A DNA stretch of 64,000 bases, taken from Octopus vulgaris (taxonomy: Eukaryota). A program made the position numbers and the translations under genes. Below, piece by piece: positions 1 to 64,000 of this stretch. The notes beneath the pieces are model-generated. The model was given only the letters and a program-made list of their open reading frames with translations. It had not been told where the DNA came from and ran no database searches. The stretch is from assembly GCA_951406725.2 (NCBI GenBank), contig OX597815.1, positions 66,712,001 through 66,776,000 of the forward strand. Direction: 5' to 3'. Numbering within the stretch: position 1 is the first letter of the stretch; every line of letters starts with the position of its first letter.

Positions 1-164
1 CAAATTCCTCTCAGTGAACATATAGGAAGATGTGCAGATAACATCAAACCAAATTTCACAGTCTTCCCCTTCTACCAGTGCAAAGACACAATCTCTCCAC
101 AAGAACGTTTAAATAAACTTTTTTCATTGAAAAATACAGAACACGTCTTAATATGCACACATAA
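1..164 (+). pseudogene. Penelope-like element GIY-YIG endonuclease C-terminal fragment (frameshifted, runs off window start)
   Basis: Manual translation gives QIPLSEHIGRCADNIKPNFTVFPFYQCKDTISPQERLNK / FFIEKYRTRLN*. This resembles the PLE endonuclease tail (R..KE..FI.K..LN). It is followed by a decayed hammerhead-like motif (GAAACCGGTC, ~456-465) and (TA)n at ~580. Confidence 0.6.
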
Positions 165-1167
165 CCAACTTTTATCTTTTTACATATTTCAATTCACGAT
201 TACATCACTATACATAAATCCCCTCACTAAACAAGTTTTTCGAAACCTTTTTTTGTCTGTACATATATATTCCCCTCCCCTTACCTCCCTTGCCCACAAC
301 AATAACAATAATAACGATAACCAATTACCTCCCCTTATTTTCTACTTGTGAAGTCATTCACTCGTAAATATCATCACATGCAACATGGACAAAATTTCTT
401 CTTAAGAAAGTACATATTCAAATAAGTAAAATATAATATCATGAATAGCAATAGCGAAACCGGTCGATATATTAAAAATTATATTAAAACTGTGTAAAGT
501 GTGCGTATTTTCCTTTTTTAATTTCTTATATACATTATGACTCACCACGTGGGGATAATCGAAATTCCTCTTTTCTGTAATATATATATATATATTAATC
601 TTAGGTAACAACATCTGCATCTATAATTAGCAGAGATAAAGGCATCCCGAATATTTTAGCAAGTTTAAAGTGATTTCTTTTGTGCTGTAACCCATTTACC
701 ATTTCTGGGGTGCCCCTTCATTCCCTTGATGCCCTAAGCACGTGTTTATTTTGCTTAACGCTTAATCCATTTTGCTTAATGCTTAGCCCTTACTGTTTGT
801 TTTCATTGTCCTGTTTTTGTTACCACCTTTGACTCTCCGCAAATCCCAAATTTTATTTTGCTTTGCGGGATCAACTGCCTTCTCGAAGACACATCTTGTC
901 ATAATTGCTCGAAATGTGGAGTAAACAGCCGACAACTGATGAAGGGTCGTTCTTTACGTCACTTATCTTGTTTTCCATTTGTTTCTCTCGTTGTTCGCAA
1001 AAAAATTCGTATTCCATGTATTTCATGTTGTTTATATTTTATGACCTCCTGTACCCATATATGCATATGTATATACATATATAAGTATGTACCTATATGT
1101 ATATATGCATATATATATATTATTTATATTATTATATGATTGAACGAATAGCATCCATTTCCAAGAA

Positions 1168-1285
<118 letters not shown>

Positions 1286-2461
1286 ACAGGCTTCTTTCAC
1301 TTTCCGTCTAATAAATCCACTCACAAGAATTTGGTCAGCCCGAGGCTATAGGAGGCTATAGGAGAAGACACTTGCCCAAAGTGCTACGCAGTTGAACTGA
1401 ACCCAGTACCGTGTACGTGTGTGTATGCAAGCTTACACACACATACATACACACGATCACATCCAACGTGCTTTCAGAAATGGATTAAAGGGTACTTTTC
1501 CATTTCATTGAATCAATTTAAATCCCTTACGTACATACATACAGATACACACACACACACACACCCGCACCTCTTTCCCGTGTATTGACGTCATACCTGT
1601 TGATATTTCCCCTAAATATATCTGATTTTTCTCATAGTCTGACGATGATTAACGAATTTTTCCGATGAGGCGGTGTAGCAACAGGCTGGAGGCGTGAAGA
1701 GAGTTACAGTTCTATATTTTAGCACTTCTAATTAAATATTTATGTCGACGAGTGTCCTTCTGTAAGTGTGCTAGTAGTGTGATTCTTGATTCTTAAGTAT
1801 GTGCGTGTTGTGTGCAAATATCTTGTGTGAGTATATTTTGTGTCTGCTAATAAATATGTATGTGTGTATGTCTGTTTTTGTGCTTGCGTGTCTATGAAAG
1901 AGAGAGTGTGTGTGTGTGAGAGAGAAAGAGAGAGAGAGTATAAGTGAGTGAGAAGAGCCATTTCTGTCGTCTGCTTCCGAGTGTATGGATGTGTGTATGT
2001 GTATGTTAATGTAATTCTATTTTCTAAATGTGTGTATGTGTGTGTGTTAGTGTGATTCGCCCCCGTTTGCGTTTTGTGTACATGTGTGTGTGTATGTGTG
2101 TGTATACGAGTGTATGTGTGTGTGTGTGCGTATGTGAGCGTCTATCATCTGTGAATGTGTGTTTTGTATATGTTCGCGTGACAAGGATTGAGTCTGAAAA
2201 AAAGTGAGAGAGGGGACACAAAGAAAATGTGTATTTCTGTTGCACTGTGTGTGTGTATGTGCGTGCGCGTGCGTGCGTGTGTGTATGTGTGTGGGTGTGT
2301 GTGACTGTCTGTCTGTGAATGTGTATGTGCGCGCGCCTGTATTTTGCACGTGCTTTGGCCTCTAAATACGCCAAAGTGAACATATTTATAGGATATATTT
2401 ATTCGGTATTTAAACATTAAAGGAGTGTGCTCAGTAATTAATATATATTCTTTTCTACTCA

Positions 2462-3000
2462 AGACACAAGACCCAAAATTTGGGTGGAGGGAGCCAGTCG
2501 ATTAGCTCGACTCCAGTACGCAACTGGTACTTAATTCGACCCCCGAAAGGATGAAAGGCAAAGTCGATCTCGGTGGAATTTGAACTCAGAACATAAAGAC
2601 AGACGAAATACCTATTTCTATTTCTTTACTACCCACAAGGGGCTAAACACAGAGACGACAAACAAGGACAGACAAACGGATTAATTCGATTACATCGACC
2701 CCAGTGTTAACTGGTACTTATTTAATCGACCCTGAAAGAATGAAAGGCAAAGTCGACCTCGGCGGAATATAGAGCCGGAAGAAATACCTATTTCTTTACT
2801 ACCCACAAGGGGCTAAACACAGAGAGGACAAACAAGGACAGACAAACGGATTAAGTCGATTACATCGACCCCAGTGCGTAACTGGTATTTAATTTAATGA
2901 CCCCGAAAGGATGAAAGGCAAAGTCAACCTCGGCGGAATTTGAACTCATAACGCAGCGACGGACGAAATAACGCAAAGCATTTTGCCTGGCTCGCCGCCT
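2462..3000 (-). mobile_element. Stack of three tRNA-derived SINE copies/fragments (family A, head GGCGGCGAGCTGGCAGAA)
   Basis: The block gtcgattacatcgaccccagt...ccgaaaggatgaaaggcaaagtcgacctcggcggaatttgaactcagaac repeats three times. A B-box-like GAGTTCAAATTCC lies on the minus strand. Confidence 0.85.
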
Positions 3001-3680
3001 TTGATTAATATATATTATATATCTTTTTACTTCTTCAAGGGTTTCAGTCTCCACTAGTTTTTTTTCTTTTTTTTTTTTATCTGATATTTGTTTTGTTGGT
3101 CACTTTTGCTGAACAGGTTGTCATGTGGTGGCGCGTGTGAGGAGTAAGAAACTCAGACAAACACCCACACACACATGCGCGCGTGCACACTTGTACACAC
3201 ACGCACACACACACATACACACACACAAGCTGAGTAGGCCGTCGTTGCTGGACAATTTTCAAAATAGAATGTCTTTCATTTTCTGTTTACTCCATGTCAG
3301 GCCATATCTTCCCCGACCGATAAGCCTCTTGATCAGGACGGATTTCTGCATTATTTTGAGACTCGTTAACTATAAAACAATTAATTAACAATTAAAACGA
3401 TAAAACTAAACTATAAAAGATGTAATGAGAGGATATGAAATTAGAGAGGAAGGCTGGTTGTCTAAGCAACCTTGAGAACAGATGTTGTTCTGGGGAAATG
3501 AAAATGATCATTTTCATCAACCTTGCAGTTTCATGGGAAGAAAGGTGCACTCAAGCCTTTCAACAGAAGAAGGCCGAACCATCAGGTCCTTTTTCGGGTT
3601 TGCGGGGATAAAAGTGGTGGATGTGCCTATTCCCAGTTGCTGTTGGCGACATCGAGGTTAAGGCTAAATTCACCAAACGT

Positions 3681-3989
3681 TAACCATTTTTTATCTATAG
3701 ACACCTTTGATTACTATTTTATTCTGGTGGAACCCCATGACCATTCGATGTTTAAAACCTAGTTTCATAGAAATTTCTTTCAAAATTCCTATTTTATTTT
3801 TCTCACATTAACTTGTGTAGGTTGAATTATGTAAGATATTAGAAACCTAGCTGGTTTTTGCAATATATACATATAAAGCAAAAATTTTTCGGGTCCCCTA
3901 AAAATACTATTGTGAATCCCCAAATTATTATTTTGTTGCATGAACCTCCCAAAATCAGGGACCATATGGACCCCGGTTGAGAACCAGTG
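3681..3989 (-). mobile_element. hAT-like MITE (one terminus preserved)
   Basis: Minus-strand start CACTGGTTCTCAACC resembles Charlie-type hAT ends. Homologous to the split copy at 20580-20760 + 22337-22490. Confidence 0.55.
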
Positions 3990-4406
3990 TTCTAGAGGAT
4001 CCCCCCCCCCGCCTATCCAATCAGTACGGAGAATGCTCATAGCCATTGGGATGACATGAAAAGATGTTTAAAAGACACAACCACAACTGCTTGCTACAGG
4101 TGGGGATGCAAAAAGTTCTTGTATGGAATGAGAGAGAGAGAGAGCTGAGCTGAAAGCCAGAAGGAGGAGGTGGGAAGTGTTCAGGTCGCCACTGTTAACA
4201 CGCCAACAGGAGTTAAAGCATCAATTGCCATCGTCTGGCGACATCGAGGTTAAGGCTAAATTTATCAAACGTTAACATTCAAAAAACGTTACAATTCACC
4301 AAGCGCTACATTCACCAATATGTAACCAGATGAGCCATCTTCATTTAGAAGTAATTATTCCATGATCTCAAACACATTTTCTCTCGTTCCCTTTCACGCA
4401 AATACA

Positions 4407-4484
<78 letters not shown>

Positions 4485-4646
4485 GGTCGTGTTATTCTTT
4501 GCTCCGCAGTGAAAGATTGTTTTTGTGCAGAAAATTGTGAAAATTTGCTGTTTTGTTCGTCGAGACCACTTCTTTTCTGCTGTTGCAGCAGAGTTTTGCT
4601 GTTGTTTCCCCCTTGAAACAAGGGGGAAGCGACGAAAAACATCAAT

Positions 4647-5678
4647 TTGCCACCAATTTCTTCCGAGTCCGAGGAAAACTTTGAAAATTTGTTTGAAGGC
4701 ATAAAGGTGAATATGTGGGAGGAGAAAGGTAAAGGCATAGAGGCGTCTCACGCGCTTGTTACAAAAGCAAACGACAAGATGTCTTGCGAGGCTAAACAAG
4801 AGGAAAAATCAAAAATAAATTTTGCGAGTGCAGCAACTTGCCCCTGTGAAAATATAGTCATTAACAAGGAAGATTTAAAGAAATATCAAGGACTAATAAA
4901 AAAAGAAGGTGATAATGTGAAGTTTCTCCCTCCCAGTGAATTAATTTACGCGCCGGAGAGAAAAACTGTGATATACAAAACATATCATGTAAAAAATTAA
5001 AAAATCGACTTCGTACCGAGGGAAGCGATAGAAAAATGCTTGAGGCTGATATGGCAACAAACAAGCTACATAACGAGAGGTAGTCGCTTCGGCACTGTAG
5101 AGGTACATTTCCCTAGCGAAGAAAAAGCTAAGAAACATTCAACAATGACATTGAAGTCGGAGGAAGTAGTTCTCCTGCCGACTTACTTAGGAAAGAGAAC
5201 TTCAAAAGTCACAGTCACGGATATACCACCCGAAATAGATGTGGCCTGGGTGATAGCCGCTATTCTCATAGGCAAAGAAGAAGAAATTTCAATTCTTCAG
5301 TCTAAGAGATACCAGCACATGAACTGGGTTGGACAAGATTTAGACCTTGTCATCCAAGCAAACCCCTCAGACTTAGAAAAAATGCCCAGTTCCCTTACAA
5401 TTGGAGAAAATACCAGCCTGATGGTGGTAGTCGAGGAGAGAAAGCCCAGATGTTACAAATGTGGCGAGAAAGGCCACATAAGGTCGAGCTGTAAGAAGAA
5501 GACAGCCAAAGAAAACGCAGCAGAAGAGGCAAGCACGACGCCGAAGACAACGACCACACCGCTAGAAATAGCAGCCACGTCGCGCACACCATTTGCCGAA
5601 GTACAGCCGACAGCGGGAGAAAACAACAACAACAACGACAACAACAACAACAAGGAGTGGGTCACCGTGGAACCTTAA
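4647..5678 (+). pseudogene. Tx1-like ORF1 (gag-like, RRM-like region plus CCHC zinc knuckle), frameshifted near 5000
   Basis: ORFs 4647-5000 and 5040-5678. Motifs CYKCGEKGHIRSSC (CX2CX4HX4C), RFGTVEVHF and SKVTVTDIPPEI; a W-x-x-V motif near the end. Confidence 0.75.
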
Positions 5679-5824
5679 AAAAAAAAGACGGAAACGGAAA
5701 AAACCCACCCTCTTCGGATACACAGGACTATGCTCCGAGACAGACAAGCATACCCACACCCACAAATACAGTCGCAAACACACACGTAGCCAAAAAAACA
5801 CACACACTGGAAAAAGCACACACA

Positions 5825-6321
5825 TTTTAGCCTTTCAATTTTTTTTTATTAATTGTTAAATTAATTTAAGGATAACAATTAAGAAAAAAAACGAAAGACT
5901 AAAACGAAAGCAATGGAAAATAATCTTAATTTAACAATTAAGAAAAAAAAGACGAAAGGCTAAAACGAAAGCAAAAACTCAAAACAAAAGCAAAACCAAT
6001 AATTTTAGACACACGCGTAACAATTAAATTAATTTAACAATTAAGAAAAAAAAACGAAAGGCTAAAATTTAGGGTTAGGGTTAGGGTGAGGGTTAGGGTT
6101 AGTGACAGGATGTTGTCTGTTTTAGACGCAGCAATAGAGGCGATAGGATTGGTTAAAATTCGAAAAATTAAACTACGTTAAACTTACAAATTACAATTTT
6201 CTCAAGAAAGCCAAGAGAAAAAAATGTTTTATTTTGACACATTCTACCAGTATACGAAGTTTAAAAGTGTTTAGCTAACTAGAAATTGTGTTGAAAACTG
6301 CCGTTCAAAAGGAAAAGATCC
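5825..6321. mobile_element. Right half of GGATC-ended MITE carrying (TTAGGG)n
   Basis: Ends ...aactgccgttcaaaaggaaaagatcc, with a TTAGGG tract at 6069-6102. Nearly identical to 24297-24682. Confidence 0.75.
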
Positions 6322-6755
6322 CGAGATAAGCTCTTTAGACATGGGTGTGCACCTTCGTCGGTTTGTGCAAGATGTGAGAGGGACAGTTAAACTGTCCTGC
6401 ACGCGATTGTGCAATGCCCCAAGGTGACTGACTCTGGGCTTATGTTGAACAGTTGCTGTCGCATTCGAGAAGAGTACAACTGTCGAGCGAATCTGTAATT
6501 AAGATAGTTCCGCCGGCCTCCTTGAATAGGGAGGAGTGAGTCTGTTTTCTCTCGGTAGTTGCTGTTGCGAAAGAAGTAGTATGGAAGACGAGAGTGAAAG
6601 GAATTGCAACAGGCGTGTTTATCTCCAGTCTCGAGCTCATTGACTTTTTCGTTTTCCCCATGAAACGGAAAATAAGGCTGGAGAAGAAATGCCTGTCGCA
6701 AAGTGTGTTTCGTAAAAGATGGAAGTCTATAGCAAGTATGTTGCGAGTGAAAGAA
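6322..6755 (+). pseudogene. Tx1-like ORF2 C-terminal zinc-binding (zf-RVT) region
   Basis: Manual translation RDKLFRHGCAPSSVCARCERDS*TVLHAIVQCPKV...AKEVVWKTR...FRKRW, with stops and frameshifts. Confidence 0.7.
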
Positions 6756-7138
6756 CCTGTTTAATCGAGAATGTAAAAAAGGAGAAAGCAAAGTCTCCAG
6801 TGTGAGTATGTGGTTTGTGGGGTCAACCGTGTCCTCCGCTTCATTTTTTGTTAATAACTCATTCTCATTTAATTGTATATATTTTAATTGTTTGTTTATT
6901 CATACGTTTCGTCTCATTCGATACCTTGACCCCCAACGTTTGTTTTGTCTGTCCCCGTATTGTCCCCTCTTTTTCTCAACCTTATGGTGAATAAAGAAAA
7001 ACTCTCTTACCCCCCACACACACACGAATTCACAAACTACATCGCCTTTCAAGCCAATGTGCTCGCACACCTACATACACCCCCTCACACACACACACTC
7101 CGAAATTTTCGATCGCTTTGTATTTTCTCTTCCCATTT

Positions 7139-7182
<44 letters not shown>

Positions 7183-7438
7183 TTCCTGTTTTCCTCGTTT
7201 TCTCTCCCCTTTCTTTCCCACTCTCTATTTATTTTATTTTCTCTCATCTCCGTTACATTTAATCTTCATAGTTTGTATCTGACGTTACTGTGTGGTTGTA
7301 TGTGTGTCAGCTCAGGTGACAATGAATCCAATCCATATAAAACACCGCACCCAACCATCATCATATACAGTTATCATACACTCCCCCACCTTTTCCTTAT
7401 CACCATAGGATCGGTCATTCCGTAATCTTCTCTTCTTC

Positions 7439-7493
<55 letters not shown>

Positions 7494-8177
7494 CACTCCT
7501 TCGTGACATTCCTTAATGTCTGCTGTCGTTCATTGCATTAATCTCAACAAATGGGGATTCAGCCATATTTTATTGTTTAAAGGACGTCCTTAGTTAAGTC
7601 CCAGAAAATTATATCTTTCACTTTCTGCCCCTTTCTCTCTGTTCGCAGGTAATTACTGGGACTAACTTCCTAATACACGTGACAGAGGCTTATATTTTAT
7701 TTCTTCAATGACGTTTTTAAATTCCGGATATAATTCCCTCTACCCCGCCCACTTTGTGACGTAGCGGGAATGTAAGCCGCCTGGGACAGTCCTTGGGTTT
7801 CCTATTCCCTGAAACCCCAAGCCTATACAAGTTTATACAGCAAAACAAAGTGTCACCGTCATAAATTTGGTGACACCCCCTCACTCTCCCTAACTACACT
7901 CCTGCCTATCTTCCCATAGGTGTTTATTGGGACAAACATCCTTATACATGTGACAGTGACTTAAATATGACAATCACCATGTCGATTTGCAGAATCAGTA
8001 GAGCATCGGATTGGCAGTATTCGTCCCCGTAACTTACCCGTTCGGCAAAAGAAAACGATAGAATAAGTACCACACTTAAAAAAATTATTATTAGGGCCGA
8101 TTTGTTCAATTAAACTTTTTAAAACACTGCTTCAGCATGGTCGCTGTCCAATGACTAAAACAAGAAAAAGATAATCA

Positions 8178-8562
8178 TCTCTCTCTATATAAACGGCAGT
8201 TTGTCTGTGCGTGTTTCTGTGTGTCTGTTTGCTTGTACCCTCACCCTGACCACGGCTTTCAACCGATTCTGATGAAACTTGACACACACATAGCCCAATG
8301 TCATAATTCAAAACTAACGCAGCGAAAATTTTGAAAAGTTCCCCCAGTTCTGAAAAAAATCGATAAATTCGACATGGGGTCGAGAATCAGGAATACGAAC
8401 CACAAACTGTGTAGGGGACGCAACTCTACCTTTTTTAAATCTCAAAAAAAAATTTACCATCATTTTTTTCCATTTTTTTGCTATTTTTTGGCTATAACTC
8501 TCTAAAAATGCTTTATAGTTATTTCCCTTACAAACCTGAGCAACGCCGGGCGATACTGCTAG
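8178..8562 (+). mobile_element. Non-autonomous Helitron
   Basis: 5' TC, 3' CTAG preceded by the GC hairpin cgccgggcg, inserted between A and T, no TSD. A second copy lies on the minus strand at 44626-45007. Confidence 0.8.
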
Positions 8563-8834
8563 TTAGCGATAAACCTGTCTTGACAACAAACCACAACATA
8601 AAAACTAAAAGTTTGCCATATCTATCTTTTATTTGTTTCAGTCATTTGATTGCGGTCATACTGGGGCACCGTCTGGAAAGGTTTAGTCAAATAAATCGAC
8701 CCCAGTACTTATTTCTAATATTTTTAAAGCTTGGTACTTAATGTATCAGTCTTTATGCCGAAGCGCTAATTTACGTAGACGTAAACATACCAACACCGGT
8801 TGTCAAGCAGTGGTAGGGGACAAACACAGACACA

Positions 8835-8908
<74 letters not shown>

Positions 8909-9857
8909 CATAGTGTTGATGTGAATTGGGAGTGTATCTCCAAGTTCTTACCACAATGTTAACGGAAAATTGGTTTCAGGGTCAATTTCCGTTTAACTCC
9001 GTTGTTCTGTAGAGAAATACACGATAGTCTGCAGCTCAATAAGATATATAAATATTCTTTAGTCGACTGAATTATCAGTTTTCATGTGGTGTTTGTTATA
9101 GAGAGAATAACATTTAACACGGTTGTCAAACTTGAATAGATTATGCAAATGAGATTACTCACACTGCGCGAAGTTAGGCTCCTTTCGTTAATGTTTCCTC
9201 ACACATTGTGATGTGATATAAACTGCTCATGTGGTTGACTAGACTTAGATTCGTTATGCCTTAGTCATAAAAGGAAGAGTGGAGTTTGTGACCTTTTTGT
9301 GGGAGTGGTGTGAATGAAGTAGGAGAGGAAAGCGCGGGACTCAAATGTTGCTATTTGTAATAGGAAACTGTGCACTAAAATATTGACCTAACCTCAGACC
9401 GAAGAACCAGTTTAATTCCTATAACTAGGTTTATCGGTTCTTTTCGATCGCAAAATGATGCTTACGTGTGTAGAACTACACTTCATCTTTCTACAGGTTT
9501 ATTGTTCGTGTAGTAAGCTACGAAATTCTTACACTCACTATTTCCTGTAACGCAGCCTCATGCTCCCAGCAGACAAAATGGAAAAGGTGTTGCCCTGGAT
9601 GATGGTGAGGGAGATGCGCTGGAACAGCCACTTTAATTCATGGGGCTCGCACTTGCGCATAGCCACTTCCGTTCCGATAGCAGTGTGCAGAGATATGATC
9701 CGGGGGCGAGATACTTTGGCAACGTATCGGTGTAGTGCTTATATGCGCAGTGGTGTATGGCGTAGTGGTTAAGGTGTTGGGGGTCACAGGCATGAGGTCC
9801 TAGATTCAATTCTTGAACCAAATAATGCTTTGTGTCCTTGAGCAAGTGCTTTTCTAG

Positions 9858-9895
<38 letters not shown>

Positions 9896-9900
9896 ATTAT

Positions 9901-10232
9901 TGAGTGAGAGAATAGCGCACGTCATCAAAGTGATGTTGGGGTATAAGGGTACACCAAGCACTTGCATCACAACGATATGTGCTCGGCTTGGTAACCTCAT
10001 ATCAGGATAAACAGCGCATGACTTTGCAAACAGAGCCCAGTTAGAATTTTCTTGAGGTTGAGTTGACCGTCCCACTCAGAAGTTCATTGGATAACGGTTG
10101 TTTAAGGATGATGAACGAAACACCTATGTTTCCAGAGGTGAATTATTCAAACCCTAAAGAATTCCTCTCAACACATGGCCATGATGCTTCCTCATTACTC
10201 CTGCGCGTGGTCAGAGATGCTCATATCGTCAG
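9901..10232. mobile_element. Partial copy of the ~555-bp ATT-flanked element
   Basis: Starts tgagtgagag after (GTT)n-ttattat. Aligns by eye with 57100-57651 and 63384-63938; truncated by a family A SINE head. Confidence 0.75.
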
Positions 10233-10511
10233 CGCAAGCTGGTAGAATTGTTAGTGTGCCGAACACGATGCTTAGCGGCATTTCTTCCGACCCATTACTT
10301 TTTGAACTCAAAAAGTTAGTCTCTGTTTTCTGTACAAGCTTCGTCTGCCGTAGATGAAGCTTGTATACAAAATACAAATATGCACATGACTCGATAATTG
10401 ATCAATAAAGTTTATTAACCAAGGCATCAAATACACTTCGTCCCATATCGAGATTAGACAGAAAATTCTAACAAAATGTCATGCGCACACGCTCACACAC
10501 ACACACACATA

Positions 10512-10851
10512 GGAGTAGGCGTGGCTGTGTGGTAAGAAGCTTACATCCGAACCACATAGTTTCAGGTTCAGTCCCCACTGTATGATATCATAAGCAAGTG
10601 CTTTTTACTATAGCCTCCTGCCGACCGAAGCCCTATGAGTAGATTTGGTAGATGGAAACTGAAAGAAGCCTCTCTCTGTGTGTGTGTGTGTCTGTCTGTC
10701 TGTCCCGCACCACCGCTTGACATCCGGTATTGGTTTGTTTACGTCCCCGTAACTTAGCGGCTCAGCAAAAGTGACTAATAGAATATATGGAGTGAGGTCA
10801 ACTCATTCGACTAAAAATTCTTGAAGACGATATCCAGCATGGCCAGTCAAA
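10512..10851 (+). mobile_element. tRNA-derived SINE family B (head GGCGTAGGAGTGGCTGTGTGGTAAG)
   Basis: A-box-like TGGCTGTGTGG, B-box-like GGTTCAGTCC, internal (TG)n, 3' ccagcatggcc..cagtcaaatg. Other partial copies at ~1285-1410, ~8020-8172, ~8627-8835 and ~44385-44515. Confidence 0.8.
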
Positions 10852-11520
10852 TGGTCTTACTCTTCTGCCTCTCTCATCCCTTACTCCCTCCCCTACTCTT
10901 CCTCTCTCCTAGCACGTGACCAGTGGACAGTCAAAGGGCGTCGTTCATTTTCGGCCTGCTGCTGACCCAGCCAGACACGTCTGTGTTCCGTCCGTCAAAA
11001 ACTTTTTACATTTCTTTGCGCTACCTCAGTACGCTTGTCTTGATAGCCGAAAAAGCTTTTTTTGTTTGTATTGTACTGTATACGTATAATCATTCTTTTT
11101 GCATATTGTACAGTCACAAGGCATTTTCTATTGTGTATATACCCTTCCTTGCCTGTTATATCTTGTCATTATTTCTTATTGTACACGCAATGTTATTTTG
11201 TCCTGTCCTCACATATATTCGTCAGCTTTTTCCTGTAGCTCTATGCTCTGGCGCTCCCGGTAGATAACAGTGGTCTTGGTTTCTTCTCGTCATTTCACTC
11301 TGTGTGAGAATGCATGCTCTAAGTGATGTGTCATTTTCAGGAGTTTGCAGACAAATTTTTTTGTTTGTAAACAGTTGGCATCCAAGATTATGAGGTCTCG
11401 GACACCAACTGATGATAAAGTCAACTGCGAATGTTCCTTGTATCGTGTTTTGTCTCCCTTTTCTATCCGATATGTTTCGCCCAGGTTTTATCTATTTTTC
11501 CCTTCTCTGTATAACTTTTG

Positions 11521-11848
<328 letters not shown>

Positions 11849-12244
11849 CCGTGGAGTTTATATAAATGGATAAATAATAAAAGAATGAACGACATTCTTT
11901 ATTTAAAATCACTGCAATCGTTTCTACACATCTTTACAGCCGTAGTACATTGATGAAAGTTTACAGACAAAAAATTTTGTCTGTAAACTCTAGAAAATGA
12001 CACATTACTTAGAGTATGTATTCTCACACTGAAAGAAATGACGAGAACATCTAACGAAGGACTTATTTAAACAACCAGAGGAAGTGCATTTTACACCTTA
12101 TTTGTATGATAATGATTATAAACTCACCAATGTACTACAGGTGTAAAAATGTATTGAATCAATTGTAGTCATTTTAAATAATTTCGTTCTTTCCATTTTC
12201 TATCATTTATCTATTAATGTGTGTGTGTGTGTATGTGTGTGTGT

Positions 12245-12276
<32 letters not shown>

Positions 12277-12813
12277 ACACATTATCATCATCAATAACAG
12301 CAGTAGCTTCATCAAAGCTCCAAATCCAGAGTGGGGTTTCATATGCGGCGGCAACTGAATCAGAAGCCCCTCATTATAATCAGCGTCATTTGAAGGATGT
12401 CCATGAATCTAACGGTGAACTTATCCAGGAACTAACCGTTAACAAAAAAAAAATTCATTTAAAATAATGGACAACTACAAAACATACGCAACAGCAACGA
12501 CAACCGGACACGTATGTTGTGTAGACGACCACTTAAAACAACTCCTAAAATGGATATTTTTACTTACTCCCCCACAAACTCATTTCCTTGTGCTAACATT
12601 ATTTTTACTTATCCTCTCCCATATAAAAGAAATTTCCGGTTTAAACACTTCCTTTTCTCTATCCGGGATTTCGTTATTTTTATCCTGCTCCTTGACAAGT
12701 TTACAGTTATTTCTTATTTTGTGACGAAAAAACCGTAGACTACGAAAGATTTTTCAAAAAGATCGCATGATATTCTACAATGGAATTGGTCAAGGAAACT
12801 GGATATTGTATTA

Positions 12814-13380
12814 AACAACGAAGTGTATAATATCCACAACATATACATAAACACAAAATGGCGCTAGCTGTGATATCTCACTGAGAAACTTTCATTAGAA
12901 ACTTGAGTGTTAAAAAAAAGCTCAGAGCTCGTTCAGAATGTTGTAAGCAGATTGTCCGACACGGCGTTTCAAACACATTTGCTTTCCTCAGTGACGAACA
13001 CCACCAGATATTATAAACTAAACCGAAAGATATTTGTTTTCATAAAGAAATCAATAAACAAAACATTCACCGATTTGTGATAAAACTGGCCATGTAAGAA
13101 TTAAATTAATATACACGCTAGAAGCAGTATGAGATTATAATAATGATGTGTATAACATCTATAATGAATATGTAAACATAGATTCGTGGGGTTCATAGCT
13201 GGAGATAGCGAGTAAAGTCGAAGCACTGTATCTGACGCTCTTCGACGACATTATGAACGTGCTCTGGATTTTTTATGTACAGATCTCTTTGATAAGTTTC
13301 TCTTAGTCAAAATATTACAGCTAGCGCCATTCTACAATATATTTGTATATATACTGCAAATGTTATACACATCGTTATTT
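12814..13380. repeat. Old diverged inverted repeat (head-to-head PLE-like ends with decayed hammerhead motifs)
   Basis: aatggcgctagctgt (~12857) versus acagctagcgccatt (~13317), with ~180 bp of flanking similarity. CTGAGGA..GAAA on minus at ~12955-12996; CTGGAGA..GAAG on plus at ~13195-13237. Confidence 0.55.
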
Positions 13381-14706
13381 CATCTAATGCTGTATTTTAG
13401 TATAAGGATATTATACAGAGTGCAGCAAAACGTTTCAAAAGCAAACAGACAATATGCAGTAGTTCAAAGCATAATGCTAACTGAAAAGAAAACGGTAAAA
13501 TATTAGCTACATGAAGACGTGATTACCACCCGCCTCACTTTACTAACGTCACACTAATAGCCATGTAAAATATGGGGGCAAAGGGTTCTGTATTTATAGA
13601 GCCTGAAGAGGCTCACAAAAGTGAGTCCGGCGTCACTTGGACTAAAATTCTAGATCAGAACTCATTAGCCCGGGTGATAGCAATCTGTTGGGGAGGGGCG
13701 TTGTAAGGTTATAAAAGAACGGCATATATCAAGAGCACTCTATCGGGGCTCCGGGCGACTGTGATTTAAACCACGTACAATGCTTGCATCTTAAACATTT
13801 TCAAAAATATATTTGTCAAGATTAAAATATGAGTGGTACGTTGTGTTATCAGTGAGTAGAAGATGACTTATGATGTGGCAATATCTGTAACGATCTTTAG
13901 ATCTGATTAATGTAGTTAATACAGAGAGAGATAGAATGATGTTATAAGAGAACAGAATTCGAACGAGTGAGAGTGAGAGAGTGTGGGACGTTGTCTGACA
14001 GTAAACTTCATTTTCCCCTCTGATCAAGGTTGGTCAGCCGGACTCGTTGAGTCGTCACGATGTGATTGACTGATTTTTGCTTGGGATGTGCTTGCTTATA
14101 TTAAGATCCAGAAGGATAGATATATCATTGAGAACAATAGATTTAGTTGGTGGTCTTGTTATCACTATTCTAGCTTTTGGTGAAGTAGAAGAGGTTTGAA
14201 AGGGTCAAGTGGTGACGACATTATTTCGGCCTAGCTAAAGGCATCTGGAAGATGTAAAACTGCTGTCAGAGAAAAACCATTGTTCCACCGTGGGAAAAGT
14301 TCTGTAGCAGTGTTAGTTTAAATTTTGCTATAGTGGATCGAATCCACTTCATGCATGCAAGATTCGCTACAGATCTAATATAATTTCATTTATCAAGTCC
14401 GCACCTTTCTTTTTAATTTTATATTTTAGTCAGGAGGGAACACCCATTGCAGGGTCTTTGAGATTGGAGGGAGTAGGAGGGCGGTATCTTCAATCAAAGA
14501 CATGGCCTGAATGCTTGCAACAGAGTGTACTCGCTAAAGGTACCCATGAGGCCAGGGTGGCGTTAAACTGGGCGAGGGATTACGTCTACCACCCAACTAA
14601 GCCATGACGAGATTTGAACTTAGAACTAAAAAGACCGGGGTAGATAGTAAAAAGCACCCAGTCCGAGATTATTGCAGCTCCTCTATTTCACCATTGGGGG
14701 GGGGGT

Positions 14707-15023
14707 TCTTTTTATCGAGCTCGAAAGGAGAAAGGGCGAAGATAACTTAGGCAGAATTTGAACTCAGAACGTAGCAGCAGACGAAATACCTATTTCTTTA
14801 CCACCCACAAGAGGCTAAACACAGAGGGAGCAAACAAGGACAGACAAACGGATTAAGTCGATTACATCGACCCCAGTGCGTAACTGGTACTTAATTTATC
14901 GACCCCGAAAGGATGAAAAGCAAAGTCGACCTCGGCGGAATTTGAACTCAGAACGTAACGGCATACGAAATACGGCTACGCATTTCACTCGGCGTGCTAA
15001 CGTTTCTACCAGCTCGCCGCCTT
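14707..15023 (-). mobile_element. SINE family A (two stacked copies)
   Basis: Same sequence as 2785-3000 and 25655-25888; CpGs retained. Confidence 0.85.
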
Positions 15024-16564
15024 CAAAGCAACAGATAATGCAGCTATTATTATCGAATATTTGCATACGATGAACACATGTTTGTGACTATGAGATCTTG
15101 TTAAGGTATCATTGAAAGCCAAGTAGTATCTTAAATATATCGGTATTTATTTATTATCAGTGAAGATGACATGCAATCCAAAATGAATCATGTTATGCTA
15201 TCATCTATCTTTTAATTCATGTTTGGAGCAGATGGTTGCGCCAATCGAGCAGCACAAGATAGTTATTTTGGGATATCGTAATTTATGTAACGGCCATTAA
15301 CCTTTGCTTCCCTATCAATGATCAGTAAATTGTATATAAGTAAACGGTTAGGTCAAGGTTAAGAAATCTATTCTCAGTGGTTAACGACCGTAGTGTGATG
15401 AAGTATTAATAAACGTTGATACGTTGATACCTATAAGTCAACAATTTATATGAAGAGAGATGTTAAAAAGTATTGAGCCCACAGAAATGTAATTGACCGA
15501 TTTGATAGGGCAGAAGTCAATTAACCTAAGAAACATTGTGCTGTGTACATTGTGAAGACTGTTTTCTTATGACAAGCACAGTCCATTCGTGAGTAAATAG
15601 AAACTCCAACGTGGTTTACATCCTTCTGCATTGTTTTACTCTTTTACTTCCTGTAGTCATGGGACTGCAGCCATACTGAAGCAGACATAACCTATGTGAG
15701 GTGTTTTCGTTATTTCAATTCTCTGAACGCTGTAAACTCACAGAAAGTTTGTTTACAATGCAGTTTCGATTTTTGCTTCAAGTCTTTTCAACCAATCCAA
15801 TCATCGTATCTTTCTTTGATTAACACACACTTCTGATTTGTGGTGTCTTCTTTACAATCCCTTGGAATGTGGTTCAAATCAAGCGGAACGCTTAGGCTTT
15901 GTTCACATAATCATATTTTATTATAGATAAACCGTTTTAAGGCGGCGAGTTGGCAGAATTTCTTCTGGCTCTTTACGTTCTGAGTTTACTCTCCACGAAG
16001 GTCATCTTTACCTTTCATCTCACCGGGATCGATAAAATAAAGTGCCTATCAATGGTTTGTGTATGTGTGTATATGTAATTGTATGTGTGCGACCATGTGC
16101 ATGTGCGCCTTTCGGCGAATGATGTTTCGTGTTTAATACAAGCAAGCAAGGTCTTTTTTGTAGTGAGAAGGGAAGTGAATGATGTAATATAGAGTTAAAA
16201 CAAGAGTTAATTTCGTTAATGAAAACCATTTAATTGCTCTAAAAATGTCAGTTAGATCATAGCAGATGTTGAACCCACAAGATGTTCAACAGTTGTACAT
16301 GGAAAAACTACACAGTTAATACATGCAAAAAGAACTCGCTAGCTAAAACAATCAGGAAATTGCCGGCTAAAAGGCGACCTACAATAGTGTAAAGATACTT
16401 ATGTGGCTTGTCTACAAGGTGTGTCTCTTTTCTACTAAAAAAGAGGTTGGAGAATGAACAACCTCAGTAAAGTTTACAGAAATTTCCTACCTTGAATGTG
16501 GTGATATTAAAAACTGATTTTAAAAGAAGTGCTAGATGATTCGCGATTTTGCAATACAACCTTT

Positions 16565-17450
16565 GGATCTTTTCAATTCTGAAGCCAGGACCACAGATCT
16601 TTCTACTTAACTAAATATTCTGAAACTTCGTATGCTGATAGAGTCTAGCAAAACAAGACAGGTTGGAACTAGTTTATTTGAGAAAAATCTATTTTATGAT
16701 TTTAATCGTAGATTAAAACTGCGAATTTTAACCAATCAGATTGTTTGTTTTCATGTGTAAAACTTGACTGCATTCTATTAGTGTGACGTAGAAAGCGCTT
16801 TTGTGACGTACTAACGTTCGGAAAACTGTAAACAAACACAGAACGTAACGGCAGACGAAATACGGCTACGCATTTCGCCCGGCGTGCTAACGTTTCTGCC
16901 AGCTCTTTGCTTTTTTAATATTAAATTTCTTGCCTTTTGCACAAATAAATACAATAAGTGAAATGAAACGCATTAGCTTAGAAACGAAATCTTGTTAGAA
17001 GCCTCGTCACTGAGATGCCACTTCTTAATAGCAAACGAAAGCAAGTACTAACAGAATGGAAACATTTTCAATTTAATACATGTGGCTTATTAACTAGTTT
17101 TAAATATTGTTATTAGAAGGTGGCTGACTATAGGATCCTGGAAACATGAGTACGTTAAATAATTAGAAGGAGATTTCACGGAGACATGCGGCTTGTTTAC
17201 ATTTAAGATGTTTAATACGTCACCAAATTGGTGGTCGAGACGGAGTAAATAAAATAAAGCCGAATGACGGAATATCATTGGTTAAAATTCTAATTATTAA
17301 ACAACGTTAAACTTAGAAGTTACAATTCCGTTTTCATTCTGGTTTACAATTAAGTTTACTTTTGACACATTCTACCAGTATACGAAGTTTCAAATTGTTT
17401 GGTTCAGTAGGAAAAATTTGAAAAAACTGGCTTCAGAATTGAAAAGATCC
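16565..17450. mobile_element. GGATC-ended MITE with 8-bp TSD, no telomere tract; SINE fragment inside
   Basis: TIR ggatcttttcaattctgaagccag / ctggcttcagaattgaaaagatcc. TSD caaccttt at 16557-16564 and 17451-17458. Confidence 0.85.
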
Positions 17451-17625
17451 CAACCTTTTTTAAATGCTGGATATTGTTTAAATTCGTTTCTTCCTCTGTG
17501 TGTGTGTATGTGCATGTATGTGTGTGTGTGTGTGTGTGTGAGTTACATACTTATTAAACTAGGAAACGGTTAATAGTGAGTCTGCGGCTTACTCGCATTC
17601 CCTTTACAGACACACACAAATGTGT

Positions 17626-17678
<53 letters not shown>

Positions 17679-17700
17679 TATGTGTGTGTGTATGTATATA

Positions 17701-20245
17701 TTATGGCTGCCCCCTCGTTAACGAGTAATGGCCATTGCACGAAGCTTAACTGTTACTGGTGCTGTGATCGAATGTGACTTTTTAGCCCAGCTAAAGATCT
17801 ACAATGTATCGTACAGAATTGGCAACTAAAACCTTTACCGGAAATAGCCGGCTGTAGCTGTAACTGGGTTTCATGTACCTTTGCATGTCGTTTAAGTCCT
17901 CCTGCCAAATTACACTCTCTTCCACATGCCCGACAGATATGATTAGTAGTATGGTGTGTTACACCACCACCAGTGGCCAGGTTGTCATCTGTCTCGCTTT
18001 ATGACTACGAAGATGACTCTTGCGTCTAGCTTTACTGAGGCAGGGTCTTGCACAGACACTGCATGTCAGCATCTTAGGAAGACCCTTCCCATCTGGAAGT
18101 GTAACAGCGATGCCCTTCCTGACATCCCTCCTTACTTTCTCATGTGCAACTCGAGATTTCTCAAAAGTGGCTGTCCCCTCGTTCACAATCCTTCTCCACC
18201 TGCTACGATCAATAGCTATGCCTTCCCATGTGTCAGGAGAGATGCAAGCATCTCTTAATGAAGCCTTCAGCAAGTCCTTATACCTCTTTTTTGGTTTATG
18301 TGGAGGTCGTTCTCCTTTAGCTAACTCTCCATAAAAGAGTTGTTTTGGCATCCTTGAATCCTTCATCCTGACCAGATGACCACTCCATCTGAGCCTTTGC
18401 TTTAACACAAGAGCTTCTATACTTTCATACCGAGAGCCTTCCAATATTTCAAGATCACTGATGCGGTCCTTCCACTTAATGCCATAGATCCGTCTGAGAC
18501 ACATCTGATGGAAACGTTCCAGTTGTTTAAGGTGGTATCGATATGTGACCCACGTCTCGCAGGCATAGAGAAGAGAAGGGATCACACATGCCTTGTACAC
18601 CTCTGTCTTTGTCTTTCTGCATATGTCTCGTCGACTCCAGAGGCGCTTTTCTATCCTTCCGAAAGCAACACTTGCTTTCCTAATTCTATATGGAATTTCA
18701 TCATCCAAATTGCTATATCTATTAATAGTACTTCCCAGGTAGACAAACTGATCAACTACATCAAGTCGTTTAGCATACACATCGATATTTGGTACACTAT
18801 ACTGCTTACCAGGGGCTGGTTGATGCATGACAACAGTTTTCTTGAGATTGACCGTCAATCCTAAGGCAGTGCAAGCATCAGAGAATGCATTCAAAATGTG
18901 TTGCATATCAATCTCTGTGTGTGCTGCTAGCTCACAATCATCTGCATACAAAAGGTCTCTTATAATAGAGGTAAATAACTTTGTTTTTGCAGCAAAGTGC
19001 CTGATATTAAATATGCTGCCAGAGGTTCGATAATGGATATAAACACCGTATCTGCAGTTTTTGAATGCAATACAGAACACCATCGCAAAATATATGGAAA
19101 ATAGGGTCGGTGCCAGAATATCCCCCTGTTTCACTCCATTTTGTATTGAAATGGGCTCCGACATTTTCCCTCTAACATTCACCCTACCATTCATGTTTTC
19201 ATGAAAAGACCTAAGCAAAGCAAGGAACTTTTCAGGACACCCAATTTTCTGGAGGACTTTCCACAATGCTTTTCTATTGACGGTATCAAAGGCTTTTGTC
19301 AGATCGACAAAAACCTGATACAAATCCAGACCCTGTTCCACACACTTCTCCTGAAGCTGTCTAGCTGAAAAGATCATATCAGCAGTGCCACATCCCACAC
19401 GAAAGTCAGATTGACTTTCTGGAAGAACACAAACTGCAACGTACTTCAGCAGACGATCCAGAAGTACCCTGCATAAAACCTTTCCTACGACAGACAGTAA
19501 TGATACTCCCCTATAATTACCACAATCATTCCTGTTGTCCTTTCCCTTATACAGGACCACTATTACTGTATCTCTCCAGTCCTCAGGTACAGATTCACTA
19601 GTCTATATCTTACCAAACAAAGAGTGAAGTTTCTGCAGAAGTTTCTCACCACATGCTGTAACTACTCCGCATGTATGCCATCCATACCCGGAGATTTCCC
19701 ATTATTCAACTTTGAGACAGCCATCGCAACTTCTTCCAACTTTGGTGGTTCTGCGATTTCTGCCTTCACAGGTAATCCAGGGATGAGATTGAGAACATCC
19801 TCACTGACTACAGACTGCTGATTCAAAAGTTCATCAAAGTGTTCTTGCCACCTTCGCAGAATTCCTTGTGAAACACGAAGAAGTTCTTTACTATGCCTGC
19901 TCCGAAGTGGTGTCATCAGGGAAGACGTCGGTCCATAAACTCTTCGCAAGAGACCATACAACAGCTTTGTGTTATTGGAATCTGATGCCGCCTGTATCTC
20001 ATCAGCCTTCTTACTCCACCACGTATCCCTCATCTGAGAGAGCCTTTGTCTCACACGTGATTTTACGTCCTTGAGTTCCCTATGCAACACTTCCCTTTCC
20101 TGTAGCTTTGCTGACAAATAGCGTGACAAAGTACGTCTTTTATCAGCCAATAAATCATCTATATGTTCATCATTTTCTTTAAACCAATCTTGATGCTTTC
20201 TTTGTATCAATCCCAGAACTTTCTTGCCTATATCATAAACTGACT
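17701..20245 (-). mobile_element. 5'-truncated RTE-clade LINE
   Basis: RT ORFs plus a short 3'UTR ending in a (TA)/(CA) microsatellite. The endonuclease domain is missing. Confidence 0.92.
17753..20210 (-). pseudogene. RTE reverse transcriptase ORF (two frameshifts) with three C-terminal C2H2 zinc fingers
   Basis: Motifs NYRGVSLLS, FVDLTKAFDTV, GVKQGDILAPTLF, LLYADD, YLGS, LRWSGHLVRM. Fingers CSVC..HLRSH, CRAC..HAKVH and CQFC..HIRSQH; the last two come from manual translation of 17753-17950. Confidence 0.9.
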
Positions 20246-20765
20246 TGTGATCAATAATGCATCATCCATGACCACCACATCTCATTTGTCACTATAGGTC
20301 AAGGATACCATCATCCAAACGGTATTTTATTTTAGATAGTAATTTGAAGGAGATATTGCTGCTAATTTTAGGTCAAGCAAAGCAGCGAGTTGGCGGAACC
20401 GTAAGCACGCCAGACAAAATGCTTTGCCGCATTTCTTCTGACAATACATTCTGAGTTCAAATTCCGCGGAGATTGAAAATAAGTACCAGTTGAGTGTTTG
20501 CTCCTCCCGCTCGTCGAAAGTTCAAATTTTGTGCCTGTAGTAGAAAGAAAAAAATCTTTAGTAGAACCATCGACGGCGTCGCAGTCTCAACCGTTTTTTA
20601 GCTATGGACCCCTTTGATTGCTATTCTATTCTGATGGTCCAACAGTCATTCGGTGATTAAAAACTAGTTTCATAGATACTTTTTTCAAAATTCCTATTTT
20701 GTTCATCACACATTCTCATGTGTAGTTTCAACTATGTAAAAGGTTAGAAAAAGAAATTGAGCTGT

Positions 20766-21365
20766 GTATATTTCGTTTGTCACTGTTATTTATAACATAT
20801 TTCATCTAAGTTACGGTTGTATGAATAAATGAGTGTATCTGAAGCATGTTTACTTCATGGCACCACCATAATCGTTTGTGCTTCATTTTAAATTTTTTTC
20901 CGTAACTCTAACCCTAAAACGCCAACCCTAACCGTAACTCTAACCCTAATCCTAAAATCCTAACCCTAACTCTAAAACCCTAACCCTAGCTCTGACCCTA
21001 AAACCCTAGCCCTAACCCTAAAACCCTAACCGTAAAACCGTAAAACCCTAAAGCTAGAACCAGTACAAACGCACGAACAATGTCATAAATAACAGTGACA
21101 AATGAAATATACACCGCCGATAGTTGTTGTTGACAAACAACGGCAGTAATTTTATTCAGCTGTAATTTTATATACGTCATTGATTGGTTGAAATTACCGA
21201 AATGCGAAAATTTTAACAAGAAATAACTTCCAAACTACAGAATTTTCTCAACAACGCCAAGAGTAAAATATGTTTTATGTGACACTTTCTACCAGTATAC
21301 GAAGTTTGAAAGTGTTTAGTCACAAAAAATTATTTTTTAATCTGTAGGTCAAAAGGTAAAGATCC
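20766..21365. mobile_element. GGATC MITE (left TIR deleted) with degenerate CCCTAA array
   Basis: Ends aaggtaaagatcc, with CCCTAA/ACCGTAA variants at ~20904-21052. The core is the reverse complement of the 30698-31598 core. Confidence 0.8.
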
Positions 21366-21375
21366 GAGCTGTTTC

Positions 21376-22336
21376 GGATCTTTTCGCTTTGACCGGCAGA
21401 TTTTAAAAATAATTTCTTTGTAACTAAACATTCTGTAGTTTGTAAGCTATTTATTTGCTGTTTAATTTCTTGCATTTCGGCAATTTCAACCAATCAATGA
21501 CAACTATTGAGGTGAATACAGTCTCTCCGGATCTTTGCCAACAACAATTATTTGCGGTGTCATATGAATTTGTCACTGTTATTTATGACATATTTCATAT
21601 CAGTTACGTTCGTATGAATAAAAGATTATCGTTATTAAACTTTTATTAATAAACACATATTCTGAGTTCACAACATATGCAGTTTTAATTTCCCTCTCTG
21701 TTGCACAGATACTCACATTACATATATATTCGTTTAAGAAACAGATTGGGTTTATTTACATTTCTGAAGAAAAAAAAGATACCTTCCCCCCACCCCTAAC
21801 CCTAACCCTAACCCTAACCCTAACCCTAACCCTAACCCAACCCTAACCCTAACTCTAACCCTAACCCTAACCCTAACTCTAACCTTAACTCTAACCATAA
21901 CCATAACCCTAACCCAACCCTAACCCTAACCCAGATTGAAATGCAATAGATCGATATTAGGGTCATAATTATTGGTGGACACTAAAGAGGGAACGGTTTT
22001 GTTATCCAGCTCTGTTTACGAGTGACCCCTCAGTTTATGGTCACAGGGTATCTTTTTTCTTATAAATAACAGTGACAAATTCATATGACACCGCAAATAA
22101 TTGTTGTTGACAAAGATCCAGAGAGATTGTATTCACCTCAATAGACGTCATTGATTGGTTGAAATTGCCGAAATGCAAGAAATTAAACAACAAATAGCTT
22201 ACAAACTACAGAATTTTCTCAAGAAAGCCAAGAGAAAAATATTTTTTATAAACACATTCTACCAGTATACGAAGTTTAAAAGTGTTTAGTTACAAAGAAA
22301 TTATTTTAAAATCTGCCGGTCAAAGCGAAAAGATCC
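21376..22336. mobile_element. Complete GGATC MITE with long TIRs, 8-bp TSD and internal (CCCTAA)n
   Basis: TIR ggatcttttcgctttgaccggcagattttaaaa (arms over 200 bp). TSD gctgtttc at 21368-21375 and 22337-22344. Telomere tract at 21794-21932. Confidence 0.9.
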
Positions 22337-23774
22337 GCTGTTTCTTGCAAAAAATACGTCTAAAGCAAAACTTTTTCATGGACTCTTAAAATACTACCAT
22401 GGATCTCCAATTTACCATTTTGCTTGCATGGACATCAAAAATCTTACATTAGATCCCTAGGGGTCATATGAACCCCGATTGAGGACCTACTAATGCATGT
22501 TTCAAGTGAAATTCGCTCAGCAACATATGTAGAGAAGTAGCTAATTTATTTTGTCAACACTCTCTTTCCTTCGATATCTATAGTTCAGATAACGAATACA
22601 AATGGCTAGAGTCTATCATGCTGTTTACATTATACATTTAAAAGTCAAACCATATTTGTTTCATGTAGATTACATTTCACCTCATGTATATAAATAGAAA
22701 TAAACAATTAATTTTATCTGTCACATCATCACCTTGAACCAGTCCTTGAAATATTTCGATCAGTTTCAACTAAAGTCTTCAGTTTTGTTAAATCTATTTG
22801 TTTTATTTATCATATCCAGGTCACAACGTTATCACTTTCCGTTACTATTTTTATAAATTAAATTTTTTTACTGTACTCTATAAATCTTTCGTAAATTTTC
22901 GAGATCCCACGATCTAGCATTTATCTGTTATATTAAAGTGCTTGCGATAAAATCCTGTAGTGTAAACAATCTGTCCTACTGGGAAAAAGGAGTGGTAAAA
23001 GTATATGTGCAGGAGAGAAAGAGATTCAAACGAACATTACTAGCACGTGCACACATGCACATACTTCAACCCCCCCACACACACACACGACAATTATCTG
23101 TGTATGCATGTGTGTGTGTTTTTGTAAAGGAGAGAGTGGGTGATATGAGCATATGTGCACACGCCATTAGCGTTCGTACGTGTGGAAACAAAAATATCGT
23201 TTATTCTTAAGCTACAAATAAGTAAAATATTCCATTTCGATAGTTTAAATCATTTATTAAATCTATATTCGATTGACGGAGTGGGGTGCAAAATTGGTAA
23301 CTGGGGCAAAATGAGCAATTTCTGATTTCTTATTATTTCTTCCCTACTACCTGTTATGTTGCAGAATTTGCATCATCATGTTGCATTGTGGCACCACCTT
23401 TGGGAGTAAACACTTTTCAGCATAGTTGCTTTTGTTGGAGTTGTGAGAATTAGATACGTTTTTTCAAGAAATTTTTCCTCATCTTTGACCCGTTTGTATA
23501 ATAATTGAAGTTGCTAATGAAATATCTGGATAATTTTTGATGTTTTACAATCAATATTCTTTTCTCTGTTGGATTCCAAGTCAATTTTTCCCGCATTAAT
23601 GTCTAATTTGATAATTTCCAGTTCTCAAAAAATTATGTCTAAACTGGGGCAAAATGAGTAATGACTAATTTCAACAATTTCTTCATGATATGCGAATATA
23701 TCATAAGGAGAATTACTCCAGCAGACCGTGAAGAAGCTATAGAGAATATTTTATGTTGAGTTTTTTTATAAATA

Positions 23775-24275
23775 CCGTAAATCCTCGAGTATAATCCGCA
23801 TTTTTTCCCAAAATTTAAAGGTCAAAATCCCTAGTGCGTACTATATACGAGGTTAAAAATGAAAAATATTTTCTAAGCAATGTCCGAGTCTCTGTTTGCT
23901 GTCCGACAATGCTTATTCAGACGCATTTTGTGATCTCGGGCGCGAAAATACCTTAAGCTAAGCCTGAAAGCAATGAAGTCATAAAAGAATCATCTATAAC
24001 TTGCAGTAAGCAACATTTATGAAAATAAAAGTATTCAGAACATGTAACAAAACAATTTGCAAACATATTTACATTCCCATATAACAGTTAAGAACATCAC
24101 TATTATTGTATTACGCATGCACGGAAGTGTTTGTTCGACTAGGTGCTACTGGCTTAATTACGTACGACTCAAGTTAGAGAAGGGGTGCGTATTATACACA
24201 AGGTTTAGGTTTCTCAGAAGTACAGCACCCTAAAAATCCCCTGCGTATTATACTCAAGGGCAGACTATACTCGAG
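23775..24275. mobile_element. pogo/Tigger-like MITE, right end truncated
   Basis: TA + ccgtaaatcctcgagtata; same family as 48111-48622. Confidence 0.8.
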
Positions 24276-24296
24276 TATCTCGAGTATACACGAGTA

Positions 24297-24682
24297 TCTC
24301 AAAACAAAAACTCGAAACAAAAACAAAACGAATAATTTTAGACACACGCGTAACAATTAAATTAATTTAACAATTAAGAAAAAAAAACGAAAGGCTAAAA
24401 TTTAAGGTTAGGGTTAGGGTTAGTGTTAGGGTTAGGGTTAGGGTTAGTGACAGGATGTTGTCTCAGTTTTAAACGCAGCAAATGATTTTAGCTCAATAGA
24501 GGCCATTGATTGGTTAAAATTCGAAAAATTAAACTACGTTAAACTTACAAATTACAATTTTCTCAAGAAAGCCAAGTGAAAAAAATGTTTTATTTTGACA
24601 CATTCTACAAGTATACGAAGTTTAAAAGAGTTTAGTTAAGTAGAAATTGTGTTGAAAACTGCCGTTCAAAAGGAAAAGATCC
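24297..24682. mobile_element. Right half of GGATC MITE with (TTAGGG)n
   Basis: TTAGGG tract at ~24402-24447; ends ggaaaagatcc. Confidence 0.8.
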
Positions 24683-24988
24683 GTGAGCGTTATAGAAAAG
24701 CTACAACAGAAGTGTGTGGTAATAAAATACAAACAAAATATATCAGCGTTCGCTTAATCGTTTTTCTCTTTGGATTCCTGGTGCAGCTGGGTTTTTTTTT
24801 CCATGCTTTTATTTCTATGTCATCCCGATCATCTTCTGTTGATCTTCGTATAGTGGTCTTCGGATGCCTTCTTTATTTCCGTTGGATGAGGTGGCTTTTT
24901 GGCGCCGCTGATTCGACGCGAACTTAACCTCAGACATTTTAATGTTTCTCTCCCTTGTCCTCTTTCTGTTGATATGTGTGAGCATTTA

Positions 24989-25042
<54 letters not shown>

Positions 25043-25126
25043 TGCGTGTGTGTTGTAACTGTATGTGTATATTTCTGCGTACACTGGGTATGTGTGTGTG
25101 GTGTGTTGTTGTTGTTGTTGTTGTTG

Positions 25127-25176
<50 letters not shown>

Positions 25177-25654
25177 ATCTCCTTTGCTAATATGCACTGT
25201 CACCAAAACAGACTGAACGTCCAGCCAGCTGCGCCAAATCCTCAGTGTCCAAAGAGTGGCACCCAGTCATTTCATTCCGCCTTTCGCCTATTGGATTCCA
25301 ATTATCACCTTGGTCTTATGAACCCTGATTTAGTCACCTCGGATTTCCGAAAACTGATAGTCCCTTCGGGTGTTTACATACCCCAATACAAAAATGTTTA
25401 TAGTGTTACAATTATGTAAAATATTGTCATACTGCTGAAAAAATAGCATAACAGGCAATCTCCGTTACAATATACATTAAATCAAAACTGAGATGAAAAT
25501 TATAATAAATTTGTTGCATAAATAATTGTAAATTGTAGATGAAACACACCAGTACTATAATAGAAAAAAAGTTTTATTCATCAAAATAGCCACAATGTAT
25601 TTCCATGAATTGAAATGGAAAGAAAAATCAATGTGAATTCATTATATAGATATT

Positions 25655-25888
25655 ACCTATTTCTTTACTACCCACAAGGGGTTAAACATAGAGTGGACAA
25701 ACAAGGACAGACACACGGATTAAGTCGATTATATCGACCCCAGTGCGTAACTGGTACTTATTTAATCGACCCCGAAAGGAGGAAAGGCAAAATCGACCTC
25801 GGCGGAATTTGAACTCAGACCGTAGCGGCAGACGAAATACCGCTAAGCATTTCGCCCGGCGTGCTAACGATTCTGCCAGCTCGCCGCC
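25655..25888 (-). mobile_element. SINE family A, near-consensus copy
   Basis: Full head GGCGGCGAGCTGGCAGAATCGTTAGC on the minus strand, CpGs intact. Confidence 0.85.
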
Positions 25889-25914
25889 TTCACTCATTAT
25901 ATAGATATTACCGT

Positions 25915-26150
25915 TCACTCGTATTCACCACTGGTTGCTACATTCTTGTAATTTGTGCAAATCACAGTTATTTTATTGTGATTACTCAAACATGTTTCAA
26001 TCCTTTGACCTGACACAAAATGCACATCTCTTTGCCTGGCTTTGTAATGACTGTGAGGTGGTAGAGGCTGTTGCAGCTGCAGTTGAGGGCAACAGTCTTG
26101 CAATAATTGCTCTGAGATTTGTTTGCAACGACGTCTGCCTCCCACGACAA
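25915..26150 (-). pseudogene. Possible decayed piggyBac-type transposase C-terminal Cys-rich fragment
   Basis: Across frames: RRRCKQISEQL, KRCAFCVRSKD, NKITVICTN. Pattern resemblance only. Confidence 0.35.
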
Positions 26151-27115
26151 CTGAACTACAACTGAGTCACACCAGGTGCTACACACCCTCACTGAGTCAG
26201 AAAAGTAGTAGGACGGAGTAAAAGAACAAGTTACCAACTAGGAAATAGGAGCACTTAAAATGTCGGGGTGACATGTGACTATCTCTATTTATATTCAGTT
26301 ATTTGTTGATCGGCAGGTTTGATCGAGATGTCTTTGTTGCTCACAATCGTAGGATATTCAATGCTTTGATATTTTCGGAGACACCTAATCCTGAACGTTA
26401 GAAACTCTCTGACGATATCTATGTCTATTTTCCCATGACTCGGTACCATATTGCAGGACGAATTTGACTATGCTATTCGAAATTCTCAGCTTATAGAACT
26501 TCTCAGCTAGAAACCAAGATCTCTGCACAGAGATCTTGGTTTCAAGATCGGCTTAACATATTTGCGGTTTGACTTGCTCTATATCTCGCTTCCGTTACCT
26601 CCAATTCCTAGATACGTGAAGAATTTCACTTCACTCAGTATGTTTGATCATGACAGAGCCAAAGAACATCGTTTTGAATTTTCATTATCGCGTCTATCTA
26701 ACGTTTTACACTCAGTCGCGCCATTTCATTGATATTTCTCTTAACTTATGGGAATATCATGCAAAAGTATTTGTGTATGTATGTACATGTGTATGAGAAT
26801 GTCTGCGTGAGACACAGAAAGAGAAAGAGGGAAAAAAAGGAAAGAACCAAAAATAAGATGCAAACAAAAAGAAGAAAGGAAGAAGTAAAGAAAGAAAAAG
26901 AAAGAAGACAGGAAAGAAAGATCGTAGTACTCACATAATATGCTTGTATAAGTTGTTATGAATGTACGAAATAGTGTCAAAAGAGTATGTATATGCTAGC
27001 ATTTTAATGTGTATGCGTTCGTGCGTGTGTTTGTGTGTGTATGTGTGCGTGCATGTGTGATTGCAGGCGTGTTTGAATGTGTTAGTACATTGGCGTGTGA
27101 GTACTACAAGCGTAT

Positions 27116-27208
<93 letters not shown>

Positions 27209-27544
27209 ACGAAATGGATATACACTTATATCAATTATCAAATGTGTACGTGTTTGTTTGTGTATGTGTATGTGTGTGTGTTGCGCGCGCGAATTTTCTT
27301 TCTTTTTTTTTTGACTAAGACAAAAAGAACAGTGTCTTTAACCGTTTTAGACTCACGGATACCAGTGTTTCTTACAGAAAGTGGTGGGGAGACGCAGATT
27401 TTTTTTTAAAAAAACGGAATCTTGCCCATGTTTGATAAAAATTTTCGGTGGTTATAAACTTATTCAAACTCACCATGGCGAAGAAAGAAACATAACATTT
27501 CTTTTGAAAGCAAAATCTTTTCTGTCTATTCATTTATATATATA

Positions 27545-28661
27545 TAATATATATATATATATATAACTCAACTTGTGTGTCTGTGTGTGTATCTATGTGT
27601 GTGTCTGTGTGTTTAACTTCCCGGCACATCTCCTCCTAGCCAACAAATCGTAGAACCACCAAAAATGGGTCACTGAAAGTTTAGGCGAATGAAAATTGAA
27701 CTGCACTATTTCTTTTCCGAAATTCATCTCGCAAGTGCAAAGATCGATAATGTGTTTGTTTAGGCCTTATCCCATGCATTGAATAGTGAACTTTACTCAG
27801 TCAGCTGTTTGACGTGAACTGTGTTCACCACGCGTGCAAGCATGCGTAAATTGTATGAGAAATAAAAAATCAAGATATAAAAACAAATCGCTGTAAACAT
27901 TGTAGAAATTCGGCAAAGAAATGAATTTTCGGGATGTCGCCTGGAGGGTTTTTTCGTATTAATCGTTTGGACTTTGTGAACACATACCAATTTTCTGCAT
28001 AACATTTTTAACGCTTTGAATTAAATGTGACCATTTTGCGTTGAGTCTGCAGTTTGAATCACTTTAACCAAATTTTAGCTGGCCGGATTTTTGATCATCA
28101 CGATACATCGCCAGCGACTCCCTGAAATTCTCCCCTGAGATCCCCGTTGAGAAATCTATATATATAAAACTCAACTTGTGTGTCTGTGTGTGTATCTGTG
28201 TGTGTGTCTGTGTGTTTAACTTTTGGATCTACCAAGTTTCATTATTAAAGATGGAAAGTAGTGTGTAGCAAATCTATATATATAAAGCTGAAGTTGTCTG
28301 TGTGTAGCAGGTTTGGTAGCCTTCAACTAACACTATCTCCTTCGAGATCCTGCAGCGCAAGTTGACCAAAATTGAGAGTATGATAGAAGAAGGCTTGCTC
28401 TTCATTCTGTAGAAGATAAAATTCAAATCGGACCATGTTAACACCAAAAATTATTTACATAAAAAAAGTGCTTTTTTTCTATGAAAATCCCTATTTTTTT
28501 ACGATTTTTGACTGCTGTGTCACCATTTTTCGGTGTATTTCAACTGGAAAAATGTTTACTTGAAGAGAATAACAAGTTGCATAATGCAAAATTTTTACTT
28601 TTCAAAAATTCCAATTCTAAAGGATCGAAACAAACCCAAGCAACATTGGGTGATACAGCTA

Positions 28662-28662
<1 letters not shown>
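27545..28662 (+). mobile_element. Tandem Helitron 5' ends followed by one complete Helitron (28273-28662)
   Basis: A-TCTATATATATAAA starts at 28155 and 28273. The ~27555-27620 block is duplicated at ~28160-28222. 3' end gcaacattgggtgatacagCTAG-T. Confidence 0.7.
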
Positions 28663-28727
<65 letters not shown>

Positions 28728-29080
28728 ATAAAACGGTAAGATAACAAAAGAAAGAAAGAGACCTCAATATTATGTAAATAGAGGAAATTTATCTATACAA
28801 TATGTTACATTACTCGGTAGTCAAGATAAAACTCTGAGTTTCAGATGCCGAAGTGGAAATCCACAACACCATCTCTTCGGTTATCTGGCTATTTGAAAAC
28901 GTTATGAAAAAATACCGTTAAAAATGAAGGGAAATTACTCTGTTATAACTCTGCTTTGCCTGCGTACTTATACATCGCTCGCATTTTTCGTCATAAAAAT
29001 TATATAAAAATACATAAAAATATATAAAAATATATAAAAATATATAAAATCTTCTTGGGACATAACACAGAAAGCATGTT

Positions 29081-29699
29081 CTATCCGTTTTCTTTAGGGG
29101 ACCAAAAACGTAACAGAAATTTAGTCACATGTGGGCATGATCCGAAAAGCTCTGTCCTTGTATTTAGACATGTGGTAGGGTCTAAGCTGCTTTTCCAGAT
29201 AAGCCATCTCTCCATGTCGCATAAACCGCACCTTCCGCTGCCGTTAGTGTAGGGCTTACATCTGGCCAAAATCTTCCATTGTATGTTATAATCGACACCT
29301 TTATCTCTTAAAGACCAAATATGATTGGATAATTGTGTCGCTTTTCTTTTGTTCCAGTGCCTAAAGCTCAAAGTGTGGTTATTGAACCTGGCCTTGAAAT
29401 TACCCTCTGTCAGGCCCACGTATTTCTTCGTCGAAACGGTGTCTTTAGTGGTTATAGAGTTTACGGTAGCTTCATATATGATGGTCTTGGACATGCAAGC
29501 TCCATTTAGCGGGCACAATTCTTTATTCCTGCATGAACAGCTGTTTTCTTCTTGTGTTTTTTGTATGTTATGATTGATTATGTTTTTAAAATTGGTAGTT
29601 GAACTAAAACTAATTTTTAAATTGTGTCTATTGAAGAGTTTCCTATAAGCATGGTTAACTGGAAAATGTCTATCTATCAGTGCTAGGAAATATTTACCT
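29081..29699 (-). pseudogene. Mirror copy of the PLE linker + GIY-YIG endonuclease
   Basis: Identical 145-aa ORF at 29081-29518; the frame stays open to the palindrome centre. Confidence 0.85.
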
Positions 29700-29701
29700 T
29701 C

Positions 29702-30325
29702 AATATAGGTAAATATTTCCTAGCACTGATAGATAGACATTTTCCAGTTAACCATGCTTATAGGAAACTCTTCAATAGACACAATTTAAAAATTAGTTTT
29801 AGTTCAACTACCAATTTTAAAAACATAATCAATCATAACATACAAAAAACACAAGAAGAAAACAGCTGTTCATGCAGGAATAAAGAATTGTGCCCGCTAA
29901 ATGGAGCTTGCATGTCCAAGACCATCATATATGAAGCTACCGTAAACTCTATAACCACTAAAGACACCGTTTCGACGAAGAAATACGTGGGCCTGACAGA
30001 GGGTAATTTCAAGGCCAGGTTCAATAACCACACTTTGAGCTTTAGGCACTGGAACAAAAGAAAAGCGACACAATTATCCAATCATATTTGGTCTTTAAGA
30101 GATAAAGGTGTCGATTATAACATACAATGGAAGATTTTGGCCAGATGTAAGCCCTACACTAACGGCAGCGGAAGGTGCGGTTTATGCGACATGGAGAGAT
30201 GGCTTATCTGGAAAAGCAGCTTAGACCCTACCACATGTCTAAATACAAGGACAGAGCTTTTCGGATCATGCCCACATGTGACTAAATTTCTGTTACGTTT
30301 TTGGTCCCCTAAAGAAAACGGATAG
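29702..30325 (+). pseudogene. PLE linker + GIY-YIG endonuclease (Naiad-like), 5'-truncated but uninterrupted
   Basis: Open frame NIGKYFLALIDRHFP...CSCRNKELCPLNGAC..IIYEATV..KYVGLTEGNFKARFNNH..CGLCDME..LNTRTE..CPH. No RT core and no start codon. Confidence 0.85.
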
Positions 30326-30519
30326 AACATGCTTTCTGTGTTATGTCCCAAGAAGATTTTATATATTTTTATATATTTTTATATATTTTTATGTATTTTT
30401 ATATAATTTTTATGACGAAAAATGCGAGCGATGTATAAGTACGCAGGCAAAGCAGAGTTATAACAGAGTAATTTCCCTTCATTTTTAACGGTATTTTTTC
30501 ATAACGTTTTCAAATAGCC

Positions 30520-30582
30520 AGATAACCGAAGAGATGGTGTTGTGGATTTCCACTTCGGCATCTGAAACTCAGAGTTTTATCT
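30520..30582 (+). ncRNA. Minimal type I hammerhead ribozyme variant (mirror copy 28824-28886 on minus)
   Basis: Stem I agataa/ttatct; core CCGAAGA (U4C); stem II gatg..gtgga/tccac..catc plus an extra U; GAAA; palindromic stem III actc-a-gagt; UH = UU. Confidence 0.6.
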
Positions 30583-30611
30583 TGACTACCGAGTAATGTA
30601 ACATATTGTAT

Positions 30612-30657
<46 letters not shown>

Positions 30658-30697
30658 AAAGACAGTACCAATTTCAGCAATAATTATTTAGTGGTAG

Positions 30698-31598
30698 GGA
30701 TCTTTACCTTTTGACCTACAGATTTTAAAAAATAATTTTCTGTAACTAAACACTTTCAAACTTCGTATACTTGTAGAATGTGTCATATAAAAACATCTTT
30801 TACTCTTGCCGTTATTGAGAAAATTCTGCATTTTGGAAGTTATTTATATTTCGTTTGTCACTGTTATTTAGACATCGTTCGTGCGTTTGTAGTGGTCTTA
30901 GCTTTAAGGTTTTAAGGTTATGGTTTTACGGTTTTATGGTTAGGGTTAGGGCTAGGGTTTTAGGGTTAGAGTTACGGTTAGGGTTTTAGAGTTAGAGCTA
31001 GGGTTAAGGTTTTAGGGTTAGGGTTAAGGTTTGGGGGTTATGGTTGGGGTTTTAGGGTTAGAGTCACGGAACAAATGAAAAATGAAGCACGAACGATTAT
31101 GGTGGTGCCATGAAGTAAACATGCTTCAGATACACTCGTTTATTCATACAAACGTAAATGAAATGAAATATGTCATAAATAACAGTGACAAACGAAATAT
31201 ACACCGCCAGAAGTTGTTGACAAACAACAGCAGTAATTTTATTCAGCTAAATACACGTCATTGATTGGTTGAAATTACCGAAATACGGCAACTTTAACAA
31301 AAAATAACTTCCAAAATACAGAATTTTCTCAACATGTTTTATGCGACACATTCTACCAGTATACGAAGTTTGAAAGTGTTTAGTTACAAAAAAATATTTT
31401 TTAAATCTAATTCTTTTACTACCCACAAGGGGCTAAACACAGAGAAGACAAACAAGGACTGACAGACGGATTAAGTCGATTATATCGAACCCAATGCGTA
31501 ACTGGTACTTAATTTATCGACCCCGAAAGGATGATAGACAAAGTCGACCTCGGCGGAATTTGAAGTCAGAAAATCTGTCAATCAGAAGGTAAAGATCC
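30698..31598. mobile_element. GGATC MITE with degenerate TTAGGG array; SINE fragment inserted in right TIR
   Basis: ggatctttacctt ... aaggtaaagatcc. TTAGGG variants at ~30901-31066. The SINE at ~31410-31570 is flanked by an aaatct duplication. Confidence 0.85.
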
Positions 31599-32097
31599 AG
31601 TTAGTATTGGCGAGGCTAGCATTTGTCAGATAACCACTGTCGTATAATAATACTAAAAGAGACCGGCATGTGTAAATGTGTGTACGTGTGTGAATTAGTA
31701 GTAGCATGGCGGTGAAAATGATGACGGATAGCATTGTTGGAACAAAATATATCTATATAAGAAATGAGTGAACAGGTTTAAGGGATAATTAATATATTGG
31801 TCATCCATATTAACATCTATATTGTGTTAGTCAATCCTAATTCAGTTGCGTACGTACGTATATTCGCAGGCGGCTACATCACATGCCAATAAATTTATTA
31901 GCTGGCTGTGTCGTATGTTAGAGGAAATGTCAACGAGTGTCATTGGCTAACTAGGGAGGGGAAGCTTAACTAATTCGTCAAATCATGAAATAAAATCAAG
32001 GTTAAAATATTCGATTCAAGTTTTCTAGTTTTATTTTCCAGTTGTTATTCAGTTTTAATGTTCTCTTTTCCTATTTATTTTAGTTATTTTATTTATA

Positions 32098-32495
32098 GGC
32101 ACAGGCGTGACTGTGTGGTAAAAAGTTTGCTTCCACACTACGTGGTTCCGGGTTCATTCCCACTGCACGGTACCTTGGGCAAGTGTCTTCTACTAAAGCC
32201 TCGGGCCGACCAAAACCTTATGAGTGGATTTGGTAGACGGAAACTGAAAGAAGCCTGTTGTGTATGTATGACGTATGTATATATGTGTGAGAGTGTGTTT
32301 GTGTTTGTCCCTCGCCACTGCTTAACAATCGTAACTTAGTGGTTTACGCCCCCGTAATGTAGCGGTTCGACAAAGAGACCGATAGAATAAGTACCAGGCT
32401 TTAAAAAAATCCTAGGGTCGATTTGTTCGACTAAAAACACTTCAAGGTGGTGCACCAGCATGGCCGCAGTCAAATAACTGAAATAAATAAAGGAT
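32098..32495 (+). mobile_element. SINE family B
   Basis: Full-length match to the other family B copies. Confidence 0.8.
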
Positions 32496-33809
32496 AAAAA
32501 GTAAAAGAAAGTTGTTACAAATTTCTCCTTTGTAAAGAGGGGGAAAATATGGACCAAAATAGAGAAACTTATTTTCATACTATAGTATATAAAATTATAA
32601 ACAATAGATTTTTTAATCGACAATAGAAGGAAATTATTTTAATATGACTCAGAGACTAAATTATTTCCTACCACCACCACTACCATCATCAAAATCACAT
32701 GGATTTTGGGGTTTGATTTTTATGACTGGTTTTCTTAACATTTAAGAGGTATGTTAACGATGTAATATCCTCATCCCACGCCATGATAGACAACTGTCGA
32801 AACACTCGTCATTTCCTTATCGTTTCCTATTTACAACGGTAATATCTACTGAAAAGTGGAGCCTCTAGTAATAACAACCAAATCTCCCTCACATCACACC
32901 TGTCCTTTTTAAATGCAGGATATACTGGGTAATGTACTTCAAGATATACCACTAAAAAGGTGGGATGGTCACAGTTGGAATACCTTTGATCTGTACAATA
33001 AGGGCTGATCTGGGACTAAACCATGCCCGTCACTAAGAGGATACACTGGATGACACTGTTCGTTCGCTATTCAACAGTGCACCATCAGATTACAGTGGTA
33101 CACTTATTTCGAAACTTCGCTTTAGCATTATTATAAATTTGTGCCTACTCAGAGTATTCTGAAGCACCCCAAGGCACTATAGTCTGGTAACAGGCCGGAC
33201 TAAACAACAACTTCGAGCTTAAGAGACTCAATTACATTCCTGCTGTTGTTGCTGTTGTTGGAGCCCTGTTTTTATAGATACGCCTTACCTCCTGGACTAC
33301 ATTATCCAATGTATCTTGTTTTTAAAGAGATCATATGATTTAAAGAGGATTTGGTTGTTATTTCTCGCGAGTCGAACGATCACGCCATGTAGTTATCAGC
33401 TTGGACATCAAGGTTATCAAAGTAGCAAGAGTATAAAAGGTTATTAAGATTAATTAATAAACTGGTTTAATTAATTAATAATCTACACATAATCTTTAGT
33501 TTATTAAACTCCACAAAATCAAATAGTCTTTGTATGACTGAAGGGGCAGCGGAGGGGGAGAGAGAAATTGAAGCAAAGGTCATTATTGTGTTAAATATAT
33601 TCATAAATATAGATTTGTAGAATTACAAAAAGTCCTCAAATATGTAAAGATAACAAGAGAAATAATCAATTGAATAAGTTCAGCATATTATTATTGGTAC
33701 TTTATTTTATTGATTTCACTGGGATAAAAGCAAAGTTGATGCAGCAAAATCGAAACCTAGAATATAAAGGAACGTAATTTAATATAGCAAGGAACTCTCA
33801 CCGTTTCTT

Positions 33810-34730
33810 CATTACTCTACCAATTCTACCACCCACTATTATTCTCCCCACCACTCTACCAATTCTACTACCTACTACCATTCACCTACGATTCAACCAA
33901 TTCTATCAACGACTACCATTTCCCCCTCAGCATTCTACCAATTTTAACATTCACCACCATTCTCCCAACATTCTACTAATACTACTACCCACAACCATTT
34001 CCCCACCACCCAGCCGATTAAACCACCTACTGTCATTTCCCCACTATCACTTCTATCGTTAACAACTATACACCCATCACCACTCTACCAATTCAGTCAT
34101 CCACTACAATTCCCACACCATTCTACCCATTCTACAAATTCTACAGCACACTACCATTCAACAACATTCTATCTCATTCTACCATTCCTTCTCACCACTC
34201 TATCAATTCTACTATCAACTACCATTATTCTCCACCACCACCTTACCAATTCTACCATCAACTACAGTTCTTCCACCATTATACCAATTCCACCATATAC
34301 TACCTTCCTCCACTAGTCTACCAAACCTATCAATTCTACCATCCACTACCTTTTCTCCTTACCATTCTACCAATTTTACCCCAACATCATTTGCCCCAAT
34401 ACCCACATTTCTCCACCACCCTACCGATTCTACCACCTACTACTATTTCTCCAACAATCAATTCTACCATTGACTACAACTTCCCAATCATCATTCTACC
34501 AATTCTACCATCAACTACCGTTCACTCTCCAGTCGACCAATTCTACCATCGACTACCATTCTACCAATTCTACCATTCCTCCACCATGTTACCAATTTTA
34601 CCGCCCACTACCATCTAATATTTCTATCAAATCTACCACCCACTGCCATTCACTCTACATTCTACCAGTTCTACCATCCACTGTCACTCTCTCATGCTAC
34701 CTGTTCCACCTTCCTCAACCATTTTCTACT
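33810..34730. repeat. Degenerate C/A/T-rich minisatellite built on ctaccaattctacca
   Basis: Motif recurs throughout; the plus strand is almost G-free. Confidence 0.85.
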
Positions 34731-34843
34731 TCCATGAGTCGAGCCTTTCCTTATGAATGAAATTTGATGTGGAAGTTCATCGAGTGGATTGTACCAACGC
34801 CACGCTCATTCCGCCTAAGAATTATATTAAGTGTACACATATA

Positions 34844-35220
34844 GGCGTAGGTGTGGCTGTGCGGTAAAAAGCTAGCTTCCCAACTACATGGTCCCGGGTT
34901 CAATCCCACTGCTTGACACCTTGGGCAAAGTCTTCTACTATGGCCTCGGGACGACCAAAGCCTTGTGAGAGGATTAGGTGGACGGAAACTAAAAGAAGCC
35001 CGTCGTGTATGTGTGTGTGCGCGTGTGTATCTATGTGTGTGTGTCTTTGTGTTGTTTCCCCACCACCGCTTAACAACTGGTGTTGGTATGTTTGCGTCCT
35101 CGTAACTTAGCGGTTCAGCAAAAGAAAAACCAGTCCTGAGGATCGATTTCTTCGACTAAAACCCTTTAAGGCGGTGCTCCAGCATGGCTGCAGTCAAATG
35201 ACTGAAACAAGTAAAGGAAT
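34844..35220 (+). mobile_element. SINE family B
   Basis: ggcgtaggtgtggctgtgcggt ... gactgaaacaagtaaa. Confidence 0.85.
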
Positions 35221-35515
35221 AAATTAGTAAAAGACTGTCTGCAGAATACTCGGTCATTTACATTAGAATTCAATGACCCTGGTATTTCAGTTGATCAAAC
35301 AACCGAAAATTCATAATTGGAATTTCTAACCAAAGGGATCCATTTAATCTGCTACACCACCCTCGCCCTATATCCCAAAATGTTTGACCTTATGTTAAAG
35401 TTAGAAATGGTTCTTATTTATATTTAGAGTCCACAGTTTCTTTACTCCAAGACGTGTGTTAGAAATCAGATGTCAAAATAGGGAACTTGTTAAAGAAGCC
35501 TAATTAATGTGTGAA

Positions 35516-35611
<96 letters not shown>

Positions 35612-35708
35612 TGTGTGTAAATGAGTACTATAAAATACGGATTCAGCTATTAGCCATCACGCCACGCGCACACATACACACACTCACATAGATAGATAGA
35701 TAAATAGT

Positions 35709-35806
<98 letters not shown>

Positions 35807-36042
35807 TGTCATATCGTTCTTGAGAGTTTCTGATAACATGTAACTCATTACAAATTGGTGCATGGTCGGACTATCGGTGACTAAATTAGCAACACCACCA
35901 CCAAGCCTGCTTAGTGGGTAGGGTGAGTTCTGGACACCCTCTACAAGAACAAAGAAAAAATAGCCCGACTTATTCAAGTACCAGAAGATAACTTTGTGCT
36001 CCATTACAGGAAAAAATCCTTGCAAATTTACATTTGAATTGA

Positions 36043-36267
36043 GGTGACCGGTAATAAAGACACAGGGAAAAAAGTCACAATTAATTTATGGGATTCGGAC
36101 AAAACTACCCTAGGATAAAGTCCCTTAGGACAACCCTCCCACGACACCCCACTCCCCGGACAAAACCTTTGTGACTTGTTCCTGCGACTTTTTTTCCAGA
36201 GACTTTTTTTCCGTGACTTTTTTCCTGTGGCTTTTTTAGCTGTGACATTTTTTTTTTATCTGGATTC
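36043..36267. mobile_element. MITE-like remnant with subterminal tandem motifs (ggaaaaaagtcaca / tgtgactttttt), Mutator/foldback-like
   Basis: Motif in one orientation on the left and repeated about six times inverted on the right. Confidence 0.4.
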
Positions 36268-36385
36268 GCCTCCTCGTGCCTGCTCTCTTCATGTTCAACA
36301 GCATGCTGCTCGTACGGGCCTCCGGAGACCTTTGAGGGGACTAACGTTCCACACAGACACTCTGTTATATCACATCCGGAGTTAC

Positions 36386-36450
<65 letters not shown>

Positions 36451-36547
36451 CCAGTCAATCTGTCTGTCTGTCTGTCTATCTGTCTGCCGGCATGTCTGTT
36501 TATTTGTCGGCCTGTCAGTCTGTCTGTCTGTCTTTCTCTCTCTCGTT

Positions 36548-36588
<41 letters not shown>

Positions 36589-36878
36589 AATTCTCTACTG
36601 GGAATGACCAAGTTTAAAAATCTGCTGGATCTCACTCATAAGGGAATCTTACATTGCTTATAAACTCTATATTTGGAAGGACTCATTTTAAACTCTGTTG
36701 GACATTTGGACTTTACTCATAGGATATTGGAATATTGCATATATATACCACTATGCCTATAAAATGGATTTACAACTTCAGTGCCCATACATATCTTACA
36801 TCTATTTTCTTTCTTCCACCTCACTCTCTATTTTGTATCACATCTAAACTAACTATGACTTAACTTTCCTCTCACACC

Positions 36879-36930
36879 GTCTCCAATGAAGGGATATTAT
36901 TAACAAATATCCTAGAAACAGCTGTAAGAC
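36879..36930 (+). ncRNA. Decayed minimal hammerhead motif in a PLE-type end
   Basis: gtct-ccaatga-agggatatt..aatatcct-a-GAAA-cagctg-TA-agac; same family as 49597-49645. Confidence 0.5.
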
Positions 36931-37329
36931 CTTCTATCTACAAATGCTCTAATATCTATACAGCCTTGGTTTTTTATCTTATTACGGAAAAAATTCTTAT
37001 ATATATGGGGGTGCTTATATATATGATGCATATATATGTATATATACATACATATATGTACGTACTTACATACATGTATATATTTTTTTACATATATATA
37101 TATATGCATACGCGGATACAGGACGTCACCAACTGTATATACAACCTACAATACGTTAACAACGAGAGAAAAAAATGGAAAACAGGACAAGTAAGCACAG
37201 AGAAACGACCCTTCATCAGTTGTCGGCTGTCTATCTTCACATTTTCAGCAATTTCGAGCATTCTCGAAATTTCAGGCTTCGTGCCTGTAGTGGAAAAATT
37301 ATTATTTTGCTGGATATGATGGAAGGTGT

Positions 37330-37785
37330 CAGCAGACTAAGGTGACACTTGTTTACTGCTCATGCTTCAAGAACTCTGCGAAGAATTCTTCCAGTTCCAA
37401 GCAATGCTGATTTTTGTAGGTGTTTTACCTTCACACTTACACCAATCTTTTTCAGCCATGCTGGTAGTTGAGTGCTGATAGTTCCAAGTGCACCAATTAT
37501 TATTGGTATCACGTCTACTCTATTCATTGACCTCAACGTTCATATTTCCCACTTCAAATCGTCATAGTTGTCTATTTTTTCTTCTTTCACATTGATCCTG
37601 TGGTTACTGGATTATGTCGATTATCACGCATGTTCTTTTTCTTTCTTTCACCACAACAATGTCCACTTTCCGATGTCTGGTCAGGTTTTCGCACTGAATC
37701 ATTGCATCCGACAGGATTTTGCAATTCTCATTCTCGGTGACTCCTTCTGGGGTTTTCTCATACCACTTCTTTGCTCTTTATAGGC
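37330..37785 (-). mobile_element. R4/Dong-type non-LTR retrotransposon 3' fragment (RLE domain)
   Basis: Minus strand encodes PDIG..IVVVKEKRTCVIIDI..KIDNYDDLKWEI..VIPIIIGALGTI; abuts (ATT)n. Confidence 0.75.
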
Positions 37786-38756
37786 TATTATTATTATTTT
37801 ATTAATCCTGCATAGAAAGGTTTTCCGCATGTATATCCACACTGGAAACACTTTGAGGTATAATAAATATGTGTGTAGCCATACAACAGCATAAGAGCTA
37901 CTAAACGCGCGTTACAGGCAGACAGAATGAATGAATGAATGAATTAAATTTACTTTTCAGATCAGCCATGTCTGACGATTGTTTAATCATGCTTTCAGCT
38001 TAGATAAGTGTGATTTCACATGAAACTGCGCTAACTTTCATTGGCCGTATATGGTTCGAAAATATATAATATTGTACTTCAATTATGTGTGCGTGTGTGT
38101 GTATGTATACAGGTACATATGTATCTATGTATGTATAAACATATGTGCGAACGTGCGTCTGTTTATGTGTGCACGTGAACATTGCATTCGCAAACAAATC
38201 TACCCACGTACATACGTATAGCTGACATTAATGTTTCTCTCAGTAGTTCTCTACTACTTAACAATATATTTTTTTACTTATTTATGTTTACGTATTTCTG
38301 TTCCTCTTGCAGTAATTTTGGCATTAAGCCATTCTTTTTGATTGCTGTTGTTGTTTCATATCTATCAAAATATCATATTTGTATACAAAAACTCGTGTAA
38401 TTCGACTTGTGCGGGTGTGCATTTGCTTCTGTCAACAATTGCTCTTGGTTTTACATCTTAATATCAAGGTCACAATGTCGATGTTTGTGTTTAAATCTGT
38501 CGGTATGTTTCCAAGCTATAATATTTTGCATTTGTTTTACTCTTCTATTTAGAATGCGCGTGTGTGAGTGCGCGCGCGTATATACTTTACTTCTTTTAGT
38601 CATTATCTTGCAGCCATTCTGGGGCTTCTTACTATACAGTCCTGCCTGGCATAAATACACATGTAAATATATATATATATATATACAAGCATGGCCACGG
38701 CCTTCGGGCTAAAACATTTTTAAGGATTTATATATATATAAATGAATATATATATA

Positions 38757-39098
38757 GGCGTAGGAGTGGCTGTGTGGTAAGTAGCTTGCTTACCAACCAC
38801 ATGGTTCCGGGTTCAGTCCCACTGCATGACACCTTGGGCAGATGTCTTCTACTATAGCCTCGGGCCGACCAAAGCCTTGTGAAACTGGAAAGAAACCCGT
38901 CATATATATGTATATATATGTATGTGTGTGTGTATATGTTTGTCCCCCCAACATCGCTTGACAACCGAACTTAGCAGTTCAGCAAAATAGACCAATAGAA
39001 TACTAAGCTTACAAAGAATAAGTCCTGGGGTCGATTTGCTCGACTAAAGGCGGTGCTCCAGCATGGTCACAGTCAAATGACTGAAACAAGTAAAAGAG
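38757..39098 (+). mobile_element. SINE family B
   Basis: ggcgtaggagtggctgtgtggtaagtagc ... aagtaaaagag. Another copy at ~39640-40090. Confidence 0.85.
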
Positions 39099-39146
39099 TA
39101 TACATACATACACACACATCGCTTTTAATAAAAGTATTTATATATA

Positions 39147-39237
<91 letters not shown>

Positions 39238-39846
39238 TCCAAATTGAGGGAATGGAGCAGCTAAAATCCAGGCTATATATGTTTCCAACTTAGCAGATCC
39301 TCTGATGTAATAATTACTCGACCAGGGGTACTCAGCTGGCTACTCATGTGACTGAAGATGCCTTAATTATATGAAGATTATATTGTCGTTAAGGAATCCC
39401 GGGTGAATTAGCTGTTAGAAACCTCTATATTGGGTGTTTTATTTTTTAGCTCCAATAACAAGACTTTACTCAGATTGATATCAGTCACTTTTGTTTTCTT
39501 GATGGGTTTCGCATTATTTTCAAAAATATTTGCTCGCACAGATGCCATTTTTTTCTCTTTCATTTCATTTGAATGAGTAAAATAATGAAGATGGAAAGAT
39601 TTTTATTCGAATAGGAAAACCTTCAATAACCTTTATATTGATGCAGGTATGGGTGTGTGGTTAAGAAGATTCTTTTGCAACCACGAGGTTTCAAGTTCCG
39701 TTCAACTGCGTGGCACTTTGGACAAGTGTCTTCTACTTAGCTCCAGGCAGGTCAAAGCTTTGTGAGTGAATCTGATAGATGGGAATTGTGTTGAAACCCA
39801 TTGTGTGTGTGTGTGTGTGTGAAGGAGAGAGAGATCCATCGTGTGC

Positions 39847-39900
<54 letters not shown>

Positions 39901-40353
39901 GCTTGTTCCCACAAACACGCATACCGTGGCGTTTTTCACGTCCCTATAACTTAGCGGTTCAATTCAGATAGCAATAGAATAAGTATCACGCATAAAAAAT
40001 AAATACTGGGGTCGATTCGTTCGATTAAACTCTTGAAGGCGGTGCCCCAGCATGGCCGCAGTCCAATGACAAACAATTAAAAGATAAGAGATAACCATTT
40101 CCACAACAAACGGAGGAGCAGACAGCTTAAAGTAATTTACACGTTAGCGAAAACGAACTGAGCAAAATGGACATTTTTAATTCTTAAGTCTTGGACCATA
40201 ATCACAAAAAATGCCAGTGAACTTGTAATTTGCTTTCTTCCGGAAGTGAGAGAATACGTGTAATTTCCTTTTTGAAACTGGTATTTCCAAGATTGCAGCT
40301 TCCCCACCTCGATTCTACAAAATGACCGTGCTCTTCATTCATCATCATCGTCA

Positions 40354-40400
<47 letters not shown>

Positions 40401-40702
40401 ATCATCGTCGTCGTCGTCGTCGTCATCATCATCATCATCATTGTCATCAACATCTGGACATTACTATCTCAAGTTCTAGGATTCATCGAGTCAGATACCC
40501 GGTTTCCCTGATGTATAAGTGATCAAGATCACAATATTCCCCCTGAACGAGACGCCTGTCCGGTGTAGGGTTATTCATTTACAGTTGAATGAACTGGACC
40601 AACTTGAAATGAAGTATTTTGCTCATGAACACAACATACCGCCCTGTCTGAGAATCAAACCACGATCCTATGACAGTAAGTGCAGCATCCTAACCATTGG
40701 GC

Positions 40703-42195
40703 GGTCTTTTCATGCCAATTTCCATTTCTCCAACAGATTTCTTAAACTCGGTTGTTAATGCTCTTACTTGGATGAAAGTTACTTTCTTTATTGTCTACAT
40801 TTGTGCAATCTCATTTTTTTAGTGGTTTGTACTCCTCGATCTTTTCCAGTTCTTTATCATCCACTCGTACATCACCAGCTATGGCAATATCTCTGATCTA
40901 GGTTTCCTTCATCATTTTATCAACTACAACAATGTCTAGTCTCCGAGGATCAATCACTGAATCACACTGGATGGTAAAATCCCACAAGGTTTTATATTCA
41001 TTATTCTCGGTAGTAAGTTCTGGCTTATGCTCGTATCATTTCAATGTCCTTTCAAAACCATACTTCTAACAATCTCCAATGAGCATACTTAGCTACATTA
41101 TTTTGCCTCCCCTTGTATTCCTTTGCAGTCAATTTGCTACACTGACTCACAATATGTAAGACTATTTCAGTTCTGATGCCACACATCCTTCAAAAGGATG
41201 ATTCTCAGAGCTTGTTCCTGAACGCTGCATATCAATGCCTCAGTGCATCCTTTCATATCACTTTTCCTCAGCCACCTTCAAGTATTTATTTTGTCCATCC
41301 CTTCCATTTCTCTGAGGTATTGCATATGCACCGCTTTCCTTTTCCACTTGCTCAATCTTTGCTCTCCATCTTGTTTCTTAAATTCTTTTATGTGTGTTAC
41401 ATTTTCACTCGGTATCGTGTTTCTATAACTAAAGGTTCAATCTGCTGTTTAGCTTACTATCCTTGACTGTTTTCCTCATTGATAACATACATCGTGCATC
41501 CTATGAACCCGATTTCTCCCTTATTTTTAGACACATACAATCTATCGACATCGCTTTTAGGGTGCAGTTCCTTGTTCATTGTCATCACTTTCCTGAACTT
41601 TCTATTTCCTCAAGCTCGTTCTTCGTTCATCTAATTACATCTGCGCCGTATCACATTAAAGAGACACCCAATGCATTCACTGCCCTGATCTTGTTCTTTC
41701 CATCGAGTTTACTCTTCATAATTAACTTGGTTCTTCTGAGGTATTCTTACCTAAAGCTTTCCTTCATTTCACTCTTCTTGATTTTTTTCTTACTCCAAAA
41801 TATCGAGATACTTGTATCCATCCACCTCAGCATCCTTAATTTTCTCACTAATGGGCAGTTCTACACCATCAGATGGCATTACTTCCTTTTTTTTTATGAT
41901 AATTACACCACGCTTATTAATCCCAAATCCCATCCCTATATCCTTGCCGAATATCTGCACTGTTGAAATCAAACTATTTATTTCACGCTCACTCTTTCCG
42001 AAGACCTTTAAGTCAATCATATACAAGTGATTCAACTTTTCTCCCCTTTTTCACGGTGTACCCAGATGTCACTTTCTATATTATCTGTGTAAGGAGTATC
42101 ATACACATCACAAACAACAATGATGACAAACTATCTCCCTGGAATATGCCTCACCTGATGTTAACCATCGCCAAATATTTTCTACATGTTAACTG
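40703..42195 (-). mobile_element. Decayed R4/Dong-type element (RT C-half, zinc knuckle, RLE)
   Basis: GIFQGDSLS, NHLYMIDLKVFGK, IGMGFGINK, GYKYLDILE, LWDFTIQCD; many stops. Confidence 0.8.
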
Positions 42196-42203
42196 ATAAC
42201 AAC

Positions 42204-42247
<44 letters not shown>

Positions 42248-42946
42248 TACATTCATTCGGTTGTAACTAATTCGAAGCATGTTGAAAAATCTACCTTCAA
42301 TTTTATTATTCCAACGGTCAAGTTTATTTTGAAGGTCTGTTGACCGTCCCAGTAATAAAAACACACGCGCGCGCGCACCCCCCCCCCCCCCCCCACACAC
42401 ACACTAACAGTCGTGTGTGCAAGTAAATGCATGTATGACTGTCTACACACGCACCCGCATGGCCACAGAACACATACAGACACATAACCTACTCAAATAC
42501 AAACACAGACACAGCCTAAGTTATTATTTAGGTTCACTAAAGAGCTGTGAAACGTGCTTAAACAGTTCAAGAAGTGACTAGTTACAGTTGAATGTCAAAA
42601 CATTTTGCAACAGGAATCAGTCGCAAAAACAACTTGCGAAACAACAACAACAACATTAACGACAATAATGACGACGTCGATTTTCCAGAAGGAAAAAGGA
42701 GGGAAGTTATACAGCGTGTTAAGAAATTAATGGATACTACCAGAATTATTCCGAGATAACAGCCCCTTTATTATTAGTAGGGGTGACATGTTGACAAAGC
42801 CTTCTATTAAAAGTAATCCCCAGCCTCTGGGGGTTACCGGAAATACTCACAACTTCGTAAAGTTCATTGATTCAATAAACTATCACTCTCACGGGACTGA
42901 GATGTGTTTGGCTCCTCCAACTTCCGTTTAAAACCACTGGAGAACC

Positions 42947-43000
<54 letters not shown>

Positions 43001-43207
43001 TTCTCTCTCTTTGTCTCTGTCTCCTTCTCTGTTTCTCATCTTGTCTCTATTTCTTTGTCTCTATATCTCAATCTGCCTATCTCTTTCTCTCTCTCCATTT
43101 ACCCGTCTCTAATCTCTACTTGACACACTCTTTTGCTTCCCCCTCTCTCTTTCATTCTCCTTACCACATTCTTACACCACCTCTCTGTCTGACTGTATGT
43201 CTGTCTA

Positions 43208-43246
<39 letters not shown>

Positions 43247-44625
43247 TTCTGTCTCTCTTCGTGCCACATCAATTCTTCCTTCTCTCTCCTTTCCATCCCA
43301 CTATCTATTTTTCTATCTTTCTCTTTCTGTCCCTTCTACTCATATCTCTCTTTCTCTCCTTCTCTCTATCTTTCCTTCTCTCTCTTTCCTTATATAGGAC
43401 GCTCGTCGACTTCGAGACAACTCTTCCAGTAGCGACTGATATTTTCTGACGTGGCAACATATATATAATATTTCTGCAATACTTGTCTAAGTCGATAGAA
43501 TGATAGGTCTACAGAGCTGATCTGTGTCTCGGGCTAAAGATACGAAACATTGATGACTCATTAGGGTGTTGGCAGCACTTCGCCGGAAAGTTTGTCTTCG
43601 TGTGATGACCACGGAGCCATTCAGCTTGATTACCACTACATCCCGTTTTCCTTGACCACGGAGCCATTCAGTTTGATTGCAATTTTCCTTAGTTCGTCTG
43701 CAACAGGTCAAAGGTCTTCGTAACACATCTTCTGTAATGTCAGAACGTTTATCAGCTGTTAATATTTCACCAATGAGGGTGTATGAGGCCGAAACATGCC
43801 TGTAGTTGTCACATCACCTCGTAACAAAGATCGCCCCCCCCTAAACTTCCTAAATATCTACATTTATTTCATGAAATCAATTCTTAGTTTCATGAAATAA
43901 TTTCCTCTTTTCTTTGAGAGCTGCTAACAATTACTGTTAGGTTTTGTTTTGTTTTTCTGTCTCCGACGAAGAGGGAATAGTATAGAATAGACATCGACAA
44001 AAAAATAGTGTTGTTGTAACACTGCATATTGAAAGCTGACGATAATAACTTATTTTTTTAATATTTATTGTTGTCATTTTAGTATCAGAAGGCCGTTACA
44101 ATGATTGGGAGAAAAGTTCACTCAATTGAACATAAGCACGAACATTTTAAAATATTTCTAAAGGCATCATCTCTGTTGTGTAATATTTCTATAATATATA
44201 TGAGATAGGAAAAGGACACGTGAACTGCGTTTGCTGTCTTGTATATGGTATATGCAAGAGAGGGATGGAAGGACTACAAATAGCGAGAGGAAAGCAAAAG
44301 AATAAATGTCTTTTAACGGTCTAACAGCGAAATAAGACCTCTTACGAATTTAAGACTATTTCTGGTGACTTTCGAAATATTTTACCTGTTTCAGTCATTA
44401 GATCGCGGCCATACTGGGGCACCACCTTGAGGAATTTTTAATCGAATGGATCGACTCAAGTCCTTTTTCTTTTTTTCGAGCCTGGTATTCATTCCGTTGG
44501 TCTCTTTTGCTGACACTGTAGGATCGATTCCAAGGAGTGTACCGCTACAGAAAAAATATTTATTTTAATTGAGTATCTTTGTACACATCATTCGGTATAT
44601 ATGCTTGCAATTTATATATATATGA

Positions 44626-45007
44626 CTAGCAGTATCGCCCGGCGTTGCTCAGGTTTGTAAGGGAAATAACTATAAAGCATTTTTAGAGAGTTATAGCCAA
44701 AAAATAGCAAAAAAATGGAAAAAAAATGATGGTAAATTTTTTTGAGAGTTAAAAAAGGTGGAGTTGCGTCCCCTAGACGGTCTGTGGTTTGGGTTTCTGA
44801 TTCTCGACCCCATGTCGAATTTATCGATTTTTTCAGAACTGGGGGAACTTTTCAAAATTTTCGCTGCGTTAGTTTTGAATTATGACATTGGGCTATGTGT
44901 GTGTCAAGTTTCATCAGAATCGGTTGAAAGCCGTGGTCAGAGTGAGGGTACGAGAAAACAGACACACAGAAAACGCACAGACAAACTGCCGTTTATATAG
45001 AGAGAGA
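44626..45007 (-). mobile_element. Non-autonomous Helitron
   Basis: Reverse complement of 8178-8562. Confidence 0.8.
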
Positions 45008-45023
45008 TTAAATAAACAATTCT

Positions 45024-45296
45024 AATAAAAGAATAAAACGGACAACATGAGAACGTGTATAAGAAAGGAGAGAGTTTGACGTTTCGAGCATAGCTCGTCG
45101 TCGGAAAGGAGAAAGAGAAAAAGCAATGCAACTACACACGTGTCGTTGGCGATTTCTTTTCCTTCTTTGGACTTTTCCCTTTCTCCTTCATGACGAAGAG
45201 CTATGCTCGAAACGTTAAGTTCTCTCTTTTCACCGAGCGTCAAGCTAATATATTTCTTATGCACGTTCTCATGTTGTCCGTTTTCATTCGTTTATT
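45024..45296. repeat. Short inverted repeat with a hammerhead motif in each arm
   Basis: Minus: CCGACGA-cgagc-tat-gctc-GAAA-cg-TC (~45075-45108). Plus: ATGACGA-agagc-tat-gctc-GAAA-cg-TT (~45185-45220). Outer arms ggacaacatgagaacgtg / cacgttctcatgttgtcc. Confidence 0.75.
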
Positions 45297-45463
45297 TGAA
45301 TTGGCTGTTCCCTGCATGCTCACACTGACCGTCCACGTACTTCCAACTGATGTGGAATACCTGATTCATGGACTTCTTACTCAACCCTTAGATTACGTTA
45401 CCTTTAAATTCCTTCGGAGTACGTCGTTTCGGCACCTTTGATTTTACACACACATTGTTTGTT

Positions 45464-45519
<56 letters not shown>

Positions 45520-46395
45520 TGAGTGTGTGTTCGTATGAATGCATGCACATATATATTGTGTGGAGGCGCAACGGTCCAGTGGTTAGGGCAGCGGACTCGC
45601 GGTTTCGATTCCCAGACCGGGCGTTATAAGTATTTATTGAGCGAAAACACCTAAAGCTCCACGTGGCTCCGGCTTATTTTGTGATTTAGGGGGGGGGGTT
45701 GAAATACAAGGGAAGTGTTCAGTGAACTTCGGCGAGATTTGAACTCAGACGCAGAGAGTCGGTACAAATACTGCGAGATATTCTGCCCGATTCTTTAACA
45801 ACTCCTCTAAGTCGCCTTTAGTTGAATATTTCTTAGTAATCTTAGGCAGTGAGCTGGCAGAATCATTAAGCACATCTGGCTAAATGCTTAGCGGCATTCT
45901 GTCAGTCTTTATGTTCTGAGTTCAGATTCCAACTTTGTCTTTCCTTCTTTCGGAATCGATAAAATAAGTACCAATTGAGCACTGATCAACTAGCCTCCTT
46001 CCCCTTGGGGGAGGAGGCTAGTAATATACCAGTGCAACTTGTGATAGTACTGTTCCAAAATTTGAAACCAATATTCCTTAGTAATCTTACCATTTTTCTC
46101 CGCAGCTTAAAGATGGATTTTTTACTTTATAGTGTAAACAAACAAAACACTCATTAATTCTACAGTTTTCCCCTGTAGCCATTGTTGAGTTGTTTGGATA
46201 GGCTGTCACTGAAAGTGTCAAAGGAAAGTCAGTCTGGTGGAGTCTAGCCATACTCCCGAATTAATGATACCACGACGTTCTGTCTGCATAAGTACGGGAT
46301 TTAGAGCGTGTGCTTGCGTCCCCTGCACCCCATGTTCCCGAGCCTATATCTGTCTATGATCAAGACACCTTCCAGCAAGGGTGGTAACGTCTACA

Positions 46396-46437
46396 GATCC
46401 CTGAAGAGGTCTAATAAGAACGAAACATGTCGGGAAC
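46396..46437 (+). ncRNA. Minimal hammerhead ribozyme motif
   Basis: tcc-CTGAAGA-ggtct-aata-agaac-GAAA-catg-TC-ggg. Palindromic stem III acatgt; one mismatch in stem II. Confidence 0.6.
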
Positions 46438-46974
46438 TGTGATCCTTTACTTGCTAGAATAGTTGAAATGATGTTAGTTATTAATATTTACCTTTTCTTC
46501 ACCACATAATCATTTTAATTAGTATTTGTATGCTTACTGTATTGTGTATGTTGTCATTAATTTCGCTCAGTACTGTTGAGGGATGATGGTGTAATATACA
46601 AGTACAACTTGTGATGATAGTACTGCGTATATCGGTGACTATTTCGTGTTTTTTTTTTCGAAATTTCATTTTATTTTAATCTTTTAGTGAGGAGGATAGG
46701 CAGTGCCTATGTCCCTTTACAGAAAGTGACCAATATTGACCCCCATTGGATGGGGTGGCCCTAAGTGGCTATCCAAGGGGTCGATAGACACTTGAAACGA
46801 TGTTGAGCATTAACAGTGCTGAATTATTTACTGAGTGGGTAATTTTAGGTTAAAACTCATTAATTTCCAATCAAATATCGATGCAAAAACTACTATTCAC
46901 AGAATACTTATTTCACATTAAATCATCCGACTATATTAATATAATAAAAGGACTCAATTTTTATTGTTACCTCC

Positions 46975-47159
46975 TACTTGTTTCAGTCATTAGACTGCAG
47001 CCATCCTGGGCACCACCTTGAGGAATTTTTATCGAATGAATCGACCCCAGTACTTACTCTCTTTTTTCTAAGCCTCGTACTTATTCTATCGAATTTTTTT
47101 GCTGAACCGCTAAGTTACAGGGACATAAACACACCAGCACCGGTTGTCAAGCGATGGTA

Positions 47160-47193
<34 letters not shown>

Positions 47194-47362
47194 GCGCGAC
47201 GAGCTTCTTTCAGTTTCCACCTATCAAATCCACTCACATGGCTCTGGTCGGCCCGAGGCTATAGTAGAAGATACTTGCTCAAGGTGCCATACATTGGAAT
47301 AATTGAACCCGGAACCATATGGTTGGGAAGCAAACTTCCTATTACGCAACCACGCCTGCGCC
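46975..47362 (-). mobile_element. SINE family B
   Basis: Reverse complement of family B. A further copy at ~49060-49436. Confidence 0.85.
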
Positions 47363-48110
47363 TAATGATGCATTTTCGTAAAATTTCTCTCGACATTTCT
47401 TATTTAAAAGAAGTAATGACACAAAAGAATGAATGACTTTATGTTTGTAGAAACAAGAAATTTTTATGATTATACTTTTTAATTTTATTTTAGAAATGTC
47501 CATGATGATAGAGTGGATAAGTTATCAACGATTCTATGAAGGGGTCAATGACAGGAAGGGCTTACCCATCTCTCGTTTACAGGGCCTTCGAGATGGTGGG
47601 TTAGAGGAGGGTATTCTTAAACTTGAAACAATGTCAGGTCTGAAAAGATAAAAAACAAAGTTGACCTTGGTAGGATTTGAACTCAGAACGCAGATTATCA
47701 GAATAAATACTGCGAAGTATTCTATCCAACTGTCTAATGTCTCTGCCAAGAATTGAAGTTGGGTTGTCGTCTGCCAGCTGGAAACACAACCTGTAATATA
47801 TATAGAACGGCATTTTGTCTTATAGTATATTTATATTTCATGCTCTGAACTCAATGAAAACTCAAGATAAACGTCGTCAAATGGGCATTTATGGGAAATC
47901 TTTCATCAAAAGCCTATGACGTCATGAATGAGTGTGTGATATTGCCTTTCAACTACTTACTCATCGGATTTGAGCACTCAAACACACACTTGCAGACATA
48001 CTCACTCTGACTAACGTCATGTACTAATGCTGAAACATTGCTTATTGTTGTAATTTAAAATAGAGACAGAATTATCAGAACAATATCACAGGCAGTACGG
48101 CACCGAACTA

Positions 48111-48622
48111 CTGTAAATCCTCGAGTATAATCCGCATTTTCCCCCCAAAATTTAAAGGTCAAAATCCCTAGTGCGTACTATATACGAGGTTAAAAATGAA
48201 AATTATTTTCTAAGCAATGTCCGAGTCTCTGTTTGCTGTCCGGCAATGTTTATTTATACGCATTTTGTGATGTCGGGCGCGAAAATACCTCAAGCTAAGC
48301 CTGAAAGCAATGAAGTCATAAAAGAATCATCCATAACTTGCAATAAGCAACATTTATTAAACGTTATTACTGTTATTTCTTTATTTTCTGCAAATAAAAT
48401 GCACAAAAAAGCTACGCGTTTGCATTATGTTATATATACAATAATAATAAAGGACGTTACCGTATACATTTTTACAAACCAAAAGCATTATATAGACCTC
48501 CTTGACTCAAGTTAGAGAAGGGTTGCGTATTATACACAAGGTTTATGTTTTTCAGAGGTACAGTCCCCTAAAAATTCCCTGCGTATTATACTCCAGGGTG
48601 GACTATACTCGAGGATTTACGG
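48111..48622. mobile_element. Complete pogo/Tigger-like MITE
   Basis: TIR c(t/c)gtaaatcctcgagtata / tatactcgaggatttacgg with TA on both sides. Confidence 0.85.
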
Positions 48623-49436
48623 TAAATGATTTACATTTAATTTTGACATTCTTGTATTTCGATTCAAATCTTACTAAACTCGACTTTAATATAATTCCTC
48701 AATAAATTCAATACCACTGGCGTAAATTCAACTCAAACTTAGCATCATTTCTTCATATCTTTCCAATTATTCGTGTTGTAGATATTTTTGATATGGATGA
48801 ATTTTATTTCTTAGGTTTATAAATTGTTTTGCAAGATTCCTGATGTGAAATCGTGTTTTGAAACAGAAATACAATAGGAATTTTATTCGGTTTATGTTGC
48901 AAGGGAAGCAACTCAATTTTGAATAACTTCCCTTGAAAAAAAAAAGCATCAATCGATTCGTGAAATCGTTGGAACATCGAGAAAAAATCCACGCAGCATC
49001 TTGTTCTGACTCTTTAGTTTTTAAGATTAAATCCCGCTAAGGCAGTTTCATTTTATCTACTACTTGCTTCAGTCTTTTGGCTGCAGCTATGCTGGTGCAC
49101 TGCTTTGAAGAATTTTAATCGAACAAATCGACCCCAGTATTTATTTTTTTAAAGCCTGGTACTTATTCTATCGAACTCTTCTTGCCGAACCGCTATAAAT
49201 ACACTAACACCGGTGGTTAAACAGTGGTCGGGGACAAACACAAGCAAAAAATACGCACACACACATACGTACCACGCGCGCGACAGACTTTTTCCAGTTT
49301 TTGTCTACCAAATTCATTCACAAGGCTTCGGTCAAGTCGAAGCTATAGTAGAAGACACTTGCCCAAGATTCCATGCGATGGGACTGAACCTGGAACCATG
49401 GGATTGAAAAGCAAACTTCTTACTGCACAACCACAC

Positions 49437-49472
<36 letters not shown>

Positions 49473-49531
49473 TGTATATATGTGTACGTTTGCTGTAAAA
49501 AATCGTTTATATATATGTGTGTGTGTGTGTG

Positions 49532-50024
49532 TATTAGAAAGAATGAGATAACAAAGCGAAGGCTGTGAGAAGTTTTCAGGACATTTATAATGAAATAGTC
49601 TTACAGCTGTTTCAGGGATATTATGGACATCCCTTCATCAGAGAAGTCGTGAGAGAATATTTGAGTTCGAATTACTATGGAAAATGAGGAGATAGGGAAT
49701 ATAGAGGGAAATAAGAGAATGAAAGTAGATATAAATTATATAAAGATATTGCAGTTCCATTGTTCGAGGAAAATCCTAATTCTACACACCATTTTACTCA
49801 AACAATGGAACTGAAACTACAATATCTTCATATATCTTATTTCTACTTTCATTCTCTTATTTTCCTCTATATTCCCTATCTCCTCATTTTCCATAATAAT
49901 GTGAACTCAAATATTTTCTCACACCATCTCTGATGAAGGGATATCCCAGCTGTAAGACAATTTCATTATAAATGTCCTGAAAACTCCTCACAGCCTTGGC
50001 TTTGTTATCTCATTCACTCTAATA
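49532..50024. repeat. ~240-bp-arm inverted repeat (head-to-head PLE-type ends) in TA/TG microsatellite
   Basis: Arms 49532-49774 and 49791-50024, 16-nt spacer, moderately diverged. Confidence 0.85.
49597..49645 (-). ncRNA. Canonical minimal type I hammerhead ribozyme motif
   Basis: tct-CTGATGA-agggat..atccct-GAAA-cagctg-TA-aga. The mirror copy (~49927-49959) has lost GAAA by deletion. Confidence 0.75.
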
Positions 50025-50185
50025 TATATATGCTTGCTTAATACAAGATCCACATTAAACTCCTCACTCATATCATTATTGAACCAAGAGTTTAACTACG
50101 ATCTGTCCATAGCACTTACTTATCATTACCTGCCACTCTTTGGGTCTTTTAGATATCAATACATCTCATACCCTCTCTCTCTATA

Positions 50186-50218
<33 letters not shown>

Positions 50219-50790
50219 GCGTTTACTATAAAAAATCGTTTATGTATATATAATGATTTCCTTGACTAGTATTTGCCTGTTTTCAACTCTTCTCACCAAG
50301 TGGCATATAGAATTCTGGCCTATCCATTGTTTTTAAGTCAATCAGCCCTACTGTTGCCATATATGAAAATTGTCAGTTTTCATGGTAAATTTTTTAATAT
50401 AACAGGACTGTTACCCATCATAGGAAGGCTAACTTGGGAAGTATTTTTTTGCCATCCAGGGTAATATCAGGGGATATGATATACATGCAATAGTTATAAT
50501 TTAACTTTTATCAAATTTCTTGGTGCTTATACAAAATGATGAAATGAATACTAATTTTCAAAAGAAAAATATTTGTTAACTCAAAATAAAATTAGATGAA
50601 ATATAACAAATTACTCATTTGTATGTTTTCAATAAATATATGTGATTTTTCTACATTTTATCAATATAATCATAACCTCCTCCATCAAAAGCCTATCTCT
50701 GCAAAATTTCATCCAAAATGTGTATTTTTCAGAATGATATAAATCACTCATTCTGCACCACTTATGTTAATTCTTTCTTTATCACACTTT

Positions 50791-50843
<53 letters not shown>

Positions 50844-50894
50844 CAGTATAAAAAGTGACTGGAGATATCAACCAACCAACCAGCATTTATACTG

Positions 50895-51104
50895 ATTTCA
50901 AATTTTGGCACAAGGCCAGCAATTTTGGGTTAGAGGATAAGTTGATTACATCAACTCCAGGGCTCAATTGGTGCTTATTTTATTGATCCTAAAAGGATCA
51001 AAGGAAAAGTCATCCTTGGCAGAATGTGAACTCAGAACGTGAAGACATGAAATACTGCTAAGCATTTTGCCTTGAGTGCTAACATTTCTGCCAGCTCACT
51101 GCCT
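50895..51104 (-). mobile_element. SINE family A, CpG-decayed
   Basis: Matches family A with CG>TG/CA changes. Similar copies at ~52505, 55257, 56871, 58390, 59799 and 62120. Confidence 0.8.
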
Positions 51105-51360
51105 TTGACCAACATTTATATTGGTTATTATTATTATATAGAGATTAGTGTATCATTATGGTGTACTTAATTACTGGAATTTCCATTTTTGATGGCATAC
51201 AATTTTTCAAAAAATTATGTCTCAAAAGGTCACCCTAGTTTCTATATACAAAACTGGGCTTCCCATAAGCTTTTATGCACTACAAACTTTTTCCTGATTT
51301 TACACTGCTGACATCTGGATGCATCTGATATGGCTGTGCATTTTTTATGCCATCAAATAT

Positions 51361-51663
51361 TGTTTGTTCCTTCTAGAGCCATGCCTTGCTCATAAGGGCC
51401 GGTTTCCCAGTTTCCTTGGCGTGTAGGTTCCCCACTTGGATGGGACACCGGTCCGTCGCAGGTGAGCTGCAAGATGCAGGAGGAAAGAGTGAGAGAAAGT
51501 TGTGGCAAAAGAGTCAGCAGAAGTTCGCCATTACCTTCTGCCAGAGCCGCGTGGAGCTTAGGTGTTTCACTCATAAACACACAAATCGCCTGGTCTGAGA
51601 TCCAAACCCACAACCCCTCGACCGTGAGTCCGCTGCTCTAACCTCTAGGCCATGTGCCTCCAC
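51361..51663 (-). mobile_element. tRNA-derived SINE family C with TSD
   Basis: Minus head gtggaggcacatggcctagaggttagagcagcggactc. TSD tgccatcaaa at 51348-51357 and 51664-51673. Related heads at ~45560-45672 (+), ~40480-40700 (-) and ~52930-53170 (-). Confidence 0.8.
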
Positions 51664-51856
51664 TGCCATCAAACATATGTTTATTAAATTATTATTCAAA
51701 ATTCATGGTTACAAAGGATAACAGAAATTACTGGATTAAATAATTTGTGGAGTTAAAAAATATTTAATGTAATGAATTAAGGAATTATAATTAATTGAAA
51801 TCACACCCATAATGAAGAAAGAAGTCATTAGCTTAATAAGTATGTCCATAAATTAA

Positions 51857-52076
51857 CCCCTAAGTATTCAGACCAGCCATATCAGGCCCAAATATTCTAT
51901 CTGTTTTATGTTCAATCTATGCAGATGAGACCTCTCACACCTGCCCTGCAATGTCATTCTAAAAATAAACATTCACATTATTGAAATCTCAAAGCTACAA
52001 GATAATGGACGGTAAATTTAAAACAATGTGTATAAATAAGCATTACATTTGTCAGAGTAATCTGGATGCTAAAAGG
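51857..52076. mobile_element. piggyBac-type MITE
   Basis: TTAA on both sides; imperfect TIR cccctaagtattcaga / tctggatgctaaaagg. Confidence 0.65.
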
Positions 52077-53484
52077 TTAAAATTCAATCAATTATAAATA
52101 CAAGGTTGGTATTAGGAGCAAAAGGATAAAAATTATTATTTTTTTAAATAGTTCTTGAATCCCTCTTTCAGAGACATTTTTTTCACACCCAGAAGTGTTT
52201 AAACATGGAATAAACTACCCACATCAGTTGTTAGCTATCAGGACACTGCATGCTTCAAAAATTCAATGCTCCATGAAATTCACCAACACTACTCTTGACT
52301 TGTCTATGCACTCTTCTCTATTTATGATTCTTTTAATTGTTCATGTTTCTGTCTTTTTATGTTTTATTCTGTGTACAGTGCATGCACTTTGGGTTATCAT
52401 TGCATATCTTTTTTTACTTGATTTTTTGTCCCCTCTTTTACCCTTTTCTGATGAGTTGTAGTGCACCTGGGTAATGTATACTTAATATTATTAACCTTCA
52501 ACATAAGACGGCAAGTTGGCAGAATCATTAGCATGCTGGGCAAAATGCTAAGCAGCATTTTGTCTGTCCTTATGTTCCACTGAAGTCAACTTTGCCATTC
52601 ACCCTGAAAGAGATGATAAAATAAGTACTAGTTGTGTACTGGGAGGTCGATGCAATTGACTTACTTACTTTCCCCAAAATTGCTAGTTTGTGCCATTACT
52701 CCATTACTATGAGCCCCCATCAGCTCTCTTAATTACTGCTTCACAATTCCACTATTACTGCCACTCTACCTTTCTACAAGATACTCTTAATTAATGTGAT
52801 ATATCTTTAATTATATTTTGTTGTATCCTGGGAGAGTCATTTTGCCAATAATAAACACTTATACTGCTTCTTTTTCACTTCATTTTTTCTTTATTTTTTA
52901 TATTATTAGATGAAAAAAAAAGAGGATGAAGATCCTTCCTGAGTCATATAAACTCATAGGGCCAGTTTCCTGGTTTCTGTGGCGTAAATATTCCTCACCG
53001 GGACGGGACACTAGACTGTCGCAGGATTACTCATTTTTACAGCTGAGTGGACTAGAGCAATGTAAAATGAAGTATTTTACTCAAGAATACAATGTCTGGT
53101 CTGGGAATCAAAACCACAATCTTACAATCATGAGTCCATCACTCCAACCACTAAGTCATGTCCCTCCACATTTTTTTTTATTGTTATTAGGTAGTTGGTT
53201 AACCATTTAACTAAATGACTAATTGATTATTTGATTGAAATGAAAAGAATTTGACAAAAGAACATGTCTACTTCAGAAAAATTAAATATGTTTAAGTCAT
53301 TATGATACTTATCTCTTTACCAATATATAGCTTTTTGAGTTAATTAAGAAAATGCTGTTATGAAATAATAGGTATAGTTCTTTAATGAATTAATAAATAT
53401 CACTAACCTCATTGCTGTGGGTTAGGGCTCCCAGATACCACCACCACCACCATCACCACCACCAGAACCACCAGAACCACCACC

Positions 53485-53518
<34 letters not shown>

Positions 53519-53537
53519 TCATCACCATCATCGTCAC

Positions 53538-53568
<31 letters not shown>

Positions 53569-53863
53569 TATTAGTTGTGTTTTCAAAGCCACGAGTTTTC
53601 TGATCTAATTTATCTTCCTGGTTGTCTCCCTTAGCCTTCGTCTCAGAAGCCACTGACAGGCAGGCAGTGAGGGTTTTATGATTGAAGTTAACCTCCAATT
53701 CTAGCTGTCTTCTAAGGTTGCTGAGTTCAGACTATTCCCACGGAGTTACACTGCTAGGGTGACTGTAAACATAATAGTATCTACTCCAAGAGACATGATT
53801 TTACAAAAACTAAAGGGTGCTTCTCTCCCTGTGAAGTTATAACATCCCAAACTCAAATTGTTA

Positions 53864-54054
53864 CTGTATTCGATGGGATATAGGACGCACTTTTTTTCCC
53901 AAAGAAATGTCTTAAAAATCATCCCAGATCTTACATGCAAAATTGGGCCTTCCATAAGCTTTGAATCATTAAAAGCGTTTTTTCTTAGATATATGCGGTT
54001 GAAATTGCTTGTGCATCTAATATGCCCATGATCTTTTTATCCCATCAAATACAA
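53864..54054. mobile_element. pogo-like MITE
   Basis: TA-ctgtattcgatgggata ... tatcccatcaaatacaa-TA. Confidence 0.6.
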
Positions 54055-54574
54055 TAGTTCTTTTTTATAACTCTAAATTCTTTTCTTTTAGATCTGGATA
54101 AATTGTAATTTTGATATTCAGATAAAACTTGACTTTCAAAAGCTAAAAGTTCTCGACAATTACAAAGAGATTGTTCAGAGGGGAAGAATTGAGAAATTTT
54201 GATTACTAAATATAAGAATTATAAACAGAGAATTAAAATGGAGGATAACAAATGACAAACCAGAACTGTCAAAACATGGAATAAAATTCCTTCATTGGTT
54301 GTTAGCTGTCATGACACAGCATCCTTCAAAAATAAATCCCTGCTTCCCAAAATTCTCCAACAGTACTCCTCATTTGCCTACACACTGTTTCCTTTTTATG
54401 GCTCCATTAATATTCACTTTTCAGACTTTTTATGCTTTGTTCTGTATACTGTGCATGTACTTTCTAGCTTTCACTGCTGTCTTTCTTTATTTGACTTATA
54501 TGTCTGCTTTCTGTCCCCTCTATTAAGATTTTCTAACAGTTGTAGTGTACCTAAGCATTGTATACAATAAGTTT

Positions 54575-55200
54575 ATCTTGTATGTTGAACACTCTTTTGT
54601 ATGGGGCAAAAGCATGGACCCCCTGTTACAGACATAAAGAAACTTGAAACATTTCACAAGCACTGTCTGCACAATATCTGCAGCATAAGTGGGCAAGATA
54701 AGATATCAAATGTCAAAGTTTGGAAAAACATGAAATCTTCAGTATCAAACGTATGCCATTAAGAATTCAGTGCAGATGAGTAGGAAGTGTTGTTCAAATA
54801 CAAGATAACTGCATTCTGAAAATTCTTTAGTATAGCCAACAAGAAGGATTCCACAGTAAAGGAAGACCCCCTCCTTGGGTGTAAGGATAAGTTGAAACAG
54901 CTTAATTTAATATCATGGGAAAGTTGTTGCCTAGATCGATCTAAGTGGTGTAAAATGTGTTATAATGCAACTAAGTAACTTGAGTTGAGCAAACAGAACA
55001 ATAAAATAACTTTATTCTGTAATCAATGGACACATTTGTCAAATTCCAGGCAAGATCAAAATCATCATTGTCCTAATTGTGACTTCATAGCAAAATCCAT
55101 ACCAGGGCCCAAATTACATTCACATATCCATCGCAAATAAATGCAGCTTCTTTTTTATTTAATCCTTTCCTTCAAACACTCATACATCGAAGTCATCAGA
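54575..55200 (+). mobile_element. Old RTE LINE 3' fragment
   Basis: CMLNTLLYGAKAWT..KKLETFHKHCLHNICSISGQDKISN; terminal finger CPNCDFIAKS..LHSHIH*. Confidence 0.7.
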
Positions 55201-55465
55201 AATGACCAGCATTATCATCGTCGTCATCAGCATCATCATCATTATTGTTATTGTTAAGGCAGTGAGCTGGCAGAATTGTTACCATGCCAGGCAAAATGTC
55301 TAGTGGCATTTCATATGTCTACATGCTCTGAGTTCTACTGTAGTCAGCTTTGCCTTTCATCTTTTCAGAGGTTGAGGAAATAAGTACCAGTTGCACTTTG
55401 GGTTTGATGCAATTGACTAGCCCTGTTCCCCTAAAATTTCAGACCTTGTGTCTATAACAGAAAAG

Positions 55466-55495
<30 letters not shown>

Positions 55496-55496
<1 letters not shown>

Positions 55497-56810
55497 CTTC
55501 ATAACACAGTGTAGGTAAAAATGCAATGAAGTCTTTAGTCATCTGTCAAGTCACAACAAAGACATCAGACATAATACTTTCCTTAAGCTGTGCACTGTGC
55601 CCAATAAAGCTGCTTTTTGCAAGACATCAATCTTGCATGGGATTTCCAGTTGCCTTAAGAAGTCTTGATGTTTCAATGAGATTGAGCCCAATGCTCTGAT
55701 CACCACTAGTATCACTTTCAGGTTGGATTTCAATACTATCTTCACCCTTTTTTGATACACCTCGCTGACCTTGACTTTCATTTCTCGGTGTAAAATATCA
55801 TCCAGCTCCAAAATCCCTAAATATCTATACTCACTACTGTTGGGTTCACCCATGGTCTATCCTGATGGTAACCGCAATCCTTGCAGGCTACTTTCTTGCC
55901 TCTTTTCATATTAAGTGCTGAGCATTTGGTAATCCCAAATTCCATACTGATGTTCCTACCACACTTCTGGACTGAGTCACCTTGGAAAATTCCCCTTTTA
56001 ATATTAACTTTTCCAAGAAATGCATTACTTGAGTACAATTTGGGTTTCCACTCTTTCATGCTATGCATCAGAAAATTTGTGATGTTGTCAGCAACACCAA
56101 ACATCTGCAAGCATTCAATGATCCTAGAATGAGGCATCATATCATACACCTTTTTGAAGTCAATCCAAGCCATAGACATATTTGTATGATGTTTTTTTAC
56201 AATGCCTCAAAATTGTTTTACTGATGACCAGGTGATCCTTGGTACCCTGAGAACTATTCCTACATTCTCTTTGCTCCCTTGATTGTATTTCTTCCTGTCC
56301 CAGGAAAGTGTATGTCTTTGCCACAAATATTCCGGTGAGTATCTTCCAGATTATGTTCAGGCATGCTTTGGGACAGTAGTTTCCCACAATATTCCCTTTT
56401 CTTCTATCTTTCATTACAAGTATTGTCCTCCCAGTCACCATCCCCGCGGGGACTTATCTTTCTGGATACACTCATTCAATTGGGCTGCTAGTCTTTCATG
56501 CACTGCGTGGCATCTCTTCAGCCAGATTCCTTCACATCACCTGTGCTTATGACAATATTCCTTTGTTTCTTTCCTCTTTGTAATTTTGTCTTGATAGTTC
56601 CTATCCACATTGCATCCCTTTTATGCACCACATTGTTTCCCCATAATCCACTCCAGAACTCCTTGGCTTGATTTGCATCAGGTGCAACATTTTCCCCATT
56701 GTGTCCTTCTAACATTCGGAAGAATTGCTTCAGGCTATTTTTGAACAATCTGTTCTCAGACTGCTTATTTCTGTTCATAAATCTTCTGATCTTCTGGCTT
56801 TTTGCCATGG
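55496..56810 (-). mobile_element. R4/Dong-type element with internal deletions, between ATT tracts
   Basis: GRTILVMK..NYCPKACLN, MAWIDFKKVYD, GIFQGDS, YRYLGILE, then a jump to the RLE tail ALGSI..LQKAALLGT. Confidence 0.85.
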
Positions 56811-57099
56811 TTCATTATTAGCGTCGTCGTCGTTTATTATTATATTTTTTTTTTTATTGTTAATAATAATAAGGTGGTGAGCTGGCAGAATCGTTAGCAC
56901 ACCAGGTAAAATGCTTAGCTGCATTTTGTTCATCTTTACTTTCTGAGTTCAAATTCGGCTTTGGTCAACTTTATTTTTCATCCTTTCAGGGTCGATAAAT
57001 TAAGTACTAATTCCCTGAGGTCAATAATTCTTTCCCCGCCAAAATTTCAGGCCTTGTGAATTTAGTAGAAAGTGTTATTATCATTATTATTATTATTAT

Positions 57100-57651
57100 T
57101 GAGTGAGAGAGCAATGCATGCCATCAAAGTGACACTAGGGTACAAATATATGAAGCCCAATATACCCATCATGACTACATGTCTGATAAGAGTACACTAG
57201 GCACATGCATCACAACCATATGTGTGTGACATAATGATTTCATATCAAGATAAACAGTGCATGACTTGGCAGGTGGGGGCCCAGTTAGAATTTTCTTCAG
57301 GTTGTAGCCACCCCACTCAAAAGGTCCCTGAATAAGGGTTGTTTAAGAATGTTGAACGAAACAGCCATGTTTCCAGAAGTGAATTATTCAAACCCTAAAG
57401 AATTCCTCCCAACATATGTCTATAATACTCCCCCACTACTTCTGCTCATGATCAGAGATGCACATATCATCAACCACTAAGGGACATGCTCAACCGATTA
57501 AGGTCAAGCAACTGACAATCAAATCTGGGGTATTGAGCAGAATATTTGTTGTAGCCCATCATTTATATCAAGACAAAAATGTACATGATAACACTTCCAA
57601 TCAGTTAAGATCAGAAGCAATGAGAGCCACTGCCTGGTATTGTATCAGGGC
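57100..57651. mobile_element. ~555-bp non-coding element flanked by (ATT)n
   Basis: tgagtgagagagc...tcagggc; colinear with 63384-63938. Confidence 0.85.
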
Positions 57652-57712
<61 letters not shown>

Positions 57713-59013
57713 TTCATTCATCATCATCATCATCATCATTTCAGACATTTAGTCTATATAATAATTAATCCACTCTACATTAAGATAATGCTTTAAGGTT
57801 TATCTTGATACAATCTCCTCTTCAACATCAGGAAATTCCAATACCTTTGTAACAAAGATTCTCTAATTTTTTTATTCTTAAGTTTTTCTACAGATGAATA
57901 CTATTACTGCTATGTACAGCAATGATAACTATAATGCAATTGTTAAAATTCTTTAAAATTCCATGTCTAATCATCATTTTATTTATGGTAAGATAATTTA
58001 TGTTAACCTGGAACCTTTTTATTCTTTATCTTATGTAATGAAGATAATATTATTATTCATCTCTGAGAAGTATTATTCATGCTGGCATCACTGATACATT
58101 CTTAAACGTCTAAAGTAATCCTTGCTTTTTGAGCAAGTCAAATAACGACACACGAGTTGTGTCCCTTACACTGCAATTCACTTGAGTTTTGATCCGTCAA
58201 AGCTCCAACCACTAGATTAAAAGAACATTGAATTTAGATCAAAAGAGCCGTGGTTCAAAGGACATTACTCATGGAAAAGGCAGTTAACTCTCAAATAATA
58301 TAGTTCACTTAGTTATTATTGTTATTGTTGTCGATAATATTGCTATCAATGTTTGTATAGCTCCAAGTCGCCCCAACTAACAGGATGGTGAGTGGATTAG
58401 CTGAATAGTGAGAGCAACAGACAAAAATACCTTGCAGTTATTTGTTCTGGTTCCTTACCGTCTGAGTTCAAATTCCGCCAAAGTCAACTTTGTCTTTCAT
58501 CATTTTCAGGGTCGATAAAATAGTTTACCTGTCAAGTACTGGGGATTGATGTAATCAACTAATCCCTTCCCTTCGAAATTGCTGATTTGTGCCGAAACTT
58601 GAAAGGAAAGAGTGAATAATAAGAAAGGAAAGAAATGGCAGAATCATTAGTACATGAGCACATGAGATGCACATATCATCAACCATTAAGGGACATGCTC
58701 AACTGACTAATGCCTAGTGTCATTTTCTTCCAGTACTTTCTGAATTCAAAACATACTGGGGTCAACTCTGCCTTTCAGCATTTTGGGGGTTGATGAATAA
58801 AGTACCAGTCAAGAACTGGCATTTAATCCCTCTCCCTAAAATTGCTGGCCTTTTACCAAAATTTGAAACCATTATCATTATTATTATTCAAGGTTGACTT
58901 TGCCTTTCATCCTTTCGGGGTCAATGAAATAAGTACACACTGGGGTTGATGTAATCAACTAGCCCCTTCTCCAAAAATTTTCAGTAGAAATAATGATAAT
59001 AATAATAATAATA

Positions 59014-59120
<107 letters not shown>

Positions 59121-59139
59121 CATTATTATTATTATTATT

Positions 59140-59775
59140 TTCAAATACACTCAACAAATTAGTCTGTTGGAAAAGAAAAAATCCTAACATCAGACTACAA
59201 GTAACCTTAGATGCCAAGAACCTTCCTAAGTATCTTAGCTGTCTTTAATAATGCTGTTTTCTGGTGCTGTACTAAACTGGGTTTTATGCCTATTTCCTCT
59301 ATCCATCTGTTCATACCTTTGGGGATAGTTCCCAATGCTGCTATAACCACTGGGATGCATTTTACCTGCACTTTCCACAGTCTCTGTAATTCAATAGCTA
59401 GTTCCTGGTACTTTGCTATTTTTTCTATACTTCTCTTATTAATGTTTTCATGATTTGGGACTGCAAAGTCTATTATCTGGCACTTTCTATTCTCTTTACC
59501 TACGACTACTACCAAATCAGGCCTAGCTACTATTACTCTGTCAGTCTGAATGTTGAAGTCCCACAACATCTTATATTTCTTACTTTCTAGTACTTTACTA
59601 GGTTCATGTTCATACCATTTGTCAGTATGTTCAAATCCTAGCTTTCTACATAGCTCCCTATGGATTACTCTCCCTAGATTGTCATGTCTTTTCTTGTATT
59701 CTACATTCACTTACTATGAATAATTCACTTACTATGTGAGTAATGCTTTCCTCTCTTGACTTGCATAATCTACAT
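59140..59775 (-). mobile_element. R4/Dong-type 3' fragment with nearly intact RLE ORF (59207-59710) and (AAT)n tail
   Basis: KKRHDNLGRVIH..LWDFNIQTDR..RPDLVV..IIDFAVP..EKIAKYQEL..ALGTIPK (PD-D/E-K nuclease). Confidence 0.9.
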
Positions 59776-60213
59776 TATTATTATTGTTATTATTATTAAG
59801 GCGGTGAGCTGGCAGAATCCTTAGCGATATTTTGTTTGCCACTGTGTTCTGAGTTCAAATTCCATCAAGGTTGACTTTGCTTTTAATCCTTTCAGGGTCA
59901 ATAAATTAGGTACCAGTTGAATACTGGGAAGGGGCAGGGTTGATGTAATCAACTTAATCCCTCCCCTCAAATTTCAGGCCTTGTACCTATAGTAGAAAGG
60001 GAGCCAAATAGCTTGAAACTGGGCCAGTTTCAAGTGATCCTGTTTGCTGCTGGAGAGTAGTAGGGGTTCACTCCCCCTGCTAGTGATGTACTGTATATAA
60101 AGGGTGTAGAGTGTTACACCAAAAATCAGCTAGCAGAGAATCTACCCAGGGTTAAACTAGTAGCAACATTCAGCTTCCACTTTGATGTGGCTACTCACTT
60201 TACTATTATTATT

Positions 60214-60263
<50 letters not shown>

Positions 60264-60274
60264 TATTGTATAAC

Positions 60275-61620
60275 TATTCAATATTTGGTAGATTGAAGCA
60301 AATTTCTACGTCACCACCTGCTACACCTCCATGTTGCTGGGATGTGTGCAGCATTGTGTTCTTTTCTGCTGTTGGGAGTGTGCAAACTCTTCCTGGTACT
60401 GTATTGTGTTAGTTTTTTTCCTTGAGGTGTGGTGCTGTCTTTTGTTGTGTTACTCCTTGTATTGTGTGTTGAGTGTGTAATGTTTTGGTTTTCTAACTTG
60501 CTGGTGGTGGTTTATTTCACTGGATAAATATTTTATAGAGTGTGTCTTGTATTTGTGGGTTGTTTTGTTTAGGTTGTATTATTGGATTGATAGTGTCTTG
60601 CATAGGATGTGGGCTGTTCCTAGCAGGGCTATTTTTTGGATAATGTGTAGTGTTGAGGATCCAGGTATAGCTTCTACATTTTTGTTTATATGATTTTTTA
60701 TCATGCCCAATGCTCCAATTATTATTGGTATTGTTTTTACCTTTATGCTCCACAGTTTGAATACTTCAATTTTGAGGTCTATGTATTTCAACAATTTCTC
60801 CACTTCTTTTTTGACAATATTTTGATCAAACTATCAGTTAGCAGATGTTTTTCCCCCCAATCCTTGACTATTGTGTCTGGGCGATTAGCTTTTATCTCTT
60901 TGTCGGTTTGAACCAGCATATCCCAGATGATTGTGGCCTGATCATTGTCTTGTACCTTGCTTGGCACATGCTTATACCACCTGCTGTCAGTTTTGATGTT
61001 GTAATGTTGACATATTGTGCAGTGGATATAACTGCTTACTTTGTAGTGTCTGTATACATATTCAGACATCCCGAGATGATGTAGTCAACTGTCTCATTGT
61101 GTTGGTTGCATATTCTGCATTTGGTGTTGAAGCCTGTTTTCATTATTTTGTTTTTACACTTGTTTGTAGTCAGGCATTGGTCTTGTACAGCAAGAGTGAG
61201 TCCTTCCGTTTCGGCTTTAGTCCAGAGCTTTTGAGACATTGTTGGCTTTTACTTAGGCTCACTTCTTCTCTATCATGCCTTGCAGAGTATTGGTCAAGAA
61301 GTGATTTTTCTCTCCATTTCTTCTTCAGTATCTTTTGTAATTGAGTTTTCATGTTATTTTCTGTCTCTCTGACCATTTCTGTTGTTGTCATCTGAGGTCA
61401 GTGTGTCAGTGTAGATTGCTTCTGCTTTGTATTTTGTCACCTACTTATGTATAGAGAAAAGCGTTTTCTTTTTCCCATGTTGCTTTACAACACGCTGTAA
61501 TCTTCCACTCTTTGTTTCTAAGTACTTTGCTCGTCAAACTTTTGTTATTTTATAGTAGTTTTCTATCTGTATTAGGCCACGACCTCCTTCTGAGTGGGAT
61601 AGATATATTCAGTCAGTTGC
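60275..61620 (-). mobile_element. R4/Dong-type 3' fragment (zinc knuckle + RLE + long 3'UTR)
   Basis: CRICNQHNETVDYIISGC, IIWDMLVQTD..NRPDTIV, IPIIIGALG. Confidence 0.85.
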
Positions 61621-61957
61621 CTGAATAGGATTACTCGTAATGCAAGCAGACTAGTCCCCAATGAAATAGTACGTAGGTATAGTGGTGAATGAAGTAACTT
61701 TAAGAAAAGGAGAAATAGATCAAAACAAGTAGTCTGGTATAATGCACTATTCAGGGCCCAAATTGCCTCTAATATTGCAAGGAGATTCCTCGTGGCCCAA
61801 GGGAAGTATTTCCTACCATCAAACCAATGCAGGAAATTATTAAATAAGTACTCAGTTAAGTTTACGTTAGCTTCTCACAACACCTGTTGACTTAGAGAGT
61901 TCATGCTTAAAGATACAAAAAGCCTAAACAGCAGAAAAGTGTAATAATAACAATAAC

Positions 61958-62106
<149 letters not shown>

Positions 62107-62359
62107 TAATAATAATAATCCTTTCTCCTAAAGGCACAAGGCCTGAAAATTTGTGGGAGGGGACTAGTTGATTACATTGACCCCAATTCATAACTGGTAC
62201 TTATTTCATCAACTCTAAAAGTATGAAAAGCAATGTCAACGTCAGTGGATTTTGAACTCAGAATGTGAAGACAGATGAAATACCGCTAATCATTTCGCCT
62301 GGTGTGCAAACAATTCTGCCAGTTTGTTGCCTTTAATAATAATAATAATAATAATAATG

Positions 62360-62390
<31 letters not shown>

Positions 62391-62394
62391 TAAT

Positions 62395-62702
62395 AATGAC
62401 TTTACAGTCTCAAATGACTAGAAAGTCAACATGAGAAGTATAGAGAAAATAGCAAAGTACCAGGACATAGCCATTGAGCATCTGAGGTTGTAGAAAGTCT
62501 GCCTAAAAAAATGTATCCCTGTAGTTATAGGTGCATTAGGGACTGTTCCTAATGATTTGAACAGATGGATAGAGGAAATAAGCATAAAATGTACTTTAAT
62601 GCAGCTCTAGAAAAACAGCATTATTAGGGACAGCTAGGTTACTTGGGAAAATTCTCAGTGTCTAAGGTTACTTGTTGTAACATGATGTTAGGAATGTTTT
62701 CC
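62395..62702 (+). mobile_element. R4/Dong-type extreme 3' fragment in (AAT)n
   Basis: EKIAKYQDIAIE..CIPVVIGALGTVP; same subfamily as 59140-59775. Confidence 0.8.
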
Positions 62703-62959
62703 AATAATAATAATAACAACAACAATAATAATCCTTTCTACTATAGGCACAAGGCAATTTTCTTTTTGTGCCTTATAATTTAACATTCTCACCAGTAAAA
62801 TTTCCACTTATTCCTTGTTTTTATTTTCCTAAAATTTTCATTGCGTCTTGCAACCTTTTCAATAGTCATGACAGAATATGCTTCAACAGATGAACTCACA
62901 TAAAGAATCTTGCAAACCAAATCCAAAAATGAAATAGTTTGTTTTCTTTCTCAGTTAAG

Positions 62960-63360
62960 ACTAGGAAGCTAGACATATTCTTAATTGAGAAAGAAAACAA
63001 ACTATGCTGGATCATAGATATAGCAACCCAGCGGACAACAAGGTATGCAATAAGAAAGAAAGAAAAGTTAAGAGATATGACAGGTTAGCTTGGGAAGTTA
63101 AGCAGTTGTGGTCAATGAAAAAGGTAGCAGTAGTACCAATAATTGTTGGAGCTCTGGGAACAGTGAGCAAAAATCTTGAGAAGTACACAGAAAAAATAGG
63201 GGCTACAACAAGGGTGGAGCACTTGCAGAAAACAGCATTGCTTAGAACCACTTAAATACTCTGGAAGGTACTCGAAAAATAAGACATGTTACCTTAGTTC
63301 ACTGGTAGTGAACAGCTGACACTGTAGTACATCTCCAGCATTAGAAGCTGTGCAAAGGCA
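62960..63360 (+). mobile_element. R4/Dong-type 3' fragment
   Basis: RKLDIFLIEKENKLCWIIDIA..KVKRYDRLAWEV..VVPIIVGALGTV..LQKTALL; ends in ataataat. Confidence 0.85.
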
Positions 63361-63383
63361 ATAATAATTATTATCATTATTAT

Positions 63384-63938
63384 TGAGTGAGAGAGCAGTT
63401 CATGCCATCAAAGTGACACTGGGGTAAAATATACGAAGCCCAATATACCCATCATGACTACCCGTCTGATAAAGGTACACCAGGCACATGCACCACAACC
63501 ATATGTGCGCGACATGGTGATTTCGTATCAAGATAAACAGCACATGACCTTGCAGGTGGGGTCCAGTTAGAATTTTCTTCAGGTTGAGTAGCCCATCCTG
63601 CTCAAATGGTCCCTGAATAAGGGTTGTTTAAGGATGTTGAAAGAACCACCCATGTTTCCAGAGGTGAATTATTCAAACCCCAAAGAATCCCTCTCAATAC
63701 ATGGCTATGATGCTCCCCCATTACTTCTGCTCGTGATCAGAGATGCACATATCGTCAGCCACTAAGGGACATGCTCAACTGGTTAAGGTCAAACAACTGA
63801 CAAGCAAATCTGTGGTATTGAGTAGAATATTTGCTGTAGCCCATCTTTTATACCAAGACAAAACAATGTACATGATAACACTTCCAATCAGTTAAGATCA
63901 GAAGCCATGAGAGCCACTGCCTGGTACTGCATCAGGGC
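63384..63938. mobile_element. ~555-bp non-coding element flanked by (ATT)n
   Basis: Second complete copy, with the same termini as 57100-57651. Confidence 0.85.
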
Positions 63939-63974
<36 letters not shown>

Positions 63975-64000
63975 CATTATTAATAGCAACAACAAAGATA

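Follow-up and report, generated by a model that had tools for sequence, protein, structure and literature searches.

A non-autonomous DNA-transposon family in Octopus vulgaris carries internal, degenerate TTAGGG tracts

How does a telomere motif come to recur, cluster after cluster, within a single stretch of octopus DNA? TTAGGG is the telomere motif reported for an octopod in the accessible parts of PMC13218726 and PMC6160780 (citing Adachi 2014), and in the stretch analysed here, taken at its full 64 kb and called the window below, all five clusters of at least two TTAGGG/CCCTAA hexamers lie within one group of related elements, E1–E6: 42 hexamers in the 4.2 kb of the elements (6.6% of the window) versus 24 in the other 59.8 kb, or 9.9 per kb versus 0.40 per kb. 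The answer that we favour, and consider quite probable, is that these are gene-less copies of a cut-and-paste transposon, likely Merlin, with a degenerate TTAGGG tract between or beside their terminal inverted repeats (TIRs) that is inherited and likely deposited with each insertion.

With a profile of the TIR arm, ten sites in the window matched strongly (E ≤ 2.4e-12), every one of them belonging to E1–E6, and four matched more weakly; of these four, the decayed outer end of E6 accounts for one and noise for three. The six related elements of the preliminary description were thus recovered. The 8-mer GGATCTTT begins all nine surviving termini, each of which has 5′-GG, and occurs twice more inside the arms of E4. 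The TIRs are imperfect and about 200–270 bp long, the most conserved block being at about bases 50–90; a 24-base block that had been given as common to all six is exact in four, and is one base off in E3 and E5. One end is gone in half of the elements (E1, E3, and E5). No stop-free frame of at least 100 aa lies within any of the six, a frame of this class at 5495–5830 overlapping the edge of E1 by 7 bases. The span first singled out, 21368–22344, is E4 together with its two 8-bp target-site duplications (TSDs).

Table 1. Positions in the window of the elements, their tracts, and the older repeat that received two of them.
Feature	Position	Strand	Details
E1, subfamily C, right end only	5824..6321	.	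A/T-rich repeated interior 5824–6068, tract 6069–6102, TIR 6103–6321
E2, subfamily D, complete, tract-less	16565..17450	.	TSD caaccttt
Older repeat that received E3 and E4	20589..22443	+	uninterrupted paralog 3682–3956
E3, subfamily B, inverse to E6	20766..21365	.	left TIR mostly deleted
E3 degenerate TTAGGG/TTTTAGGG tract	20900..21052	-	10 perfect hexamers
Left TSD of E4, gctgtttc	21368..21375	+	8/8
E4, complete, subfamily A	21376..22336	.	left arm 21376–~21590, right arm ~22062–22336
E4 TTAGGG-like tract	21794..21932	-	15 perfect units, longest run 7
E4 100-bp segment absent from most related copies	21972..22071	.	contig joints and depth
Right TSD of E4	22337..22344	+	flank comparison
E5, subfamily C, right end only	24301..24682	.	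A-rich interior 24301–24401, tract 24402–24447, TIR 24448–24682
E6, subfamily B, both ends kept	30698..31598	.	TIR profile
E6 degenerate tract	30902..31066	+	7 perfect hexamers

Two of the three two-ended elements, E2 and E4, are flanked by exact duplications of 8 bp, the very two (caaccttt and gctgtttc) that had been proposed. By chance, an exact 8-mer would arise at about 2.5e-5 per element, and at E4, where 8/8 bases agree, no match was found at the other lengths from 4 to 12. The third, E6, has flanks that match in only 3/8 positions and no clear duplication; a match of 8/12 at one of the nine lengths tried there was rejected as a duplication. The flanks of E3, GAGCTGT (20759–20765) on the broken side and GAGCTGTT (21366–21373) on the intact side, keep 7/8 bases; the deletion probably clipped what was a third 8-bp duplication.

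E3 and E4, of different subfamilies, stand 2 bp apart in one older repeat, which we take to resemble a hAT-like MITE. The uninterrupted paralog of this repeat is 79% and 76% identical to its two halves, and in run X14, from a related organism with about 94% identity in the flank, 44 contigs span the uninterrupted junction at 22337, where a loose end also runs on into the left half of the older repeat. Because the empty form exists, both as the paralog and in the X14 contigs, E3 and E4 must have been inserted. Within 20759–21375, E3 went in first, and E4 then landed in the target duplication of E3; their adjacency hints at a preferred target or at local re-insertion. Taken together, TIRs, a TSD with an empty site, non-coding interiors, and abundance (see below) are what is expected of a MITE-like, non-autonomous TIR DNA transposon, and E1–E6 are a family of such elements.

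Individual copies carry their own damage. The left arm of E4 has a 70-bp deletion peculiar to this copy, its arms being 98% identical over the aligned positions, and contig joints in runs X1 and X4 skip 98–100 bases at the segment that most related copies do not have, with a depth about 20-fold lower in the bin 22017–22099. The right TIR of E6 is split by a dispersed repeat at 31409–31570 with a 6-bp direct repeat on either side. The arm of E5 is 96% identical to that of E1. In E1, the 46 bases beside the tract (6024–6068) recur inverted, at 93% identity, in the interior at 5824–5869, and this copy ends exactly where a second, head-to-head tract would start; subfamily C may thus be a symmetric fold-back with two tracts.

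All five tracts noted previously are present in their places, in five of the six elements, and are internal, 200–420 bp from the element ends. Their earlier label, “TTAGGG arrays,” stands as to presence, but has to be softened as to form: perfect units make up 25–62% of a tract (25–38% in subfamily B) and the longest perfect runs are of 2–7 units. TTAGGG is nevertheless the commonest unit in every one of the five, among mixed units of 5, 6, and 8 bases; in E4 the variant units are TTAGAG, TTATGG, TTAAGG, and TTGGG. E2 has no telomere-like remnant, 299 and 291 of 300 shuffles scoring as high. All 34 YTAGGGTTR sites of the window, a motif that we take to be the TRF half-site, sit in the five tracts, with 3–14 in each, and the strict G-quadruplex pattern occurs in four tracts and the relaxed one in all five, as pattern matches alone. 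The shelterin/TRF sites or G-quadruplexes suggested for this DNA may therefore be treated as candidate motifs, predicted from the letters.

It is conceivable that such a tract is an ordinary G/T-rich microsatellite, grown by slippage within the element and like a telomere repeat by resemblance alone. The window is rich in microsatellites (141 rows), the tracts mix unit lengths, and MITEs carrying microsatellites are known from the accessible parts of PMC6947457 and PMC3879986. Against this, the unit that prevails in all five tracts is the reported octopod telomere motif, and no TTAGGG cluster lies outside the elements in the window; we consider a chance likeness improbable.

The clearest evidence on how the tracts spread comes from E3 and E6. 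The order of variant units is common to these two (score 170 versus 117 ± 11 after shuffling of units, with 0/1000 shuffles as high), and their spacers align on each side of the tract (0/300 shuffles per side). Since E3 and E6, which lie at different sites, share both unit order and spacers, the tract moves with the element and is not added site by site. Repair of a break would give a one-step insertion at a unique locus, independent of its neighbours, and the common order and spacers of E3 and E6 do not have that form.

Arm identities and a small tree (nine arms, arbitrary root) divide the elements into four subfamilies: A (E4), B (E3, E6), C (E1, E5), and D (E2). Arms of A and B are about 86% identical (70–75% for the deleted left arm of E6), those of C are 76–83% identical to A and B, and those of D 56–72% to the others, the TIRs of E2 being the most divergent of the six. 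In C the tract abuts the inner end of the TIR; in A and B it occupies the loop that separates the arms. A, B, and C each hold it in unrelated spacer DNA, all six comparisons between them being at the level of shuffled sequence, which bears out the view that it occurs in at least three internal contexts.

The tract may have been gained once or several times. One possibility, to which we give a minority share of our belief, is that each subfamily acquired its tract separately: a fold-back loop breaks, telomerase patches the break, and a master copy is amplified. Short interstitial telomeric sequences have been explained in print by insertion in one step at breaks (PMC8537989, in its accessible part), the tracts of A and B do sit in the loop, the spacers on either side show no relationship across subfamilies, and these have no unit order in common, 365 and 515 of 1000 whole-unit shuffles of A versus B reaching the observed scores. 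(A first test, in which 1 and 8 of 1000 shuffles did so, had split the TTAGAG units, and the shared A/B order that it suggested was discarded when it vanished with whole units.) Separate gains sit less well with the polarity of the G-rich strand, which A and B have in common when it is read against a 57-bp block present on one side only, and with the three single-change variants of A, all of which are also present in B (p ≈ 0.025 under a crude uniform model). Furthermore, the arms of tract-less E2, the most divergent element, split from all tract-bearing arms at 97/97 (nine arms, arbitrary root), which fits a single gain. These points lean toward one gain, and the unrelated spacers allow for several.

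The stretch is present, whole or in part, in 20 runs. Depth was measured on 21934–24401, with the tract itself outside, and summed contig depth is not the same as copy number. In runs X1 and X4, the summed depth on the TIR was 1.0–3.0 million versus 56–61 on the single-copy flank, that is, 16,000–53,000 times the flank, to be read as an order of magnitude inflated by overlapping short contigs; the tract-adjacent DNA of E4 and E5 reached 0.32–0.91 million, or 5,700–16,000 times the flank. These depths point to a copy number of thousands or more, and we infer that other genomic copies hold the tract too. In X14 the TIR is likewise abundant, but at 85% likeness no depth falls on either tract-adjacent interior, contigs being unable to prove absence; the pattern fits younger subfamilies. 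A raw-read run, X21, gave 11 matching reads out of 12.9 million, too few to inform. The earlier proposal that the family disperses its tract is upheld by the common unit order of E3 and E6 and by the highly repeated tract-adjacent interiors in two runs, and transposition is likely to scatter telomere-like sites inside chromosomes.

As to the superfamily, the assignment draws on the ends alone, and on these Merlin is our preferred, somewhat probable, candidate. hAT, P, and Novosib elements have 8-bp duplications and short TIRs that start with CA or TA; the termini here start with GG and the TIRs exceed 200 bp, so none of these was retained. Zisupton elements also have an 8-bp duplication, with a transposase of their own. 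Zisupton has been reported in cephalopods in the accessible part of PMC10294476, according to which Merlin, among the molluscs analysed, is almost confined to cephalopods. O. bimaculoides has 191 Merlin proteins. In the accessible text of PMC8101967, Merlin is defined by 5′-GG, TIRs of 24–462 bp, and duplications of 8–9 bp, all of which agree with E1–E6, and the likeness in these features extends to Merlin derivatives (Feschotte 2004, as summarised there). Merlin proper differs in carrying a transposase, of the DDE_Tnp_IS1595 type, and the octopus elements are known without a linked one. The preliminary preference for Merlin weighed it against hAT and P alone, but Mutator fits the same ends, with long TIRs and duplications of 8–11 bp, and Merlin is not established by them.

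E1–E6 could then be derivatives of Mutator-like elements (MULEs) with a captured tract, structure and inheritance being the same and the superfamily alone differing, which we think doubtful; that they are neither Merlin nor Mutator seems less probable still. MULEs commonly have TIRs of hundreds of bases and 8–11-bp duplications, as in the invertebrate Spectre with 8 bp (PMC6446971, accessible part), the arms here are long and imperfect with swapped interiors, and in the available part of PMC13282606 the share of the O. vulgaris assembly taken up by Mutator is six times that of Merlin. In that curated annotation Merlin accounts for 2.2 Mb, Mutator for 13.9 Mb, and unclassified TIR elements for 12.4 Mb, and a family of such abundance may exceed the annotated Merlin total. 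Both exact duplications here are of 8 bp, however, and most of the animal rows seen in Table 1 of PMC6446971 give 9 bp or 8–10 bp; in addition, the sole transposase-linked TTAGGG precedent seen is a Merlin, from Ptychodera flava (discussed next). Mutator-like Spectre, Phantom, and Rehavkus resemble the octopus family in long TIRs, 8–11-bp duplications, and, in some, minisatellites, but duplications of 9 bp prevail in most of the animal groups listed and telomeric repeats are unmentioned in the accessible text of PMC6446971. Exact-pattern scans with the conserved TIR block gave no matches in metagenome contigs, viral contigs, or prokaryote genomes.

The Repbase Merlins frequently contain tandem repeats, which these transposons may spread (Lopes et al. 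2021, PMC8101967, S1 Table, accessible part); the same table gives Merlin-1_Aplcal a period-6 array of 39.5 copies, the unit not being given. The accessible text of PMC8101967 has no match to “telomer,” and its Repbase Merlin list, as available, shows no octopus family. Its S2 Appendix, as far as accessible, covers the Merlin of Ptychodera flava, an acorn worm; in six of seven distinct ORF-bearing records a TTAGGG doublet precedes the transposase by about 500 bp, with the same context at all 30 places listed, some 300–350 bases (by eye) inside a GG-starting terminus. The doublet, at a fixed place in dozens of copies, goes unremarked by the authors in that part of the paper. The two families are alike in the GG start and in a TTAGGG-type tract, including the TTTTAGGG unit, at a fixed internal place; the Ptychodera element is unlike in having about 2.5 units, transposase-bearing copies, and unrelated terminal sequence.

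This parallel bears on the idea that the tract has been kept as helpful, binding a TRF-like Myb or other TTAGGG binder or forming a G-quadruplex and so aiding expression, end pairing, or escape from silencing. Three subfamilies with TIRs 14–24% apart retain it despite the turnover of their spacers, the half-sites and G-quadruplex patterns counted above would provide for such contacts, and in the accessible Ptychodera records an unrelated Merlin has, at a constant place between the ORF and the element end, a TTAGGG doublet. Yet few units remain perfect in subfamily B, the tract-less E2 did transpose, leaving an exact duplication, and slippage alone keeps a microsatellite recognisable. We therefore hold a selected role to be rather unlikely. 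Similarly improbable, in our estimate, is its widest form: that Merlin-type transposons of several phyla repeatedly kept the host telomere motif as a protein-recruiting module, the octopus family being the main maker of interstitial sites, with thousands to tens of thousands of shelterin-type sites.

We return to a tract that most likely rides as a passenger without selected function. A transposase acting in trans would bind the conserved TIR block and insert the element with an 8-bp stagger, and repair of the donor gap would both raise copy number and delete or swap interior DNA, giving subfamilies A–D. A master element would have acquired the tract on one or a few occasions, the simplest route being the patching of a broken fold-back loop with telomere repeats, and slippage and point mutation would have let it drift since. 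The tract-less E2, the lack of a clear duplication at E6, and the lack of any transposase tied to these TIRs count against this reading.

The window holds several other repeats, described here for their own sake. The ORF1/gag-like gene at 4617–5678 (+) is interrupted by stops, encodes a CCHC knuckle (PF00098), has a homolog in O. bimaculoides, and leads with hardly a gap into the interior of E1; a deletion probably joined the two and also took the left arm of E1. A telomere-targeting retroelement inserted in the tract was considered for this gene and set aside, there being no TIR upstream and no second ORF after it. For a neighbouring protein, the sole named homolog comes from Octopus bimaculoides, with 45% identity across 36% of the query, and mollusc clusters are among the matches of two atlas look-ups. 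A reverse-transcriptase gene at 17959–20261 (−), in two frames of 547 and 199 residues (PF00078), is presumably of the RTE type of LINE. A small repeat is present in two copies, 23770–24290 and 48106–48616, which are 90–94% identical and very abundant in X1 and X4; the copy abutting E5 may have truncated it. Between two (TA)n runs lies an inverted duplication, 28787–29699 / 29707–30619, of 913 bp with one mismatch and a 7-base loop, whose 212-residue frame has look-alikes including GIY-YIG (23% of one cluster) and HTH_animal clusters. Its layout suggests, as the probable source, a recent retroelement of the Penelope-like kind with an inverted end, although it may be a long-read fold-back artefact. 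Additionally, 33800–34720 holds a C/A-rich minisatellite, degenerate and 900 bp long, in which ATTCTACC-like units recur with periods of 8–47, and 49532–50024 is a self-complementary fold-back MITE-like repeat of about 490 bp, 82% identical to its own reverse complement. The commonest short repeat of the window we take to be an octopus SINE.

DNA transposons carrying a host telomere repeat do exist in ciliates, where TBE1–3 have it at their very ends; the octopus tracts are internal, and the family is not of that kind. Closer are the repeat-carrying MITEs, namely Donax DTC84/pearl-like elements (PMC3879986) and the GTCY MITEs of insects and Xstir of Xenopus (PMC6947457), in which, from the accessible parts of these papers, a non-autonomous cassette likewise spreads an internal repeat with an ordered variant array. 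DTC84 is unlike in its short inverted repeats, its AA duplication, and a repeat that is not described as telomeric in the available text of PMC3879986; with long TIRs, an 8-bp duplication, and a unit that is the host telomere motif, the octopus elements are not members of that group. Vertebrate short interstitial telomeric sequences (ITSs) resemble the tracts as short internal arrays of exact or near-exact TTAGGG but arise singly at repaired breaks, and transposons are concluded not to have spread the TERC-ITSs (PMC8537989, accessible part).

In the literature searched (full text, few subscription papers, Repbase and Dfam being outside its scope), no report of a cephalopod TIR family that carries TTAGGG was found. 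Telomeric cargo has no match in the accessible part of the PMC13282606 supplement and no mention in the corresponding text, and a search for the motif in 12 of the 33 supplementary files that accompany PMC10294476 was negative. It is possible that the family is catalogued already. MITEs with internal repeats and Merlins with tandem repeats are known, as is, in the accessible Ptychodera records, a TTAGGG doublet, and this makes the novelty lower than the preliminary description implied.

What the family means for octopus genomes can be set out in turn. With thousands of such tracts, telomere estimates from reads could come out too high, FISH signals could blur, and the calling of chromosome ends by TTAGGG could go astray; a TTAGGG setting for chromosome ends appears in the accessible account of a cuttlefish assembly. 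A transposon that multiplies TTAGGG is a second route to internal telomere sequence, beside the one-off insertion at breaks known in vertebrates (PMC8537989, accessible part), and can be counted in existing octopus assemblies. If the tracts do not bind telomere proteins, the family is a modest variation on repeat-carrying MITEs. If they do bind TRF-like proteins, they would form a large natural series for the study of internal telomere sites, and a functional role through telomere-binding proteins, if true, would be the important result.

What the first reader, a model, noticed from the sequence alone, without database searches (positions are those of the whole stretch)
28726..30653. Apparently perfect 1.8-kb palindrome of a Penelope-like GIY-YIG element inserted in (TA)n
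Seen: 910-bp arms (28790-29699 / 29707-30616) around the spacer tcaatat. There is no net indel, and I found no mismatch in the segments compared. Both copies are 5'-truncated at the centre with 3' ends pointing outward, and the left copy has ~64 extra 3' bases. Known: PLEs often have inverted, truncated terminal repeats, and a CxC-x5-C-x5-C linker before the GIY-YIG domain fits the Naiad group. Inferred: a very recent fold-back integration by an active family. Any read-through transcript would form ~900 bp of dsRNA (ADAR/siRNA substrate), and the DNA could extrude a cruciform.
Basis: partly seen in the sequence, partly recalled or inferred. Interest (0 to 1): 0.8.

Follow-up and report, generated by a model that had tools for sequence, protein, structure and literature searches.

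The report
Mirror-image Hydra-clade Penelope retrotransposon insertion
This is a perfect 1.8-kb mirror-image insertion of a Hydra-clade Penelope-like jumping gene in a TA repeat, likely made when one cDNA folded back on itself while a second cDNA supplied the extra end, an unusually symmetric case of a structure already described for these elements.

Summary
The palindrome is in the sequence exactly as described: 910-bp arms (28790-29699 / 29707-30616) with no mismatch, a 7-nt spacer, 64 extra bases on the left, and (TA)n on both sides. It is the 3' end of a Penelope-like element (PLE), but of the Hydra clade, not Naiad: the GIY-YIG nuclease is C-terminal, with a CxCx5C linker and no CCHH motif. 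The two outer ends match the clade's two natural 3' ends (with and without the PLE 'tail'). Contigs of the same many-copy family show that the spacer is ordinary element sequence between a 3-bp inverted repeat (CCT/AGG) and belongs to the tailless arm. A single fold-back cDNA therefore cannot explain the longer tailed arm. Most likely both target strands were primed, at the two start sites, and the tailless cDNA folded back. Head-to-head copies with one tail and palindromic junctions are already published for PLEs; only the near-total symmetry is unusual. No read spanning the locus was seen, so an assembly error is not excluded (about 10%). dsRNA and cruciform formation are untested.

The parts
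28665..28725 (.). Left part of the (TA)n target, 61 bp
28726..28789 (-). 64-nt PLE 'tail', on the left copy only; holds the CCTC..GAGG hairpin that corresponds to the GCTC..GAGC hairpin of relatives' tails
   Evidence: family contigs join (TA)n at about 28730 in all 4 runs laid
28790..29699 (-). Left arm: 5'-truncated copy of the element
28824..28886 (-). Hammerhead-like motif of the left arm (mirror of 30520-30582), with a degenerate core
29081..29698 (-). ORF remnant, left copy (end of RT-side region, CxCx5C linker, GIY-YIG nuclease, stop)
29697..29709 (+). Centre: CCT (29697-29699) + 7-nt spacer (29700-29706) + AGG (29707-29709). All 13 nt are templated element sequence in the sense of the right copy; CCT is a 3-bp microhomology shared with the left copy
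   Evidence: table 7 (X10 loose end behind 29699, 2 contigs) and table 8 record 16
29707..30616 (+). Right arm: 5'-truncated, tailless copy (true start 29697)
29699..30325 (+). ORF remnant, right copy: 208 codons without stop or frameshift, then TAG at 30323-30325; GIY-YIG fold at about residues 71-182 of the model
30357..30413 (+). AT-rich 10-bp tandem repeat in the 3' UTR (mirror 28993-29049)
30520..30582 (+). Type I hammerhead-like motif: 6-bp stem I, core CCGAAGA, stem II, GAAA, CTC-A-GAG stem III, GUU site
   Evidence: no Rfam hammerhead hit
30614..30654 (.). Right part of the (TA)n target, 41 bp; its first 3 bases (ATA) are shared with the arm end

Best explanation
This is a head-to-head pair of identical 5'-truncated copies of a Hydra-clade Penelope-like retrotransposon in a (TA)n repeat, likely made in one very recent insertion in which both target strands would have primed reverse transcription and the tailless cDNA likely folded back on itself. 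Inferred steps: (1) the RT-nuclease nicks both strands of (TA)n; (2) the bottom-strand nick primes at the proximal, tailless start site and copies about 920 nt; (3) RT stops, the cDNA 3' end AGG pairs with CCT across a 7-nt loop, and synthesis continues back along the cDNA, making the mirror arm; (4) the top-strand nick primes at the distal start site 64 nt further 3' and makes a tailed cDNA; (5) this anneals to the fold-back strand, gives it the tail as template, and is extended through the hairpin by strand displacement. Shown: the geometry, the clade, the two end types, the templated spacer, its strand and the microhomology. Inferred: all of steps 1-5. The product has no RT and is a dead copy.
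For: Perfect arms. A contig of the family with 0 differences over 29529-29699 continues past the centre with the reverse complement of the spacer, then AGG, then new sequence (X10, 2 contigs). By my hand translation that reads P-Y-S-P-E-V-A-F-N-I-G-K in the sense frame and matches relatives' PPxSxxVxTNIGK. So the spacer is templated, belongs to the right (tailless) copy, and the fold-back was on the antisense strand. The ends fit the clade: counted from the hammerhead site, the right arm meets TA at 38 nt (4 relatives' motifs: 32-43 nt) and the left arm at 105 nt after a tail hairpin (7 relatives' motifs: 92-115 nt) (52 motifs in 45 of 79 loci, 18 with hairpin only, 23 unclassified). Family contigs join (TA)n at about 28730 in 4 of 4 runs, and at 28790 in 2 contigs of X10. 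Both arms carry G at 29249, where about 87-92% of summed contig depth in X1-X3 has A, as expected for one template. In vitro, a PLE protein nicks and extends both strands, starts RT at two sites that delimit the tail, and is predicted to be a dimer (PMC11167929). Palindromes at head-to-head junctions were read as self-priming on an antisense template (PMC3846280). L031 shows a tailless long copy with an inverted tailed short copy, each ending in TA.
Against: No read or contig was seen to bridge the centre or both flanks. None of the 32 pieces shown (23,914 not shown) bridges the centre, and no genome is held. The 3-bp microhomology is weak alone: about 6% by chance, and 132 of 890 positions of the arm could form such a stem. 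L003 has the opposite polarity (short inverted copy tailless, long copy tailed). L003 and L031 arms are only 90-92% alike, so they may be old or separate events. In vitro, RT start sites did not differ between the two strands, so nothing yet ties a site to a strand. 0 of 79 related loci show a long symmetric fold-back, though short contigs would tend to break there.
Confidence: 0.5

Rival explanations
1. Two converging cDNAs, no fold-back: both target strands prime on the same broken RNA (tailless and tailed start sites), both RTs run to about the same 5' end, and the two cDNA ends anneal through CCT/AGG and fill in. This resembles L1 twin priming, but gives an inverted duplication.
For: Explains the one-sided tail, the spacer strand, the 3-bp microhomology and the shared minority allele without any flip. 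Asymmetric head-to-head pairs in relatives (L003, L031) need such a two-cDNA route anyway.
Against: Needs both cDNAs to end within 10 nt of each other. For independent truncations over 1-2.5 kb that is roughly 1-2% (my rough arithmetic), unless the RNA itself ended there. The sequence alone cannot separate this from the best explanation.
Confidence: 0.2
2. Single fold-back: a tailed cDNA primed on the left folds back, copies itself up to the TA-like site 64 nt short of its start, and joins the right (TA)n there. The 7-nt loop was flipped later, by recombination or template switching between the arms, or was mis-phased in assembly.
For: Needs one priming event. The right end shares ATA with the target. 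Reads shorter than one arm cannot phase the spacer, and loop inversions between inverted repeats are known (recalled, no call).
Against: The spacer as assembled has the strand of the tailless copy, so an extra event is required. The tailless end matches a recurring end class of the clade, which fits an RT start site better than a chance exit.
Confidence: 0.12
3. Assembly or library artefact: a fold-back chimera, or a mis-join of two loci through the repeat.
For: No bridging read was seen. The family has thousands of similar contigs per run. Tandem/inverted PLE structures are known to trouble assemblies (PMC8557442). Perfect identity is also what a fold-back chimera gives.
Against: The flanks are not mirrored. 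The mirror stops exactly at two different, natural element ends, each in (TA)n. The arms keep a minority allele instead of being pulled to the family majority.
Confidence: 0.1
4. A non-cDNA fold-back: self-priming of an antisense RNA (as proposed for rotifer Penelopes), or a later replication fold-back at CCT/AGG in an older single copy.
For: The loop strand is antisense, which fits the antisense-template proposal (PMC3846280). Short inverted repeats seed palindromes in replication (recalled).
Against: A replication fold-back from the tailless copy has no source for the tail, and from the tailed copy gives the wrong loop strand. An antisense transcript would need to start at the tailless end, for which I have no evidence.
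Confidence: 0.08

Closest known systems
Hydra clade of EN+ Penelope-like elements (Craig et al. 2021, PMC8557442), closest named family Hydra-1_Obim of Octopus bimaculoides
   Same: C-terminal GIY-YIG nuclease, CxCx5C linker, no CCHH, CxxC and CxH around the conserved E and N, (TA)n target, 3' hammerhead-type motif. It shares Hydra-1_Obim's ISFS, ER and GSCPH-type residues and a 3' end a few tens of bases past the hammerhead (supplement; compared by eye).
   Different: A different family: about half of the nuclease residues differ from Hydra-1_Obim by my hand count (not a tool alignment). The hammerhead core is degenerate (CCGAAGA, GUU). This copy is a symmetric palindrome with no RT.
PLE inverted pLTR / inverted 5'-truncated copy with a one-sided tail (PMC8557442 Fig. 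2 legend; PMC3846280; PMC11167929)
   Same: Head-to-head inverted truncated copy directly at the 5' end, a tail at one end only, a palindrome at the junction, an AT-rich target.
   Different: The examples I read have a short inverted copy (about 180-220 bp) next to a much longer direct copy, and tails of 30-40 bp. Here the two truncation points are 10 nt apart, the arms are 910 bp and the tail is 64 bp (about 60-75 nt seems usual for Hydra relatives).
Naiad clade
   Same: GIY-YIG PLE, (TA)n preference, tandem/inverted insertions, present in octopuses.
   Different: Naiads have the nuclease before the RT, with CCHH and CX2-5CxxC motifs. None of this holds here.
L1 twin priming (recalled, no paper read)
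   Same: Both target strands would prime cDNA, and the products join by microhomology.
   Different: Twin priming gives a 5' inversion without duplication. Here both primers would start near the 3' end and the whole copy is duplicated.

Membership tests
EN+ Penelope-like element | GIY-YIG endonuclease domain | tested here: met
   AlphaFold model, mean pLDDT 88. Best structural matches: I-TevI catalytic domain Z 9.3, rmsd 2.4, 90 aligned; T4 EndoII Z 7.8; UvrC GIY-YIG Z 6.1. The Pfam hit is weak, E 0.011, below cutoff; Foldseek best E 0.095.
EN+ Penelope-like element | RT in the same ORF | tested here: inconclusive
   The RT part is truncated away in this copy. In relatives, YxDD lies upstream of the matching region in 26 of 28 loci with at least 160 aa upstream, and downstream in 0 of 79.
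EN+ Penelope-like element | 5' truncation, inverted adjacent copy, tail at one end | tested here: met
Hydra clade | C-terminal nuclease | tested here: met
   A stop follows the nuclease, then a 3' UTR; relatives carry the RT upstream.
Hydra clade | CxCX5C linker | tested here: met
   CxCx5Cx5C in the query and in 62 of 79 relatives' frames
Hydra clade | CCHH motif absent from the GIY-YIG core | tested here: met
   0 Cys between the GIY- and YIG-equivalent motifs
Hydra clade | [quoted passage not shown] | tested here: met
   Both present in the query; C157, C160, E163, N179, C188, H190 invariant in 38 aligned sequences
Hydra clade | Insertion into (TA)n | tested here: met
Hydra clade | N-terminal RWK and DKT motifs | tested here: inconclusive
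   Region absent from this copy. 15 of 15 near-full-length relatives have RW[KR]; 14 have DKT and 1 DKS.
Hydra clade | Canonical hammerhead ribozyme | tested here: inconclusive
   A hammerhead-shaped motif sits at the expected place, but with core CCGA and site GUU, whereas 51 of 52 relatives' motifs have CUGA and 47 of 52 have GUA. No Rfam hammerhead hit. Activity not tested.
Hydra clade | RT phylogenetic placement with named Hydra families | not tested
   The RT of this family was not recovered; named families were compared by eye only.
Naiad clade | N-terminal nuclease followed by CxC domain and RT | tested here: not met
   The ORF stops right after the nuclease; RT is downstream in 0 of 79 relatives.
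Naiad clade | CCHH motif and CX2-5CxxC linker | tested here: not met
   No Cys in the core; the linker is CxCx5C (definitions).

The most novel reading that the evidence does not exclude
This locus is a fossil of the unsolved PLE integration step: one insertion uses both RT start sites, one on each target strand, and a cDNA snap-back at a 3-bp stem joins them. This single mechanism would explain the inverted pLTRs and the one-sided tail of all Penelope-like elements. It predicts that in symmetric copies the central loop always belongs to the tailless arm, and that a young, abundant family seeds the genome with kilobase perfect palindromes.
Probability: 0.3. Interest if true: 0.6.

Novelty: new member of a known kind. 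Interest (0 to 1): 0.3.

Why it matters
How Penelope-like elements make inverted copies and a one-sided tail is stated as open in PMC8557442 and PMC11167929. A very young, unmutated, symmetric copy keeps the strand of the fold-back loop and both end types, so it separates models and gives a rule that can be counted in one long-read genome. If such copies are frequent they would also supply long perfect hairpins (possible dsRNA or fragile sites; untested). As a single locus it is a dead fragment of a known class, and no host function is indicated.

Tried and rejected
Naiad assignment: rejected (domain order and motifs). Whole-genome search for the master and for other palindromes: no genome is held. 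Rfam on 28600-30800: 29 matches up to E 10, none at a family's gathering score, mostly miRNA models fitting the hairpin by shape; no hammerhead family. Expression: no RNA holder is on record among the 24 runs listed; X10 is only a guessed RNA run, so nothing is concluded on transcription. Junction support: not seen among the 32 pieces listed; a contig through the centre would align without a joint, so the tables could not show it. Five opposite-strand joints are listed for the family in X1-X3; one (29619/29745) is probably due to the end of the stretch laid, and their direction is not given, so I do not count them as further palindromes. Host gene: the 140 longest of 161 non-low-complexity open frames of 65 aa or more gave only retroelement-type domains (RVT_1, zf-CCHC, zf-RVT, a zinc finger at the end of a LINE) and low-complexity hits; a large intron is not excluded. 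Symmetric palindromes in relatives: 0 of 79 metagenome loci; 17 had some inverted self-match of 30 bp or more, and 2 (L003, L031) were head-to-head 3'-end copies. My first end-classification script missed one stem III type, including the window's own motif, and was rerun. PDB sequence search with the alignment: 0 hits. Earlier findings of this scan: three answered look-ups, all empty. Literature searches for a fold-back or twin-priming model of PLE inversion (listings only) returned no such paper. The library lacks most subscription papers, including the early Penelope structure papers, so this is not proof of absence.

Full report
Observation. A base-by-base comparison gives 0 mismatches and no indel between 28790-29699 and the reverse complement of 29707-30616, with TCAATAT between them. 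It is by far the longest inverted repeat in the window. TA runs of 61 and 41 bp flank it, and the left copy has 64 more bases before its TA run. The flanks do not mirror each other, and no other copy of the element lies in the window. No genome is held for this window. The host is probably an octopus; this rests on a recalled repeat motif and on likeness to an octopus family in a paper's supplement, and no call established it.

What the arms encode. Each arm holds the last 205-208 codons of an ORF, without stop or frameshift, followed by a 3' UTR. Pfam gives only a weak GIY-YIG hit (E 0.011). An AlphaFold model built on 38 sequences (mean pLDDT 88) matches the I-TevI catalytic domain at Z 9.3 (rmsd 2.4, 90 residues), then T4 EndoII and the UvrC GIY-YIG domain. 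Foldseek had no match under E 0.001; its best was EndoII. Longer homologues carry an RT upstream of this region. All 15 near-full-length ones have RW[KR], and 14 have DKT.

Clade. Craig et al. 2021 (PMC8557442; I read the abstract, passages, sections 11 and 15, and supplement parts 1, 52, 53 and search hits) define Naiad by an N-terminal nuclease with CCHH and CX2-5CxxC motifs. They define Hydra by a C-terminal nuclease, a CxCX5C linker, no CCHH, CxxC and CxH around the conserved E and N, RWK/DKT, a hammerhead and (TA)n insertion. The window protein meets every Hydra feature that its fragment can show and fails the Naiad ones. The supplement lists Hydra-1_Obim from Octopus bimaculoides. By eye it shares distinctive residues with this protein but differs at about half of the nuclease positions, so this is another family. 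One supplementary page was an image and could not be read.

The two outer ends. A hammerhead-shaped motif lies in the 3' UTR (30520-30582 and its mirror), but its core reads CCGAAGA and its site GUU. In relatives, 51 of 52 motifs have CUGA and 47 have GUA. Rfam did not detect it, so it may be inactive. Counted from this site, the right arm meets TA after 38 nt, and the left arm passes a small hairpin and meets TA after 105 nt. Of 52 motifs in 45 of 79 relatives' loci, 4 meet TA at 32-43 nt without the hairpin, 7 at 92-115 nt after it, 18 show the hairpin only and 23 could not be classed. The 64 extra bases are thus the PLE 'tail'. Frangieh et al. 2024 (PMC11167929; parts 1-2 of 4 read) showed in vitro that a PLE protein nicks and extends both target strands and starts RT at two internal sites that delimit the tail. 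They predicted a dimer and saw no difference in start site between strands.

The family. 20 of 24 listed runs, from 9 studies, hold part of the stretch; 12 hold half of its words or more. Laying four runs' contigs on 28714-29745 placed 7,433, 11,455, 4,372 and 476 contigs, with at least 40 recurrent variant sites. This indicates a family of many copies; summed depth is not a copy number. In X10, four high-depth contigs covering 635 nt differ from this copy at 1 site, so the copy is very young. Contigs join (TA)n at about 28730 in all four runs, and at 28790 in 2 contigs of X10. At 29249 most summed depth has A (about 92%, 88% and 87% in X1, X2, X3), while both arms carry G, as expected if both came from one template. 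X10 is only guessed to be RNA; I draw no conclusion on expression.

The centre. Two X10 contigs run past 29699 with the reverse complement of the spacer, then AGG, then non-palindromic sequence. By hand this reads P-Y-S-P-E-V-A-F-N-I-G-K in the sense frame, in line with relatives. So no base at the centre is untemplated: the element itself has CCT-7 nt-AGG here, the right copy starts at 29697, and CCT is a 3-bp microhomology. The strand that could have folded back is the antisense strand of the right, tailless copy. That strand starts at the right TA run, so copying it can give at most the tailless length. Yet the mirror arm is 64 nt longer. A single snap-back does not suffice unless the loop was flipped later or mis-phased. 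The microhomology alone is weak evidence (about 6% by chance; 132 of 890 positions could form such a stem). What favours fold-back is that the two truncation points lie only 10 nt apart.

Mechanism. My best reading (0.5) is dual priming with snap-back. The bottom strand primes at the tailless site, its cDNA folds back at CCT/AGG and copies itself. The top strand primes at the tailed site, supplies the tail and is extended through the hairpin. All of these steps are inferred. Rivals are two cDNAs meeting at the end of one broken RNA (0.2), a single fold-back with a later or apparent loop flip (0.12), an artefact (0.1), and antisense-RNA or replication fold-back (0.08). Against an artefact: the flanks are unmirrored, the two ends are different natural ends, and a minority allele is kept. 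For it: no bridging record was seen (32 pieces shown, 23,914 not). In relatives, 2 of 79 loci show asymmetric head-to-head copies with a tail on one end. L031 has the polarity seen here and L003 the opposite; their arms are 90-92% alike. None shows a long symmetric palindrome.

Comparison with what is known. Inverted 5'-truncated copies at the 5' end and a tail at one end are standard PLE anatomy (PMC8557442; PMC8969392, passages). Arkhipova et al. 2013 (PMC3846280; passages and Discussion) already note frequent head-to-head structures with palindromes at the junction and ascribe them to self-priming on an antisense template. An O. vulgaris annotation counts 336 recently active Penelope-like insertions in 31 families (PMC13282606, passages). 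A 2026 preprint on retrozymes (10.64898/2026.07.22.740005, passages) added nothing on this. Five searches (listings only) found no paper proposing dual priming with cDNA snap-back for PLEs, but the library lacks most subscription papers.

Consequences. A transcript through the locus would form 910 bp of duplex, and the centre folds as a perfect stem with a 7-nt loop. No host exon was found among the 140 of 161 frames scanned, and nothing here tests transcription, editing, small RNAs or cruciform extrusion.

Verdict. A most likely real, very young, dead insertion of a Hydra-clade PLE family distinct from the named one I compared. Its structure is an extreme, symmetric form of a known pattern. 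Its value is as a clean clue to an open mechanism. New member of a known kind; interest 0.3.

Noticed in passing
window 28824-28886 and 30520-30582: The hammerhead-like motif of this seemingly young, abundant family has a degenerate core (CCGA, GUU site), unlike 51 of 52 motifs in relatives. No common variant at the core position is among the 40 sites shown (8 not shown).
   Followed up: partly
window 17959-20261 (-): Long LINE remnant with an RVT_1 domain (E 5e-30) and a C-terminal zinc finger; looks RTE-like (label recalled).
   Followed up: no
window 4617-5678 (+): Two consecutive open frames (127 and 225 aa), the second with a CCHC zinc knuckle; probably a retroelement ORF1/gag remnant.
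   Followed up: no
window 28155-28663: The left flank looks like a non-autonomous Helitron-type repeat, ending in a short hairpin plus CTAGT right at the (TA)n; related starts at 27551 and 28270. The class label is recalled.
   Followed up: no
window 30698-31405; also 20761-22336, 6181-6322, 24542-24682: A repeat family with internal degenerate TTAGGG arrays and inverted ends, several copies in the window.
   Followed up: no
window 2532-3023, 14710-15025, 25654-25892, 31405-31643, 50907-51058, 62097-62335: A dispersed repeat of about 240 bp, SINE-like, resembling from memory an octopus repeat.
   Followed up: no
window 55817-56206, 59207-59710, 61039-61248: Decayed non-LTR element pieces among (TAT)n/(TAA)n runs, one with a weak zf-RVT hit.
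   Followed up: no
L031:111-1379; L003:2512-4860; L042: Related Hydra-type loci: L031 and L003 have asymmetric head-to-head copies with a tail on one end, in opposite polarity. L042 has two different families tail-to-tail around one TA run.
   Followed up: partly
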